From contig NZ_CANNGQ010000001.1 of NCBI RefSeq assembly GCF_947504145.1, positions 1,112,737-1,176,736 on the forward strand: DNA of 64,000 bases, read 5' to 3'. This document shows, piece by piece, positions 1-64,000 of this stretch. Source of the DNA: an uncultured Microbulbifer sp. (GTDB lineage Bacteria > Pseudomonadota > Gammaproteobacteria > Pseudomonadales > Cellvibrionaceae). The notes beneath the pieces are model-generated. The model worked only from the letters and a program-made list of their open reading frames with translations, did not search any database and was not told where the DNA came from. Both the position numbers and the translations under genes were made by a program. Position 1 is the stretch's first letter, and each line of letters begins with the position of its first letter.

Positions 1-99
1 GATTGGAGTTTTTCTTACCATGGAAACTTCGTATGTCATTTTATTGGCGGGAATACGGGCGGGGCTGGTGTGGCCAGTAGTGACCAAACCAGCCACTGA
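1..99 (+). CDS. 3' end of a probable orphan gene cut by the window start (likely the next cassette of the polB-tail array)
   Basis: Frame 1 is open from base 1 (DWSFSYHGNFVCHFIGGNTGGAGVASSDQTSH) to TGA at 97-99. It ends just before a polB 3' copy, in the same orientation as the other cassette genes. Confidence 0.4.
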   Translation, partial: DWSFSYHGNFVCHFIGGNTGGAGVASSDQTSH

Positions 100-125
100 T
101 GGGAAGAGTAGTTAGGAATCGATTT

Positions 126-206
126 TCAGTCGGTCGCGCCAAATAGCCCCAGCTGCCCATCTACTAAAGAATCAAAATCCAGATCGATGAAGGGCAGGAT
201 GGTATC
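126..206 (-). repeat. Displaced copy 2 of the polB 3' end
   Basis: Reverse strand encodes DTILPFIDLDFDSLVDGQLGLFGATD* versus real polB DAILPFIDLDFDSLVDGQLGLFEVTD*. Manual alignment to 1844-1924 gives 71/81 identical nt. Confidence 0.95.
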
Positions 207-247
207 TTCGGCCGCTAGATTCCGAAAACGACCTTCCTCCCGATTAC

Positions 248-613
248 TCAACGTTTACCATGTATTTGATGGACGTACAAACTGCAACTGCTTGCGCTGT
301 TCGGCGTTGTATGTGGACGGCAACGAGAAACTTCCGTTGCATTCTTGTAGCGCGCGTCGATAACGCAGGAACACAAGCCCAGTTGTCTCAACAGGTTTTC
401 AATCACACCGCTCGAAACGACCGTTGCAGGGATGATGTCGTTATTGTCATCCGCCGGGCCGATTTGGGTAACTTTTTCTACCACCGCGATCACCGCCTGT
501 TGGAATTCGGACTGCGGATTTTCGTCGCGGGCAGCCAGTGCGGGGCGGAATTCAGCGAAACTGGCGAATATTCTAGCACCCGAGCAGAAATACTCATCGC
601 GCCAAATTTTGCA
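248..613 (-). pseudogene. Possible decayed or start-less ORF fragment in the cassette array
   Basis: The minus frame is open from 613 to 248 (...EFRPALAARDENPQSEFQQAVIAVVEKVTQIG...) with no ATG; the first GTG is at 493. The overlapping + ORF 260-643 reads like its antisense shadow. Confidence 0.25.
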
Positions 614-683
614 CTAACTGGCATCAATTTACGCAACTGCTAGATTAAACTGAGTTTTCCCAGACCGTTTAGAGTGGCGAAAT

Positions 684-1232
684 ATGACAATATTGCCTGG
701 TAGACCTGACGCAAATACGGGACCTGAGGCGTTTCGATTTCATAAATTAGCCCAGTCATTTCTTGCGGATCTGGGCTTTAAACTTATCAACGACCCATCA
801 GTAATAATCAGCCCCTACCAGCAAACTCAGGCCACCTACCATTCCCCTTCTGGACTCTACATTTACACAGGGTTTGAGCCCGCCGACAGCAACGGTGCCT
901 GTATCACTTTTGGGCGAAGGTGGTCAGCCGGCAAATTTGGCTACGTACTTTCAAATAATTACTCGCTGTTTGCTGCGGAACAAGGCGTTGAACTTCCAAC
1001 GTCTTACACACTCGGGTATGGAAACGAAATCGATAACACCATCCGTCAAGTATTCAGCGACGTCGAGCGTACGCTACCCGGCATGCTCAGAAACATCGAA
1101 CTCAGCACTTTGCAAACTCTGGAAGAGTTACCCGGTGGAGCAGTAGACTGGGCGACGCGTTTATTTGGGCAGCCCTACAAAGATCAGGTTGAGATCAGCA
1201 AATTTGATCAAAACCTTCTTTGCAAAGATTAA
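684..1232 (+). CDS. Hypothetical protein (cassette gene A)
   Basis: 182 aa ATG ORF preceded by a purine-rich GAGTGG. Globular composition and no overlapping longer ORF. Ends 25 bp before polB 3' copy 1. Confidence 0.7.
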   Translation: MTILPGRPDANTGPEAFRFHKLAQSFLADLGFKLINDPSVIISPYQQTQATYHSPSGLYIYTGFEPADSNGACITFGRRWSAGKFGYVLSNNYSLFAAEQGVELPTSYTLGYGNEIDNTIRQVFSDVERTLPGMLRNIELSTLQTLEELPGGAVDWATRLFGQPYKDQVEISKFDQNLLCKD

Positions 1233-1257
1233 AGTCAGGAACGTTCCGGATCGTTGC

Positions 1258-1383
1258 TCAATCACTCACCTCAAACAGACCTCGCTGCCCATCCACTAAC
1301 AAATCAAAATCGAGATCGATAAACGGAAATATGGCATCCGCCACCGGCTTCAGCTGCTTGACGATATAGTGCCGGTAATCGAT
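1258..1383 (-). repeat. Displaced copy 1 of the polB 3' end
   Basis: Reverse strand encodes IDYRHYIVKQLKPVADAIFPFIDLDFDLLVDGQRGLFEVSD* versus polB VDYQHYIDKQLKPVADAILPFIDLDFDSLVDGQLGLFEVTD*. Manual alignment to 1844-1969 gives 105/126 identical nt, with many third-position changes. Confidence 0.95.
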
Positions 1384-1428
1384 CTGTAACTGTAATGATC
1401 TTGATGACCTAAGAGTGAGTAGCGCCAC

Positions 1429-1806
1429 ATGGTAAGCAAGTCTATGTATCGTTTATTGGTTATTACTTGGATAACTCTATTTGCAGGCTGCGCGCCGCCT
1501 AATGATTCAAGCGAGATTGAGATAACCGCAGTCAACGGTTCGAAAACAGACAACAACGAAATACAGTTCTGTTCGGATTTCACGGTTTCGGTAGAATCTA
1601 CTCAAAAATTCTTCAAGAAAGCAGAGCCAATATCGCTTAAGCAATTACATGATAACTACGACTACCTACCCTGCTTCTCGTACGGAACAGCCAATGTCGG
1701 TGATGAAAGCTGTTCTTGGGAGATGAGAGCGGGAAACACCGCAGAGCTACAGTGCGGCAATACGGTACAGTACTTCGCCTGTGACATCTGCTTGAACGCT
1801 GAATAA
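1429..1806 (+). CDS. Small Cys-rich predicted lipoprotein (cassette gene B)
   Basis: Basic N-terminus, hydrophobic stretch and lipobox LFAG-C. Six further Cys, including a C-terminal CDIC. Confidence 0.75.
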   Translation: MVSKSMYRLLVITWITLFAGCAPPNDSSEIEITAVNGSKTDNNEIQFCSDFTVSVESTQKFFKKAEPISLKQLHDNYDYLPCFSYGTANVGDESCSWEMRAGNTAELQCGNTVQYFACDICLNAE

Positions 1807-1843
1807 AAACGCCGCCAAGTCCGCTTTTTCGTCATACCAATGC

Positions 1844-4225
1844 TCAATCGGTTACTTCGAACAGCCCCAGCTGCCCATCCACTAAAGAATCAAAATCCAG
1901 ATCGATGAAGGGTAGGATGGCATCGGCCACGGGCTTCAGCTGCTTGTCGATATAGTGCTGGTAATCGACTGGTGACTGGCGGTAATCCACCGGCTCCGGG
2001 CCACTGAGGGTGATCACGTAGCGGATCCAGCCCTTGTTCTGATAGCGAGGTTCGAGCCCTTGCTGGCGGCGGTGTTCATCGGCCATTCTGGCCGCGCGCA
2101 CCTGGGGCGGTATGTTCTTTACGTACTGCTCAAGCTTGCGCCGCAGCCGCTTGCGATAGACCAACTGCTCATCCATCTCCCCTACCCGGGTTTTCTCCAC
2201 CGTCTCGCGGATATAGTCGGACGGGTCGTCACCCTTAAACACCATTCCGTAGAGCTTTGTCTGGAATTGCTTGGCCAATTCCGTCCAATCGCTGCGCACG
2301 GTTTCCAGGCCCTTGAATACGAGCTTTTCCTTATCCCCATTCACCACCAGGCCCGCATAGCGCTTCTTGGAGCCCGCCTCCGAGCCGCGAATAGTGGGCA
2401 TCAAGAAGCGCTGGTAGTGGGTTTCGAATTCCAGCTCCAGTTCGCACGCCAATGCCAACTCGTCTTTGAGCTTGTTCTGCCAGCGCGTGTTGATCTCACT
2501 CGCCAGGCCATTGCCGATCGTATCTGCCTCTTCCGGGCTGGGCTTGCCACTCAGCCAGACAAACGTCGAGTCGGTATCGCCGTAGATGACCTGATGACCA
2601 AGTTCCTCAATCCAGCGCGCCGTCTGCTGCATGATCTCGTGGCCGCGCAGGGTGATGGAGCTGGCCAGGCGCGTGTCGTAGAAACGGCAGCCTCCGCTTC
2701 CCAGCACCCCATAAAATGAATTCATGATAATTTTGATCGCCTGGGAGCGGGCGGCATCCTGCGCCTGCTTGGCAATGTCGCGCTCCGCCCAGAGGTTGGT
2801 AATGATGTCTGGCAGGAAATGCTTGTCGCGGGAAAAGCGCGCGCCGCGAAAACCGGGGATGCTGTTTCCGCCCACCCAGTCCTCGCTCTCAGCCTCAGAC
2901 TCGGCCTCAGCCAATCCCTCAATCAACCCAATAGGGTCGATCTTGAAAGTGCGGATAATGCTGGGATACAGGCTCTTGAAATCCAACACCAGCACGTTGT
3001 CGTACAGGCCCGGCCGAGAGTCCATCACATAGCCGCCTGGGCTGGCCAAGCCCCCATCGGCCGGCAGGTTGGGCGCTACATAGCGGCTGCGGTGTAGCTT
3101 GGGTAAATAGAGGTTGGTAAACGCCGCCACCGAGCCGCCGCTGCGGTCGAGCTCCAGGCCCGTGAGCTGTGCCCGCAGGCGCAGGTAATCCAGCAAGCGA
3201 GTGTGCTGGTAAATATCCCAAACCAGGCGGCAGTCTTCCAGGTTGTAGGCGGCGAGCTTGGGTTTGTTGTGGCGGAAGTCGTGTTCAATCGCCGCCAGGC
3301 GGTTGTCCACGTCTTCGGTGTCCTTGCCCCGCCCCAGCAACGTCTGGGCCACAAATTCCAGGCTGAAGCTTTCGAAGTTGTAGGTGGCGTTCTTCAGTCC
3401 GTCAATGCCGTCCAACACCACCCGCCCCGGCAGCGTCACAAAGCCCTGGTTGCCTTCGCGGCCATCTCGCCAGCGGGCGTCTTTGCCACCGCGCCCCAGC
3501 TTCAGGCGCAGGCCATGGCGCCCTGCCCGTTTCACCAGCAGCCGAAAATCAAAGTCCACCACCGCCCAACCGATGATGATGTCCGGGTCCAGAGATTGGA
3601 TTCTGGCTTCCAGAGCCTGAAGTAGCGCCCGTTCGTCATCCACCCAGTGGATAGTGGTGTCGGCGGCCTCCGGATTACCGACCATCAGCACCTCTTCTAC
3701 CCCATGGCCGTATAGACCAATGGAATACAACTCACCCTGGCCTGAGCACTCCACGTCCAGAGACACCACCTTGAAATCCGGCTGCACCTCGGCGCCCTTG
3801 AGGCGGACCTGCCGATACTCTGTATAGCCCTCTTTGGCCCGGGTCACGCCTTCAAAGTAGAGGCCACCGCGCACAAAGCGCTCCATCAGGTAACGGTCGT
3901 GGAGACGAAAATCTGCTTCAAATACCTCGATACCACGAGTTTGCAGCAGTCCCTGGGCCCGGCGGTGAGCATCGATGGTGGGGAAATACAGCATGGCCGC
4001 TTCCGCGCGACCAAAGGTCTGGAAGCCCAGCTGCTGCCAGTCGTGGGGGACGCCGGCCAGCGCCTCGGTTACCTGGGGCCGATCCGCCACCTTGACCATA
4101 AAGACCGGGCGCTCACCTTCAATAACCAGCTTGACCGGGCCCTCGGGCGTGGCCAGCCAGTAGTGGATACAGGTGCTGCCGCGCTGATCAAAGCTGTGGC
4201 GGGTGAGGAGGAATCCTTGGGGCAA
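1844..4225 (-). CDS. polB: DNA polymerase II (family B)
   Basis: Exonuclease motif SLDVECS. Polymerase motifs DFKSLYPS, KIIMNSFYG and YGDTDS. C-terminal beta-clamp motif QLGLF. Confidence 0.97.
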   Translation of the reverse strand: MPQGFLLTRHSFDQRGSTCIHYWLATPEGPVKLVIEGERPVFMVKVADRPQVTEALAGVPHDWQQLGFQTFGRAEAAMLYFPTIDAHRRAQGLLQTRGIEVFEADFRLHDRYLMERFVRGGLYFEGVTRAKEGYTEYRQVRLKGAEVQPDFKVVSLDVECSGQGELYSIGLYGHGVEEVLMVGNPEAADTTIHWVDDERALLQALEARIQSLDPDIIIGWAVVDFDFRLLVKRAGRHGLRLKLGRGGKDARWRDGREGNQGFVTLPGRVVLDGIDGLKNATYNFESFSLEFVAQTLLGRGKDTEDVDNRLAAIEHDFRHNKPKLAAYNLEDCRLVWDIYQHTRLLDYLRLRAQLTGLELDRSGGSVAAFTNLYLPKLHRSRYVAPNLPADGGLASPGGYVMDSRPGLYDNVLVLDFKSLYPSIIRTFKIDPIGLIEGLAEAESEAESEDWVGGNSIPGFRGARFSRDKHFLPDIITNLWAERDIAKQAQDAARSQAIKIIMNSFYGVLGSGGCRFYDTRLASSITLRGHEIMQQTARWIEELGHQVIYGDTDSTFVWLSGKPSPEEADTIGNGLASEINTRWQNKLKDELALACELELEFETHYQRFLMPTIRGSEAGSKKRYAGLVVNGDKEKLVFKGLETVRSDWTELAKQFQTKLYGMVFKGDDPSDYIRETVEKTRVGEMDEQLVYRKRLRRKLEQYVKNIPPQVRAARMADEHRRQQGLEPRYQNKGWIRYVITLSGPEPVDYRQSPVDYQHYIDKQLKPVADAILPFIDLDFDSLVDGQLGLFEVTD

Positions 4226-4284
4226 GAGGCTGTACCGGGTTGAGGTCTGGGTTGGGAATTGTGTTGGTGATGGACGCCATTCTA

Positions 4285-4300
4285 CTGGATAAATGAACAG
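4285..4300. promoter_or_regulatory. LexA (SOS) box upstream of polB
   Basis: CTG-GATAAATGAA-CAG (CTG-N10-CAG) about 60 bp upstream of the polB start. polB/dinA is a known SOS gene in E. coli. Confidence 0.8.
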
Positions 4301-4594
4301 ATATCAGCAACATCCAGACCTGTACCAGAAGCCCCTGCGACCCTTACCAGAGCAATGATGCATTGCCATCAAATATGACAGAAGAAAATTTCTGAGACGC
4401 TCAGAGTGTGGCGACCAAAACGCGTTACCCCCATACGAAACATCCAGCGCATACCCACGCACCACAACATGCAATCAACACACATTCGTCGCGTCTGAGT
4501 ACATTTTTGGCACCTAAAGCCAGTTGCGTCTCCGTACACCGAAAAAGGCTGTATTACACTTTTTAATTCATGGGTATAAAAGGAGTTACCTCGA

Positions 4595-5377
4595 ATGAAA
4601 CGGATTTTGAAATTTTCGCCTATCCTGGCGCCATTGGCTTTGGCGCTAAGCAGTGCCGCCTCGGCGAACCCCCTCGGCTTGACCGGACCACAGGACATGA
4701 TTGTCCGGGTCGGCGGCTATTACATTGAGCCCAATGACGACCAGGTTAGCTTTGTCGACGAGACCTTCGAGTATTTCGATGCGTTCCGCTCAAACGTTGA
4801 CCCAGGTTCCGAGTGGGGCTGGTATGGGAACCTCGAGTGGAAAGCGAACAAGCATTGGGGCATCGAGCTTGGCTATATGGATGGCGACAACCATACCAGC
4901 AGTCATGCTGACGGCTTTTTCACCTTCGGCTTCGGCGATGTCGACTATCGCGACGTGGTCAGTTTTGATGCCGACATCAGCACCCTGAGCCTGAAATACT
5001 ACCCCCTGGATGAGACCTGCATGGTTCAGCCCTATATAGGCGGTGGCATTAGCTATACCGACTTCGGTGAGGGCAGTCTTAGACGTGAGCTGCGGGACGA
5101 CCTGGCAGACTTTGGTCTGCGCGGTGACTTCGATATGGGGTATGCCTGGGGCTACACCTGGCAAATGGGTATGGATTTCAATTTCGGGCGCGATAGCTCC
5201 TGGCTGGTCAACGTCGCCGCAATGTACGCCAGATCCGAGACAGATCTGCGGGTACGGGTTTTTGACGACGTACCACCGCCCTCGGATATAGACCCTATTT
5301 TTGAGTCCTATTCCGGGGACTACAGCTATGATCCCTGGATGTTCAATCTGTCAGTGGGGTACAAATTCTCTTTCTGA
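4595..5377 (+). CDS. ompW: OmpW-family outer membrane beta-barrel protein
   Basis: Signal peptide, VRVGGYYIEP, HWGIELG, QPYIGGG, C-terminal DPWMFNLSVGYKFSF. Confidence 0.85.
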   Translation: MKRILKFSPILAPLALALSSAASANPLGLTGPQDMIVRVGGYYIEPNDDQVSFVDETFEYFDAFRSNVDPGSEWGWYGNLEWKANKHWGIELGYMDGDNHTSSHADGFFTFGFGDVDYRDVVSFDADISTLSLKYYPLDETCMVQPYIGGGISYTDFGEGSLRRELRDDLADFGLRGDFDMGYAWGYTWQMGMDFNFGRDSSWLVNVAAMYARSETDLRVRVFDDVPPPSDIDPIFESYSGDYSYDPWMFNLSVGYKFSF

Positions 5378-5406
5378 CTGACGCTCGATATTCGGCAGAT
5401 TCTATT

Positions 5407-5428
5407 GGGCGCTTCGGCGCCCTTTTTT
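5407..5428 (+). terminator. Rho-independent terminator after ompW
   Basis: GGGCGC-TTCG-GCGCCC followed by TTTTTT. Confidence 0.85.
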
Positions 5429-5438
5429 GTGGACGGGA

Positions 5439-6443
5439 TCAATCAATCTGACGGCGTGCCTCATTGGACCGCCGGGTACGCGGCTCACGGACAATGTGCA
5501 CCTGCTTGCGGTTATCCGCATTCTTCTTGGAATTCTTTTCCTTTTTCTTTGGCTGCTCGTTCTTTGGTTGCTTGCGCTCCTGGCGCGGAGCTGGCTTCGC
5601 CGCAGTATTGCGTCGTTCATTTGGCGCTTTGCGCTGCGACTGGCGCTGGGGCTGGGCGCGCTGGCTTTGTGGTTTGAGTGTGTCGCGCACCGCGCGGCGA
5701 TCATTCGCTGGACGATCTACTGCAGAAACAATACGTGGGTCCCGAATACCGGTCGGCTTGCCCTCAACTTTAACTACCCTCTCGTCCCTGGTTACATTAC
5801 GACCTGGGTTGCGGCGTTCACTGCCGCGGTCTTTTCGGCGATCGTTACGGCGGTCCCCACTCCGACTATCTGCCTGGAATGCCCGCCCCTTTGGCTTGGC
5901 TACGCCAACAAACCCGTTTGCGCCGTCCCAGCCACGATTCTCGCGCTCCTCACGACGATCCTTGCCTTTCTCACGACGATCATACCGGTATGGGTTACTG
6001 TCATGCCGATCCCGCCGCTTGTAACCGTCGTCATAAGCCTGCCGGCGCGGCGGCTTGTGGTGGTGCCCTCCCGCATAACGATGGCCGTGGCGGCGCAAGC
6101 GCGTATGCCAGCGATCATTGAAATTTGCCGAGATATAAAAGTTGGGGGCGGGATGCCAACGGCCACCCCAGTGACTGGCGCTGATCCAGTGGTCATGATG
6201 CCAACGATAGTAATGCCCCTGTCGATAGAAAACGTCGCTGCGGTCGTAGAATACGTAAACACCTAGCGTATCGTCGTAGTAGCGATAGCCGGGATCGGTG
6301 ATCACTGAATAGGAGTAAACCGGAGGGGCCTCACGGACATAGGTGTTCCCGACGACCACAGGTGTAGATGGATAGGTAACACAGCCACCGAGCGTCAAAG
6401 TGATGGTGAGAGCGGCGAGTAATCGGTATGGGAGCCGGCGCAT
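5439..6443 (-). CDS. Predicted lipoprotein with Tyr/Trp/His-rich domain and long charged disordered tail
   Basis: Lipobox TLGG-C, aromatic-rich segment (GHYYRWHHDHWISASHWGGRWHP), Arg/Asp/Lys-rich low-complexity C-terminus. Confidence 0.7.
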   Translation of the reverse strand: MRRLPYRLLAALTITLTLGGCVTYPSTPVVVGNTYVREAPPVYSYSVITDPGYRYYDDTLGVYVFYDRSDVFYRQGHYYRWHHDHWISASHWGGRWHPAPNFYISANFNDRWHTRLRRHGHRYAGGHHHKPPRRQAYDDGYKRRDRHDSNPYRYDRREKGKDRREERENRGWDGANGFVGVAKPKGRAFQADSRSGDRRNDRRKDRGSERRNPGRNVTRDERVVKVEGKPTGIRDPRIVSAVDRPANDRRAVRDTLKPQSQRAQPQRQSQRKAPNERRNTAAKPAPRQERKQPKNEQPKKKEKNSKKNADNRKQVHIVREPRTRRSNEARRQID

Positions 6444-6567
6444 GGTGCGTTTTCCTTAGATTCACACCTGCTTTTTAACCCAGCGCAACTGAATCGTTGC
6501 TGAATTCACCCGAAATTGAGCAGAAAACAACCAGCACCGAGAAATGAGCACAACCACATGAAATCAG

Positions 6568-7245
6568 CTACCTTCCAGAAAGCTCAATTTTTACACGCTC
6601 ATCTTCATTAGTAATAAATGGCAACATACGACTCGCCGTCATCCATGCCACACCAAATGCCATCAATCCTGTCGCTTCGACATAGTAAGTCAGCCGCTGG
6701 GTAATACCGCTAAAGTCTACCCCCAAAATATCGAGCAACTGCACGGACATAGCGCCAACCATGGCCACTGCGCAGACCCTATAAATTAGCCCCCTAACCT
6801 TCGCTTCTTTGGAACCTTTATTTCTAGCTCTCAGGTAAAACAGCCAACAAAAAATTGCGAGGATAATGAACATTGAAATTGCCGAGGCCGTATGGACAAC
6901 CCCGGTCACCGTGGCTTCTCTAGCTGCCCCGCCATCAAACCGACCGGTAAAGCAATCGCATGGAAAAAATGCCACTGCTGCGACAGCGACTGCTGCAACT
7001 TTACTTAAGACAGCTTGAAACAAGGAATAGCCATTATACGACCAGAGAAAAGCCGATATTACGCAGAGAGAGCTAACGAATACGTTTCGGGCATTATCCG
7101 TTAAATGATATGACAGACTAATCGAGCTAATACTGACCCGAGGCGTCAGCAAGTCTGTAAAAGCCGCCAGTGACAACGCGATAAATCCCACGATAAATTT
7201 TGCCGTGTGGTGATCAATTTCTGTGTCTAGTGGTTTCCTATCCAT
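6568..7245 (-). CDS. Multi-pass membrane protein (DUF998-like)
   Basis: About six hydrophobic segments. Motifs SISLSYH, RNVFV, YNGY, FFP, VH, YYVE resemble the SISAYY-type membrane family. Confidence 0.7.
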   Translation of the reverse strand: MDRKPLDTEIDHHTAKFIVGFIALSLAAFTDLLTPRVSISSISLSYHLTDNARNVFVSSLCVISAFLWSYNGYSLFQAVLSKVAAVAVAAVAFFPCDCFTGRFDGGAAREATVTGVVHTASAISMFIILAIFCWLFYLRARNKGSKEAKVRGLIYRVCAVAMVGAMSVQLLDILGVDFSGITQRLTYYVEATGLMAFGVAWMTASRMLPFITNEDERVKIELSGR

Positions 7246-7552
7246 GAACCCAACCTCGTTTATCCGGAGTTCCCAGCAGGTGGGCGTAGTTGGTCATCAA
7301 TACCTAGGCATGTACCTGAATATCGAATTTCATTGAATACTGTTTTAGGCGATTTTGTCCTGTTCAGAACATTAGCAAACCTGACGACTGTTGCCTCGCT
7401 ATATGACATGCCGCGGAATCCCTGCAGGACCAACGCGCGGCAATCTGGCCATCAAGATTTCTCTTACCGTTTGCTATGGCCCTAGATTAATGGATGGAAA
7501 GCTCAGCGGGTGTCAATGGGTGTCACAATGTTGATCTGACCCCATTTACTAA

Positions 7553-7765
7553 CTGGTCCACAAGCAGGGGCCCTGGAAAACGTTGTAAGCACTGGAATGG
7601 GAAACTCTGAACTGGGTATTCTGGCTCAACCAGCAGCATCTCCTTGAACCCATTGGTAATATCCCGCCTGTGGAGTTTGAGGCACTATACGAACAGAGTC
7701 AGGCCGCTATTCCGCAAGCCGCTTGACTCAAACCAAATGGCCTCCGCGAAACTCGGGGCGGTTCA
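7553..7765 (+). mobile_element. IS3-family insertion sequence remnant (transposase C-terminus plus right inverted repeat)
   Basis: Translates LVHKQGPWKTL*ALEWETLNWVFWLNQQHLLEPIGNIPPVEFEALY (internal stop), typical of an IS3 OrfB tail. Followed by an IRR-like ...AAACTCGGGGCGGTTCA ending in CA at 7765. Confidence 0.85.
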
Positions 7766-7863
7766 GATTACGTTGCATAAAATTTTTACCGGAAAAGCGG
7801 GCTGAGCGACCGCATGAAAGGTACACATAGTAAGCTGCCGGCGTACACCGACTTATTACATTG

Positions 7864-8679
7864 TTACCTCACTACTAATGATTTCAATATTGATGAACCA
7901 TCTGAAAATAAATTATATCCTTGGTCAAATACTAGTAGCACATTAGAAGTAAAAATCAGCGGTAACACACAGCAGGGTGCCGTAAGAAAAACCACCACAA
8001 AAAACCGACCTAAACTATTATGATATGCAAGCCTCTTCTTTAAAACTGCGTATGCATCACCAATATCAACCTTCTTGTTTTCAATAATTTTTTGTAAAAA
8101 AATTTTATCTTGGCTCAAGAACGGTTTTTCAGACTCATAGAGTTTATTATTACGCTCCCTCGCATTAATGCTATTCAACGCCTCTCTAGCTTGGTCGCGA
8201 AGCCCAATAAGACTATTAACTTCTAATTTGAAATCCTGCAAGGTCTTATAAGCATATATTTGGGGAGACAACAGCTTAAACAAAATCACGAAAACCAAAA
8301 GAGAAAGACCGCACAACCAGTACCCGTAAAAGATAGGAGTTAAGTACCTCTCTAATTCTGTTAGCTTTGCCGCTCTCACGATCAATGGTGACAAGGTGAA
8401 AATCAGTATGAAAATTGATAGCTTTTGATTAAAAGCAAGTGATGACCACGTATTCCAGTTGTCGATCGGCCCTTTCCGGTCACTAATAATCGAAGATATT
8501 AAACCCAAAAAAAATCCAGCAAAAAAAGTCAGTACAAAAAATAGATGCCTGGGATCATAATTTATACCATCGGCTTTAAACATCAACAAAATAACCACTG
8601 GAAGAGAGATCGCCGTAAACAAAGATATTAATATTCGCTTGACGTAATTTTTAAAAATTTTCCCGGCCACAAAATTCAT
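7864..8679 (-). CDS. Hypothetical AT-rich membrane protein (about 5 TM segments)
   Basis: 271 aa ORF. Four N-terminal hydrophobic helices, a charged soluble region, then a C-terminal helix. Co-oriented downstream of thsB. Confidence 0.75.
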   Translation of the reverse strand: MNFVAGKIFKNYVKRILISLFTAISLPVVILLMFKADGINYDPRHLFFVLTFFAGFFLGLISSIISDRKGPIDNWNTWSSLAFNQKLSIFILIFTLSPLIVRAAKLTELERYLTPIFYGYWLCGLSLLVFVILFKLLSPQIYAYKTLQDFKLEVNSLIGLRDQAREALNSINARERNNKLYESEKPFLSQDKIFLQKIIENKKVDIGDAYAVLKKRLAYHNSLGRFFVVVFLTAPCCVLPLIFTSNVLLVFDQGYNLFSDGSSILKSLVVR

Positions 8680-9006
8680 TTAACCCCGCTAATTTACTCA
8701 AAACCACATGAATCAAGTTGGACTTCAAACATACTCCGAACCGAGCATTCCAACTAAAAAACCGTCTACATGCAAGTACGACTCCATAATCGACGCAAAC
8801 CTTTGTTCGCCCAGCACCGAAGGTGTATAGCCGATTAATTTATTAAACATTTTTCAACCTTGACTCAAGGAACGTGCCTAAAAACCAGACTGGCAATGTT
8901 GGCGAAAGCCATATAATTATTTCCATTAGTGCCTCTGATAATTTGACCCCCTTTATTAAAGAAATCCTTCAGGGCAAGCTAAAGCTTGCCCCTAGCAACT
9001 TATTAT

Positions 9007-9507
9007 TTATGCAACTTGGTATGAATTACGCACTGCTATCGCTTCTTCAATCCAATCTGCAATATTCTCACTTATATGACTATAAACGCCTTGGCTTGTA
9101 ATTTGCGGCGGATTTTTGAGCTTTACAATAGAAGACATTTTCTTTCCATTTATTGTGAAATCTTCAAACGGATTCCGCCCTTCCTTACCCTGCTCGCCAG
9201 ATGAATTTTTAAGTTTGTGTACCTGAATTCCTAGCACCCCCTTTCCAGATTCCCAGGCCTTTTTAATTTCATATTTAATCCATTTCCTTCCTGCCGTTTT
9301 TTCACCAACAAGAACGATCACACATGACTTTCCCAACATCTGGCCATCGATCCAATTTTGGATAGCCTTATCCCCTCCCTTTGTGACTTCTTCCCAGTCA
9401 TTATCGCTAGCAGGCTTATTTCCCTCTACCGAACCAATATTTCTGACAGTAGAAGCTCGCCAGTTATCATTAGAATAATGGAAACTATAAAATGCTTTTC
9501 TCGCCAT
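9007..9507 (-). CDS. thsB: Thoeris ThsB TIR-domain protein (DUF1863-like)
   Basis: RKAFYSFHY, DNWRA, IQNWIDGQM, VIVLVGEKTAGRKWIKYEI (catalytic Glu retained). Directly downstream of thsA. Confidence 0.9.
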   Translation of the reverse strand: MARKAFYSFHYSNDNWRASTVRNIGSVEGNKPASDNDWEEVTKGGDKAIQNWIDGQMLGKSCVIVLVGEKTAGRKWIKYEIKKAWESGKGVLGIQVHKLKNSSGEQGKEGRNPFEDFTINGKKMSSIVKLKNPPQITSQGVYSHISENIADWIEEAIAVRNSYQVA

Positions 9508-9518
9508 AAACCTTCTCC

Positions 9519-10964
9519 TTATTTTGTGAGTTCACCAATAAATTCAACTAAATCCTGAATTTTCGAATCTAACGATGTATTTTCATCGGATAACTTCTCC
9601 AAATATGAGCGGGCCCTACTATGGCCAGGAAAATACTTATCAACCGATGGAATTATTCTTTCAAAAATCTCCTTCGCTGCATAGTGCGTTGAAGCAACTG
9701 GAATACACAAGTTTCCAAAAGAATGAGAAATTTCAAACTCTCGAATCACGCCACCAGCAGTAACCACCTCACCATCCGCCTCTTTGTTACCAAAAAGAAA
9801 TATCGAAATCCCTGAAAGGGAAATCATCTTATGCCGGTATTCATCCCAAAGATCAGATAACTCTTTATTTCCAGATTTAAACTGAGGAAATGGCCTTAAA
9901 ATTAACTGCGAATCAGAATACCTTAACGGTTTGTCGTATATAGCTTCCAGAGCGCCATTAATAACTGAACTACCAACTCCCCAGCCAAACCCATTAACAA
10001 TTCGATAATTATTTTCAATTAATGCTCTAGATAGCTTGTGTATAAACTCGACTGCATTCAGCCTTTCAATTGGCGCATAGACTTCTGCACTCCCCGATAT
10101 GAAAATCGTTCTCTTTTTAAACCGGGACTCAATCTCACATAGAATTTCCGCTATTTCGCCATACTCATTTATTAGCAGAGTTTTTATACCATATCTTTTG
10201 AGGTCATTTATTATCAACACCTGCTTTCTACAACTGTAATCATAAGTCGCCTGATCGGGGTTGTCGGCATCTCCAAGTTTAGGTCGCTTTGAAATACAAT
10301 AATGCTGCTTTTTATTACCAGAAAATCTAAAATTCAGGCGGCTCAACACATAATCAAGATTCGGATCTGTAAAGCTAAAACCCAGAAAAAGAAAGGTCTT
10401 TGTGGTTAGCTCGCCAGTAAGGGCATTAATAAATGGTTCATGAGTCTGGTGATACTGTTCATACTGTTCTTTTGTAATTATCGCATCATGGGGGCACGAG
10501 ACATCACCATGCATTTTAAAAATTACGACATCCCTTTTGGGCCTATTATTTAATAGTTGTTTAACATTGTGCTTTACATCAGAAACTTTGCCCTCTGCTA
10601 GAAACGCCTTTTCAATAAGCTCATCATAATTCGTAGTCCATATAGAGCTAATAGGCAACCTAGCAAGGATTCGATGATTTTCAGTTTCTTCGGTTTCCTC
10701 AACAAACTCCTCTAAAATCTTGCGGCTTACTTTGGATCGTGTCCGATTTTCATTTACATGGAACTGCGCCAATGACACCAAGTCAGATTCCTGCTCGACA
10801 TCCAATCCTAAGTCATAAGCAATTTCGCTCATCAATTCTTGCCAATTTACAAAACCAGCTGGAATTGAAAGACCGGCCCCAGCAAAAATTGCAGCGGTAC
10901 CTTCATTTAAGTCTTTCACGTAGTCCCGAATAAATATCTCAATCTCTCTATCAAATTCCATCAA
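9519..10964 (-). CDS. thsA: Thoeris ThsA (SIR2 NADase + SLOG/STALD), type I
   Basis: SIR2 motifs IFAGAGLS, WTTNYD, KMHG, FLGFSFTDP. SLOG-like C-domain ISGS, GFGWGVG, RPFPQ, FGNK, GVIREF. Confidence 0.9.
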   Translation of the reverse strand: MMEFDREIEIFIRDYVKDLNEGTAAIFAGAGLSIPAGFVNWQELMSEIAYDLGLDVEQESDLVSLAQFHVNENRTRSKVSRKILEEFVEETEETENHRILARLPISSIWTTNYDELIEKAFLAEGKVSDVKHNVKQLLNNRPKRDVVIFKMHGDVSCPHDAIITKEQYEQYHQTHEPFINALTGELTTKTFLFLGFSFTDPNLDYVLSRLNFRFSGNKKQHYCISKRPKLGDADNPDQATYDYSCRKQVLIINDLKRYGIKTLLINEYGEIAEILCEIESRFKKRTIFISGSAEVYAPIERLNAVEFIHKLSRALIENNYRIVNGFGWGVGSSVINGALEAIYDKPLRYSDSQLILRPFPQFKSGNKELSDLWDEYRHKMISLSGISIFLFGNKEADGEVVTAGGVIREFEISHSFGNLCIPVASTHYAAKEIFERIIPSVDKYFPGHSRARSYLEKLSDENTSLDSKIQDLVEFIGELTK

Positions 10965-11165
10965 TGCAATTCCGTCATCAAACTAAAAAACGGGGTTCAA
11001 ATAGACCGTCTTAAACACGTTCTCGATCTTCTTCTTATCCGTCACACTCTAATCTTTCCCTTTCGGCGACAACGAACAGCTATGCTGGCGTCGACAATAT
11101 AGATTCTAATTTATTCAAAAAAATTGGGACATACCACCATTTAACATCTCGTGCAGCCAATCAAG

Positions 11166-13061
11166 TTACCGTTTCACAATTGATCCAGCCGTATTGTTAC
11201 CGAGAGAAACTAGCATTTCGCTCAGCTGATTTTTTCGGTGGTGGCTCACCAACAATTGTTCCTGCGCGCGTGTCAAACCAACATACATACGGCGCACATC
11301 ACCAGCCAAATCAACATCAACATCTTCCTGGTAGCCAGATTGATAACTGGCATCGAGAATAATCACCGTATCGAACTCCAAGCCTTTACTACTCGGAATC
11401 GGCATAATGCTGACACTTTCAGAATTTGGGTCATAACGTTTTTTAAACTCACTGGAAGCGAGCCACGCGCAGGGAATTCGTTCTTTTTTCAACGCAGCAG
11501 CCATAAACTTCCCAGCACTTCCTCCCGGGTACAGCACGGCCATATCTTTCCATGCCTTTCCTTTGCTATTCCAGGCCTTCAGACAGCGCACTGCATACTC
11601 AACTTCCTGAACTAGGGTTTCAACGCACTTTACATAGGGTTCAGCACCGCTCTTACCCGCAGCCTCTGGCTCAACGAGAGGGATTTCGGAATCAGGATTT
11701 TGAGAAAAGTAGTCCTTGGAAAATTGATACGCGAAGGCAAGGATTTCTCGTGTATTACGGTAATTCAATCGAAGTATCGTGGTCCGCCCCTGGGCCTTGA
11801 TCCCCACGCTCGACAAGCTAAACCCGAGACTTGATTTTCGTTTGTAAATAGACTGTGCATCGTCGTACAGCAGAAGAAGTGAATCCGTCTCGGGGTCAAC
11901 CATTTGAGAAATCAATGTTAACCACTCGGCTTCAAAATCATGCCCTTCATCGATCAGCACGGCTCCGTACTGCCCTTTGGGGATACGCCCCTTCTCAACG
12001 GCATCAATTACGGAAAACACTTGACGCTCCCAAACCGGAACATCCATATCGATCAGATCAACGTGGTAAGTTCGCAGCTGCTCGCCACACCAATCGTGAA
12101 AGTGATAAACCTGAACTTTATCGTTTATCCCCTTTTCAGTGATAAAACTACGCAAGCGAGCAGCCAAGGTAATGTTGAAACAAAGTACCAATATAGGCTT
12201 ATTTAACGCATCGGCCAGATAGAGACATCTATACCCCAAAATCAATGTTTTGCCCGAACCGGCTACACCGTGAACAACGCGATGGCCATCCCCCAAACTG
12301 CGGGCCAGTTGCTCTTGCTGGATATCCATGATTTTTACAATGTCTGGCATGCTTTCGGCCAATGACGCCGTAGGCATATCTTCACCGCATTCCTCTGTAC
12401 CAAATAAATCATCCTGGGCCGTCGCAATACGGATCTCAGGAAATAAATGCCAGCGAATTCGATCTATCTGAGGCAGCGTCAGTTTATTGCCAAATTGATA
12501 GTTGAACATTCCCCATAGCCGTTCCTGAAATTCCTCAGGCGTAACGCTATCGGACATTTCATCCTGGCAGATCAACAGATGCCCTGGCAGCAACTTGTGG
12601 CGAAATTCTTCTGGTATGCCTTTATCAATTTGATTGCGCGTGATATTGGAAAATACCGCACCATACCCGTAGGGAAAACACAATTTGCCCTTGTACTTTC
12701 CCAATTGCTGCTTTAACTGGGGGTCGCGCTCAAGCACCTGTAAAACCTGATAGCTGCACTGCCTGGCCTGCTCAATCGGGTTACTTACCGTTTTGCGACC
12801 GCTGGAGGTTTCAAGATCAACTTCAGCATGGCTTACACGTTTGATACTGGATGCCTTCCAGTCTTTAACCTCTAAAAAAAGAATACCTCTTGCGGGATGC
12901 AGAATTATGAAATCCGGGTAGCGACGCTTTCCACCCAAGGGAATATCAAACCAACAGAGGTAATCAACTTCCAGCAATGCTTCCAAGCGCCGGGCAAAGC
13001 GCTTCTCGCCGGAGGTCATTTTGGAAAGGCAGGAACTGAGGGATGGGATTAATTTCGCCAT
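11166..13061 (-). CDS. NERD nuclease domain fused to UvrD-like SF1 helicase
   Basis: N-terminal PDFIILHPARGILFLEVKDW (PD-(D/E)xK). Walker A GVAGSGKT, Walker B IDEGHD, NYRNT, SKGLEFD, YVGLTRA. Confidence 0.88.
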   Translation of the reverse strand: MAKLIPSLSSCLSKMTSGEKRFARRLEALLEVDYLCWFDIPLGGKRRYPDFIILHPARGILFLEVKDWKASSIKRVSHAEVDLETSSGRKTVSNPIEQARQCSYQVLQVLERDPQLKQQLGKYKGKLCFPYGYGAVFSNITRNQIDKGIPEEFRHKLLPGHLLICQDEMSDSVTPEEFQERLWGMFNYQFGNKLTLPQIDRIRWHLFPEIRIATAQDDLFGTEECGEDMPTASLAESMPDIVKIMDIQQEQLARSLGDGHRVVHGVAGSGKTLILGYRCLYLADALNKPILVLCFNITLAARLRSFITEKGINDKVQVYHFHDWCGEQLRTYHVDLIDMDVPVWERQVFSVIDAVEKGRIPKGQYGAVLIDEGHDFEAEWLTLISQMVDPETDSLLLLYDDAQSIYKRKSSLGFSLSSVGIKAQGRTTILRLNYRNTREILAFAYQFSKDYFSQNPDSEIPLVEPEAAGKSGAEPYVKCVETLVQEVEYAVRCLKAWNSKGKAWKDMAVLYPGGSAGKFMAAALKKERIPCAWLASSEFKKRYDPNSESVSIMPIPSSKGLEFDTVIILDASYQSGYQEDVDVDLAGDVRRMYVGLTRAQEQLLVSHHRKNQLSEMLVSLGNNTAGSIVKR

Positions 13062-13398
13062 AACGCCCTCTGCGCATAGTGCGTTAGCGCTGCAGGCAGG
13101 CGATCTTCCTTGATTGATATTTTCATATCCAACTCGATTACAGTGTGCTGCGGCGTATCAGCACCGGCAATTGATTGCCACAAAGGACGGAGACTTCTAC
13201 CCATATGCCGCGGACTTATCACCTTTAGGCAGATGTTTCTGATATGTCCGTCATATTTTTCTGGGTTCGATAGTATTTGAATTCTGTTTTAAGTCAATGA
13301 GTTAGGTACTGTCCACTGAATTCGCGCTTAAGTAACACTGTTATCGTGGATTCAATATGCAATTCGACTAAATGTTAATCAGCGACTAGCGCATATAA

Positions 13399-13430
13399 AA
13401 AAAGCGAGCTTCTCGCGAGGCTCGCTTTTT
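13399..13430. terminator. Bidirectional Rho-independent terminator downstream of prpF
   Basis: AAAAAGCGAGC-loop-GCTCGCTTTTT. Confidence 0.8.
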
Positions 13431-13483
13431 GGGCTTTTGAAAATTCGCCAATTCAATTCCGACCGCTAATATCGGCGTCCAAA

Positions 13484-14653
13484 CTAAAAGCGGTCACCGG
13501 GCACCCGCACCCACCCTTCCATCAGAATCCGCGCACTGCGGCTCATGATGGCCTTGGTTGCAGTCCACTCACCGTTGGCAATCTCCGCTTCCGCACCAAC
13601 CCGCAAGGTGCCGGACGGATGGCCAAAGTTCACCACACTGCGCTCCCCTCCCCCGGCAGCCAGATTGACCAGGGTGCCGGGGATGGCAGCGGCGGTGCCG
13701 ATGGCCACCGCAGCGGTGCCCATCATGGCGTGGTGCAGTTTGCCCATGGACAGCGCGCGCACCAGCAGGTCGATATCACCCGCGTCCACTTGCTTGCCGC
13801 TGGAGGCCGTATAACTCTTGGGTTCTGCGACAAACGCGACCTTGGGGGTATGCTGGCGAGCGGCTGCCTCTTCCACCGTTGCGATCAGGCCCATCTTCAC
13901 CGCGCCGTGGGCGCGGATGTTTTCGAACATGGCCAGAGCCTTGTCGTCACCATTGATGGCTTCCTGCAGTTCGGTGCCGGTGTAACCGATATCCGCAGCG
14001 TTGACGAAGATGGTCGGGATGCCGGCGTTGATCATGGTGGCCTTTAGCGTACCGACGCCCGGCACTTCCAGGTCGTCCACCAGGTTGCCGGTGGGGAACA
14101 TGGCCCCTTCGCCATCCGCCGGGTCCATGAATTCGATCTGCACTTCGGCCGCCGGGAAGGTAACGCCGTCCAGTTCGAAATCACCGGTTTCCTGCACTTC
14201 CCCATTGGTGATGGGTACGTGGGCGATGATGGTTTTCTTGATGTTGGCCTGCCAGATACGCACGGTGCAGATGCCACGCGCCGCATCCACAAAACCGCTG
14301 TTGATGGCGAAGGCACCGACGGCAGCGGTGAGGTTGCCGCAGTTGCCGGACCAGTCCACGAACGGCTTGTCGATGGAGACCTGACCGAACAGGTAATCCA
14401 CGTCGTGCTCCGGCTGCTCGCTCTTGGACAGGATGACGGTTTTGCTGGTGCTGGACGTGGCTCCGCCCATGCCGTCGGTCTGCTTGCCGTAGGGATCGGG
14501 GCTGCCGATCACCCGCAGCAGCAGGTTGTCGCGCGCGGCGCCCGGAACCTGTGCGGATTCCGGGAGGTCCTGCAGGCGGAAGAACACGCCCTTGCTGGTG
14601 CCGCCACGCATGTAGGTGGCGGGCACTTTGATTTGTGGGGCAAAAGCGGTCAT
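13484..14653 (-). CDS. prpF: 2-methylaconitate cis-trans isomerase
   Basis: YMRGGTSKG, GGATSSTSK, GNCGN, HHAMMGT. Overlaps the acnD stop. Confidence 0.96.
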   Translation of the reverse strand: MTAFAPQIKVPATYMRGGTSKGVFFRLQDLPESAQVPGAARDNLLLRVIGSPDPYGKQTDGMGGATSSTSKTVILSKSEQPEHDVDYLFGQVSIDKPFVDWSGNCGNLTAAVGAFAINSGFVDAARGICTVRIWQANIKKTIIAHVPITNGEVQETGDFELDGVTFPAAEVQIEFMDPADGEGAMFPTGNLVDDLEVPGVGTLKATMINAGIPTIFVNAADIGYTGTELQEAINGDDKALAMFENIRAHGAVKMGLIATVEEAAARQHTPKVAFVAEPKSYTASSGKQVDAGDIDLLVRALSMGKLHHAMMGTAAVAIGTAAAIPGTLVNLAAGGGERSVVNFGHPSGTLRVGAEAEIANGEWTATKAIMSRSARILMEGWVRVPGDRF

Positions 14654-17250
14654 TGCGCGGCACCTTCGGCTTCGAGGAAGTCATTGGCGAAGCGCTGCAG
14701 TACACCGCCGGCGTCGTAGATAGAGACTTCTTCGGCGGTATCCAGGCGGCATTTCACCGGTACTTCTACTGTCTCACCGTCTTTGCGGTGAATCAGTAGG
14801 GTCAGGGTTGCGCCCGGGGTGCGGTCGCCGAGTACGTCGAAGGTTTCGGTACCGCCGATGCCCAGGGTCTCGCGGGTAGTGCCCGGCTGGAATTCCAGCG
14901 GCAGCACGCCCATGCCGATCAGGTTGGTGCGGTGAATGCGTTCGAAGCCTTCCGCCACAATCGCTTCCACACCAGCGAGGCGCACACCTTTGGCGGCCCA
15001 GTCGCGGGAGGAGCCCTGGCCGTAGTCGGCGCCGGCAATAATGATCAGCGGCTGCTTGCGGTCCATGTAGGTTTCGATGGCTTCCCACATGCGGGTGACC
15101 TTGCCTTCCGGCTCCACGCGGGCAAGAGAGCCCTGTTTCACTGCACCGTTGTCCTCACGCACCATTTCATTCAACAGTTTCGGGTTGGCGAAGGTGGCGC
15201 GCTGGGCGGTGAGGTGATCGCCGCGGTGCGTCGCGTAAGAGTTGAAGTCCTCTTCCGGCAGGCCCATTTTCGCCAGGTATTCACCGGCGGCACTGCTGGC
15301 CAGGATGGCGTTGGACGGCGACAGGTGGTCGGTGGTGATGTTGTCACCCAGCACCGCCAGCGGGCGCATGCCTTTCAGAGCGCGCTCACCTGCGAGTGCG
15401 CCTTCCCAGTACGGTGGGCGGCGGATGTAGGTGCTCTGCGGGCGCCAGTGGTACAGCGGCTCGCCCTTCTCTGCTTCCGCTTTATTGAGGTCAAACATCG
15501 GGATGTAGACCTCGCGGAACTGCTCGGGCTTCACGCTCTGTTTGACGATCGCGTCGATCTCTTCGTCGCTCGGCCAGATATCTTTCAGGGTCACCGGGTT
15601 GCCGTCTTTGTCGTGGCCCAGTACATCTTTTTCGATATCGAAGCGGATGGTGCCGGCGATGGCGTAGGCCACTACCAAGGGCGGCGAGGCCAGGAAGGCC
15701 TGCTTGGCGTACGGGTGGATACGGCCGTCGAAGTTGCGGTTGCCGGATAGTACGGCGGTGGCGTACAGGTCGCGGTCGATCACTTCTTTCTGGATCTTCG
15801 GGTCCAGTGCGCCGCTCATACCGTTACAGGTGGTGCAGGCAAAGGCGACCACGTCGAAGCCCTGTTGCTGCAGTTCCGGCAACAGGTTGGCTTCTTCCAG
15901 GTACATTTTTACGGTCTTGGAGCCCGGTGCCAGGGAGGTTTTCACCCAGGGCTTGCGGGTCAGGCCGAGCTTATTGGCGTTGCGCGCAATCAGGCCCGCG
16001 GCAATCATGTTGCGCGGGTTGCTGGTGTTGGTGCAGCTGGTGATCGCAGCGATGATTACCGCACCGTCCGGCATCTCGCCTTCTTTTTCTTCCCACTCTT
16101 TGGCGATGCCACGGTTACCCAATTCGGATACCGGCAGCAGTGCGTGCGGGTTGGATGGGCCGGCGAGGTTGCGGCCTACAGAAGAGAGGTCGAACTTGAG
16201 TACGCGCTCGTACTCGGCATTCTTCAGGCTGTCTGCCCACAGGCCGGTTTCTTTCGCGAACTTTTCAACCAAAGCTACCTGCTCGTCGTCGCGGCCGGTG
16301 AGTTTCAGGTAGTCGATGGTCTGCTCGTCGATGGCGAACATGCCTGCGGTGGCACCGTATTCGGGCGTCATGTTGGCGATGGTGGCGCGGTCGCCCAGGC
16401 TCAGGCTGGAGGCACCTTCACCGAAGAATTCGAGATACGCGCCCACTACGCGCTCGCGACGCAGGAATTCGGTCAGGGCCAGTACCATGTCGGTGCCGGT
16501 GATGCCGGGCTGCAATTTGCCGGTCAATTCGACGCCGACGATGTCGGGCAGGCGCATGTAGGAGGCGCGGCCGAGCATGACGCTTTCGGCTTCAAGACCA
16601 CCCACGCCCACGGAGATTACGCCGAGCGCATCCACCATCGGGGTGTGGCTGTCGGTGCCGACGCAGGTATCTGGAAAGGCGACGCCGTCTTTTTGCTGCA
16701 CCACCGGAGACATTTTCTCCAGGTTGATCTGGTGCATGATGCCGTTGCCGGGCGGGATGACGTCGACGTTTTCAAACGCGGTTTTGGTCCAGTTGATGAA
16801 GTGGAAGCGGTCTTCGTTGCGGCGCTCTTCCACGGCGCGGTTCTTTTCGAAGGCATCTTTTTCAAAACCGGGGTGTTCGACGGCCAGGGAGTGGTCGACG
16901 ATCAGCTGGGTGGGTACCACCGGGTTTACTTTGGCGGGGTCACCACCCTTTTCGGCGATGGCGTCGCGCAGGCCGGCGAGGTCCACCAGTGCGGTCTGGC
17001 CGAGAATATCGTGGCAGACGACGCGCGCAGGGAACCAGGGGAAGTCGAGGTCGCGCTTGCGCTCGATGATTTGTTTCAGGGCTGCGGTGAGGTCTTCGGG
17101 TTCGCAGCGGCGTACGAGGTTCTCCGCGAGGATGCGGGAGGTGTACGGGAGTTTTTCGTAGCTGCCCGGCTGGATTTTTTCGACGGCTTCGCGGGTGTCG
17201 AAATAATCGAGGTCTGTGCCGGGGAGTTTTTTGCGGAATTCGGTGTTCAT
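14650..17250 (-). CDS. acnD: Fe/S-dependent 2-methylisocitrate dehydratase
   Basis: Aconitase motifs ARVVCHDILG, DSHT, SCTNTSN, ACTTCNG, TTDHLSP. Lies between prpC and prpF. Confidence 0.96.
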   Translation of the reverse strand: MNTEFRKKLPGTDLDYFDTREAVEKIQPGSYEKLPYTSRILAENLVRRCEPEDLTAALKQIIERKRDLDFPWFPARVVCHDILGQTALVDLAGLRDAIAEKGGDPAKVNPVVPTQLIVDHSLAVEHPGFEKDAFEKNRAVEERRNEDRFHFINWTKTAFENVDVIPPGNGIMHQINLEKMSPVVQQKDGVAFPDTCVGTDSHTPMVDALGVISVGVGGLEAESVMLGRASYMRLPDIVGVELTGKLQPGITGTDMVLALTEFLRRERVVGAYLEFFGEGASSLSLGDRATIANMTPEYGATAGMFAIDEQTIDYLKLTGRDDEQVALVEKFAKETGLWADSLKNAEYERVLKFDLSSVGRNLAGPSNPHALLPVSELGNRGIAKEWEEKEGEMPDGAVIIAAITSCTNTSNPRNMIAAGLIARNANKLGLTRKPWVKTSLAPGSKTVKMYLEEANLLPELQQQGFDVVAFACTTCNGMSGALDPKIQKEVIDRDLYATAVLSGNRNFDGRIHPYAKQAFLASPPLVVAYAIAGTIRFDIEKDVLGHDKDGNPVTLKDIWPSDEEIDAIVKQSVKPEQFREVYIPMFDLNKAEAEKGEPLYHWRPQSTYIRRPPYWEGALAGERALKGMRPLAVLGDNITTDHLSPSNAILASSAAGEYLAKMGLPEEDFNSYATHRGDHLTAQRATFANPKLLNEMVREDNGAVKQGSLARVEPEGKVTRMWEAIETYMDRKQPLIIIAGADYGQGSSRDWAAKGVRLAGVEAIVAEGFERIHRTNLIGMGVLPLEFQPGTTRETLGIGGTETFDVLGDRTPGATLTLLIHRKDGETVEVPVKCRLDTAEEVSIYDAGGVLQRFANDFLEAEGAAQ

Positions 17251-17281
17251 CGTTTTTCACCCAGTCGGGTCGTTGTGTGGC

Positions 17282-17395
17282 GGCACTGCTGGCGGGTAGC
17301 CCGTTGCTGGACACGCCGTATACCCATCCATGGGGGCTTGGCTGCGAGATCCCTCTCGCAGACAGTCCAGCAAAGGGCTACCCGTCATCAGCGCC
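17282..17395. repeat. REP/MITE-like palindromic element between prpC and acnD
   Basis: 31-bp inverted arms (17282-17312 and 17365-17395, 27/31 matching) enclose the core GGACACGCCGTATACCCATCCATGGGGGCTT and an inner hairpin CTGCGAGA-TCCC-TCTCGCAG. Confidence 0.7.
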
Positions 17396-17426
17396 TTCGC
17401 ATCAATCTATGCAGCTCCGATCAAAC

Positions 17427-18551
17427 TCAACGTTCGGAAATCGGAGTTACCTTGCGCAGATCCGGGCCGGTGTATTCCGCGCTTGGGCGGATGATGCGGT
17501 TGTCGGCGCGCTGTTCGAATACGTGGGCGGCCCAGCCGGTTACGCGGGACATGACGAAGATCGGCGTAAACAGTTTGGTGGGGATACCCATGAAGTGGTA
17601 CGCGGAGGCGTGGAAGAAGTCGGCGTTACAGAACAGCTTCTTCTCGCGCCACATGACTTCTTCACAGCGTACGGATACCGGGTACAGTACGTCGTCGCCC
17701 ACGTCGGCGGCGAGTTTTTCGGACCACTGTTTGATGATGGCGTTGCGCGGGTCGGATTCGGTGTAGACCGCGTGGCCGAAGCCCATGATCTTTTCCTTGC
17801 GCTCGAGCATGCCCATCAGTTCTTTTTCTGCTTCGTCGGCAGAGGAGAAACGCTCGATCAGTTCCATGGCTGCTTCGTTGGCGCCGCCGTGCAGCGGGCC
17901 GCGCAGGGAGCCGATGGCGCCGGTGATGCAGCTGAACAGGTCAGACAAGGTGGAGGCACATACGCGCGCGGTGAACGTTGAGGCGTTGAACTCGTGCTCT
18001 GCGTACAGGATCAGGGATACGTTCATTACCTGCGCGTGCAGGTCGTTCGGTTTTTCATCGCGCAGCATGTGCAGGAAGTGGCCGCCGATGGAGTCGTCGT
18101 CGGTTTCGGTTTCGATGCGCACGCCGTCGTGGCTGAAGCGGTACCAGTAACAAATGATGGATGGGAACGCAGCCAGCAGGCGGTTGGCGCGGTCCTGTTG
18201 CTGGTCGAAAGACTCTTCGCCTTCCAGGTTGCCCAGCATGGAGCAGCCGGTACGCATTACATCCATCGGGTGTGCGTCGGCGGGGATGCGCTCGAGCACT
18301 TCGCGCAGTGCCACGGGCAGGCCGCGCATGGTTTTCAGCACGCCTTTGTAGTCCGCCAGCTGGGCGGTGGTGGGCAGTTCGCCGTTGAAGATCAGGTAGG
18401 CGACTTCTTCGAACTCGCAGTTTTCTGCCAGGTCTTTTACGTCGTAGCCGCAGTAGGTCAGGCCGGAGCCGGATACGCCTACGGTGGACAGTGCGGTTTT
18501 ACCGGCTACCTGGCCACGCAGGCCGGCTCCGCTCAGTTTTTTCTCTGCCAT
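17427..18551 (-). CDS. prpC: 2-methylcitrate synthase
   Basis: LSGAGLRGQVAG, YAEHEFNASTF, GPLHGGANE, GFGH, NADF. Confidence 0.96.
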   Translation of the reverse strand: MAEKKLSGAGLRGQVAGKTALSTVGVSGSGLTYCGYDVKDLAENCEFEEVAYLIFNGELPTTAQLADYKGVLKTMRGLPVALREVLERIPADAHPMDVMRTGCSMLGNLEGEESFDQQQDRANRLLAAFPSIICYWYRFSHDGVRIETETDDDSIGGHFLHMLRDEKPNDLHAQVMNVSLILYAEHEFNASTFTARVCASTLSDLFSCITGAIGSLRGPLHGGANEAAMELIERFSSADEAEKELMGMLERKEKIMGFGHAVYTESDPRNAIIKQWSEKLAADVGDDVLYPVSVRCEEVMWREKKLFCNADFFHASAYHFMGIPTKLFTPIFVMSRVTGWAAHVFEQRADNRIIRPSAEYTGPDLRKVTPISER

Positions 18552-18602
18552 CGTTCATTCCCCTATTTTTGATTTGAGTTCAGTTCGATTTATTTTCCAC
18601 TC

Positions 18603-19481
18603 TTAGTTGTTAAAGAGCGCGTCGAGCTTGTCTTCGAATTCGTGGTAGTTCAGGTAGTCGTACAGTTCTGCGCGGGTCTGCATGGTGTCGACCACCGCTT
18701 GCTGGTCGCCCTGCTCGAGGATGCTGCTGTAGACGTTTTCCGCAGCCTTGTTCATGGCGCGGAAGGCGGACAGTGGGTAGAGGACCATGTCGGCACCGGA
18801 CTCGCCCAGCTCGGCTTTGTTGTACAGCTTGGTTTTACCAAACTCTGTGATGTTGGCGAGGATCGGGACGTTTAATGCGTCTTTAAAGGCGCGATAGTGT
18901 TCGAGTTCGGTCACGGCCTCGGCGAAGATGCCGTCGGCGCCGGCTTCGATACAGGCCTGGGCGCGCTCGATAGCGGCTTCCAGCCCTTCCTGGGCGAAGG
19001 CGTCTGTGCGCGCCATGATGAAGAAGTCGTCGTCATCGCGGGCGTCTACGGCGGCCTTGATGCGGTCGGCCATTTCCTCTTTGGAGACGATCTCTTTGTT
19101 CGGGCGGTGGCCGCAGCGCTTCTGGGCGACCTGATCTTCGATATGTACCGCCGCGGCGCCGGCGCGGATCATTTCTTTCACCGTGCGGCCGATATTGAAG
19201 GCGCCACCCCAACCGGTGTCGATGTCTACCAACAGCGGCAACTTGGACGCTGCGGTGATGCGGCGTACGTCTTCCAGCACGTCATTCATACTGGTCATAC
19301 CCAGGTCTGGGAGACCGTAGGAGGCATTGGCCACACCACCGCCAGACAGGTAAATCGCCTGGTGGCCGATGCGCTCGGCCATGATCGCGGTGTAGGCGTT
19401 GATGGTGCCGACCACCTGTAGGGGCTGATTTTGTTTCAGGGCCTGACGAAAGCGTGCGCCGGCGGATTCTGGTCTGCTCAT
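18603..19481 (-). CDS. prpB: 2-methylisocitrate lyase
   Basis: [27 protein letters not shown]. Start placed at MSRPESAG after a GAGG RBS. Confidence 0.96.
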
Positions 19482-19520
19482 AACTGCCTCTTCTTTCATT
19501 AACTTCGCGTAAATTTCGTA

Positions 19521-20276
19521 TTAATTCTGCTTGGATAGCTTGTTTTCGATGTTGCTGCGGGACGCGCGGATATGGCGCCGCATCAGGATTTCGGCCAGTT
19601 CGCCATCTCCTGCTTCGATGGCTTCAATGATGTGGCTGTGTTCGCGGAAGGCGCGGTGCGCGCGGGGGCTGGCCATGCCAAGCTGGTAGCGGTACATGCG
19701 CACGCGGAAATAGAGCTTGTTGCACAGGGTGTCGATGAGCAGGTCATTGCCGGAGGCCTGCACGATGCGGAAGTGGAAGTCGAAATCCCCTTCTGGCTGG
19801 TAGTAGGCGGTACCCTTCTGCAGCTCTTCCTGCTGCTCGTGGCGCTCGAGCATCTGGCGCAGTTCCACCAGGTCTTCCTCGCTGCGATTCTCGGCGGCGA
19901 GCCGGCAGGCCATGCCTTCCAGAGCTTCGCGCACGTCGTAGATCTCCAGCAGGCCACGCTCGGTCAGGTCGACGACGCGCGCGCCCACATTGACCCGGCG
20001 CTCAATCAGGCTGAGGGATTCCAACCGCATCAGGGCTTCCCGCAGGCTGCCGCGGCTGGCATCAAAGCGGCGGGCCAGCTCTGGCTCGCTGATCTTGCTA
20101 CCGGCGGCGATACGGCCTTCCACAATCTCGCTGCGCAGGGTGAGAAACAGGCGGTCTGCGAGACTCTGAGATCCGGACGTGCTCTTGGCAGCACCAATAC
20201 TGGTGCCAACGGCGGCTTCAGCCCCGGAATCCGCATCAGCGCTGTCTGTCGACGATTTACTGACCTGTTGTTCCAC
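19521..20276 (-). CDS. GntR/FCD-family regulator of the prp operon
   Basis: GntR wHTH (ISEPELARRFDASRGSLREAL) plus FCD domain (DFDFHFRI, EHSHIIEAI). First gene of the prp operon. Confidence 0.9.
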   Translation of the reverse strand: MEQQVSKSSTDSADADSGAEAAVGTSIGAAKSTSGSQSLADRLFLTLRSEIVEGRIAAGSKISEPELARRFDASRGSLREALMRLESLSLIERRVNVGARVVDLTERGLLEIYDVREALEGMACRLAAENRSEEDLVELRQMLERHEQQEELQKGTAYYQPEGDFDFHFRIVQASGNDLLIDTLCNKLYFRVRMYRYQLGMASPRAHRAFREHSHIIEAIEAGDGELAEILMRRHIRASRSNIENKLSKQN

Positions 20277-20340
20277 TTTTCCGCCCCTCTCGCACCGTCA
20301 CCCGTTCGAATCGTAGCGATTCTGTTGTGCACCAACCAAT

Positions 20341-20352
20341 ATTGTCGACACT
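20341..20352. promoter_or_regulatory. Probable operator of the GntR-type PrpR
   Basis: Near-palindrome ATTGTCGACACT about 65 bp upstream of the regulator start. A weaker related site CTGTCAACAC occurs near 20405. Confidence 0.6.
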
Positions 20353-20771
20353 TTTAAAGTTTATGGAGCTTAAATAACCATTTTTACGCCGTCAATTGCA
20401 TTTTCTGTCAACACTTTACCTTTTCGTGACTGACTTAACGGTCATGAAGAGTACGGAGAATTCACGGGAAGATTGCGGCGACAGCGAGTTTGCACGCCCA
20501 TTCCGGCGCAATCGCGCGGCGACTGGCCGATACTGGCCGTCCACAGCGGGAAGAATGGTAGTCTTGAAAAAGTGATATGGGCATAATAGCGCCCGCACTG
20601 ACTGCGATGCCCTCTGTGGGGCATAAACGCGCTCGTTCACTCTATTCTTAATGGGGACGCAGTGTCGGGGCTTTTAGGGTCCAGGGTTTTCAGTCGGGTC
20701 GTGTCACCCGCTATTTACACCAGCAGTTTGTCGCCAGGTTGTTAATCGAGAGTATCGAGCAGAATTGAATC

Positions 20772-21293
20772 ATGCCTAAGAGTGTTATCAGGCGCTGGCT
20801 GCCAACTCCCGAACAAGTGCGCGCGAATAGCGGCCTGAAGATTCTCGGCACCCTGCTCCACGATCCAAACCTGTTCCACCTCAACCGTCACTCGGTCTCA
20901 GTGGCTTTTGCGGTTGGCGTCTTCACCAGCTTCCTTCCCCTGCCCGGCCAGATGCTGATTGCCGCGGTATTGGCGCTGTGGTTCCGCTGCAACCTGCCTC
21001 TCTCGATGGCACTGGTGTGGATCAGCAACCCGGTCACCATGCCTGCCATTTTCTACAGCACCTACAAGTTTGGCGCCTGGCTACTCGGAACGCCGCACAT
21101 GCCGTTCAAGATTGAGTTGTCGTGGGAGTGGTTGACGGAAGAAGTGGGAAGAATCTGGTTGCCACTCTTTTCAGGCTCATTGATCTGCGGCATCTTCTTT
21201 GCCGCCGTGGCGTATTTTTCCATGCAGGCCATCTGGCGCTGGCACGTGGTTAAACGCTGGAAAGCTCGACTGGAACAACGTAAAGCCCAGTAA
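20772..21293 (+). CDS. DUF2062-family membrane protein
   Basis: LFHLNRHSVSVAFAVGVF, LPLPGQM, NLPLSMALVWISNPVT. Confidence 0.9.
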   Translation: MPKSVIRRWLPTPEQVRANSGLKILGTLLHDPNLFHLNRHSVSVAFAVGVFTSFLPLPGQMLIAAVLALWFRCNLPLSMALVWISNPVTMPAIFYSTYKFGAWLLGTPHMPFKIELSWEWLTEEVGRIWLPLFSGSLICGIFFAAVAYFSMQAIWRWHVVKRWKARLEQRKAQ

Positions 21294-21451
21294 CCCATCT
21301 CTTTGAACGCGATAATTTTCGCGCCCCACCCAAAACCTGTCGCCCAATCGGTTAACAATTCAGTAGACCGGTCATCCCCCGAAAAATATTCAAAATTTCG
21401 CTTTGTGAACTAAGGCGCCGCAATATTTGACACAGTTCGCGCAGAATCCGC

Positions 21452-21465
21452 ATTGGTCAACCAAT
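21452..21465. promoter_or_regulatory. Palindromic operator upstream of the alginate lyase
   Basis: Perfect inverted repeat ATTGGT-CA-ACCAAT, with a half-site TGACCAAT at 21491-21498. Resembles FadR-subfamily GntR sites. Confidence 0.55.
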
Positions 21466-21713
21466 TCTTTAAATTTTTTTTACATTCAATTGACCAATTA
21501 TTTTTTATTACGCATTGTTATTCCTGATCAGGCCGAACAACACAATAACGACTGGCTCGATCTTTATTACATGAACCACATTTGTGGTTCCGCAGTTTGT
21601 AATAGTTTCTTAAATGCAATCTTAGTGCGGCACAAATTTCAGGGGCGAGCCACTCATGGCTAGCTTCCGGGTTTGTTTTGCCCTGAGAAAATAAAAATGC
21701 AAGGAATTATGTA

Positions 21714-24392
21714 ATGAATATGCATAAATGCTCACCGATAAAATTGGTGGCAGCTCTACTGATTGCATCGCAATCAGTCGTGAGTTTTGCCGCTGATCCG
21801 GTAGGTGTTACTGCCTCTAGCGATGATGGCAATTCACCAGAAAACACACTCGACAACAGCCTTTCTACACGCTGGTCTGCCCAGGGCGACGGCGAATGGA
21901 TTGAGTACGACCTGGGAACCAGCTACTCCGTAGAAGCACTGGACATTGCCTTCTACAAAGGCGACCAGCGAACCGCTACGGTGGATATTCAAACCTCCGA
22001 CGATGGCAACGACTGGCAGACCGTGTTCTCCGGCGATCAGCCTTCCAGCACCTCAAGCCAGCAAACCATTGACGTTACCGATAGCGACGCACAGTACGTA
22101 CGCATCGTGGGTTACGGCAATTCATCCAATGACTGGAACAGCATTACCGAGGTGGACATCACCACTTCAGAAGCCGGCTCTGGCGGCGGCGATCCTGGCT
22201 GTAGCGCCTGTGTACCGGAAGTGGTTGCCACAGCAAGCAGTGACGACGGCAACGGCCCGGAAAACGTGCTGGATGAAGACTTTGGCACACGCTGGTCAGC
22301 AAACGGCAGTGGCCAGTGGCTGCAACTGGACCTGGGTGAAACCCAGCAGGTTGGCAGCGTAAATATCGCCTTCTACAACGGCAGTGACCGCACCTCATCC
22401 TTCGACATCGAAACCAGTGACGACGCCTCCAGCTGGGAAACCGTACTTTCTGGCGGTGTTAGCAGCGGCAACTCCACTTCCCTGGAAAACTTCTCACTGT
22501 TCGAGATCGATGCGCGCTACGTGCGTTACGTGGGCTTCGGTAACAGCGAAAGCTCCTGGAACTCACTGACCGAGATGAGCGTGAGTGCCGACAATGGCAA
22601 CTCCGATCCGATTGGTGGCGGCAGTAGCAGCAGTAGTAGTAGTGGTGGCAGCAGCAGTGGCGGCTCTTCCAACTGTGAAACTTCCAGCACCTCCAGCGAT
22701 GTGACTGTTGGCTGCCTGGAATATGGCTCCGGTGGCACCCTGCCAATGGCGAACATCAGCCCATCAAATGATCCCGGTGAAAACTTTGATCTGAGCACCT
22801 GGAAAATTACCTATCCGGATGCCAGTGAAGAATACCCACCGCAGGTCAGCGCCAACGAGTTCTATACCGATAGCTCAACAGGTGCGATGGTATTCCAGTG
22901 CCCCAATAACGGCGGTTCCACCGCAAACTCTTCTTATTCACGCACTGAGCTGCGGGAAATGCTGAATGAGAGCGCAGGTACCACCAGCCTCGGCAACAAC
23001 TGGGTGATCTCCACTGCGTCCAGCTCCGACCAGAGTGCGGCTGCAGGCGTAGATGGCAACATGAAAGCCACGATCTCTGTGGACCATGTATCTGACACCT
23101 ACGATTCCGGTTCCGAGTGGCGCGTTGGCCGCGTGGTAGTTGGCCAGATTCACGCCTCCGATAACGAACCGTTCAAGGTTTACTATCGCAAGCTGCCGGG
23201 CCACACCAAAGGCTGGGTCTACATGGCCTATGAAGATTCGGACACCGAAATTTTCATCCCGCTGTTTGGCGATTCCGGAACCGATGAATACGGTTTGACC
23301 TCTACCGTTGAGCCTGTTGAACACGGTATCGAATTGGGTGAAAAATGGGGTTACGAAGTCAACGTGGAAGGACGCGAGATGACCGTAACCGTAACCAAGT
23401 CTGATGGCACCTGGGCACGTCAAACCATTTTCTGGGCGGAAGAGTTCAACGATGACTGGTTTTACTTTAAAGCCGGCTCTTACAACCAGAACAACGGTGG
23501 TGACAGCGGAGACTACGCGCAGGTTTCTTTCTATAACTTCGAGGTTACTCACGACGGTGACAGTGGCTCCAGCAGCTCCAGTTCCGGCGGCGGTTCCAGC
23601 TCTAGCTCAAGCTCCAGCAGCAGCTCTTCTGGTGGCGGCAGCTCTTCCGGCTCTGGGTCTGTACCTTCTGACCTGATGGACAATTGCAACCAGTGGAAGA
23701 TCACCTACCCCACCGGTGAAGAAGATAAAACCTTGTGCGGCGAAGCCAATAACGAGTATTTCTACGTGAATGAAGCGGGTGACGGCATGGTGTTTTATGC
23801 TCCGATCCGGACCGATAACGGTACCACGCCCAACTCCAGCTACATTCGCTCTGAATTGCGCGAGCGCGAGCCCGATGGCAGCCTGGATGTTTACTGGACC
23901 ACTGACGGCCAGCACATTGTTTACGTGAAACAGGCGATCACACACCTACCCATGGTGAAAGATCACCTTGTTGCTACTCAGATTCACGGAAACAAAGACG
24001 AAGGGATTGATGACGCCATGGTCTTGCGACTGGAAGGCGATCATCTGTTCCTGAGCTTCAACGGTGGTCAATTGCGCGATGATCTCACGATCAAGAATGG
24101 CTACCAGCTCGGCACCACCCATGAAATTATCTTCGAAGTGGTTGATGGTCGGCACTACGCCTACTACAGCGAAGACGGCAATCTCGCTGACGCCTTCCTG
24201 TCCGGCAACGCAGACCAGTACCTGGTGAGAGACGGCTCCAATGACTACGTCATGGACCGCGACTACGGTGAAGCCTACTTCAAGATTGGCAACTACACCC
24301 AGAGTAATGCTGACCGTGAAGGCGATTACGCCGATCACCCAGATAACTATGGTGAAGTTGTGGTTTACGACTACTGGATTGACCACCAGTAA
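21714..24392 (+). CDS. Secreted modular alginate lyase: CBM32-CBM32-PL7-PL7 with Ser/Gly linkers
   Basis: Signal peptide. Two F5/8C modules (TRWSA, DLG, YVR, WNS). PL7 #1: WKIT, RTELREM, QIH, YFKAGSYNQ. PL7 #2: WKIT, RSELRER, QIH, YFKIGNYTQ. Confidence 0.92.
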   Translation: MNMHKCSPIKLVAALLIASQSVVSFAADPVGVTASSDDGNSPENTLDNSLSTRWSAQGDGEWIEYDLGTSYSVEALDIAFYKGDQRTATVDIQTSDDGNDWQTVFSGDQPSSTSSQQTIDVTDSDAQYVRIVGYGNSSNDWNSITEVDITTSEAGSGGGDPGCSACVPEVVATASSDDGNGPENVLDEDFGTRWSANGSGQWLQLDLGETQQVGSVNIAFYNGSDRTSSFDIETSDDASSWETVLSGGVSSGNSTSLENFSLFEIDARYVRYVGFGNSESSWNSLTEMSVSADNGNSDPIGGGSSSSSSSGGSSSGGSSNCETSSTSSDVTVGCLEYGSGGTLPMANISPSNDPGENFDLSTWKITYPDASEEYPPQVSANEFYTDSSTGAMVFQCPNNGGSTANSSYSRTELREMLNESAGTTSLGNNWVISTASSSDQSAAAGVDGNMKATISVDHVSDTYDSGSEWRVGRVVVGQIHASDNEPFKVYYRKLPGHTKGWVYMAYEDSDTEIFIPLFGDSGTDEYGLTSTVEPVEHGIELGEKWGYEVNVEGREMTVTVTKSDGTWARQTIFWAEEFNDDWFYFKAGSYNQNNGGDSGDYAQVSFYNFEVTHDGDSGSSSSSSGGGSSSSSSSSSSSSGGGSSSGSGSVPSDLMDNCNQWKITYPTGEEDKTLCGEANNEYFYVNEAGDGMVFYAPIRTDNGTTPNSSYIRSELREREPDGSLDVYWTTDGQHIVYVKQAITHLPMVKDHLVATQIHGNKDEGIDDAMVLRLEGDHLFLSFNGGQLRDDLTIKNGYQLGTTHEIIFEVVDGRHYAYYSEDGNLADAFLSGNADQYLVRDGSNDYVMDRDYGEAYFKIGNYTQSNADREGDYADHPDNYGEVVVYDYWIDHQ

Positions 24393-24409
24393 TCGGATTG
24401 CGCTTTGTT

Positions 24410-24471
24410 ATCCCGGGCCTGGCCCGGGATTCAGAACGTTGAACCGCAGGATGCCGGGCCAAGGCCCGGCA
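24410..24471. repeat. Pair of related GC hairpins downstream of the lyase
   Basis: ATCCCGGGCC-T-GGCCCGGGAT (24410-24430) and TGCCGGGCC-AA-GGCCCGGCA (24452-24471). Confidence 0.6.
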
Positions 24472-24478
24472 GACTATT

Positions 24479-25747
24479 TTAAAAGTCCTGACGCAAGGCC
24501 GCAGCAGGCTGAACCCGACTGGCCTGGAAGGCTGGATACAGAGTGGCAATCAGGCTGAGTAAGAACCCCGCCCCTACTACCAGTGCCACATCCCCCCATT
24601 CCAATTCCGACGGCAGGTAGTCCACCGGATACACATCGGATTTGAGAAACTGAATACCGAACAGCGACTCGAGCCCCGCCACCGCATCGGTAACCAACAG
24701 CGACCCGACCACGCCAAGTAATCCCCCCACAAGCACCCCGATCAGCCCGACCAGTGCGCCCTGGCTCACAAACGTCAGCAGGATTTCGCGGGTACTGGCA
24801 CCCATGGTGCGCAGGATGGCGATATCGCCGTGTTTATCGATCACTACCATCACCAGAGTGGAAACCACGTTGAACGCGGCAATGGCGATAATCAGGAAGA
24901 CCAGCAGGCTCACCAGGTTGCGCGACATCTGGATCGCCTGATACAGGTTACCGTGGGTCCCGGTCCAGTCGTTGCCGTAGTAGCCTTCCGTGGGAAGCTG
25001 TTGTAGCAGCTGCTGGAACACGGAGAACGAGCGCAACATGTTCTCCATCCGCATCTGTACCCCGGCGCCGCCAGCGCCACCGGCGAGGGTTTGGGCCTGC
25101 GTCCAATCTACTAGCGCCAGAGAGTGATCCAACGCGGTGCCTGAGTGGAAAATATCCACCACGCGGAATCCTGCCAGCTGCGCCGCGGTGCGCCCACCAC
25201 CCTCCGAGCTACCACTTTGCGGAACGATCACAGAGAGCTGCTCACCGACGCTAATTTCCAGCTTATCGGCAATGCCGCGACCGAGAATGATGCCCGGCTC
25301 AGCGGGGTTGCTGGTAAGCGCGGCGAAGCTATCAGGCTGCAAAAAATCATTGATGCTCGACACATCGACGATGGTTTCCGGATTGATACCCTGAACCAGA
25401 AGCGGCGTGACTTCCAACCCGTTGCGGGCCAAGCCGTTTACCTGCCACACCTCGGCGGCGGCCGTTACACCCGGTGCCGCAGCCACCTGCTCGCGCACTT
25501 GTGTCCAGTCGATGTCTGGGCTGGCGTTGTACACGGTGGCGTGCGGCATGATGCCGAGAATGCGTTCACGCAGTTCGCGGTCAAAGCCGTTCATCACGGA
25601 CATCACCACGATCATCAACGCGACGCCGAGAATCAGGCCGATCATGGATAGCCCGGAGATAAACGACACCAGTCCAGCGGAATCCTGGTCGCTGCGTTGG
25701 GCGCCTGCGTAACGCAGGCCGATAAACGCCGGTAGAGGTCTAAACAT
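24479..25747 (-). CDS. lolE: Lipoprotein-releasing ABC transporter permease
   Basis: FIGLRY, SVMNGF, AFNVVSTLVM, ILRTMGAS, YPA...QPAAALR. Third gene of the lol operon. Confidence 0.9.
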   Translation of the reverse strand: MFRPLPAFIGLRYAGAQRSDQDSAGLVSFISGLSMIGLILGVALMIVVMSVMNGFDRELRERILGIMPHATVYNASPDIDWTQVREQVAAAPGVTAAAEVWQVNGLARNGLEVTPLLVQGINPETIVDVSSINDFLQPDSFAALTSNPAEPGIILGRGIADKLEISVGEQLSVIVPQSGSSEGGGRTAAQLAGFRVVDIFHSGTALDHSLALVDWTQAQTLAGGAGGAGVQMRMENMLRSFSVFQQLLQQLPTEGYYGNDWTGTHGNLYQAIQMSRNLVSLLVFLIIAIAAFNVVSTLVMVVIDKHGDIAILRTMGASTREILLTFVSQGALVGLIGVLVGGLLGVVGSLLVTDAVAGLESLFGIQFLKSDVYPVDYLPSELEWGDVALVVGAGFLLSLIATLYPAFQASRVQPAAALRQDF

Positions 25748-25755
25748 ACGTCACC

Positions 25756-26505
25756 TTAAACATGGTCGCCCGGCTTCCAGTTTTCGACCAGCTGACCATC
25801 TACCAGGTGCAGGCAGCGGTCGAGGGCCGCGGCCAGATCCGGGTCGTGGGTAACGATCACAAAGCTGATGCCGGTTTCACGGTTGAGGCGATCCATCAGC
25901 TTGTGAATTTCTTTTGCGGTCGCGCGATCCAGGTTGCCTGTTGGTTCATCCATCAGCACGCAGGCAGGCCGGGCAACCAGAGCGCGGGCAATGGCCACGC
26001 GCTGGCGTTCGCCACCCGAGAGCTGTGCAGGCTTGTGCGTGAGGCGCTGGCCGAGGCCGACAGCCTCAAGCATTTCTTGCGCGGCAGCGCGGGATTCCGA
26101 CACCGAGCGTTTGCCAATCAGCAGCGGCATGGCCACATTTTCCAGCGCGGAAAATTCGTTCAGCAGGTGGTGGAACTGATACACGAAGCCGAGGCTGCTG
26201 TTGCGCAGCCAGCCGCGCTCGTTGGCATTCAGTGTCGCGAGGTTTTTACCACCCACCCACACTTCACCGGTAGTGGGTGTATCCAACCCACCCAGCAAGT
26301 TCAGCAAAGTCGATTTACCGGAACCGGAGGCGCCAACGATGGCCAGGCGCTCGCCCTTGGGTACCTGGAGTTCAACATCGCGCAGTACGTCGAGCTGATT
26401 GGCCCCCTGGCGGTAAGTTTTTGACAGTTGATGGCAGGCCAGCACCACGTCGGCGGACGCCTGCGGGCGGGATTCTTCCGGGTGAATTTCCACTTGGCTG
26501 TTCAT
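25756..26505 (-). CDS. lolD: Lipoprotein-releasing ABC transporter ATPase
   Basis: [36 protein letters not shown]. Confidence 0.95.
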
Positions 26506-26565
26506 CTTATGATTCGTTTACCTTTTGGCAGAGCGATATAAACCGACTGCCGAATTTATCTTGGT

Positions 26566-27807
26566 TTATTCGTAACGGAGCGCTTCGGCGGGCTCAATCT
26601 GTGCGGCACGCCAGGCCGGGAACAAGGTCGCCAGCAGACTCATGATGACGGCAGCACTCAAGACCATGATTGCATCGCCGGGGCGAAATTCCGAGGGCAG
26701 GAAGCTGACGAAAAATACCTGCGGGTCGAAGATACGCGCACCCACCACATGCTCAATCCAGGAAACCAGGTCCGTCAGGTTCAGCGCGATCAATGTCCCC
26801 AAAAGCCCGCCAGCCAGCGCGCCGATAATGCCGATGGCGCTACCCTGCACTACGAATACCGCCATTATCTGGCGAGAGGTAAGCCCGAGGGTACGCAGTA
26901 CCGCAATATCCGAGCGCTTGTCTGCAACCATCAACACCAGTGCAGAAACAATATTGAATGCGGCGACCGCCACAATGATCATCAACATCAGTGTGACGAC
27001 CGTCTTTTCCATTTTTACTGCCTGGAACAGGCTGCCCTGTGAGTGGCTCCAGTCTTCTCCGGTGAAACCATCACCAAGGGATTCTGCATAACCTTCCACC
27101 CGCCCGAGAGCGTTGTTCATATCGTCAAATTTGAGCTGCAGGCCCTGCACCTTGCCGGGCATGCGCAGCAGGCGTGCCGCGTCGTCGAGATGCATCAGCG
27201 CCATGTTCTGATCCACCTGCGCGCCCACGGAGAATACGCCGGCAACGGTGAAGCGTTTGGTGCGGGGGAAAATACCGGCGGGCGTGATAACCACTTCCGG
27301 CAAGGTGAGGATGACACTGTCACCAGGAATCACGCCCAGCTGGCGCGCGAGAATACGCCCGAGAACAATGTTGTAACTGCGGGGCTCCAGCGTATCCAGG
27401 CTCCCCATCAGCATATGCTCGCCGACCGCAGAAACTTCACGCAGCGCCACCGGGTCGACCCCCTGAAACTCCACACCCTGGGATTGATTATTCGCCCCGA
27501 GCAATGCGAACCCACGCACGAAGGGACTGGCGGCGATGACATGAGGCTGCTGGCGAAGAGTATCGGCAATGGCAGGCCAGCCTTCCAGGCCACTCTTCTG
27601 CTCCACGAAGCCGTGGGGTACCACGGAGAGAATGCGGGTCTTCAGCTCGCGGTCGAACCCGTTCATCACCGAGGTCACCACAATCAGCGCCAGCACACCG
27701 AGCGCCATACCCAACAGCGAGAACCCGTTGATAAAGGAAATAAACTGCTGCCGGCGGCGGGCGGCGACGTAGCGGAGGCCAATGTAGAGGGAAACTGGTT
27801 TTATCAT
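26566..27807 (-). CDS. lolC: Lipoprotein-releasing ABC transporter permease
   Basis: YIGLRY, SVMNGFDRE, AVKMEK, FNIVSAL, PAEALRYE. Confidence 0.9.
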   Translation of the reverse strand: MIKPVSLYIGLRYVAARRRQQFISFINGFSLLGMALGVLALIVVTSVMNGFDRELKTRILSVVPHGFVEQKSGLEGWPAIADTLRQQPHVIAASPFVRGFALLGANNQSQGVEFQGVDPVALREVSAVGEHMLMGSLDTLEPRSYNIVLGRILARQLGVIPGDSVILTLPEVVITPAGIFPRTKRFTVAGVFSVGAQVDQNMALMHLDDAARLLRMPGKVQGLQLKFDDMNNALGRVEGYAESLGDGFTGEDWSHSQGSLFQAVKMEKTVVTLMLMIIVAVAAFNIVSALVLMVADKRSDIAVLRTLGLTSRQIMAVFVVQGSAIGIIGALAGGLLGTLIALNLTDLVSWIEHVVGARIFDPQVFFVSFLPSEFRPGDAIMVLSAAVIMSLLATLFPAWRAAQIEPAEALRYE

Positions 27808-27893
27808 GCAGTTGATTTAAGCGGAAAAACGCCAAGAAATCCAAGTATTTACGCATAACACCTGGTTCCGTCCTGCAATTTGGACAACACCGT

Positions 27894-29567
27894 TCAGCGC
27901 GGATTCCACTGCAGCAGATTTTCGTTCAACTTCTTGAGCTTGTCCTCGTCCCACCCCTCCGGCTCCGTGAGGTGATACCAGGCATTTACATAGTCCGCAG
28001 GCGCATAACTGTGCCCGTACCCCATGGGCGCAATACCGGCGTGCATATCCATCGCCAGCTGCAGCATGGTAACGATGGGATACCACTGGAGATCAGGTGA
28101 CACATCTCGCGCCCTGGGTTTTTGCATCCACGTGGGCTTGCGGTAGGCGGCCTGGGGCTCAAAAAATACGATGGGGTCACTGCCATGCTGAAGATAGGCG
28201 ATGCGAAAGTGCCCCCAGGGCACCTTTCCCTTGTCGTACCCCTCAAAGTGATTACCAAAGCGCACCATGGCGCCGCCGCGGAACTGCGGCAACCAGGCCG
28301 GTGACCCCGCATCCCGGTGCGCGGTCACGTCTCGCCAGGTATCGCTGCGAAATGGCGGGCCCGTCCACAGGGCCCCGTCGAAGGGATCATCGATAATATC
28401 GAAAAAATCAAACGAACGATCGGAGTTGAGCGCACCGAGACTCAGGCCGAACAGGTACAACTTTGGACGGGTCTCTCTGGGTAACCCACTCCAGTGCCCA
28501 TAGATACTCTGAAACAGCGCCGCGGCGGTTTCTCGCCCATACGCGTCCTCCGTCATCAGTGCGATAGGGCTGGGAAGATAGGAGTACTGCACCGCAACAC
28601 TGGCGATATCCCCAGCGAACAGGTATTCGACAGAGTTGATTGCACCGGGATCTACCCAGCCGGTACCGGTGGGGGTGATCAGGATCAGCACGGATCGCTC
28701 AAAGCCCCCTACCCGCTTGAGCTCTTCCAACGCCAACCGCGCGCGCTCTTTTGGCGAATCTGCCGCGTTCAAGCCCGCGTAGACCCGGACCGGGTCTTTG
28801 GCGCTGCCGGTTAATTTGGCGATATCCTTGGCCGCAGGCCCGAGCGCCAGGTAGCGGCGTCCCTGATGGCCCATATCGTCCCAGTTCAACAGTGACTGGG
28901 GGCTGCCGGCTTTCCCCTCGGCTTGCGGCGGCTTCAAGTCGGGCACGATATTCGCGTCCAGCCGTTGGTAGATGCCATCAATGCGCTTCAGTACGGCGGT
29001 CAGCAATACGCCATCGATCACCGACCAATACAGCCAGAATACCGCCAGCAACCCGAGTATTCCGGATATACGCCGCGGTGCGCGGTTTTCGAGCTTGCCA
29101 AATAGGAAATAAAACAGCGCGCGAAACAGCTTGCCGAGCAACAGGAATACGATGAACAGCGCCAACGCGACTAGCGCTATGGTAAAGGGCCGGACACCGG
29201 GCACATCTTCCATGCCCATCAATGCGCGCAGTGAGTTCTGCCAGTGGGTCGCCCGCCACAGGAAACCCAGCGCGGTCAGCAGGCAGATCAGGCCGCCAAT
29301 CCGGGCCAGCACGCGGCTGGTTCCCGCGCTCGCCACTGGCAACTCCAGGAAGCGCCACAGCCAGACGATTAGCACACCGACTGCGTACCCGGCGGAAAGT
29401 GCCACACCGGAGATGATCCCCTGCGTTACCCCTTCGCGAGGAATGAGGGATGGCGTGAGCGAGATTGCGAAGAAAATCATCCCGACCAGGACGCCAGAAG
29501 TGGTAAAAAATTGTCTGATTGCCATCCTTGGATGCTCGAGACGTCGGACCAAAATTCTACTTAGCAT
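27894..29567 (-). CDS. Membrane-anchored alpha/beta hydrolase (Abhydrolase_9-like)
   Basis: N-terminal TM region. VRVYAGL, TPTGTGWVD, QYSYLPS, nucleophile elbow GLSLG, HGSDPI. Confidence 0.85.
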   Translation of the reverse strand: MLSRILVRRLEHPRMAIRQFFTTSGVLVGMIFFAISLTPSLIPREGVTQGIISGVALSAGYAVGVLIVWLWRFLELPVASAGTSRVLARIGGLICLLTALGFLWRATHWQNSLRALMGMEDVPGVRPFTIALVALALFIVFLLLGKLFRALFYFLFGKLENRAPRRISGILGLLAVFWLYWSVIDGVLLTAVLKRIDGIYQRLDANIVPDLKPPQAEGKAGSPQSLLNWDDMGHQGRRYLALGPAAKDIAKLTGSAKDPVRVYAGLNAADSPKERARLALEELKRVGGFERSVLILITPTGTGWVDPGAINSVEYLFAGDIASVAVQYSYLPSPIALMTEDAYGRETAAALFQSIYGHWSGLPRETRPKLYLFGLSLGALNSDRSFDFFDIIDDPFDGALWTGPPFRSDTWRDVTAHRDAGSPAWLPQFRGGAMVRFGNHFEGYDKGKVPWGHFRIAYLQHGSDPIVFFEPQAAYRKPTWMQKPRARDVSPDLQWYPIVTMLQLAMDMHAGIAPMGYGHSYAPADYVNAWYHLTEPEGWDEDKLKKLNENLLQWNPR

Positions 29568-29745
29568 AGTCGGACTATGGCCGCGCGATGACCAGCCCAG
29601 AAAAACAGACGCCGGGTATTGTTCGGCGACAACTGAACGCGGTCCCCGACTCCTGAAATGAGGAAAAACGTGAAGAAATCCGCGTGTTTAGGCACAATAT
29701 CTGCTTTAATGCCGAACAAGTCGAATAATCAATCTGGAGAGCCCA

Positions 29746-30060
29746 ATGTTCTCAACTCGCCACAAGATTTCTTCCCTGCGCGCCCTGTCACTCGCAAGCC
29801 TGCTGGGCGGTGCATTTTTAGCCAGCAGCGCCACTTTGGCAGATACCGTGGAAGTTCCGGTCGGAAGCCAGGGCTATGTCACCGAAGCGGACCATTTGCG
29901 CGGCAAAAAGCAGGAGCAGGTCACTACTGAGCTCGGCGAGCCGCTGAACATTCAGGGCCCGGTTGGCGAACCCGCAATTACCCGCTGGGAATACGCCGGT
30001 TTTTTCGTCTACTTCGAATATGACCGGGTACTGCATACCGTTAAAAAGCATCAGGGATAA
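29746..30060 (+). CDS. Small exported protein (SmpA/OmlA-like motif)
   Basis: Signal peptide and GKKQEQV..LGEP....GPVGEPAITRWEY motif. Confidence 0.75.
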   Translation: MFSTRHKISSLRALSLASLLGGAFLASSATLADTVEVPVGSQGYVTEADHLRGKKQEQVTTELGEPLNIQGPVGEPAITRWEYAGFFVYFEYDRVLHTVKKHQG

Positions 30061-30245
30061 GTCTTAGCAAGCCACATCCCCTTCCCGCCCCCTGGCTTCA
30101 CTCCAAATCGAACCTGGCCCAGCCCTCGGGCGACAGAGTACTTACGCTGTCGCCTGCTAAACTCATGCTGGGTTGAGGCCGTTCTATTCGTTCACTTTCC
30201 GCCTCCCCGCCGACCTTGACCTCTTAACACTTTCAAGCGGCAACT

Positions 30246-30932
30246 ATGAGCAACCCCGAGCGTACTCGAATTACCCCCAATCGCGCGGCGTACGAATGCC
30301 TCGATGGCAGCAGCCTGCAGCTGGACAAGCGCCTGCCGCCCCGCAATCTGTCGGACCGCATTGCGCTGGGTGTAGTGAACCTTCTGCGGTTTATTGCCGA
30401 CACGTTTTTTGCCAAGCGTTACGGCAACCGCGCCATTGTTCTGGAGACCGTCGCCGCGGTACCCGGCATGGTAGGTGGCACGTTGCAGCACCTGAAATGT
30501 TTGCGCCGCTTGTGTGATGACGATGGCTGGATATTCACCCTACTGGATGAAGCAGAAAACGAGCGCATGCACCTGATGACGTTCATGGAAATCATCCATC
30601 CCACCTGGTATGAACGGCTGATTGTGGTGATAGTGCAGGCAGTTTTCTACAACGCCTTTTTCCTGCTGTATCTGATTTCCGATAAGACAGCGCACCGCCT
30701 GGTAGGATACTTTGAAGAAGAAGCCGTGGTCAGCTATACGCTCTATCTGGAGCGTATCGACAGTGGCCATGAGGAGAATGTGCCAGCCCCGCAGGTAGCA
30801 ATTGATTACTGGGGATTGTCAGAAGATGCGCGACTGCGCGATGTGGTGGAAATCATACGTGCCGATGAAGTGATGCACCGCGACACCAATCATCAATTTG
30901 CTGACCTCATATCCGAAGGAAAGCACTTTTGA
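30246..30932 (+). CDS. aox: Alternative oxidase (di-iron ubiquinol oxidase)
   Basis: LETVAAVPGM, EAENERMHL, GYFEEEA, RADE..HRD di-iron motifs. Confidence 0.93.
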   Translation: MSNPERTRITPNRAAYECLDGSSLQLDKRLPPRNLSDRIALGVVNLLRFIADTFFAKRYGNRAIVLETVAAVPGMVGGTLQHLKCLRRLCDDDGWIFTLLDEAENERMHLMTFMEIIHPTWYERLIVVIVQAVFYNAFFLLYLISDKTAHRLVGYFEEEAVVSYTLYLERIDSGHEENVPAPQVAIDYWGLSEDARLRDVVEIIRADEVMHRDTNHQFADLISEGKHF

Positions 30933-30965
30933 AGCGGCGCTCTTCTCAGTGTACCCACCGTTGAA

Positions 30966-31433
30966 TCAGTAGAGAAAAGTCGCGGTACCGGTGGCAATCA
31001 ACTCGTCGCGGTCATTGTGCAGTTCCATCCGGCTGACTACCAATTTATTGCCCACCCGTAGAATTTTTCCATCACACACAAAGTGCTGGCCGCGGCCGGG
31101 TTTGAGATAATCTACCCGCATGTCCACAGTTCCCAGCCGAATCAGCCGCTGGATTTTTTCATCCCACCCAATAGCACCGCCCATGCGCTGGTAGGCAGCT
31201 ACCATCGCCGTCAGCCCACCGACCGTATCCAGCGCGGTAGCGATAACGCCTCCGTGCAGAATATTCTGGAAGTGGTTGCCGATCAGCTTCGGGTTCAAAT
31301 CGAACTTTGCAGAGAGGGTCTGTTGTTCGAGGTCGAAATCGTGCAACCGGAGACCGATCTCACGGACAAAGGGGATATCCGAAAATATCCCCTCCACCAT
31401 AGTGCGAAATTCTGCCGGAGACGGCTCACTCAC
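30966..31433 (-). CDS. PaaI/hotdog-fold thioesterase
   Basis: LIGN...[24 protein letters not shown]. Confidence 0.88.
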
Positions 31434-32827
31434 AGCCGTGTAATCCGGTTGAGACCATCCAGTGCCGCACTGCGATAGGCTTCCGCCATGGTCGGGTAGT
31501 TGAATGTGGTATTCACAAAGAAATCGATGGAATTGTTCGGCGCTGGTTGTTTCATGATTGCCTGGCCGATGTGCACAATCTCTGCGGCCTCAGCACCGAA
31601 ACAGTGAATCCCGAGGATCTCACGGGTTTCGATATGGAACAGGATTTTCAGCATGCCTACCCGCTCGCCGGAAATCTGCGCGCGCGCCGTGTGCTTGAAC
31701 AACGCACGGCCCACTTCGTACGGCACCTTGGCATTCGTCAGCTCGGTCTCTGTTTTGCCGACCGAAGAAATTTCCGGCAGGGTGTAAATACCTGTGGGCG
31801 CATCTTCGATGACGCGATGGCCGCGGCCAACGATTGCAGCGGCAACCGCCCTACCCTGGTCGTAGGATGCACTGGCAAGGCTCGGCCAACCAATCACATC
31901 ACCCACCGCAAACACATTCTCCACTGCCGTGCAGTAATGATCATCCACCGCGAGTTGTCCGCGGTGATTCGCCTCGAGACCGATTTTATCGAGCCCCAGA
32001 GACCCGGTATTACCAGAGCGTCCGTTACACCAAAGTAATGCATCGGCCCAGATTCGCTTGCCCGATTGCATTTCCATGGTGACACCGCGATCGGTGCCGA
32101 TCACTTTCGCGTACTCCTCGCGGTGGCGAACGGTGACGCCCATATCTCGCAGGTGGTAGCTCAGTGCATCGGAAATTTCGTCGTCGAGGAATTCCAGCAG
32201 GTGATTCCGGCTGTTGATCAGATCCACCTTCATGCCCAGCGCGGCAAATATCGAGGCGTATTCACAGCCAATTACGCCAGCACCATAAATGATGATGGCC
32301 TGGGGCGTGTGTTCCATATCCAGGATGGTATCGCTGTCGTACACCCGTGGGTGCGCAAAATCCACATCCGCTGGATGATACGGGCGGGAGCCAGTAGCGA
32401 TGATAAATTTCTCTGCGGTGATGATTTCCTTGGCACCGTCCGCCAGCTGTACCTCGACGCTGTTGGCATCGCGGAACTGGGCATCGCCGACGATCAGGTC
32501 CACGCGGTTGCGCGCATAAAAACTAGTGTGCATTTCCACCTGGTAGGAAATGACTTTGTTGACCGTCTGCATCACTTGCGGAAAGGTCAAACGGCGCGGC
32601 TCACCCAGTGCACGGAATACACTCTGGGTGTTGTAACGCATCAACTGTTTCACCGAGTGGCGCAACGCTTTGGACGGAATCGTCCCTTTGTGGGTACAGT
32701 TGCCGCCAACCGATGCACTGCGCTCGATCACCGCTGCACGCAGCCCTTTCTTGGCTGCGCTCATGGCCGCGGCTTCCCCCGCCGGGCCAGAACCAATTAC
32801 CACCAGATCGTACTTGGAATCTGCCAT
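31430..32827 (-). CDS. sthA: Soluble pyridine nucleotide transhydrogenase
   Basis: [44 protein letters not shown]. Confidence 0.95.
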
Positions 32828-32872
32828 TGATTTACTGTCTTTTGCTTTTATGGGTGAATCAGATTGGTTAAA

Positions 32873-33139
32873 TCAGGAACGCTTGTTCTGCTTGCTCGTT
32901 GCGTCATAGGCAAGATCAGATTCAGCGGCCGCTTCCGCGAGGGCTACCTGGCGCTGACGCTCCTGTTCCTTTTCACACTCGTCGTCATCGCCACCGCAGA
33001 TATCGCAGTCGCGTTTCATACCGATGTTGTTCAGGCCACCACAGGAGCCTTTGAGCGGCTTGTTCTGCACAATCATACCGATTGCCATGCCGGCCACGAT
33101 CAGCAGCATAATAATGAACGCAAAAATATAAATAGTCAC
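32873..33139 (-). CDS. nqrM: Na+-NQR maturation factor
   Basis: N-terminal TM helix, LKGSCGG and C..C motif. Follows apbE. Confidence 0.88.
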   Translation of the reverse strand: MTIYIFAFIIMLLIVAGMAIGMIVQNKPLKGSCGGLNNIGMKRDCDICGGDDDECEKEQERQRQVALAEAAAESDLAYDATSKQNKRS

Positions 33140-33141
33140 GG

Positions 33142-34194
33142 TTACCTCCCCTGACTTTCAAGATATGGCTGGAAAGCGCTACTGGCGCGCTCTTCAAAGC
33201 CGGAATCAGTTTTTACCAGTAGAAACACCGCCAGTTGCAGCTCTTCTGCCAATTGTAACGCTGCCTCCGCCCCCATCACATTGAGGGCCGTGGCGTAGCC
33301 GTCGGCTTCGGCACAGGTACCAGCAATCACGGTGACCGACGCCAGGCGGTGCTCCACCGGGGCGCCAGTGCGCGGGTCGATGATATGGGCGTAGCGTTTG
33401 CCATCGCGCTCATAATAATTGCGGTAGTCCCCGGAGGTGGCGACTCCCCGGTCGCTGACCTGAATAGGCTGTTGTACCACCTGCCCCGCAGAAGGTCGCT
33501 CGATACCGATTCTCCAGGTTTTCCCCGATGGGTTTACGCCGCCAGTGCGCAACTCACCACCGATCTCGACGAGGAAGTTCGCAATACCTCGTTGGACCAG
33601 TAAATCCGCCACACGATCCACGCCGTGTCCTTTCGCAATGGCCGACAGGTCAATCTCTACTGGACGGGACCGGGAGAGCTGTTGACCGTCGATACGCAGC
33701 GCGTCCGAACCAATCTGCTCGCGCAATGCACGGATTTGTGCCGCGTCCGGGATCACTTCAGGCTCCAAGTCTGGGCCGAACCCCCACAAATTGACCAGTG
33801 GGCCCACGGTCACATCAAAGGCACCGCTGCTATTGCGGTAGATCTCCAGGGAGCGCTCGATGACTTCTGCCAGGTGGGCCGAGACGTCCACTGGCTCACC
33901 CACCGAGGCGCGGTTAAAGCGCATCAGCTCGGAATCCGGAATATAGGTCGACATCTCCTGATTGACCGCATCCAGCTCCGCATCGATAGCGGTCTGCAAT
34001 TCTGCCCGCTCAACACCCTCGGGCACATCCACCAGGGTGATGTGGTAGGCGGTACCCATGGTGGGGCCAGTCAATTTCCAGACGGTTTTGTCCTGGCCGC
34101 ACCCCGCAAGTACAGCCAGTACAACGAGCACAAACAAAAACAGGGCCGATAAGAGCGGCCCTGTTTTTGTGGATGTAATGTCACGTCCAATCAT
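33142..34194 (-). CDS. apbE: FAD:protein FMN transferase (ApbE lipoprotein)
   Basis: Lipobox LAG-C, TMGT, MSTY..DSEL, DLSAIAKG, ATSGDY, HIIDPRTG, AD..ATA. Confidence 0.95.
   Translation of the reverse strand: MIGRDITSTKTGPLLSALFLFVLVVLAVLAGCGQDKTVWKLTGPTMGTAYHITLVDVPEGVERAELQTAIDAELDAVNQEMSTYIPDSELMRFNRASVGEPVDVSAHLAEVIERSLEIYRNSSGAFDVTVGPLVNLWGFGPDLEPEVIPDAAQIRALREQIGSDALRIDGQQLSRSRPVEIDLSAIAKGHGVDRVADLLVQRGIANFLVEIGGELRTGGVNPSGKTWRIGIERPSAGQVVQQPIQVSDRGVATSGDYRNYYERDGKRYAHIIDPRTGAPVEHRLASVTVIAGTCAEADGYATALNVMGAEAALQLAEELQLAVFLLVKTDSGFEERASSAFQPYLESQGR
34136..34168 (-). terminator. Terminator-like hairpin within the first codons of apbE
   Basis: Minus strand AAAAACAGGGCCG-CTCTTAT-CGGCCCTGTTTTTG. 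Confidence 0.7.
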
Positions 34195-34200
34195 GCGCGA

Positions 34201-35427
34201 TCAGCCACCGAAGTCGTCGAGCAGGATGTTGTCATCCTCTACGCCGAGGTCTTTCAGCATGTTGATCACCGCCGCGTTCATCATGGGCGGTCCGCACATG
34301 TAGTACTCGCAATCTTCCGGTGCCGGGTGGTCCTTCAGATAGTTCTCGTAAACTACATTGTGGATGAAACCGGTGTAGCCTTCCCAGTTGTCTTCCGGCT
34401 GTGGATCCGACAGGGCAATATGCCACTTGAAGTTGTCGAACTCATCCTGCAGGCCGTTGTAGTCATCCTCGTAGAACATCTCACGCAGAGAGCGCGCACC
34501 GTACCAGAAGCTGATCTTGCGCGTGGAGTGCAGACGCTTGAGCTGGTCGAAGATGTGCGAGCGCATCGGCGCCATACCGGCACCACCACCAATGAAGACC
34601 ATTTCGTTATCGGTATCCTTGGCGAAGAACTCACCGAAGGGACCGTAAACGCGCATCTTGTCACCTGGCTTCAGGTTAAAGACGTAGGAAGACATCTGGC
34701 CCGGCGGAATACCTTCGGTACGCGGCGGCGGCGTGGCGATACGGATGTTGAACTTAACAACGCCCTTCTCTTCCGGGTAGTTGGCCATGGAGTAGGCGCG
34801 AACCACCGGCTCGGTCACTTTGGACTCCATTTTGAAGAAGCCAAAATTTTCCCAGTCGCCACGGTACTCTTCTTCGATATCGAAATCGGAGAATTTCACG
34901 TGATGGGGTGGCGCTTCCAGCTGAACGTAACCACCTGCGCGGAAATCGACATTTTCGCCTTCTGGCAGCTTCAGGGTCAGCTCTTTAATGAAGGTGGCAA
35001 CGTTGGGGTTGGACTCCACAACGCACTCCCACTGCTTCACACCGAAGACCTCTTCCGGCACTTCGATTTTCATGTCCTGCTTAACCGCAACCTGACAGGA
35101 AAGGCGCTTGCCTTCCTTGGCTTCACGGGGTGTGAAGTGCTGCGCTTCGGTGGGGAGCATGTCGCCGCCACCTTCGCTAATGTTGCACACACACTGAGCA
35201 CAGGAGCCACCGCCACCACAGGCAGAGGCGAGGAACAGGTTGTTCGCCGCCAGAGTCTGCAGCAGCTTACCGCCGGCCGGTACGGTGAGGGTTTTCTCAC
35301 CATTAACCACGATGTTGACGTCACCGGTGTTCACCAGGCGCGAGCGGGCAACCAGAATGATTGCTACCAGCGCCAGCACGATCACGGTGAACATGCCTAC
35401 GCCAAAATAAATATCCGTTAATTCCAT
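34201..35427 (-). CDS. nqrF: Na+-NQR subunit F
   Basis: [48 protein letters not shown]. Confidence 0.97.
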
Positions 35428-35445
35428 TCTATTCGACCTCCCCGC

Positions 35446-36054
35446 TTAGATATCGATGCCGCCGAAGGACATGAAGCCCAGCGACATGAGACCAACGGTA
35501 ATGAAGGTGATGCCCAGACCTTTCAGGCCGTTCGGCACATCGCTGTACTTCATGCGCTCGCGAATCCCCGCCAGGGCGGCAATCGCCAACGCCCAGCCGA
35601 GGCCAGCGCCGAAGCCGTAGGCAACACTTTCACCAAAATTGTATTCGCGCTCCACCATGAACAGCGACGCACCCATGATGGCGCAGTTCACGGTAATCAG
35701 CGGCAGGAACACACCCAGGGCGTTGTAGAGCGCCGGTACATACTTATCCAGGAACATCTCCAGGATCTGTACCAATGCAGCAATTACGCCAATGTAAGAC
35801 AGCAGGCCGAGGAAGCTCAGGTCCACGTTCGGATAGCCAGCCCAGGCCAGCGCGCCGTCTTTCAGCAGGTAGGTGTAAATCAGGTTGTTAACCGGAACGG
35901 TGATGGTCAGTACTACGATTACCGCAACACCAAGGCCAATCGCCGCTTCGACCTTCTTGGATACCGCGAGGAAGGTACACATCCCGAGGAAGAAGGCCAG
36001 CGCCATGTTTTCAATGAAAACGGCGCGAATGATCAGGGAAATAAAATGTTCCAT
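35446..36054 (-). CDS. nqrE: Na+-NQR subunit E
   Basis: [32 protein letters not shown]. Confidence 0.97.
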
Positions 36055-36057
36055 CTA

Positions 36058-36738
36058 TCAGGCCTCCTGTTGCGCCAACGGCACTTTAGAGTTGGACGTA
36101 ATCTTGAACTCGTCCTCTTCAACCTGTTCCGGTTTCCAGGCGCGAATAGCCCAGATAAACAGACCGATCAGGAAGAAAGCGCTCGGCGGCAGCAGCAGCA
36201 TGCCGTTGGGCACGTACCAGCCACCATTGTTAATGGATGGCAGAATTTCCACACCCATCAACTTACCGGCTCCGAAGAGTTCGCGAACGATCGCGAGGCC
36301 AATCAGGATCACGCTGTAACCCAGACCGTTACCGACACCGTCGAAGAAGCTGTCTTTGGGACCGTGCTTCATGGCGAAGGCTTCCGCGCGGCCCATCACG
36401 ATACAGTTGGTAATAATCAGACCAACGAATACCGAGAGCTGCTTGGAAATGTCAAAGGCCACCGCTTTCAGCACCTGATCTACCAGGATTACCAGAGAGG
36501 CAATCACGGTCATCTGTACGATGATCCGGATGCTACCCGGGATCTGGTTACGGATCAGAGATACTGCGGTGTTGGAAAATGCCACAACTGTGGTCAGCGC
36601 GATACACATTACCAGCGTCACCTGAAGTGAGCTGGTTACCGCCAGTGCGGAACAGATACCGAGGATCTGCAACGCAATGGGGTTATTGTTGAAAATCGGC
36701 TCCAGCAGAGTGTCTTTCAATTTCATGCTCATGCTCAC
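36058..36738 (-). CDS. nqrD: Na+-NQR subunit D
   Basis: [34 protein letters not shown]. Confidence 0.97.
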
Positions 36739-37517
36739 GCCTCCCCTGCTTTCAGGTTTTTCAGGAAGGGACCGAAGCCCTCACTGCCCAGCCAGAAGTT
36801 GATCAGGTTGTTGACGCCACGGCTGGTCAGGGTGGCGCCGGACAGGCCGTCCACCTGATGTACCGCATTGGCGTTGTTCGGATCGACACTGCCCTTGATC
36901 ACACTGATATCTACATTGCGTTCACTGTCGAAGACCTGCTTGCCTTCCCACTGTGATTTCCAGCGCGGGTTGTCCACCTCACCGCCCAGTCCGGGGGTTT
37001 CCTTGTGCTCGTAGAAGCCAAGGCCCGCTACGGTCTTCAGGTCGTTCTCCAGTGCCAGGAAGCCGTACATCTGGCCCCACAGACCGGAACCGCGAACCGG
37101 CAGGATGATGCGTTGCAGCTCACCGTTGTCTTCCACCAGGTACACCTCTTTGGTGTTTTCCCGGCGAATGATTCGGGCGATGTCCTGGTCCGCGGGCAGA
37201 CGCTCGCTGGAACCGGCATCCTTGGCTGCAGCGCGACCGCTACCACCAGCCGGCGCTTGGTCGGTGAATTTGCCAGTGCTCAGGTCAACATACTTGATGG
37301 TGACATTGCCGAAGGCTTCTTCGATTGCTTTGGCGCTGGTCTGACCCGGCTCGATCAGGCCACCGGCCAGCAGAACATTCTTTTTCATGTCCAGCTGGGC
37401 GTTAGCGACCTGCTTGGGCTTGAGCATTACTGCAGCGGTGGAAACGACCACCGAGCAGACAATACACAGTACCAGCGCAACGATCAGGGTACCTTTTACG
37501 GAATCTTTATTAGCCAC
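36735..37517 (-). CDS. nqrC: Na+-NQR subunit C
   Basis: [17 protein letters not shown] site [10 protein letters not shown]. Start moved to GTG at 37517 (MANKDS). Confidence 0.96.
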
Positions 37518-38721
37518 GTGCCAACCTCCGTTTGATATGGGACTGCACAACGAAGTGGTCAAACAGCGGGGCGAACAGGTTGGCGAACAGGATCGCCAGC
37601 ATCATGCCTTCCGGGAATGCCGGGTTCACCACGCGGATCAATACACACATCACGCCGATGAGGATGCCGTACCACCAGCGACCGGCGTCGGTCATTGCGG
37701 CGGATACCGGGTCGGTAGTCATGAAGATCAGGCCAAAGGCGAAACCGCCCACGACCAAGTGCCAGTACCAGGGCACACCGAACATCTGATTGGTTTCAGA
37801 GCCGATCATGTTGAACATGGTCGCAGTGGCCATCATGCCCAGCAGGGTGCCGGCGACAATGCGCCAGCTGGCGATTTTCATACCGATCAGGATCACACCT
37901 GCAAGCAGCATGGCGAGGGTGGAGGTTTCACCGATGGAACCGTGCATGTTGCCGACAAATGCATCCATCCAGGTCAGCTGGCCAGAGGGCACGCCTACCG
38001 CGCCATTCTGAATGCCTTCGCTGGCCATGACGGACAGCGCGGTCGCACCGGTGTAACCGTCAACCGCGGTCCACACCAGGTCGCCGGACATGGCAGCCGG
38101 ATAGGCGAAGAACAGGAACGCACGGCCGGTAAGTGCCGGGTTGAGGAAGTTTTTGCCGGTACCACCGAACACTTCCTTACCGATCACCACACCGAAGCTG
38201 ATGCCCATGGCCACCATCCACAGCGGCAGATCCGGCGGACAGGTCAGAGCGAACAGGATGGAGGTGACGAAGAAGCCTTCATTCACTTCGTGGCCACGCA
38301 CCGCAGCGAACAGCACTTCCCAGATACCACCGACGATGAAGGTCACCGCGTAGATAGGCAGGAAGTACATGGCACCGTGGATGAAGTTATCCCACAGGCT
38401 GTTGGCGTCGTAGCTGGACAGAGCACCGATGATGGCATGGCGCCACCCGCTCAGATCCACGTTTTCCATACCCGCGATAATGGTGTTGGCCTGGAAGCCC
38501 ACGTTCCACATACCGTACATCATGGGGATCATGGCGCACGCCCACACGGTGATCATGATGCGCTTCAGGTCGATGCCGTCGCGCACATGTGCGGTGGTTT
38601 TGGTGCGGTCTGCAGGCTGGAAGAGACCGGTGTCGATCGCTTCAAACAGCGCGTAGAACTTTTCGTATTTGCCGCCTTTGTGGAAATGCGGCTCCATAGA
38701 GTCGAGTAGTTTGCGCAACAT
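37510..38721 (-). CDS. nqrB: Na+-NQR subunit B
   Basis: [45 protein letters not shown]. Confidence 0.97.
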
Positions 38722-38723
38722 CC

Positions 38724-40094
<1,371 letters not shown>

Positions 40095-40560
40095 TTAAAA
40101 AGCTTCTAGGTTAAAAACGCTAAAAATAGAGGAACCCGTAGCGGGGGCTTAGGCCGTGGCGAGCCGGAAACAAGCCTGAAAGTGAGACTATAAATAGTAG
40201 TCACTGCAGGATGGCACCACAGATAAGAAGATGTCGCTCAGCGGCCGGGACGCGCACAGACCCGCCATTGCCTTGGCAACTCGCAGTCTTTGCGCAAATA
40301 TTTCCCGGCACACGGCAGCCCCGCAAAATCGCGCGCATTATAAGTACGGGGCCGGGGGTTTACCAGAGCAGATGGAGCCAAATCGACTCAAGATGAGGAA
40401 ATTTTTGCTGAAAAAACAACGACTTTAGTGGGAGGCGCCGCCTCATCACCCGTCTCAGCAAGAAAAGATGGTATGGCGCAGGATTGATCTGCCAGACCAA
40501 TTACCTGCGCCATGGAACCCGCGGGAAGGCGTTGACGCCCCTCCCCCGGCCAATAGGCAC

Positions 40561-42018
40561 TTAGTCCTTCTTGGGGAACAACTCGTAACGTACGCCAGCC
40601 ATGTCTTCCAGGCAACGCACCACCTGGCAGCTGTAGCCGAACTCATTGTCGTACCAGCAGTAGAGCACCGCATTGTCGCCTTCGACGATGGTGGCAATGG
40701 AGTCGAACACACAGGCGCGGCGGGAGCCGACAAAGTCACTGGAGACCACTTCCGGAGAATTGGTAAAGTCGATCTGCTGACGCAGTGGCGAGTGCAGCGC
40801 CACATCACGCATGTACTCGTTCAGCTCGTCCTTGTTGGTCTCCTGCCCCAGGCGCAGGTTGAGGATCGCCATGGACACGTTCGGCGTCGGCACGCGAATC
40901 GCGTTGCCGGTGAGCTTGCCTTTCAGCTCCGGCAGCGCCTTGGCAACCGCTTTGGCAGCACCGGTCTCGGTCAACACCATGTTCAGCGCGGCAGACCGAC
41001 CGCGGCGCTCGCCGTTGTGGTAGTTGTCGATCAGGTTCTGGTCATTGGTGTAGGCGTGCACAGTTTCCACGTGGCCATGCTGAACGCCGTATTTGTCCAT
41101 CATCGCCTTCAATACCGGCACAATGGCGTTGGTGGTACAGGAAGCCGCAGACAGAATCTTGTCGTCCGGGGTGATCTCACCGTTGTTGATGCCGTACACG
41201 ATGTTCTTGAGATCGCCCTTGCCCGGTGCAGTAAGCAGCACTTTGGCCGCACCCTTGCTCTCCAGGTGCTGAGACAGGCCCTCTTCATCGCGCCATACGC
41301 CGGTGCTATCGACGATCAGGGCATTGTTGATGCCGTGCTCGGTGTAATCCACTTCCTGCGGGGAGTTGGCGTAGATCACTTTTACTTCGTTGCCGTTGCA
41401 GATCAGGGTGCTGGTCTCTTCGTCCACACGGATGGTGCCGTTGAAGGCGCCGTGAACGGAGTCGCGGCGCAGCAGAGAGGCGCGCTTGACCAGGTCGTTG
41501 TCCGCTTTACCCTTGCGCAGCACGATGGCGCGCAGGCGCAGCACATCGCCACTGCCGGCTTTTTCGATCAGCAGACGGGCGACCAGGCGGCCAATACGGC
41601 CGAAACCGTAGATCACTACGTCCTGGGTCTGCGGCAGGGGCTTGCCCGCTCCACCGGCGTCTGCCAGCTCACTGCGTACAAACTCCTCAATGGAGAGGCC
41701 GCGCTCGTCGCGCATGTATTTGTTGGTCAGCGTGCCCAGGTCGATGTGCACCGGGCCCAGGTCCAGCTTGCAGATCGCTTCGAGTACTGGATAGGTTTCA
41801 AACTCAGACAGCTCATTCTCTTCGACCTGACGCACAAAGCGGTGGGCCTTCATGATGCTCAGTACGGAGCGGTTCACCAGGTTTTGGCCGTACATATAAA
41901 TGCCGACGTTGCTTTCCCGGTTGAGCTTGCCAATCATCGGAATCATGGATTCCGCCAGCGCTTCTCGCGCTTTCCAGTCCTTGAAAAAGTCAGCGGGCTT
42001 CGGTCGCTTCTGAGTCAC
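40561..42018 (-). CDS. gap: Glyceraldehyde-3-phosphate dehydrogenase (long, N-terminally extended type)
   Basis: GFGRIGR, SAASCTTN, WYDNEFGY, about 130-aa N-terminal extension. Confidence 0.93.
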   Translation of the reverse strand: MTQKRPKPADFFKDWKAREALAESMIPMIGKLNRESNVGIYMYGQNLVNRSVLSIMKAHRFVRQVEENELSEFETYPVLEAICKLDLGPVHIDLGTLTNKYMRDERGLSIEEFVRSELADAGGAGKPLPQTQDVVIYGFGRIGRLVARLLIEKAGSGDVLRLRAIVLRKGKADNDLVKRASLLRRDSVHGAFNGTIRVDEETSTLICNGNEVKVIYANSPQEVDYTEHGINNALIVDSTGVWRDEEGLSQHLESKGAAKVLLTAPGKGDLKNIVYGINNGEITPDDKILSAASCTTNAIVPVLKAMMDKYGVQHGHVETVHAYTNDQNLIDNYHNGERRGRSAALNMVLTETGAAKAVAKALPELKGKLTGNAIRVPTPNVSMAILNLRLGQETNKDELNEYMRDVALHSPLRQQIDFTNSPEVVSSDFVGSRRACVFDSIATIVEGDNAVLYCWYDNEFGYSCQVVRCLEDMAGVRYELFPKKD

Positions 42019-42350
42019 AGTCAGACACCTCTGCAGAGTGAAAATGGGGGTCGTGCCTTAGCGCGGTCCAGAGAATAAGGATGGCTCAAAAAATCACCTC
42101 TGGGGCGAAGGCCGGCGCATTATGTGTATTCACCTGAGGGTGCGCAACCGCGTAAAAAATGGCCTAAAAACTGTAGTTAAACTACATTTTTTCAACGCCT
42201 GCCCCACTCGAAAACCACGCAAATAATGACACCATCTGAGCGTCAGATTCGGGCCGCCGCAAATCCCAGACCTGCACCGGTCACGTTTCACCGTTACAAT
42301 GGCCGCCTCCGGGCCGCCAGCGGTCAGAAAGCACGGAATTATAAGGAAAC

Positions 42351-45300
42351 ATGAGTCAATTCCCCCCTTTGTCCCCACCCGCTTTTCGCACGCAGAGTGA
42401 CCGCCAATTCTGGGGCCAGCTCCACGGTGCCAGTGCCGCTCTGGCCATCCTGAACGCCGCCAGAAGCAGTAACGCGCCCACCTTGCTGATCGCGCGCAAC
42501 AGCCAGGAAGCCCAGCAACTTGAGCTGCAGCTGAAATTTTTTAACAAGCCTTGCCGAGATGACTCCGCTCCGGAGGCCAGCACTGCGCTGCCGATTTTCC
42601 AGTTCCCGGACTGGGAAATCCTCCCCTACGACACCTTCTCGCCACACCAGGACATCATCTCGGACCGGCTGGCCACCCTGTATCAATTGCCGCAGATGCA
42701 GAGCGGGATCGTCATCGCGCCGGTGAGCACCCTGCTCCACCGACTGGCGCCGAAGGACTATGTCGCGGGGAATGCACTCATCCTGAAAGAAGGCCAGAAG
42801 TTCGATCTCGACAACCAGCGCCGGCTACTGGAACAGGCGGGCTACCACTGCGTAGATACAGTGTACGAACACGGCGAATTTGCCGTGCGCGGCGCACTGA
42901 TGGACATTTATCCCATGGGCAGCAACCTGCCCTACCGTATCGACCTGTTCGATGACGAAATCGAATCCCTGCGCACTTTTGACCCGGAAGACCAGCGCAC
43001 CGTCGACAAGGTTCAGCAGGTTCACCTGCTTCCTGCACGGGAATTCCCGATGCACAAACCGGGGCTGGCAAAATTCCTTGAGCGCTGGCACGAGCAATTC
43101 GACGTAGACCCGGGCCCGGTTTCAATTTATCAGGACATCAGCGCGGGGATTGCCCCGGCGGGAATCGAGTACTATCTACCGCTGTTTTTCGACCAGTGTG
43201 CGAGCCTGTTTGATTACCTGCCCGATGGCAGTCAGATTTTTGTGCAGGGCGACCTGCAACAGCCCGTGGAGTCCTTCTGGCGAGAGGCAGATAATCGCTA
43301 CCAGAGCCGCCGTGGCGACCTGACCCGCCCGATCCTTGAGCCCCGCCAGGTACTGCTGAACATCGACGAATTTTACGGCGCCCTGAAATCCCTGCCCCGC
43401 GCCTTCTTTTCTCCGGAAACGCTTCCGGAGGCCGAGGGCAATTACAATTTTGCCAGCCTGGCACCACCCAGCCTGCCGGTGGATGGAAAATCCGAGCAGC
43501 CGCTGAAAGCGCTCGAAGCCTACCTGATGGAATACAACGGCCGCGTACTGTTCTGCGCAGAAAGCAGTGGCCGCCGGGAGGCCCTGCTGGATCTGCTGGG
43601 CGGAATCCGGCTTACACCAAAAACATTCGACAGCTGGCAATCCTTCCTCCAGAGCGACAACCAGTTCGGCATTACCGTAGCGCCGATCGACGCAGGACTA
43701 CTGCTGGAAGATCCACAACTCAACCTGATCGCCGAACCACAACTGTTCGGCGACCGCGTACTGCAACAGCGCCGCCGCAGAAAAGCCAAAGAAGATGCGG
43801 ATAACGCAGTCAAAAACCTGGCCGAGCTGCGCATCGGCGCGCCCGTGGTGCACATCGACCACGGTGTCGGCCGCTATAAAGGTTTGCAGAGCCTGGATAT
43901 CGACGGCCAACAGGCAGAATTCCTGACATTGGAATACGGTGACGGCGCCAAACTGTATGTACCCGTTGCCAGCCTGCACCTGATCAGCCGCTACTCCGGC
44001 GCCGATGAAGAACTGGCGCCACTGCACAAACTGGGTAGCGAAACCTGGCAGAAAGCCAAACGCAAAGCGGCAGAAAAGGTCCGCGATGCAGCCGCCGAAC
44101 TGCTCGACATTTATGCCCGCCGCGAAGCCCGTGTGGGCCACGCGTTTGGCGATCCGGGCATGGCCTATCGCGAGTTCACCGCAGGCTTCCCGTTCGAGGA
44201 AACCCCGGATCAACAGCTCGCGATCGAGTCTGTTGTCGGCGACATGCTGTCCGACAAACCCATGGACCGCCTGGTGTGTGGCGACGTGGGCTTCGGTAAA
44301 ACCGAAGTGGCCATGCGCGCGGCCTTTGTTGCCGCACACGGTGGTAAACAGATCGCCATGCTGGTCCCCACTACCCTGCTGGCTCAACAGCACTTCCAGT
44401 CACTGCAGGACCGTTTCGCAGACTGGCCAGTGACCATCGAAGTCATTTCCCGCTTCCGCAGTAGCAAGGAAGTCGACGCAATCAAAGAGCGGGTTGCGGA
44501 AGGCAAGGTCGACATTCTTGTGGGCACCCACAAATTGCTGCAGAGCGACCTGAAATTCAAAAATCTGGGACTGCTGATCATCGATGAGGAACACCGGTTC
44601 GGTGTGCGTCAGAAGGAAAAACTGAAGAGCCTGCGCGCGGAGGTGGACATCCTCAACCTCACCGCCACCCCGATTCCCCGCACACTCAATATGGCCATGG
44701 CCGGTATCCGCGACCTCTCCGTAATCGCCACGCCACCGGCCCGTCGCCTGTCGGTAAAAACCTTCGTGCGCGAGCGCGATGACGCGTTGATCAAGGAGGC
44801 GATCCTGCGGGAGATTTTGCGCGGCGGTCAGGTGTACTTCCTGCACAACGAGGTCAAAAGTATCGAGCGGCTGGCCAGGGAGTTGCAGGAGCTGGTTCCG
44901 GAAGCGCGGATCGGCATCGGCCACGGCCAGATGCGCGAGCGCGAGCTGGAGCAGGTGATGGGCGATTTCTACCACAAGCGCTTCAATGTGCTGGTATGTA
45001 CCACCATCATCGAAACCGGTATCGATGTCCCCACCGCCAACACCATCTTGATTGAGCGCGCGGACAAATTCGGCCTCGCCCAATTGCACCAGCTGCGCGG
45101 CCGCGTGGGCCGCTCTCATCACCAGGCATACGCCTACCTGCTGACACCGAACAAACGGGCAATGACCGCCGATGCAGTCAAGCGCCTGGAAGCCATCAGC
45201 GAAGCCCAGGACCTGGGGGCCGGCTTTACCCTGGCCACCCACGACCTGGAAATCCGCGGTGCCGGCGAACTGCTGGGCGAGGAACAAAGCGGCCAGATTC

Positions 45301-45836
45301 ACAGCGTGGGCTTCAACCTGTATATGGAAATGCTCGACCACGCCGTCAGAGCCATTCGCGAGGGCCGCACCCCTAATATCGACGAGCCACTGGAATCACC
45401 AGCGGTAGATGTGAACCTGCGGGTGCCCGCGCTGATTCCGGAAGATTACCTGCCGGACGTCCACAGCCGTCTGATCATGTACAAGCGCATCGCCAACGCG
45501 GAAGACAAGGCCGCGCTCAAAGAGCTGCAGGTGGAGATGATCGACCGTTTCGGGTTGCTGCCGGAGCCTGTCAAACACCTGTTCCAGATCACAGAGATCA
45601 AGCTCAACGCCAACAAAATGGGAATTCGCAAACTGGAGGCATCGGCCACCGGCGGGCGTATCGAGTTTGCGGACGACGCCAACGTAGACCCGTTCACCCT
45701 GGTCAAACTGGTTCAGACCCACCCCACCTCCTACCGGTTGCAGGGGGCCAACCAGCTGAATTTCACCCTGGATGAGAGCGGCCCGGAACAGCGCCTGCGG
45801 CAGGTCAGTGAGGTGCTGCAGCAGCTTTCCCAATAG
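42351..45836 (+). CDS. mfd: Transcription-repair coupling factor
   Basis: PDWEILPYD, CGDVGFGKTEV, IIDEEHRFG, QLRGRVGR, DLEIRGAG, TRCF domain. Confidence 0.98.
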   Translation: MSQFPPLSPPAFRTQSDRQFWGQLHGASAALAILNAARSSNAPTLLIARNSQEAQQLELQLKFFNKPCRDDSAPEASTALPIFQFPDWEILPYDTFSPHQDIISDRLATLYQLPQMQSGIVIAPVSTLLHRLAPKDYVAGNALILKEGQKFDLDNQRRLLEQAGYHCVDTVYEHGEFAVRGALMDIYPMGSNLPYRIDLFDDEIESLRTFDPEDQRTVDKVQQVHLLPAREFPMHKPGLAKFLERWHEQFDVDPGPVSIYQDISAGIAPAGIEYYLPLFFDQCASLFDYLPDGSQIFVQGDLQQPVESFWREADNRYQSRRGDLTRPILEPRQVLLNIDEFYGALKSLPRAFFSPETLPEAEGNYNFASLAPPSLPVDGKSEQPLKALEAYLMEYNGRVLFCAESSGRREALLDLLGGIRLTPKTFDSWQSFLQSDNQFGITVAPIDAGLLLEDPQLNLIAEPQLFGDRVLQQRRRRKAKEDADNAVKNLAELRIGAPVVHIDHGVGRYKGLQSLDIDGQQAEFLTLEYGDGAKLYVPVASLHLISRYSGADEELAPLHKLGSETWQKAKRKAAEKVRDAAAELLDIYARREARVGHAFGDPGMAYREFTAGFPFEETPDQQLAIESVVGDMLSDKPMDRLVCGDVGFGKTEVAMRAAFVAAHGGKQIAMLVPTTLLAQQHFQSLQDRFADWPVTIEVISRFRSSKEVDAIKERVAEGKVDILVGTHKLLQSDLKFKNLGLLIIDEEHRFGVRQKEKLKSLRAEVDILNLTATPIPRTLNMAMAGIRDLSVIATPPARRLSVKTFVRERDDALIKEAILREILRGGQVYFLHNEVKSIERLARELQELVPEARIGIGHGQMRERELEQVMGDFYHKRFNVLVCTTIIETGIDVPTANTILIERADKFGLAQLHQLRGRVGRSHHQAYAYLLTPNKRAMTADAVKRLEAISEAQDLGAGFTLATHDLEIRGAGELLGEEQSGQIHSVGFNLYMEMLDHAVRAIREGRTPNIDEPLESPAVDVNLRVPALIPEDYLPDVHSRLIMYKRIANAEDKAALKELQVEMIDRFGLLPEPVKHLFQITEIKLNANKMGIRKLEASATGGRIEFADDANVDPFTLVKLVQTHPTSYRLQGANQLNFTLDESGPEQRLRQVSEVLQQLSQ

Positions 45837-46025
45837 CGGCCCAGGCCGCCAGGAAGCTGCGCCACCTTCGATGTCACCTACGACCAACCACCCAACTACC
45901 TACTACCTATTAGTGGGCACAAGGGACCGTCGATCAATGCTAAGATGGGCAGAATCGTCGCAATCGGCGACACAGAACATCCGGGAATCCTGGTCAAATA
46001 GAGATAGAGAAATAGCGGTATCAAA

Positions 46026-46979
46026 ATGACCCCTACTAATAAGCAGGTCACGACTCGCCTGAAGCAGCTGGCCGGAGCCGCCCTCCTCGCACTCTGCGCG
46101 GCAGGCGCTGAGGCAGCTGGCTACGCAGGCACGCAGTTTGAAATCGAAATGGTGGTATTCAGCCGTGAGAGCGGTATGAACCAGTCCCGCGAAACCTGGC
46201 CGGCCGCCCCGCAGCTCGCCTACGACAGCCGCTGGATTGACTTCAATACCCCATCCAGCGCCGACCCGATGGTTCCAGCCTTGCAGCCAGCCCCCAATCA
46301 GCTGGACAACAAGGTAGCAGCCCTAAAGCGTTCCTCCGGCTATCAGGTACTGTTCCACAAAACCTGGCGACAGGTGCTGCAGAACGAGCGCAATGCTCCC
46401 GCGGTGCTGGTCAGTGGGGGCGCGGCGGACGGAAGGCATCACCAGCTTGAGGGCAGTGTCACCCTGAGCGTATCCCGCTATTTACACCTGAGCACCGATC
46501 TGTGGCTGAGTGAATGGCTGCCGCAGACCAGCAGCGCCTTTGGCTACGATGCACCCACAGCCGGCTTTCCCAGCGACAGCATCGACGCGACCCGGCCGCA
46601 GGGCATCTCCGTCCCTACCCGCCCCCGCGCTGCGGTGATCGCCACCCGCGACAACGCAATGGCCGGGGATGAGCCCATGGACCTCCGGAACACACCCGCA
46701 GCGCCGCACGATTCCGGATACAGCACCACCAGCGGCTACAGCACAGGCGCTGACTCTGTGGAATTTCACGGAGACAGCACCATGAATGCACCCGGTATCG
46801 CGGAACCTGTGGCAAAAATGGCTGCAAGGGTCGCCGTACTCAATGAAGAGCGCCGCCTGCGCAGTGGTGAGCTGCACTATATCGACCACCCCAAATTGGG
46901 TGTTCTGATCGAGGTACGTACGGTGCAACAAGCCGCGGAACCTGCCGCACAGGATGAACCCGCGGATCTCGCGCCCTGA
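46026..46979 (+). CDS. csiV: CsiV-family peptidoglycan-binding protein
   Basis: FEIEMVVF, LFHKTWRQ, LEGSVTL...RYLH, RRLRSGELHYIDHPKLGVL. Immediately follows mfd. Confidence 0.85.
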   Translation: MTPTNKQVTTRLKQLAGAALLALCAAGAEAAGYAGTQFEIEMVVFSRESGMNQSRETWPAAPQLAYDSRWIDFNTPSSADPMVPALQPAPNQLDNKVAALKRSSGYQVLFHKTWRQVLQNERNAPAVLVSGGAADGRHHQLEGSVTLSVSRYLHLSTDLWLSEWLPQTSSAFGYDAPTAGFPSDSIDATRPQGISVPTRPRAAVIATRDNAMAGDEPMDLRNTPAAPHDSGYSTTSGYSTGADSVEFHGDSTMNAPGIAEPVAKMAARVAVLNEERRLRSGELHYIDHPKLGVLIEVRTVQQAAEPAAQDEPADLAP

Positions 46980-47001
46980 GCAGCAGCTGACAGCCAAGCA
47001 C

Positions 47002-47027
47002 AAACGGCCCCTCGCGGGCCGTTTTTT
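47002..47027 (+). terminator. Rho-independent terminator after csiV
   Basis: AAACGGCCC-CTCGC-GGGCCGTTTTTT. Confidence 0.8.
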
Positions 47028-47142
47028 GTTGCCGCTCTTGTTGCCACGGTTGTTACCACCTTCAAGGCCAGCAACGTATAACGTTACCCTTACCTGCTAC
47101 TTTTCTTACTGAGAAACCATAAAAAAACAGGCCACACCCACC

Positions 47143-48378
47143 ATGATCACCAACGACGCCATCATCCTCGGCATGCTCGCCGCCATCCTTGGTTTCGTGT
47201 TTTATACGGCCAGCAGCGAACAGCGCTTCTGGAAGCGCTTTTACCGCTTCGTACCAGCGCTACTGCTGTGCTACTTCCTGCCGTCACTACTGACCACCTT
47301 CCACATTATCGACGCCGACAATTCAAACCTGTATTTCGTTGCATCGCGGTATCTGTTACCCGCCAGTTTGGTTTTACTGACCCTGAGCATCGACCTGAAA
47401 GGGATCATCAACCTTGGGCCCAAGGCATTGATTCTGTTTTTGACCGGCACCCTCGGCATTGTGATCGGCGGGCCGATTGCCCTACTAATCATGTCGGCGA
47501 TTGACCCCGGCATGCTCAATGGCAACGGGCCCGACGCGGTGTGGCGGGGAATGACCACCGTTGCCGGCAGCTGGATTGGTGGCGGCGCCAACCAGGCGGC
47601 TATGAAAGAAATTTTTAACGTGGGTGGTGAGGTGTTTTCCGCAATGGTCGCGGTGGACGTGATCGTCGCCAATCTGTGGATGGCGGTGTTACTACTTATG
47701 GCCGGCAATGCCAAAAAGCTGGATGCGCGTCGCGGTGCAGATACCTCTGCCATCGATACCCTGCGTGAGCGAGTGGAAACCATGCAGCGCAAGCACGCGC
47801 GTATTCCCGCGCTGCAGGATCTGATGCTGATTGCCGCCGTCGGCTTCGGCGTTACCGCCATTGCCCACGCCTGCGCGGATTTTCTCGCCCCCTGGTTTCA
47901 GAGCAACGCACCACAACTGGCCCGATTCAGCTTCACCAGCCCCTTCTTCTGGCTGATCGTCGTGGCCACCACTCTTGGCATCGCCATGGCTTTTACCCCG
48001 GCGAAAAGGCTCGAGGGTGCGGGCGCTGCCAAGGTAGGGTCGGTGTTTATCTATTTTCTGGTGGCCACCATTGGTACCCACATGGATATCACCGCCTTGA
48101 AAAACAGCCCGGAACTGTTTGTGCTTGGCCTGATCTGGATGGCGATACACGCGGGTCTGATCCTGCTGGTAGCGAAACTGATCAAAGCCCCCACCTTCTT
48201 CATGGCCGTGGGCAGTCAGGCCAATGTGGGCGGCGCAGCCTCGGCACCGGTGGTGGCTGCCGCCTTCCACCCCTCGCTGGCACCAGTCGGCGTGCTACTG
48301 GCAGTGATGGGCTATGCCCTTGGTACCTACGCGGCCTGGTTCTGCGGGCAACTGTTGAGAATTGTCGGCGCCGGCTGA
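47143..48378 (+). CDS. DUF819-family membrane protein
   Basis: LLLCYFLPS, GSWIGGGANQAAM, VGSQANVGGAASAPVVAAAFHPSL. Confidence 0.9.
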   Translation: MITNDAIILGMLAAILGFVFYTASSEQRFWKRFYRFVPALLLCYFLPSLLTTFHIIDADNSNLYFVASRYLLPASLVLLTLSIDLKGIINLGPKALILFLTGTLGIVIGGPIALLIMSAIDPGMLNGNGPDAVWRGMTTVAGSWIGGGANQAAMKEIFNVGGEVFSAMVAVDVIVANLWMAVLLLMAGNAKKLDARRGADTSAIDTLRERVETMQRKHARIPALQDLMLIAAVGFGVTAIAHACADFLAPWFQSNAPQLARFSFTSPFFWLIVVATTLGIAMAFTPAKRLEGAGAAKVGSVFIYFLVATIGTHMDITALKNSPELFVLGLIWMAIHAGLILLVAKLIKAPTFFMAVGSQANVGGAASAPVVAAAFHPSLAPVGVLLAVMGYALGTYAAWFCGQLLRIVGAG

Positions 48379-48404
48379 TCCCGTCCGTCAAAAAACCTGA
48401 AAAC

Positions 48405-48454
48405 AAAAAAGCCCCGGCCACTTCGGTAAAGAACCAAAGTGGTCAGGGCTTTTT
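48405..48454. terminator. Bidirectional terminator between DUF819 and csp
   Basis: AAAAAAGCCC...GGGCTTTTT with an extended internal stem (CCACTT/AAGTGG). Confidence 0.7.
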
Positions 48455-48566
48455 ACGATGAGCGCCTCTCACGCTGCCTACGCTTTCACGTTTTCCACAA
48501 TCCACACACATGGGCCCCTATAGAGGCGCCCAGTGTGTACAGAGTCGAGCGTGCGTTTTTAGCGAA

Positions 48567-48782
48567 TTACTCGCAGGGCACTACATCTTCCGCGAGCAGG
48601 CCTTTATCGCCTTGCTGCATTTCAAACTCTACGGCCTGCCCCTCATTGAGAGTTTTGTAACCGTCTCCGCGAATGCTGCGGTAGTGGACGAAGATATCCT
48701 CGGAACCTTCAGTGCTAGTGATAAAGCCATAACCCCGGGCATTGTTAAACCACTTCACGGTACCCGTAACGCGATCACTCAT
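48567..48782 (-). CDS. Cold-shock domain protein (CspA/CspD family)
   Basis: [28 protein letters not shown]. Start trimmed to MSDRVTG. Confidence 0.93.
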
Positions 48783-49075
48783 TAAGCCAACCTCATTTAT
48801 TGTTATTGCGCTCACCCCGGTTGCGGGCAATGCGCCTACCCCTATTGCCGTAACCAGCACCCTGTACGGGGTGGCCTACAGTCTCGAAGTACCTGTGCGG
48901 TCATCCGTACAGGTCGCTACTGATTCTTAGATAAAAGAGCGCCACTGTCTAGGTTTCCACGTGAAATTAATGTTACTTCCCATAAATAATGCGCAACAAT
49001 TCACCAAATTAGTAAGATAAGCCCCACAATCCCTGTCAATTCATGCGGTTAAGCAATACAGCGCTTAACTGTCAT

Positions 49076-50197
49076 TCAGGCCCCAACGGGCTTTTCCCGC
49101 CCGCCGGCGATCGCCAGCTCAGGCAAGTCGGCAATATGCAGCGTCGAAGTCGGGAAGGCACAGGAGGCACCGTGCTGCTCGACGATCTTGAGAATTTGTA
49201 GCAGAACGTCCTGTTTGATCTCGTGGTAGCGCACCCACTCAGTGGTCTTGGTAAAGGTGTAGATAAAGAAATCCAGCGACGACGGCGCGAAGGAATTGAA
49301 ATTCACAATCAACGTCTGATTCGTATCAATTTCCGGGTGCTGTTCGAGCATCGCGCGCACGTCCTTTACGATCGGCGCCATCAATTGGGCATCTTCATAG
49401 CGAATACCGATGGTTTCGTAGATGCGACGATTCAGCATACGCGAGGGGTTTTCAACGGAGATTTGGGTAAATATTCCATTCGGAATATACAGCGGGCGCT
49501 TGTCGAATGTGCGGATGCGGGTCAGGCGCCAGCCGATATCTTCCACGGTACCTTCGATTTCCTGATCCGGCGAGCGCACCCAGTCCCCTACTTTGAACGG
49601 GCGATCCAGGTAAATCATCAGGCCACCAAAGAAATTGGCCAGTAGATCTTTTGCAGCAAAGCCGATTGCCAGGCCACCAATCCCGCCCATGGCCAGCACG
49701 CCGCTTACGCTGTAGCCCAGCCGCTGCATGATGACCATCGCAGCGGTAATCATGATGGAAGCGCGAACCAGTTTTCCAATCGCACGAACCGTCGTGGCAT
49801 CAATGGGTTTTCGAACAAAACGCGGATTCGCCAGATTCTGCTCGACCTCTTTTGCAAACCGCAACGCGAACCAGGTCACTACTACGACAAAACCGATAGC
49901 GCGGGGCTTACCACCCAACCAGTTCAATACTTCCGAATCTGTGGCCGCCCCCGCGAGACCGGCAGCGAGGGTCAAACCGACCAACCACACCAGAATCGAA
50001 GCCGGCGGATTGATCGAGTTCACCAGGGCATCGTCCCACGGGTTGACGGTGCGTTCCGCCCGCGCCTGCAAGCGCGCAACAAATAACGCGAGTATCCAGG
50101 CCACAAATGCGGTGGCCAGTACAATCAGAAAAAGTTCGGCAATCCAGAAACGGTCTTCCCCCACCAGGGAGCGCAAAAACGCTTGAACCTGCTCCAC
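49076..50197 (-). CDS. MscS-family small-conductance mechanosensitive channel
   Basis: GIGGLAIGFAAKD, DRPFKVGDW, GTVEDIGWRLT, IPNG, FAPSSL. Confidence 0.92.
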   Translation of the reverse strand: MEQVQAFLRSLVGEDRFWIAELFLIVLATAFVAWILALFVARLQARAERTVNPWDDALVNSINPPASILVWLVGLTLAAGLAGAATDSEVLNWLGGKPRAIGFVVVVTWFALRFAKEVEQNLANPRFVRKPIDATTVRAIGKLVRASIMITAAMVIMQRLGYSVSGVLAMGGIGGLAIGFAAKDLLANFFGGLMIYLDRPFKVGDWVRSPDQEIEGTVEDIGWRLTRIRTFDKRPLYIPNGIFTQISVENPSRMLNRRIYETIGIRYEDAQLMAPIVKDVRAMLEQHPEIDTNQTLIVNFNSFAPSSLDFFIYTFTKTTEWVRYHEIKQDVLLQILKIVEQHGASCAFPTSTLHIADLPELAIAGGREKPVGA

Positions 50198-50292
50198 AAG
50201 TCACTCCATATAATACTTTTGGTTTATTCAGTTTCTGCCTGCTTATGAGTATGCGGCAGCGTTAAAAAATTCAGATCGCCTATTGTGCGTAT

Positions 50293-51306
50293 TTACATCC
50301 AGGATGCCAGCCACTCGCGAGTAGCCTGCCAGCGCGGGTTCGCTTCGAGCGCGCCCCAGTTATCGATACCCGACTGCCCACGCATACGCTCCAGGCGTTG
50401 ACTCGAAAGCGGGTCTGGTTCAAACCCCTCCAGCGCATCGAGGACTTCCAGAGCGCCCTGACGATTATTGCAAACAATGCCCATATCGCAGCCAGCCATC
50501 ATCGCTGCGCGAATTCGCTCGGCGTAGCCACCGGCGGCGCCGGCACCCTCCATGGTGAGGTCGTCACTGAAAATGACACCGTCAAACCCCAGGCGCTTGC
50601 GCAGGATTTCCTGGAGCCAGAAGCGGGAAAACCCCACCGGGTTTTCATCCACCTTTGCGAAGCGGATATGTGCTGGCATGACCGCATCCAGTTCCCCGGC
50701 GGCAATACACTCTTCGAATGGCTTGGCATCTGAGGCAAGAACATCAACCAGCTCGCGCTGATCCACCGGCAACTCTTCGTGGCTGTCTTCAAGTACCTGC
50801 CCGTGCCCGGGGAAATGCTTACCCGTCGTCGCCATACCGGCCTCGTGCATACCGGCCATAAACGGGCGCGCCTTCGCCGCTAACTGCAGAGGGTCGCAAG
50901 CAAAGCTGCGGTCCCCGACAATTCGGCAAAAATCATCATCCGCATCCAGCACTGGCGCAAAACTGAAATCGATACCTACCGCCAGCAGCTCGGCCGCAAG
51001 CAGCCATCCCACATCCTTGAGTTGCTGCGTATCCGCCTGGGCGCTAAGCGCCTGCATGGAAGGTATACGGGTAAACGAATCGCGAAAGCGCTGCACCCTG
51101 CCACCCTCCTGATCGACAGCCAGCAGGATTTCCGGGCGCTCCTTGCGGATCTCTGCGATCAGGGCTTCAAGTTGGGGGCGATCGCGGAAGTTACGTGCGA
51201 AAAAAATAAGGCCGCCTACCTGGGGATGGCGCAGCAGCTCGCGATCTTCCGCCGTGAGCTCGGTGCCCTCGACATCGATCATTACCGGACCAATCTGAAC
51301 AGACAT
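50293..51306 (-). CDS. nagZ: Beta-N-acetylhexosaminidase (GH3)
   Basis: DQEGGRVQR, KHFPGHG, DSH, FSDDLTM. Confidence 0.95.
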   Translation of the reverse strand: MSVQIGPVMIDVEGTELTAEDRELLRHPQVGGLIFFARNFRDRPQLEALIAEIRKERPEILLAVDQEGGRVQRFRDSFTRIPSMQALSAQADTQQLKDVGWLLAAELLAVGIDFSFAPVLDADDDFCRIVGDRSFACDPLQLAAKARPFMAGMHEAGMATTGKHFPGHGQVLEDSHEELPVDQRELVDVLASDAKPFEECIAAGELDAVMPAHIRFAKVDENPVGFSRFWLQEILRKRLGFDGVIFSDDLTMEGAGAAGGYAERIRAAMMAGCDMGIVCNNRQGALEVLDALEGFEPDPLSSQRLERMRGQSGIDNWGALEANPRWQATREWLASWM

Positions 51307-51398
51307 GAATTCCCGCTCCCGCTGTCAGTCAATGTGTTTGAGTATCGAGTACCGCAAATATACGAGCCGTTGATGGCATTGCGAAGACGCACCGAAAA

Positions 51399-52055
51399 TC
51401 AGGCATCCTTGGGCTCAGGCGCCGTCAGCATGGCGGCGGCCGCCGGCGCCAGGCGAGCCAGAGTTTCTTCCAGGCTGCTCTCAGCGCCAAAATCCTCCCT
51501 CAGGATAGCCTCGATGGCATCAAAGCTCGACAGGGAAAATATGGTGGCACCGAGCATGAAATACAGGCGCCAGTAAAAAGTAACCGGGTCTACCTGAGGC
51601 AGCGCGTTGGCCAGCTGGCCCGCAAAGCGGCGATAGCTGGGCCCGTACCTCGACACGATAAACCGGCGCAAGTGCCCCTGAGACTGCGTGTAAGCCAGCC
51701 CCAGCAGCCCCATAAAACGCTTGGGATCCCGCCCCTCTTTGGCCAACCCGGCCAAGGCAACGCGGTACAGGCTCTGCAGCAGGTCATCTACCTCCAGCTG
51801 CTCCCCGGGCGACGCCTCAAGCTGGGCCTGACGGCGGGTCAGCTCTTGATCAAGATTGGCGGTAAACGGTGTCAAAAACCGCTCGAACACCGCCTGAATC
51901 AACTCTTTTTTCGACCCGAAGTGGTAGTTCACCGCCGCCAGGTTAACCCCAGCGGTACTGGTGATGGTCCGCAATGACGTTTCGGTAAAGCCCCGTTCGG
52001 CGAACAACACCTCGGCGGCATCCAGTATACGGTTGACGGTATCCAGCTGACTCAT
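51399..52055 (-). CDS. psrA: TetR-family regulator, PsrA-like
   Basis: RILDAAEVLFAERGF..TSLR.IT..AGVNLAAVNYHFGSK. Located between nagZ and lexA as in Pseudomonas. Start trimmed to MSQLD. Confidence 0.8.
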   Translation of the reverse strand: MSQLDTVNRILDAAEVLFAERGFTETSLRTITSTAGVNLAAVNYHFGSKKELIQAVFERFLTPFTANLDQELTRRQAQLEASPGEQLEVDDLLQSLYRVALAGLAKEGRDPKRFMGLLGLAYTQSQGHLRRFIVSRYGPSYRRFAGQLANALPQVDPVTFYWRLYFMLGATIFSLSSFDAIEAILREDFGAESSLEETLARLAPAAAAMLTAPEPKDA

Positions 52056-52388
52056 ACCCTGCTCACAATAATTCAAACCAGCAATTAAAACGTTTGTTTA
52101 ACCGCTGAGACTAGCATAGTCCCTCATTATCGGCATCCGCTCGGCAGCCCAGGAAAGGCCCCCTGACAGCGACCATCTGCCTCAAGGAACTGCCGAATCA
52201 CCTGCACAGACACACCTGATCCGTGGATAGCCAGCGACAGTCGCGACCTGTCAGTTACCAAGCCCCCCGCCCCCACGCTAGATTGAAACCAGAGGCTTCT
52301 CTGTTTATCCCGACAGAACCACACGGAGTAAGTCACCCTGGCGACTCTCGTAGGGAGCGCATACCGATAACGACAGGAGGGCTGCATC

Positions 52389-52721
52389 ATGGCAAGAATT
52401 GCCCCTGAAATTGGCAGCTGGTTTGAAAATTTCGATAGTGGCGACCTGTTTGAAGTGGTGGCCGTCGATCACCCTTCCCGCACGATCGAGATTCAGTATC
52501 TCGACGGCTCACTGGATGAAATTGATTTTCAAAATTGGCCGCGTCTGCCAGTAATTGGCGCAGCAGAGCCGGAAGACGCCAACGCCGGCTATGGCACCCT
52601 GGCAGAGGAAATGCAGGACGACGAAGACGCGGGTTTCCGAAGCCCGATTCTGTCACCGGCACAAACGGCCATCGACCGACTCGAGGGCGAGTCGTTTCCG
52701 GGCACAGATGAAGGTTTCTGA
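52389..52721 (+). CDS. Small acidic hypothetical protein (DUF6763-like)
   Basis: PEIGSWF, FEVVAVD, IEIQYLDG..DEID...W motif, preceded by AGGAGG. Confidence 0.75.
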   Translation: MARIAPEIGSWFENFDSGDLFEVVAVDHPSRTIEIQYLDGSLDEIDFQNWPRLPVIGAAEPEDANAGYGTLAEEMQDDEDAGFRSPILSPAQTAIDRLEGESFPGTDEGF

Positions 52722-52962
52722 CATTTCCTGCAAATGGCCGGAGCAAATCGCTCAAACTGCTCTCCGAAAATTCGACAATGCCCCCCAACGCTGATTCCGG
52801 AAACCCGATACTCCGGCATCAGCGACTTCTCGCAAAAAATAAAACTCGCAAATCTTTTCGAACCCTTTTCAGAATCGTTTCGCACCCGGTCTGACCCACC
52901 CAGCGCCAGTCCTTCCCCCAATTCGACTCACCTGCCCGCCAGTATTTGCGCACCCGCCAAAT

Positions 52963-52997
52963 CTGTATATAATCACAGCACCTGTATATAAATACAG
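52963..52997. promoter_or_regulatory. Tandem LexA boxes upstream of lexA
   Basis: CTGTATATAATCACAG (52963-52978) and CTGTATATAAATACAG (52982-52997). Confidence 0.92.
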
Positions 52998-53022
52998 ACT
53001 CCGGGAAAAACAGGAAGAACCC

Positions 53023-53631
53023 ATGACGAACCTCACTGCCCGTCAGGCCCAGGTACTCGAGCTGATCAAAACCTATCTGGACGATACCGGCTATCCGCCC
53101 ACCCGTGCAGAAATTGCCAAGCAGCTCGGATTCCGCTCTCCCAACGCGGCGGAAGAACACCTGAAAGCGCTTGCGCGCAAAGGCGCTATCGAAATGGTAG
53201 CGGGAGCCTCGCGCGGTATCCGTATTCCCGATTACAACACCGGCCTACCGATCGTCGGCCGGGTTGCCGCGGGTAATCCGGTACTGGCGGAGGAAAATAT
53301 CGAGGAATATTGCGAGATTCCCGCGGAGTTTTTCCACCCACCAGCGGATTACCTACTGCGGGTACACGGCATGAGTATGAAAGATGCCGGTATTCTCGAT
53401 GGGGATTTACTGGCTGTGCAGCGCACCGACAATATCCGCAACGGACAGATTGTGGTGGCACGTATAGAGGATGAGGTAACGGTGAAGCGTTTCAAGCGCC
53501 GAGGCAACCAGGCCACAGTTCAGCTGCTGCCAGAGAACGAAGACTTCAATGTCATTGAAGTGGACATGCGCGACAAGCACTTCGCGATTGAGGGGCTGGC
53601 GGTGGGTGTGATTCGGCAGAATCCAGTCTGA
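53023..53631 (+). CDS. lexA: SOS repressor LexA
   Basis: [22 protein letters not shown] cleavage site, GMSM (Ser), VTVKR (Lys). Confidence 0.97.
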
Positions 53632-53646
53632 ACCCTCATCCGACAT

Positions 53647-53690
53647 GACGCATAAAAAAACAGGGCCGTGGCCCTGTTTTTTTATGCGTC
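53647..53690. terminator. Bidirectional terminator (perfect 21-bp arms)
   Basis: GACGCATAAAAAAACAGGGCC-GT-GGCCCTGTTTTTTTATGCGTC. Confidence 0.88.
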
Positions 53691-53710
53691 AAAATCGATG
53701 CGAGAACTGG

Positions 53711-53965
53711 TCAGTGGATGGTGTGCTCAGTCAGATCCACATCTTCCTCCTCGAAGGGCTCCGGCTCCAGCGCATTGATATCCTGTACCGCCTCAATCCC
53801 CGCCTCCAGCATGGCGCGCGCAATGGTCACCTTGTGCTCGCGGAGGAAGTCGAGGCTTTCTGCAGAAAAATGGATACGCACCAGCGGATCATCCTTATGA
53901 CCGGCGCGCCGTAACGCCACATCACCATTGGACAACTCGATGATTTCGTAGGTCTCAGAAGACAT
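53711..53965 (-). CDS. Small acidic hypothetical protein
   Basis: YEIIELSNGDVALRRA...PLVRIHFS...IARAM.EAG. Downstream of topA. Confidence 0.75.
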   Translation of the reverse strand: MSSETYEIIELSNGDVALRRAGHKDDPLVRIHFSAESLDFLREHKVTIARAMLEAGIEAVQDINALEPEPFEEEDVDLTEHTIH

Positions 53966-54093
53966 TCATTTCTCCACTCACTTCCCGGAAAGCCTGCGTC
54001 CAATGCAATAGACGACACAGTGCGATTTCGGGCAGTGTACCACAGGGACAAGCGATTATTGAGCGGACAAACAGGGATCCCTTGGTGGGAGAA

Positions 54094-54639
54094 TCACCAC
54101 TCCTCGCCGTGGGCCCGCTGGCGTTGCACCAGCTCATTCATCGCCCGTAGCCAGCTGGTCAAGGCCTCCCGACTGAGGGGTTCTGCAGCGGTCTGATCAA
54201 GCTGCTGCACCGGGATCAGGCTTTGCACTGCGCCAGGGCCAGGGCCAGGGTCGGACGGCGACATCGAGATGCCGCCTGCAGGCCGCCACAGCGCCTGCCA
54301 GGCCAGTTCCATACTGCGAAACCAGCTATCCGGATTCTCCCCCAGACTGACCAGCTCATTGACCTCGGCGCTGAATTTCCCCCGCGCAGCCACCAGCTGA
54401 GCAAGCGCCTGTGCCGTTTCCGGCTCGCCGCCCGGGCGAAATCCCAGCTGCAACTGATGACCCTGTTCCGCGAGAAACGCCCTGTAAGCGCGCCACAGCT
54501 GCACCAGTGCCGCTTCCTGCAGCGCAGTATCCAACAGGGCCTGCTGGCTACCCGCTTCCCCGGACGCATCCGGGGAGTGCAGGATCAGCTGGGTTTTTCG
54601 CAGTGCCGATGCCACTGCACCGGTATAAGGATTACTCAC
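54094..54639 (-). CDS. Hypothetical protein (DUF6586-like)
   Basis: NPY..V...LRK, QLWRAY..FL.E, C-terminal EW. Directly follows topA. Confidence 0.7.
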   Translation of the reverse strand: MSNPYTGAVASALRKTQLILHSPDASGEAGSQQALLDTALQEAALVQLWRAYRAFLAEQGHQLQLGFRPGGEPETAQALAQLVAARGKFSAEVNELVSLGENPDSWFRSMELAWQALWRPAGGISMSPSDPGPGPGAVQSLIPVQQLDQTAAEPLSREALTSWLRAMNELVQRQRAHGEEW

Positions 54640-54661
54640 CAGGATTACCTGCCTGCGTTAC

Positions 54662-57409
54662 TCAATCGTTGTTTTTTGGGGCCGCTGCCTTTTTAGCCGC
54701 GGCTTTTTTCTTCGCAGGGGCTTTCTTGGCAGCTGCCTTTTTCTTCGCCGGGGCTTTTTTCTTCGCGGGCGCCTTCTTCGCTGCGGGCGCCTCTACCTGC
54801 CACTTGCCATCGCGGTAGAAGGCCTTCCAGCCAGTCGCTTTGCCCTCTTCTTCAGACTGTACATACTGCTCCTGGGTCTTGCGACTGAAACGCACCACGG
54901 TATCGCGGCCTTCGTTGTCTTCCGCGGGAGCGGAAAACAGGAAGGTGTACTTGGGATCGATCTCGTCCTTGTGCGGCAGCAGTTCCTTGATCAGGGGCGC
55001 GCGAGTCTCACGATTTTTCGGGAATTGGCTGGCGGCGAGGAACAGGCCGGAGGCACCGTCCCGAAGAATGTAGGTGTCGTCCACTTTCTCACAGGGCAGT
55101 TCAGGCATCGGCACCGGGTCCATCTTGGGTGGTGCCGGCTGGCCGCTCTTCAGCAATTTGCGCGTATTTTTACACGTTTCACTGGTGCAACCGAAGTACT
55201 TGCCGAAGCGGCCAGATTTCAATTGCATGTCGGCGCCACACTTGTCGCACTCGATCACGGGGCCATCGTAACCCTTGATTTTGAAGGTGCCTTTTTCCAC
55301 TTCAAAACCGGTGCAATCCGGGTTGTTACCGCAGATGTGCAGCTTGCGCTGTTCATCCACCAGGTAACTCTCCATTGCCGTGCCGCACTTATTACAGCGG
55401 CGCTTTTCGCGCAGCTGGCGGGTCTCCGCGTCTTCATCTTTGTCGGCATCAACCGCTTCCTCACCGGACACCAGGTTCATGGTGTTGGTGCAGCGCTCCT
55501 TGGGCGGCAGTGCGTAACCGGAACAACCGAGAAAAACCCCTGTAGAGCCGGTGCGGATCTGCATATGGCGGCCGCACTGGCTGCACGCGATGTCGGTATC
55601 CGTCGGCGTGTTGCGCCGCATACCACCATCTTTGTCCTGGGCAACTTCGAGGCGCTTGCTGAAACCGGAATAAAATTCATTCAGCAGGTCTTTCCAACCG
55701 CGCTCGCCTTCGGCCACCGAGTCCAGAGACTCTTCCAGATTGGCGGTAAAGCTGTAGTCCATCAGATCGGTAAAGCTTTCGCTCAGGCGATCGGTGACGA
55801 TGTCACCCATTTTCTCCGCGTAGAAGCGACGGTTTTCCAGGCGCACGTAACCGCGATCCTGAATGGTGGAAATGATTGATGCATAGGTGGACGGGCGACC
55901 GATGCCGCGCTTCTCCAGCTCTTTCACCAGCGCCGCTTCGCTGAAACGCGCCGGCGGCTTGGTGAAGTGCTGCTTGGGATCCAGCTGCTTCAGGTTCAGC
56001 GTTTCACCGACCTTGATGTCCGGCAGGACCAGGTCTTCGTCTTTCTTGCTCTGTGCTGGCGCGACTTTCAGGAAACCGTCGAAGCGGATCACGCGGCCGC
56101 GGGTGCGCAGCTCATAATCGCCCGCGGTTACCACAACCGAGGTGGAGGTAAACTGTGCCGGCGTCATCTGACAGGCCACGAACTGTTGCCAGATCAGGGT
56201 ATACAGACGCTCAGCATCGCGCTCCATTCCAGACAGCATGTTCGGTTTGACGCGCACATCGGACGGGCGAATCGCTTCGTGCGCTTCTTGCGCGCCCTCT
56301 TTGCTGCTGTAGCGATTGGGATTCTCCGGCAGGTATTTATCGCCGTAATTCTCACCGATAAATTCGCGTACAGAAGAGACCGCCTCGGCACTCAGATTGG
56401 TAGAGTCGGTACGCATGTAGGTGATGTAGCCCGCTTCATACAAGCGCTGGGCCATCATCATGGTTTTCTTCACGCTGAAGCTGAGGCGATTACTCGCTGC
56501 CTGCTGCAAAGTGGACGTAATATAAGGTGCACTAGGCTTGGAGCTGGTGGGCTTGTCGTCCCGGGCCGTCACCTTGTAGTCGCTGGCCTGTAGCGCCTTA
56601 ACAGCGGCCATTGCCTGCTCTTCATTGACGGGCTTGAACGCTTCACCGGCCTGCTTTTTCACTTCCAGACGCAGGGCATCGGACTTGGCGGTTTGCGTGT
56701 CCGCAAACAAGGTCCAGTACTCTTCGGGGATAAACGCGCGGATTTCCCGCTCGCGCTCCACCACCAGTTTTACCGCTACCGACTGTACACGGCCGGCAGA
56801 TAGACCGCGGGCCACTTTTTCCCACAGCAGCGGCGAAACCATGTAACCCACAATACGGTCGAGAAAACGACGCGCCTGCTGCGCATTTACCCGGTCAATA
56901 TCGAGCGGGCCCGGATCCTGGAAGGCTTCCTGAATCGCGGACTTGGTAATTTCGTTGAACACGACGCGGCGATAACGCTGTTCGTCCCCACCAATCGCTT
57001 CCCGCAGGTGCCAGGCAATGGCCTCCCCTTCGCGGTCCAAGTCCGTTGCGAGATAGACGTGATCAGCATTGGCGGCGAGCTTGCGCAGTTCGTCCACCAC
57101 CTTTTCCTTGCCGGGCAAGATTTCGTAGTGGGCTTCCCAGTTGTGGTCCGGGTCGATCCCCATGCGCTTGATCAGCTGTTCGCGGCTTTTCTTGCGCTTG
57201 TAAATCTCTTTCTGTTCCGGAGAAAGCTTGCGGGTTTCCGCCGCGCGGCGGGCACGCTCTTTGGCATCCACCGGCTTTTTGTTGGAGGCGCCAGTGGGAA
57301 GATCCCGGATATGACCGATACTGGACTTCACTACAAAGTCCTTTCCGAGATACTTGTTGATTGTTTTTGCCTTCGCCGGCGACTCGACGATGACCAGTGA
57401 TTTACCCAT
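54662..57409 (-). CDS. topA: DNA topoisomerase I
   Basis: [39 protein letters not shown], zinc ribbons, Lys/Ala-rich tail. Start trimmed to MGKSL. Confidence 0.98.
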
Positions 57410-57706
57410 AAGCTTTTGATTTTTAATAGAAAATTTACTGCTTTCGCACCTTCGGCAGCAGCCGAATTCAACTGTGCGCTGCGCGAATATATATGCTTCG
57501 CCCCCAGTGCGGTCAAGCAAGCGTCACAAATTGATGACCCAATTGTGCGCTCGGTAACCGTTTGTGACCGGCTATCTGACCCTTGGTTCACACCGAATCG
57601 GATAGGGCTTGGCCACGCTTCGCGGCCAAGCCATGTCCACAGCGAACCCCTGGGCGCGGTTAATTGCGACCGCTAAAAAAGTAGACCACTTCTGTTCGGC
57701 AAGCGG

Positions 57707-58249
57707 TCAAATGTGTGGATCCTGCGAATCCGCGCCCTCCTCCTGCCGGGCCGGCTGGCGGATTGCTTCCTCTATTACCGGCCGCATTGAGGCAAGCGCC
57801 TCCTGCAGGGCCGCCAGGCCCTTGTCTCCGCTGCGCTCGTGCCACTGCACGCCCAGGCCGCTGTCATTTGCGTAGACCGCGGTGGCGTCCGCCGGCAGCA
57901 TGCCCAATAGCTCTTTCAGTGGAGCTTTGGCCGGTTGCGGTGCCTCGCGGCCATTACGCCAATCCCACACGCCGTCAAAATTCACTTCGTGCGCCATGCG
58001 CTGCAGTTCCAGCGCCCAGCCCGCCTGCAACCGGCGGGGATTCCGCCATTGGGAAAAATACACCGCGGCATTCCCTTTGGGCTGTGAATCCGGCAGCGCC
58101 TGAATCTGGACTTTAAGACCAGAAGTAGCGGCCCGCTGCCTCAGTTCAGCAAGTTTACGATCCCGGCTGCTGGGCTTGAGCCAGAATACCGGGCCGATAA
58201 CCAGTGCGACGGCAAAAATGATGATGACGATGGGCAACCAGCTGGCCAT
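57707..58249 (-). CDS. Hypothetical protein with N-terminal membrane anchor
   Basis: MASWLPIVIIIFAVALVIGPVFWLKPS.RDRKLA.LR..A. Start trimmed to 58249. Confidence 0.75.
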   Translation of the reverse strand: MASWLPIVIIIFAVALVIGPVFWLKPSSRDRKLAELRQRAATSGLKVQIQALPDSQPKGNAAVYFSQWRNPRRLQAGWALELQRMAHEVNFDGVWDWRNGREAPQPAKAPLKELLGMLPADATAVYANDSGLGVQWHERSGDKGLAALQEALASMRPVIEEAIRQPARQEEGADSQDPHI

Positions 58250-58443
58250 ATGCAGATTCTTCCGTGTCGAGTTAAGCTTTTTTGCCAGCAACAGCAGGCA
58301 AATCGCCGTTGAGGGCGCGCATTTTTCCCCGCAACCCGGTGGTTGTGTCAAGTCCGTTTTTTTAAAGTAGACTCAATAGAAGCACCGGGGCCGATTGATT
58401 CCCCGGCCTGTTCACTGAAATTCACCGACACTGCGGGGGCCAA

Positions 58444-58887
58444 ATGTCAGGCTATAACAATATTCTGGTTGGACTGGACCTTTCTGAAGAATCCTCACAG
58501 GTACTGGACCGCGCCGCGGAAATTGCCAGGCACAGCAACGCAAAAATGAGCCTCGCGCATATCATTGAGCCGCTCACGTTTGCCTATGGTGGCGATGTGC
58601 CGATGGATCTGTCCGAGGTACAGGAACAACTGCAGAATCAGGCAAAAGAGCAACTGCACAAAGCCGCCACCAACCTGAATATTCCCGCGGATCGCCAGCA
58701 CGTGATGCTGGGACAGCCGGCCACAGAAATTCACCGGCTTGCGGAAGAAACGGGTTGCGACTTAATCGTGATTGGCAGCCACGGCCGCCACGGCCTCGCC
58801 CTGTTGCTGGGCTCCACAGCCAATGGCGTGCTGCACGGCGCCGGGTGTGATGTACTGGCGGTACGGGTGCATTCACCCGGGGAATAA
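58444..58887 (+). CDS. Universal stress protein (UspA family)
   Basis: YNNILVGLDLS, DLIVIGSHGRHG, LLGSTA..VLH.A.CDVLAV. Confidence 0.93.
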   Translation: MSGYNNILVGLDLSEESSQVLDRAAEIARHSNAKMSLAHIIEPLTFAYGGDVPMDLSEVQEQLQNQAKEQLHKAATNLNIPADRQHVMLGQPATEIHRLAEETGCDLIVIGSHGRHGLALLLGSTANGVLHGAGCDVLAVRVHSPGE

Positions 58888-58897
58888 CAGAAGCAAA

Positions 58898-58928
58898 AAA
58901 AACGGGGGCTGTTAAAGCCCCCGTTTTT
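58898..58928. terminator. Bidirectional terminator between usp and uup
   Basis: AAAAACGGGGGCT-GTTAA-AGCCCCCGTTTTT. Confidence 0.88.
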
Positions 58929-58934
58929 ACTCAC

Positions 58935-60818
58935 TCACATACTGTCCAGTTCTGCCCAGCGCTCAAACGCTTCTTCCAGCGCTTCCTGCAGGTCCGTCAG
59001 CTTCTGCAAGCGGGCCTGCACTGTGTCGTTGTCCTGCTGGTAAAAATCCGGGGCCGCCACCTCTTTTTCAAACGCCGCGATTTCTGTTTCCAACGTCTCG
59101 ATTTTGCCCGGCAATGCATCCAGCTCGCGCTGCAATTTATAACTGAGCTTTTTGTTTTTTTCCGCTTTCTGGGGCTCTTCCGCAGGCGTAGGGGTCGGCA
59201 CATCGGGCGCCTCTACCGCGCTGGACTTGCGCGCCTTGAGCTGCTCTTCGGCACTGATAAAACGCCCGCCCTGGCGCACAAAATCGTGGTAACCACCCAC
59301 GTACTCCCTGACGATGCCATTGCCCTCGAAAGCCAGGCAACTCTCCACCACATTGTCGAGAAAAGCCCGGTCGTGGCTCACCAGCAGCACAGTGCCAGAG
59401 AACTCCATCAGCAACTGCTCGAGCAGCTCCAGCGTCTCCACATCCAGGTCGTTAGTGGGCTCATCCAGCACCAGGATATTGGCAGGCTGGCTGAACAGTT
59501 TTGCCAGCAGTGCGCGGTTGCGCTCACCGCCGCTCAATGCCCCCACCTTGGTGCGCGCCTTCACCCCGGTAAACAGGAAGTCACTCAGGTACGACATTAT
59601 GTGGCGGGTACTGCCGCCTATTTCGATATTTTCACGCCCCTCGGCGATGTTATCGACAACAGTGAGGTCCGGGTTCAGGGTATCCCGACGCTGATCGAAG
59701 TACGCCACCTGCTGCTTGGTCCCCAGACGGATATTGCCACTTTGAGGCTCCAGGTCCCCCAGCAACAGGCGAATCAAGGTACTCTTGCCGGCACCGTTCG
59801 GGCCGATCAGACCGACCTTATCGCCCCGCATCAGGGTGAAGTCCAGATCCCGAACCAGCGGCGCGGCATCCCCTTCAAACCCGAAGGTGACACCCTTCAG
59901 CTCCGCCACCAGCTTGCCGGAGCGTTCCCCCGAATCCAGTGCCATCTTTGCCACACCCTGTCGCTCGCGCCGTGCCTGGCGCTCTTTGCGCAGAGACTGA
60001 AGTGCGCGCACGCGGCCTTCGTTGCGGGTACGGCGGGCTTTGATGCCCTGGCGAATCCAGGCTTCTTCCTGGGCGAGCTTTTTGTCGAACAGCGCGTCGT
60101 TGCGCGCCTCTTCTTCCAGCAGTTTTTCTTTTTCCTGCTGATAGCGATTAAACGGGCAGTTGAACACCCGAAGAATACCGCGATCCAGATCCCACACCGA
60201 GGTGGCGAGCCGCTGGGCCAGCGCCCGGTCGTGGCTTACAAACAGCAGCGCCCCGCGGTAGGTGGCGAGGAACTCCTCCAGCCACTCCACCGCGGCAATA
60301 TCCAGGTGGTTGGTGGGCTCATCGAGAATGAGCAGGTCCGGCTGAACCACCAGCGCGCGAGCCAGCGCGGCGCGCCGCTGCCAACCGCCGGACAGGTCCA
60401 TTACCCGGGCACTTTCATCCAGGTCGAGCCGATCCAGTACGGCATCGATGTTGGCGAGCAACTCCCAGCCGTGGGCATTTTCAATTTTTGTCTGTAGCGC
60501 CGGGTCCAGAGTATCGCGGTAGTCCGACAACCAGATGCCAACGTCGCCCAACCCCTCGGCTACGTAGCGATATACGGTATCTGTGCAATCCTCCGGCAGC
60601 GCCTGCTCAAGCGTAGCCAGCACCATGCCGCTCTGACGAATTATCTCACCCTCGTCCGGGTCACCCTTGCCGCCAATCAGGCTCAGCAAGCTGGACTTCC
60701 CCTCTCCGTTACGCCCCACCAGGCAAATACGATCTCCGCGTTCTATCTTGGCGTTGACACGATCCGCCAATACCTGAACGCCATAGCGCAAACACACGCC
60801 ATCCAACTGAAGCAACAT
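58935..60818 (-). CDS. uup: ABC-F ATPase Uup
   Basis: Two ABC domains (GRNGEGKS, LSGGW, DEPTNHLD; GPNGAGKS, LSGGE, DEPTNDLD), GIKARRTRNEGRVR linker, KLSYK C-terminal domain. Confidence 0.95.
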   Translation of the reverse strand: MLLQLDGVCLRYGVQVLADRVNAKIERGDRICLVGRNGEGKSSLLSLIGGKGDPDEGEIIRQSGMVLATLEQALPEDCTDTVYRYVAEGLGDVGIWLSDYRDTLDPALQTKIENAHGWELLANIDAVLDRLDLDESARVMDLSGGWQRRAALARALVVQPDLLILDEPTNHLDIAAVEWLEEFLATYRGALLFVSHDRALAQRLATSVWDLDRGILRVFNCPFNRYQQEKEKLLEEEARNDALFDKKLAQEEAWIRQGIKARRTRNEGRVRALQSLRKERQARRERQGVAKMALDSGERSGKLVAELKGVTFGFEGDAAPLVRDLDFTLMRGDKVGLIGPNGAGKSTLIRLLLGDLEPQSGNIRLGTKQQVAYFDQRRDTLNPDLTVVDNIAEGRENIEIGGSTRHIMSYLSDFLFTGVKARTKVGALSGGERNRALLAKLFSQPANILVLDEPTNDLDVETLELLEQLLMEFSGTVLLVSHDRAFLDNVVESCLAFEGNGIVREYVGGYHDFVRQGGRFISAEEQLKARKSSAVEAPDVPTPTPAEEPQKAEKNKKLSYKLQRELDALPGKIETLETEIAAFEKEVAAPDFYQQDNDTVQARLQKLTDLQEALEEAFERWAELDSM

Positions 60819-60842
60819 AATTAACAACTACAATAGTTTTGG

Positions 60843-62975
60843 GTGAAAAAGGACATTTTACGCTTTATTCTCCTCCCTACGAATAAGCGATTTCTCAATC
60901 GGGTTTTTAGTATGTCGATTGGCAGCACAGGACTCGCCATTCTCTGCGCAGCATTGTCGGTATCCAGTCTTGCCGGCGCCGGCCTGGCACATGGACAACA
61001 ATCCGCCAAAGCGAGCCGTACCGCGCCTGCGGCGGGGCAACTGCCTCGGGCGGAAAGTAAGGATACCAAAGCCGCCAAGGCCGCCGTGGCACAGCGAGAA
61101 AAACTGCAAGAGGCCCGCCTGGCCATTGCCCACAATGACCAGAACCGGCTGAAGCAGCTAAAAAAAGAGCTGAAGGATTATCCGCTGCTCCCCTACATCG
61201 ACTACTGGGCGATCAGCAAAAAGCTCTCGCGACTCCCCTACGACGAGATCGACGCGTTTCTGGACGAACACGATGGCACTGCCATCGGCGACTGGATGCG
61301 GGTGCGCGTGTTGCGCGAGCTCGGCGGCCGCGAGCGCTTCAAGTCCTACCTGAAATATTACGATCCAGAAAAAATTCGCCGCACTCAATTGCGCTGCTAC
61401 TACGTCGATGCACTGTCCCGCTATGGCGACAAACAGGAGGCTTACGCGCTGATCGAAGAGTTGTGGACAGTCGGTGCCTCGCAGCCCAAAGAGTGCGACC
61501 CTGCATTCAACCGCTGGATACGCGATGGCGGCCTCACTCAGGACCGGGCCTGGAAACGCCACGCCCTCGCCGTCCGCTCCGGCAACCTCGACCTCGCCAG
61601 CTTCATCGCCCGCAAGCTGGACAAAGACCGCGCCAAGCGCGCGGAGCTGATGCGCTCGGTGTACCGCAAGCCAGAGCAGATCCTCAATTACGACCGTTTT
61701 ATCCAGGACAACCCAGAATACCGGGATATTGTCACCATCGGGTTGCGCCGCCTGGCCTCGCAAGATGCGGAGAAAACTGGCCAGGCTTGGCAACGGTACA
61801 GCGCGAGCTTCCTGTTCAGCGACGACGAGCGCGATCAATTCCTGCGCTATCTCGCACTACAGTTTGCCCGCCAGGATGACCAGAGCGGCCTGAAAACCCT
61901 GATCAAAGCCAACCCCGGGTTTTTCGATTTACGTACATCCGAATGGCTGATCCGCCAGTCTCTGCGGGAAATGGACTGGGCACAGGTAGAATTCTGGATC
62001 GACCAGCTGCCGGAGACGGACCAGAACTGGGACCGCTGGCTTTACTGGAAAGCCCGCGCCATCAACGAACAACTGGCCGCCAGTAAAAAGAACAATGCGG
62101 AGCGTTCGGCGCTGGCGCAGCAGCTGTACCAGAAAGCGGCCGAAGAGCGCAGCTACTATGGCTTCCTCGCTTCTGACACCCTGGGCAAAGACTACAGCTT
62201 TGTGGACCGCCCCGCGCCCATCACCCCGGAACTGGTAAAAAAAGTTGCGGCCCTTCCCGCAATGCAGCGGGCTGAAGAGCTGCAAGCCATCGGCGAGTTC
62301 TACCACGCCCGCCGTGAGTGGAACTACGCGACCGACGAAATGACCACCGAAGAATTGATGACCGCGGGCAAGGTGGCCAGCGCCTGGGGTTGGTACCACA
62401 AATCGATTCAGTCGATTCTCGCCGCGGATTATCTCGACGACCTGGAGCTCCGCTTCCCACTCGCCTTCTCCGATATCGTCAGCGATGTGGCCGGCCGCAT
62501 GGGCAAGAAAACCGCTCTCGACCGCTATCTTGTGCTCGCGGTGGCCCGCCAGGAAAGCCACTTCAGCCACGACGCCAAATCCCATGCCGGGGCAATGGGG
62601 CTTATGCAACTGTTACCATCCACCGCCCTGGCCACCGCGCGCAAGGCCGGCGTCCCCTATCGACGCAGCTGGGATTTGCTGAACCCCAACACCAATATCA
62701 GCCTCGGGTCCTATTACCTGAATTCGCTGCTGAAACGATTCGATAACAACCGCTTCCTCGCCGCCGCCGCCTATAACGCCGGCCCCACGCGGGTGTCGCG
62801 CTGGCTGAAAGACACGGACAAAAAGCTGCCTTTTGATGTGTGGATCGAAACCATTCCCTACAGCGAAACCCGCAAGTACGTGCAGAACGTATTGTCGTAT
62901 TCGGTGATTTACGCATATCGCAGTGGCAACAAGGCACCGCTGCTCAGAAAGAATGAAGCAGAAGCGAAGCTCTGA
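60843..62975 (+). CDS. slt: Soluble lytic murein transglycosylase (start uncertain)
   Basis: YPLLPY, superhelical repeats, ARQES, GLMQL, AAYNAG, WIETIPYSETRKYV. Confidence 0.93.
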   Translation: MKKDILRFILLPTNKRFLNRVFSMSIGSTGLAILCAALSVSSLAGAGLAHGQQSAKASRTAPAAGQLPRAESKDTKAAKAAVAQREKLQEARLAIAHNDQNRLKQLKKELKDYPLLPYIDYWAISKKLSRLPYDEIDAFLDEHDGTAIGDWMRVRVLRELGGRERFKSYLKYYDPEKIRRTQLRCYYVDALSRYGDKQEAYALIEELWTVGASQPKECDPAFNRWIRDGGLTQDRAWKRHALAVRSGNLDLASFIARKLDKDRAKRAELMRSVYRKPEQILNYDRFIQDNPEYRDIVTIGLRRLASQDAEKTGQAWQRYSASFLFSDDERDQFLRYLALQFARQDDQSGLKTLIKANPGFFDLRTSEWLIRQSLREMDWAQVEFWIDQLPETDQNWDRWLYWKARAINEQLAASKKNNAERSALAQQLYQKAAEERSYYGFLASDTLGKDYSFVDRPAPITPELVKKVAALPAMQRAEELQAIGEFYHARREWNYATDEMTTEELMTAGKVASAWGWYHKSIQSILAADYLDDLELRFPLAFSDIVSDVAGRMGKKTALDRYLVLAVARQESHFSHDAKSHAGAMGLMQLLPSTALATARKAGVPYRRSWDLLNPNTNISLGSYYLNSLLKRFDNNRFLAAAAYNAGPTRVSRWLKDTDKKLPFDVWIETIPYSETRKYVQNVLSYSVIYAYRSGNKAPLLRKNEAEAKL

Positions 62976-62994
62976 GTTACGGAAGGTATATTGA

Positions 62995-63249
62995 TTAATT
63001 CAGGCGAGCCCGAAGCCACGCTTCGAGCTCGTGAGAAGTGAACGGCCAGCACAACACATCATCGGTATCCCCAAGACCCACCACCGGGATACTCCAGCCA
63101 AACAGTCGGCTCAACTGCTCGTCGTCGGCAATATCCACCGACTCAAGCTGCAACTGGAATTGTGCCAGCTGCGGCCAGATTTCCACCTTGGCCTTTTCGC
63201 AAAGGCTACAGCCGAGGGTGGTGTAGAGAATCAGGGGTCGGTCAAACAC
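62995..63249 (-). CDS. Glutaredoxin-like protein (DUF836)
   Basis: LYTTLGCSLCEKA, VDIADD..L...GWSIPV, WPF. Start trimmed to GTG at 63249. Confidence 0.85.
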   Translation of the reverse strand: MFDRPLILYTTLGCSLCEKAKVEIWPQLAQFQLQLESVDIADDEQLSRLFGWSIPVVGLGDTDDVLCWPFTSHELEAWLRARLN

Positions 63250-63280
63250 AGCGCTTCCAATTTCACTCGTACTGCAGGGG

Positions 63281-64000
63281 CTAAACCAGCCCCTGCCCCT
63301 GTGCCCAAAAATAGCCAGCCACTGCCGCACCCGCCACCAGCAAACCCACCCAGATCCATCCGCTACTGCCGGCTGCCGCCGAATCACCGATATAGCTCTG
63401 GGATGGTGCCGCCTCTGCAGTGGATGCCGCTTTCCCGCTGTCGCGCACACGGTCGCGCTGCATGGCCTGATCCAGGGCCGTACTCTGGCGCGCCGCATCG
63501 GGCATGGTGACCGCCTGGCGCACCGTGGTTTTGTCGATATCGTCCGCCGGGCCCACAACACTGAAACTGAGGCTGTCGAAGCGCAACTCGTCTCCCCGCC
63601 GCACCCGGCACTCGGTCACCCGCTGGTTGTTGAGGAAGGTGCCGTTGGCGGAACCCAGGTCCACCACAAACAGCAGCCCCTCACGCACCTCCAGGCGCGC
63701 GTGGCGTCGGGAGAGGTGCGACATGGCGAAGGTCAGGTCGCAATCGTCGGAGCGCCCCACCACACTGGTTTCCCGCACCGGAAATACACGGCCGACAATG
63801 GCCGGGTGGTTAGCACGCAGGGCCCAGGCCACATTGGCACTGGCACCGGCGGCCTTGAGCCGGGTGATTTTGGGGTCCACCACCGCTAGGTTGCGATCCC
63901 CCACTTGCACCCGGTCGTTGCGCCGCAGCTTGCAGCTGCCCTCAACCACCTTGCCATTCACCGCCACCTGGCCGTCACCTGCCAGGCTGCGCAGCTCCAG
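63281..64000 (-). CDS. FHA-domain protein (5' part outside the window)
   Basis: VGRSDDCD, LSRRHARL, DLGSANGTFLN, LRRGDELRF. Tail of a preceding FHA domain (VNG......L..NDRVQVG). C-terminal TM anchor. Confidence 0.88.
   Translation of the reverse strand: MELRSLAGDGQVAVNGKVVEGSCKLRRNDRVQVGDRNLAVVDPKITRLKAAGASANVAWALRANHPAIVGRVFPVRETSVVGRSDDCDLTFAMSHLSRRHARLEVREGLLFVVDLGSANGTFLNNQRVTECRVRRGDELRFDSLSFSVVGPADDIDKTTVRQAVTMPDAARQSTALDQAMQRDRVRDSGKAASTAEAAPSQSYIGDSAAAGSSGWIWVGLLVAGAAVAGYFWAQGQGLV

Follow-up and report, generated by a model that had tools for sequence, protein, structure and literature searches.

Behind the DNA polymerase II gene polB of an uncultured Microbulbifer sp. lie two displaced copies of the gene's own 3′ end, with small unrelated genes between the copies. 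On balance, we think this region is probably a gene-turnover hotspot that operates without mobile elements, in which imports anchored in polB end in illegitimate joins (homology-facilitated illegitimate recombination, HFIR) and push older polB ends outward. The window that we analyzed is a 64,000-nt stretch of DNA (GCF_947504145.1, NZ_CANNGQ010000001.1, positions 1,112,737–1,176,736 of the forward strand), and the presence of displaced polB ends downstream of the live gene is confirmed as a genuine observation. The conserved anchor gene itself is intact (4225–1844, minus strand) and encodes a 793-aa product with the Pfam domains DNA_pol_B, DNA_pol_B_exo1 and DNApolII_N. Its QLGLF clamp-binding motif is followed by a 4-codon extension common to other Microbulbifer, and a short palindrome spans the stop codon (genus consensus ACCGAT-TGAGC-ATCGGT). 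A Thoeris defence island occupies the opposite flank of polB.

Both displaced tails are co-oriented with the live gene. Tail 1 (126–228, minus strand) is clear at 126–206, where the last 27 codons and TGA match the live end (1844–1924) at 71 of 81 nt (88%); weaker homology with a 3-nt insertion probably carries it beyond 206 to about 228. Differences from the live tail are concentrated in the last 23 nt (7 of 23, versus 3 of the other 58; Fisher P = 0.0045), and the tail lies within a 41-codon open reading frame that keeps QLGLF unbroken. Tail 2 (1258–1392, minus strand) comprises the last 44 codons and TGA and is 83% identical to 1844–1978; ML places the beginning of its homology at −125 to −135 nt relative to the stop. 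Its motif is broken and reads QRGLF. The translated copies end in ILPFIDLDFDSLVDGQLGLFGATD and IDYRHYIVKQLKPVADAIFPFIDLDFDLLVDGQRGLFEVSD, each followed by a stop. A repeat search groups 126–206, 1258–1338 and 1844–1924 into one family (identities 88% (71/81) and 75–83%) and extends the pair 1255–1392 and 1841–1978 to 138 nt at 83% identity, and these copies are the sole long dispersed repeat family within the window. A 25-nt tail core occurs at exactly three sites in 64 kb, versus 0.00 expected from shuffles, and on the plus strand TCA, the TGA of the polB strand, opens all three copies. The original prediction that the polB 3′ end recurs with its own TGA each time is thus borne out.

All of the intact cargo genes and gene remnants on the plus strand are convergent with polB. 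At the left edge, a conserved membrane-protein gene enters the window with its 3′ end (1–115, plus strand, stop at 113–115); this replaces the orphan gene ending at position 99 of the original prediction. It matches a 197-aa protein of locus L036 (81% over aa 169–194, tblastn), and the homologue in relatives adjoins genes for a LuxR-type response regulator and a histidine kinase. Between tail 1 and the next intact gene lies what is left of an AstE/AspA-like (Peptidase_M14-like) gene, a frameshifted 3′ piece running from about aa 183 to the stop (244–555, minus strand, tblastn), an identity assigned by Pfam on the full-length homologue. The fragment matches aa 183–285 of a 311-aa protein of L036 (54%, tblastn), and its C-terminal TAQAVAVC..Y motif is in another frame that runs to a stop at 244–246. 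In most relatives, the next conserved gene on the downstream side of polB is the AstE-like one, of which the window holds no full-length copy. The intact gene, orf182 (684–1232, plus strand, 182 aa), is uncharacterized: it has no Pfam, NCBIfam or PADLOC match, its AF2 model has a pLDDT of 53 and no fold match, and its homologues are confined to Microbulbifer, with a copy at an unrelated locus in M. pacificus. Closest to polB is orf125 (1429–1806, plus strand), a small Cys-rich predicted lipoprotein gene (lipobox LFAGC), also without a match in Pfam, NCBIfam or PADLOC families (AF2 pLDDT 53). Its homologues, 61–70% identical in about seven Microbulbifer genomes or contigs, usually stand downstream of an Amidase_2 gene, and comparison with them gives a dN/dS of about 0.3. 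The last approximately seven codons of such an amidase gene (SSATW and the stop) persist at 1411–1435 (plus strand, from alignment with L083 and L084), with the same 7-nt overlap of the orf125 start codon that the intact amidase–orf125 pairs of relatives show; intact amidase genes are present in L083, L084 and L087. Family searches found no toxin or immunity signature in orf182 or orf125. The AstE-like fragment and the amidase relic had been overlooked in the first reading, which also ended tail 1 at 206.

The arrangement recurs across the genus. A search of Microbulbifer loci for displaced polB ends, a check suggested with the original prediction, was positive at seven of about 19: the window (two tails), L006, L028/L088, L036, L087, L091 and L083, where the tail is a vestige of 17 nt. 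In other genera, about 115 polB loci (70 genome and ~46 metagenome loci) yielded no displaced polB scars. Displaced polB heads occur upstream of polB at three loci (L090, L006 and L085), that of L090 comprising aa 1–72 at 95.5% identity to its own polB head, and L082 carries an internal fragment. Heads lie upstream, tails lie downstream and all are co-oriented with polB, the polarity expected from overlapping replacement. The neighboring AstE-like gene bears similar scars: its displaced tails occur in at least five loci, with starts at about aa 183, 189–199, 238, 245 and 279 (window, L002, L007, L084 and L003), and L082 has an AstE-like remnant with an internal deletion. Cassette content differs, with at least 12 different immediate downstream neighbors of polB among the ~19 loci and inserts of 2 kb and 7.7 kb in other lineages. 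Two points of the original prediction need correcting. Convergence of the cassettes with polB holds throughout the window, but orientation is not uniform in relatives; and imports are not limited to one passenger gene, as orf125 probably came with an amidase that was later lost, larger inserts exist elsewhere, and the AstE-like fragment points to larger imports followed by overwriting.

Each tail, together with its outer flank, corresponds to an intact junction in another species. Positions 956–1392 are collinear (83%) with orf182 and the live polB tail of L082 (M. elongatus), in which a truncated orf182 directly abuts the live polB end, and positions 2–206 are collinear with the junction of the polB end and the membrane-protein gene in L007/L002 (M. 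zhoushanensis/yueqingensis) and with L083. These collinearities support the idea of polB as an anchor. Substitutions between displaced and live tails are mostly synonymous, with 14.5 synonymous and 8.5 non-synonymous differences for tail 2 (dN/dS 0.11, P = 8e-5 versus neutrality) and 7 and 5 for tail 1 (dN/dS 0.18, P = 0.013). The tails were therefore once part of working polB genes, as the original prediction had proposed from the synonymous changes, and diverged under purifying selection before they were stranded, which likewise supports the anchor idea.

Pfam gene lists, our own scans and a heuristic tyrosine-recombinase scan found no recombinase gene less than 10 kb from polB at any of 20 Microbulbifer loci, a 7.7-kb island among the DNA covered, a result that also supports the anchor idea and extends the earlier remark that none was in view; no integrase or transposase adjoins polB in any locus examined. 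Site-specific integration nonetheless deserves the most weight among the alternatives, although we consider it rather doubtful. The tails would then be scars of islands, non-autonomous or integrase-decayed (CIME-like), with a polB-tail-like attP and a tyrosine or serine recombinase elsewhere or lost, and the displaced tails may be attR sites from tandem accretion. An island bracketed by directly repeated copies of a gene's 3′ end is what integration into a protein-coding gene classically leaves behind, as for phage 21 and e14 at icd and ICESt1/CIME at fda. The break-points speak on both sides. Measured from the stop, polB tails start at about −10, −70/−82, −73/−99, −104/−127 and −132/−136 nt, so unequal lengths, from which the original prediction argued against one fixed att core, do exist; that argument is weaker than it seemed, as starts cluster near −80/−105 and −135 in lineages whose outer flanks differ. 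The start intervals of four tails (tail 1, L036, L091 and L006) all contain about −80, and those of L087/L091 and tail 2 fall within ~10 nt of −135. In alignments read by eye, tail 1, L036 and L091 also have a CAGCGGC variant in common immediately upstream of −80, which together with the clustered starts would fit a preferred site. L087 and L091 also have an identical cassette-side junction (amidase upstream, then CAGTCCCCG) in two different downstream backgrounds. Because some break-points cluster, an unlinked recombinase acting in trans could have taken part. Against site-specific integration, besides the lack of a nearby recombinase gene, at least four classes of polB break-point need explaining, plus the vestige at about −10, as do the displaced heads, the internal fragment and the five break-points in the AstE-like gene. 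Flanks on the cassette side of the −80/−105 tails are mutually unrelated, and a search of viral contigs, phage records and plasmid records turned up no element bearing a polB tail.

A purely local origin is improbable; it would need tandem or slipped duplications of the polB end that later underwent deletion, insertion and neutral decay, with no imported ends. It would account for the uniform co-orientation of the fragments and for displaced tails that have lineage-specific synonymous variants of their own live tail (GATTCTTTAGT in the window, GAACTGG...CAGTCTGG in L006 and GCCTTTCAT in L036). The synonymous excess, however, is too large to come from neutral decay of one copy after a local duplication (tail 2, P = 0.0085; combined, P = 0.0009), and the intervening DNA is unrelated cargo of lower G+C (0.42–0.49 versus 0.56–0.64 in polB) whose homologues in relatives stand at other loci or are arranged differently. 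The junctions shared with other species likewise argue against it.

Retention of the tails for a function, as small expressed peptides with the β-clamp-binding motif QLGLF or as elements that regulate the convergent cassette genes or terminate their transcription, is already disfavored and in our view very improbable. The motif is intact in the short reading frame of tail 1 but broken in tail 2; the L087 copy is interrupted by a stop and has lost 10 nt, and the L036 and L006 copies have lost their 3′ ends. The tails contain no promoter-like site, convincing terminator, Rfam match or unusual fold, and displaced tails in general are decaying under no obvious selection to keep them. Mis-assembly is unlikely because the repeats are short (81–138 nt) and 12–25% diverged, too different to mislead an assembler, and because the junction of the polB end with orf125 recurs in the independent metagenome contig L091; with the orf125–amidase–tail junction also present in L087 and a public-run 151-nt metagenome contig matching 1776–1926 exactly, a collapsed or chimeric join at the repeat has a negligible chance.

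We therefore return to polB-anchored import as the best explanation. In this scheme, as in the original prediction, imports would bring their own polB end and cargo, move the old end outward and need no integrase; we infer the route of DNA entry, the dependence on RecA, the illegitimate joins and the order of events. DNA of related Microbulbifer lineages would get into the cell and pair with the resident polB through RecA-type homologous recombination, and its far end would be joined either illegitimately or at another short homologous stretch, for example a previously displaced tail. If that join lies within the resident polB, the incoming DNA would bring a complete new polB end with cargo and leave the last 10–140 nt of the resident gene stranded downstream; repeated imports and later deletions would stack up such relics. 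A one-sided anchor with an illegitimate join would thus explain the variable break-points, the foreign cargo and the lack of recombinase genes. Microhomology could not be demonstrated at any join because no available parent sequence is closer than ~80–85%, and no mosaic signal is detectable inside polB at the present divergence.

Followed outward from polB, the array suggests a possible history, in which each tail may be either the resident or the imported end. The ancestor may have had polB followed directly by the membrane-protein gene, like M. zhoushanensis/yueqingensis. An import ending just past the AstE-like gene would have stranded tail 1, and an import bearing orf182 would have overwritten the 5′ part of that AstE-like gene. 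An import with the amidase–orf125 pair would then have stranded tail 2, and a later deletion would have taken out the amidase.

Several known systems resemble parts of this locus. Integron arrays also have single-gene cassettes separated by repeats of ~80–140 nt and, as in this window, one orientation with newer cassettes nearest the anchor; unlike them, the polB locus has no intI or attI, its repeats are gene ends without an attC-like fold (z-scores −0.3 to 0.9) and orientation is mixed in relatives. Integrase islands and tandem ICE–CIME accretion share the 3′-end direct repeats that bracket an insert, the intact target gene and the several displaced ends, whereas here no integrase, single break-point or attP-bearing element was found across the loci and collections searched, and the neighboring gene and the polB 5′ end bear like scars. 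Many documented hotspots are free of mobile elements; they show recombination of flanking core genes and are often flanked by repair genes (Oliveira, Touchon, Cury & Rocha 2017, PMC5635113). The polB locus has the same high gene turnover without mobility genes between conserved flanks, here polB and, opposite it, the AstE-like gene or two-component genes, and the Thoeris island across polB adds to the likeness. The model in that work is clean, scarless double homologous recombination, whereas polB, the flanking core gene, is repeatedly part-duplicated and so records events that ended within it.

HFIR in naturally transformable bacteria has the same one-sided anchor, with the other end joined at 3–10 bp (de Vries & Wackernagel 2002; Prudhomme 2002; Meier & Wackernagel 2003, as summarized in PMC6382021). 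There it is defined experimentally, by RecA dependence and 3–10 bp of microhomology. Close parallels are the Rhs, CDI (cdiA-CT/cdiI) and T6SS effector–immunity arrays, for which HFIR with an upstream homologous anchor has been proposed as the mechanism of sequential displacement (PMC5361080; for Rhs C-terminal displacement, Jackson et al. 2009 as cited there by Kirchberger et al. 2017). With that proposal and the documented element-free hotspots (PMC5635113), the original view that this is not a described system was overstated. In both settings new 3′ ends and cargo are put in beside a constant anchor gene and older ends are displaced downstream as co-oriented orphans, with no integrase found. 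Unlike those arrays, the polB locus has cargo without a toxin or immunity signature, decaying orphans and heads displaced upstream; their displaced ends are alternative toxic tips, whereas the polB ends are near-identical in protein sequence. Their anchor is a polymorphic toxin, whereas polB is a non-toxin gene that encodes a DNA repair polymerase. The locus would be a neat natural archive of an already known process, not a new kind of system.

The polB gene in the window (4225..1844, minus strand) encodes a 793-aa DNA polymerase II with the Pfam domains DNA_pol_B, DNA_pol_B_exo1 and DNApolII_N, and its nearest relatives are Microbulbifer PolB proteins with up to 92% identity. Moving outward from its 3′ end, the first item is orf125 (1429–1806), which encodes a predicted small Cys-rich lipoprotein, and the second is a relic of about seven codons of an Amidase_2 gene (1411–1435) that overlaps the start of orf125. 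These are followed by a displaced polB 3′ end that we call tail 2 (1258–1392; 83% identity over 138 nt), by a second cassette gene, orf182 (684–1232), and by a frameshifted 3′ fragment (244–555) of an AstE/AspA-like (M14-like) gene, hereafter AstE-like. The sixth item, tail 1 (126–206; 71 of 81 nt identical), continues with weaker homology and a 3-nt insertion out to about position 228, and the 3′ end of a conserved membrane-protein gene (1–115) lies outermost. Both tails are co-oriented with polB and end in their own TGA, which confirms the recurring polB ends of the original prediction; its inventory had overlooked the amidase relic and the AstE-like fragment. The G+C content falls from 0.56–0.64 in polB to 0.42–0.49 over the cassettes. 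A 25-nt core of the tails occurs at only three sites in the 64 kb (none expected), and a repeat search found no other long dispersed repeats in the window. Rfam, promoter and terminator scans of positions 1–5000 returned no result above chance. For annotation, short ORFs such as 126–251 and 1258–1428 should be read as polB relics, not genes. Elsewhere in the window, tandem 15–18-nt repeats (GC[TC]TTTTT[CT]TTCGC-like) at 54675–54784, within a 952-aa ORF (54662..57520, minus strand), probably encode a Lys/Ala-rich repeat region.

Our survey drew on genome, NCBI and metagenome collections and covered ~19 distinct polB loci that are Microbulbifer or Microbulbifer-like; seven of them combine an intact anchor gene with co-oriented orphan 3′ fragments and cargo between. 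Besides the two copies in the window, displaced tails are found in M. halophilus (L006), in a MAG (L028, 99% identical to L088) behind a 7.7-kb island with sulfatase, oxidoreductase, hydrolase, epimerase and MerR genes, in M. mangrovi (L036) behind a 2.2-kb insert with SBP56-like and membrane-protein genes, in two metagenome contigs (L087 and L091) and, as a 17-nt stop-codon vestige next to orf125, in locus L083. Outside the genus, displaced polB tails were found in none of 70 genome polB loci and none of ~46 metagenome polB loci. The immediate downstream neighbor of polB is one of at least 12 different genes across the ~19 loci, the outer flanks are recurring AstE-like, two-component and membrane-protein genes, and no mobility genes lie between. 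Marine metagenome run X1 is the only public run containing words of the window (6%); it yielded short contigs, one of which matches 1776–1926 exactly, and no long reads. In this run, polB (1844–4300) reaches a word depth of 500–2,000 with many contigs 85–99% identical, whereas the cassette region is nearly uncovered, which suggests that many related Microbulbifer strains with differing content downstream of polB were present together in that sample.

The 5′ end of polB is scarred as well. Every polB fragment shares the orientation of the live gene; heads are found upstream of it and tails downstream. Displaced heads lie ahead of the live gene in L090 (1085–1300; aa 1–72, 95.5% identical to its own live head), L006 (4855–5221) and L085, the locus of M. 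magnicolonia (7333–7551), and those of L090 and L006 precede a cluster of genes for a TonB-dependent receptor, a response regulator and a histidine kinase. After the L090 head there is an inverted repeat, TTAGGGGGCAG...CTGCCCCCTAA, with a spacing of 61 nt. A 72-nt internal polB fragment (codons 382–405, 100% aa identity to the window PolB) sits at 8157–8229 in M. elongatus (L082), between LysR and DUF1240 genes 2.4 kb downstream of live polB. In M. donghaiensis (L084, 13958–20339), polB at the locus is cut down to codons 1–90; a Y1 (IS200/IS605-type) transposase gene and genes with the defense-like domains LmuB_C, MC3 and CTD7 lie beside this remnant, and two full AstE-like genes lie inside the same 20 kb. 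An apparent truncation of the M. magnicolonia polB at aa 597 was rejected. The gene (10001–12360) is full length but split near codon 597 by a frameshift, which gives annotated products of 597 and 149 aa; since its nucleotide identity is uniform, it is either a pseudogene or a sequencing error. Another polB of this genome, full length, lies at an unrelated locus (L005).

Upstream of the window polB, at a distance of 5–9 kb, a defense island occupies 9007–13061 on the minus strand. It comprises a type I Thoeris system, with ThsB TIR (9007–9507) and ThsA SIR2-STALD (9519–10964; PADLOC ThsA1, E = 8.5e-199), and a NERD-UvrD helicase (11166–13061; PADLOC candidate C3a187, E = 5e-161), all on the minus strand. 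The G+C content of 8001–12000 is 0.405, compared with about 0.57 elsewhere. With this island, both flanks of polB are variable.

The AstE-like gene, usually the next conserved gene after polB, is scarred in a similar way: displaced 3′ fragments form a series downstream of it, with break-points at five different positions. They start at about aa 183 in the window, at about aa 189–199 and 238 in M. yueqingensis (L002, 17677–17964 and 20223–20438) and M. zhoushanensis (L007, 17881–18211 and 20489–20692), at about aa 245 in L084 (reverse complement, 9725–9904) and at about aa 279 in locus L003 (19151–19237). The remnant in L082 has an internal deletion. Cargo among these fragments includes OsmC, RIO1 kinase and PurT.

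Neither cassette gene, orf125 or orf182, has a match in Pfam, NCBIfam or PADLOC. Their AlphaFold2 models (pLDDT 53 for both) are too poor to judge function, and a Foldseek search of the PDB gave no match with E < 0.1. Normally, orf125 follows an Amidase_2 (peptidoglycan amidase) gene of ~200 aa and overlaps it (ATGGTAA), as in the pairs of L083 (3239–4218), L084 (9360–10339) and L087 (6535–7553). Window positions 1414–1851 are collinear with these pairs, and 1411–1806 keeps orf125 with the amidase reduced to its last codons. A cell-wall amidase and a small Cys-rich lipoprotein could, speculatively, form an enzyme/inhibitor or effector/immunity pair; the family libraries gave no support for either role.

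Change-point estimates place the start of polB homology, in nucleotides before the end of the stop codon, at −125 to −135 for window tail 2, −132 to −136 for L087, −104 to −127 for L028, −73 to −99 for L036, −60 to −95 for L091, −68 to −82 for L006, about −81 to −100 for window tail 1 and about −10 for L083. These break-points fall into at least four classes (about −10, −80, −105 and −135), yet they cluster near −80 and near −135, and they represent neither a single fixed site nor a uniform spread. The classes would fit the earlier argument against a fixed att core, but the clusters weaken it. Alignments across the junctions have nearest parental sequences of 75–90% identity, too distant to resolve the joins or 3–10-bp microhomology. 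In sliding windows of polB against 11 relatives, the nearest relative did not clearly change, and the last 150 nt were not closer to the genomes that share cassettes, with all of these relatives too distant (84–88% nucleotide identity) for the comparison to be informative. We rejected GGGGGCAG as a junction-marking motif; overall it is not enriched and it is missing from the window, although L090 has it at the head junction and L002 and L007 have it past the polB stop. Around the stop codon itself, PolB of other genera ends directly after the clamp-binding motif (..QLxLF, then stop), whereas all Microbulbifer PolB proteins have an extension of 2–4 codons (GVTD, EVTD, GVSD and others). The stop codon lies within a short palindrome, ACCGAT-TGAGC-ATCGGT, in the window (1832–1870) and at the polB ends of L001–L008, L028, L036 and L082–L091, and ~10–13 nt past the stop are conserved regardless of the gene that follows.

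The clustering is the main reason to keep alive, as an unlikely alternative, insertion of the cassettes at the polB 3′ end by a site-specific recombinase: four of the intervals contain −80, and L087 and L091 have an identical cassette-side junction (amidase/CAGTC...) in two different downstream backgrounds. An integrase island, ICE or CIME would be expected to have a recombinase in or beside it, to derive from an attP-bearing element and to use one crossover core. Precomputed Pfam lists and our own Pfam scans of unannotated ORFs revealed no recombinase of any kind, integrases and transposases included, closer than 10 kb to polB in 20 loci. A heuristic recombinase-motif and tblastn scan of the polB loci also found nothing, which is weak evidence given its approximate XerD query. 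The mobility genes that come closest are an IS3-type HTH fragment, located at the contig end of L083, and the Y1 transposase of L084, 1.7 kb from the polB remnant. No attP-bearing element came to light, as a Microbulbifer-like polB tail is absent from IMG/VR viral contigs, phage records and plasmid records, and polB shows the four or more break-point classes together with the clusters near −80 and −135.

The clustering could also be explained by illegitimate joins that favor the one G+C-rich patch of the tail, or by an old displaced tail acting as a second homology arm when a cassette is transferred to a new genome. Carried further, the latter would make displaced polB ends portable homology arms and the locus a recombinase-free, integron-like cassette platform, a proposal that we regard as doubtful. 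The polB body and an 80–140-nt tail would then bracket a cassette like a natural knock-in construct. With RecA alone, such a cassette could enter the genome of any relative whose polB is intact, and recombination between the two tails could pop it out as a circle. If true, this would account for the shared junction of L087 and L091 in different backgrounds and for the start of window tail 2 within ~10 nt of that position. A match between the L087 junction and the 20-nt filler that separates the amidase relic from tail 2 was considered and rejected (no similarity; P about 0.97).

Comparison with other genomes points to the origin of the two tails in the window. Directly abutting the live polB end of M. 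elongatus (L082) is a copy of orf182, convergent with polB, and window positions 956–1392 (orf182 and tail 2) are collinear with this junction at 83% identity. In L007 and L002, a membrane-protein gene directly follows polB, and window positions 2–206 are collinear with that junction. Each tail, with the DNA outside it, is a former true polB end and its neighbor. L002, L007 and L090 have, in this order, a response regulator, a histidine kinase, a DUF2306 gene and a full AstE-like gene, and a similar set is predicted to the left of the window. Over 42 codons, the live tail (the 3′ end of intact polB) and tail 2 differ by 14.5 synonymous and 8.5 non-synonymous changes (dN/dS 0.11, P = 8e-5 against neutrality); over 27 codons, the live tail and tail 1 differ by 7 and 5, respectively (dN/dS 0.18, P = 0.013). 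The tails therefore read as parts of once-working polB genes, as the original prediction had it from synonymous changes. Local duplication with neutral drift of one copy is rejected, since it expects ~35% synonymous differences and 22 of 35 were observed (P = 0.0009). Some lineage-specific synonymous variants are common to displaced tails and the live tail of their own locus, so either the partner alleles were close relatives or the copies later exchanged sequence. Differences between tail 1 and the live tail are concentrated in the last 23 nt (P = 0.0045).

On balance, our results lean toward a mobile-element-free hotspot with polB as the homologous anchor of imported DNA. An import would pair with the resident polB at one end and be joined illegitimately or through short homology at the other; if this far join lay within the resident gene, a complete polB end would arrive with the import and the old one would be stranded outside it, and a mirror-image event at the 5′ end would strand a head. 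The anatomy of the locus, its collinearity with other genomes, the polarity of the relics, the selection signal and the lack of recombinases in the loci are observations, whereas we infer that the process depends on RecA, how the DNA enters, that the joins have microhomology and in which order the events took place. Later imports and deletions would overwrite older cargo, which could explain why the AstE-like gene and the amidase persist in the window as a fragment and a relic.

Gene-gain hotspots without mobile-element genes are common, and the entry of DNA into them is mostly inferred from statistics. The polB locus keeps physical scars, in tails, heads and a second gene, that record single events, the order in which they came and where they ended. 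Should our interpretation hold, Microbulbifer would provide a natural series in which to gauge how often one-sided homology with an illegitimate join occurs relative to clean double crossover, and whether short duplicated gene ends help cassettes to spread. Many hotspots of horizontal transfer lack mobile elements and involve recombination in flanking core genes, with repair genes tending to occur as flanks (PMC5635113); the polB locus qualifies as a hotspot of this kind flanked by core genes, with variable content between conserved flanks and no mobility genes. In homology-facilitated illegitimate recombination (HFIR), as outlined in PMC6382021, one end is anchored by homology and the other is joined at 3–10 bp in a RecA-dependent process that is 100- to 1,000-fold rarer than homologous transformation. 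Join positions that vary in polB and among five places in the AstE-like gene would fit this process, but several of those in polB cluster. An integron has IntI with attI and hairpin attC sites, whereas the window locus has no integrase and its tails have no attC-like fold (z-scores of −0.3 to 0.9 for three tails folded as DNA on both strands).

For arrays of orphan 3′ ends at polymorphic toxin loci, the usual explanation is selection for immunity genes, and our findings indicate that such arrays are not limited to those loci. The polB locus shares with Rhs, CDI and T6SS arrays an intact anchor gene, co-oriented orphan 3′ fragments and cargo between them. In those arrays a polymorphic toxin gene is the anchor and cognate immunity genes are the cargo, whereas here DNA polymerase II takes the anchor's place, the displaced ends share one function, and Pfam, NCBIfam and PADLOC reveal no sign of toxin or immunity genes in the cargo. 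The locus works like these arrays and is not a member of them, because of its polymerase anchor and its cargo without family matches. The view that it belongs to no described system does not hold for the process, as an HFIR model was already put forward, according to PMC5361080, for displacement of Rhs C termini and sequential displacement of T6SS effector–immunity modules. What is new is the setting, a housekeeping repair gene scarred at both ends together with its neighboring gene, and an unusually legible stack of relics.
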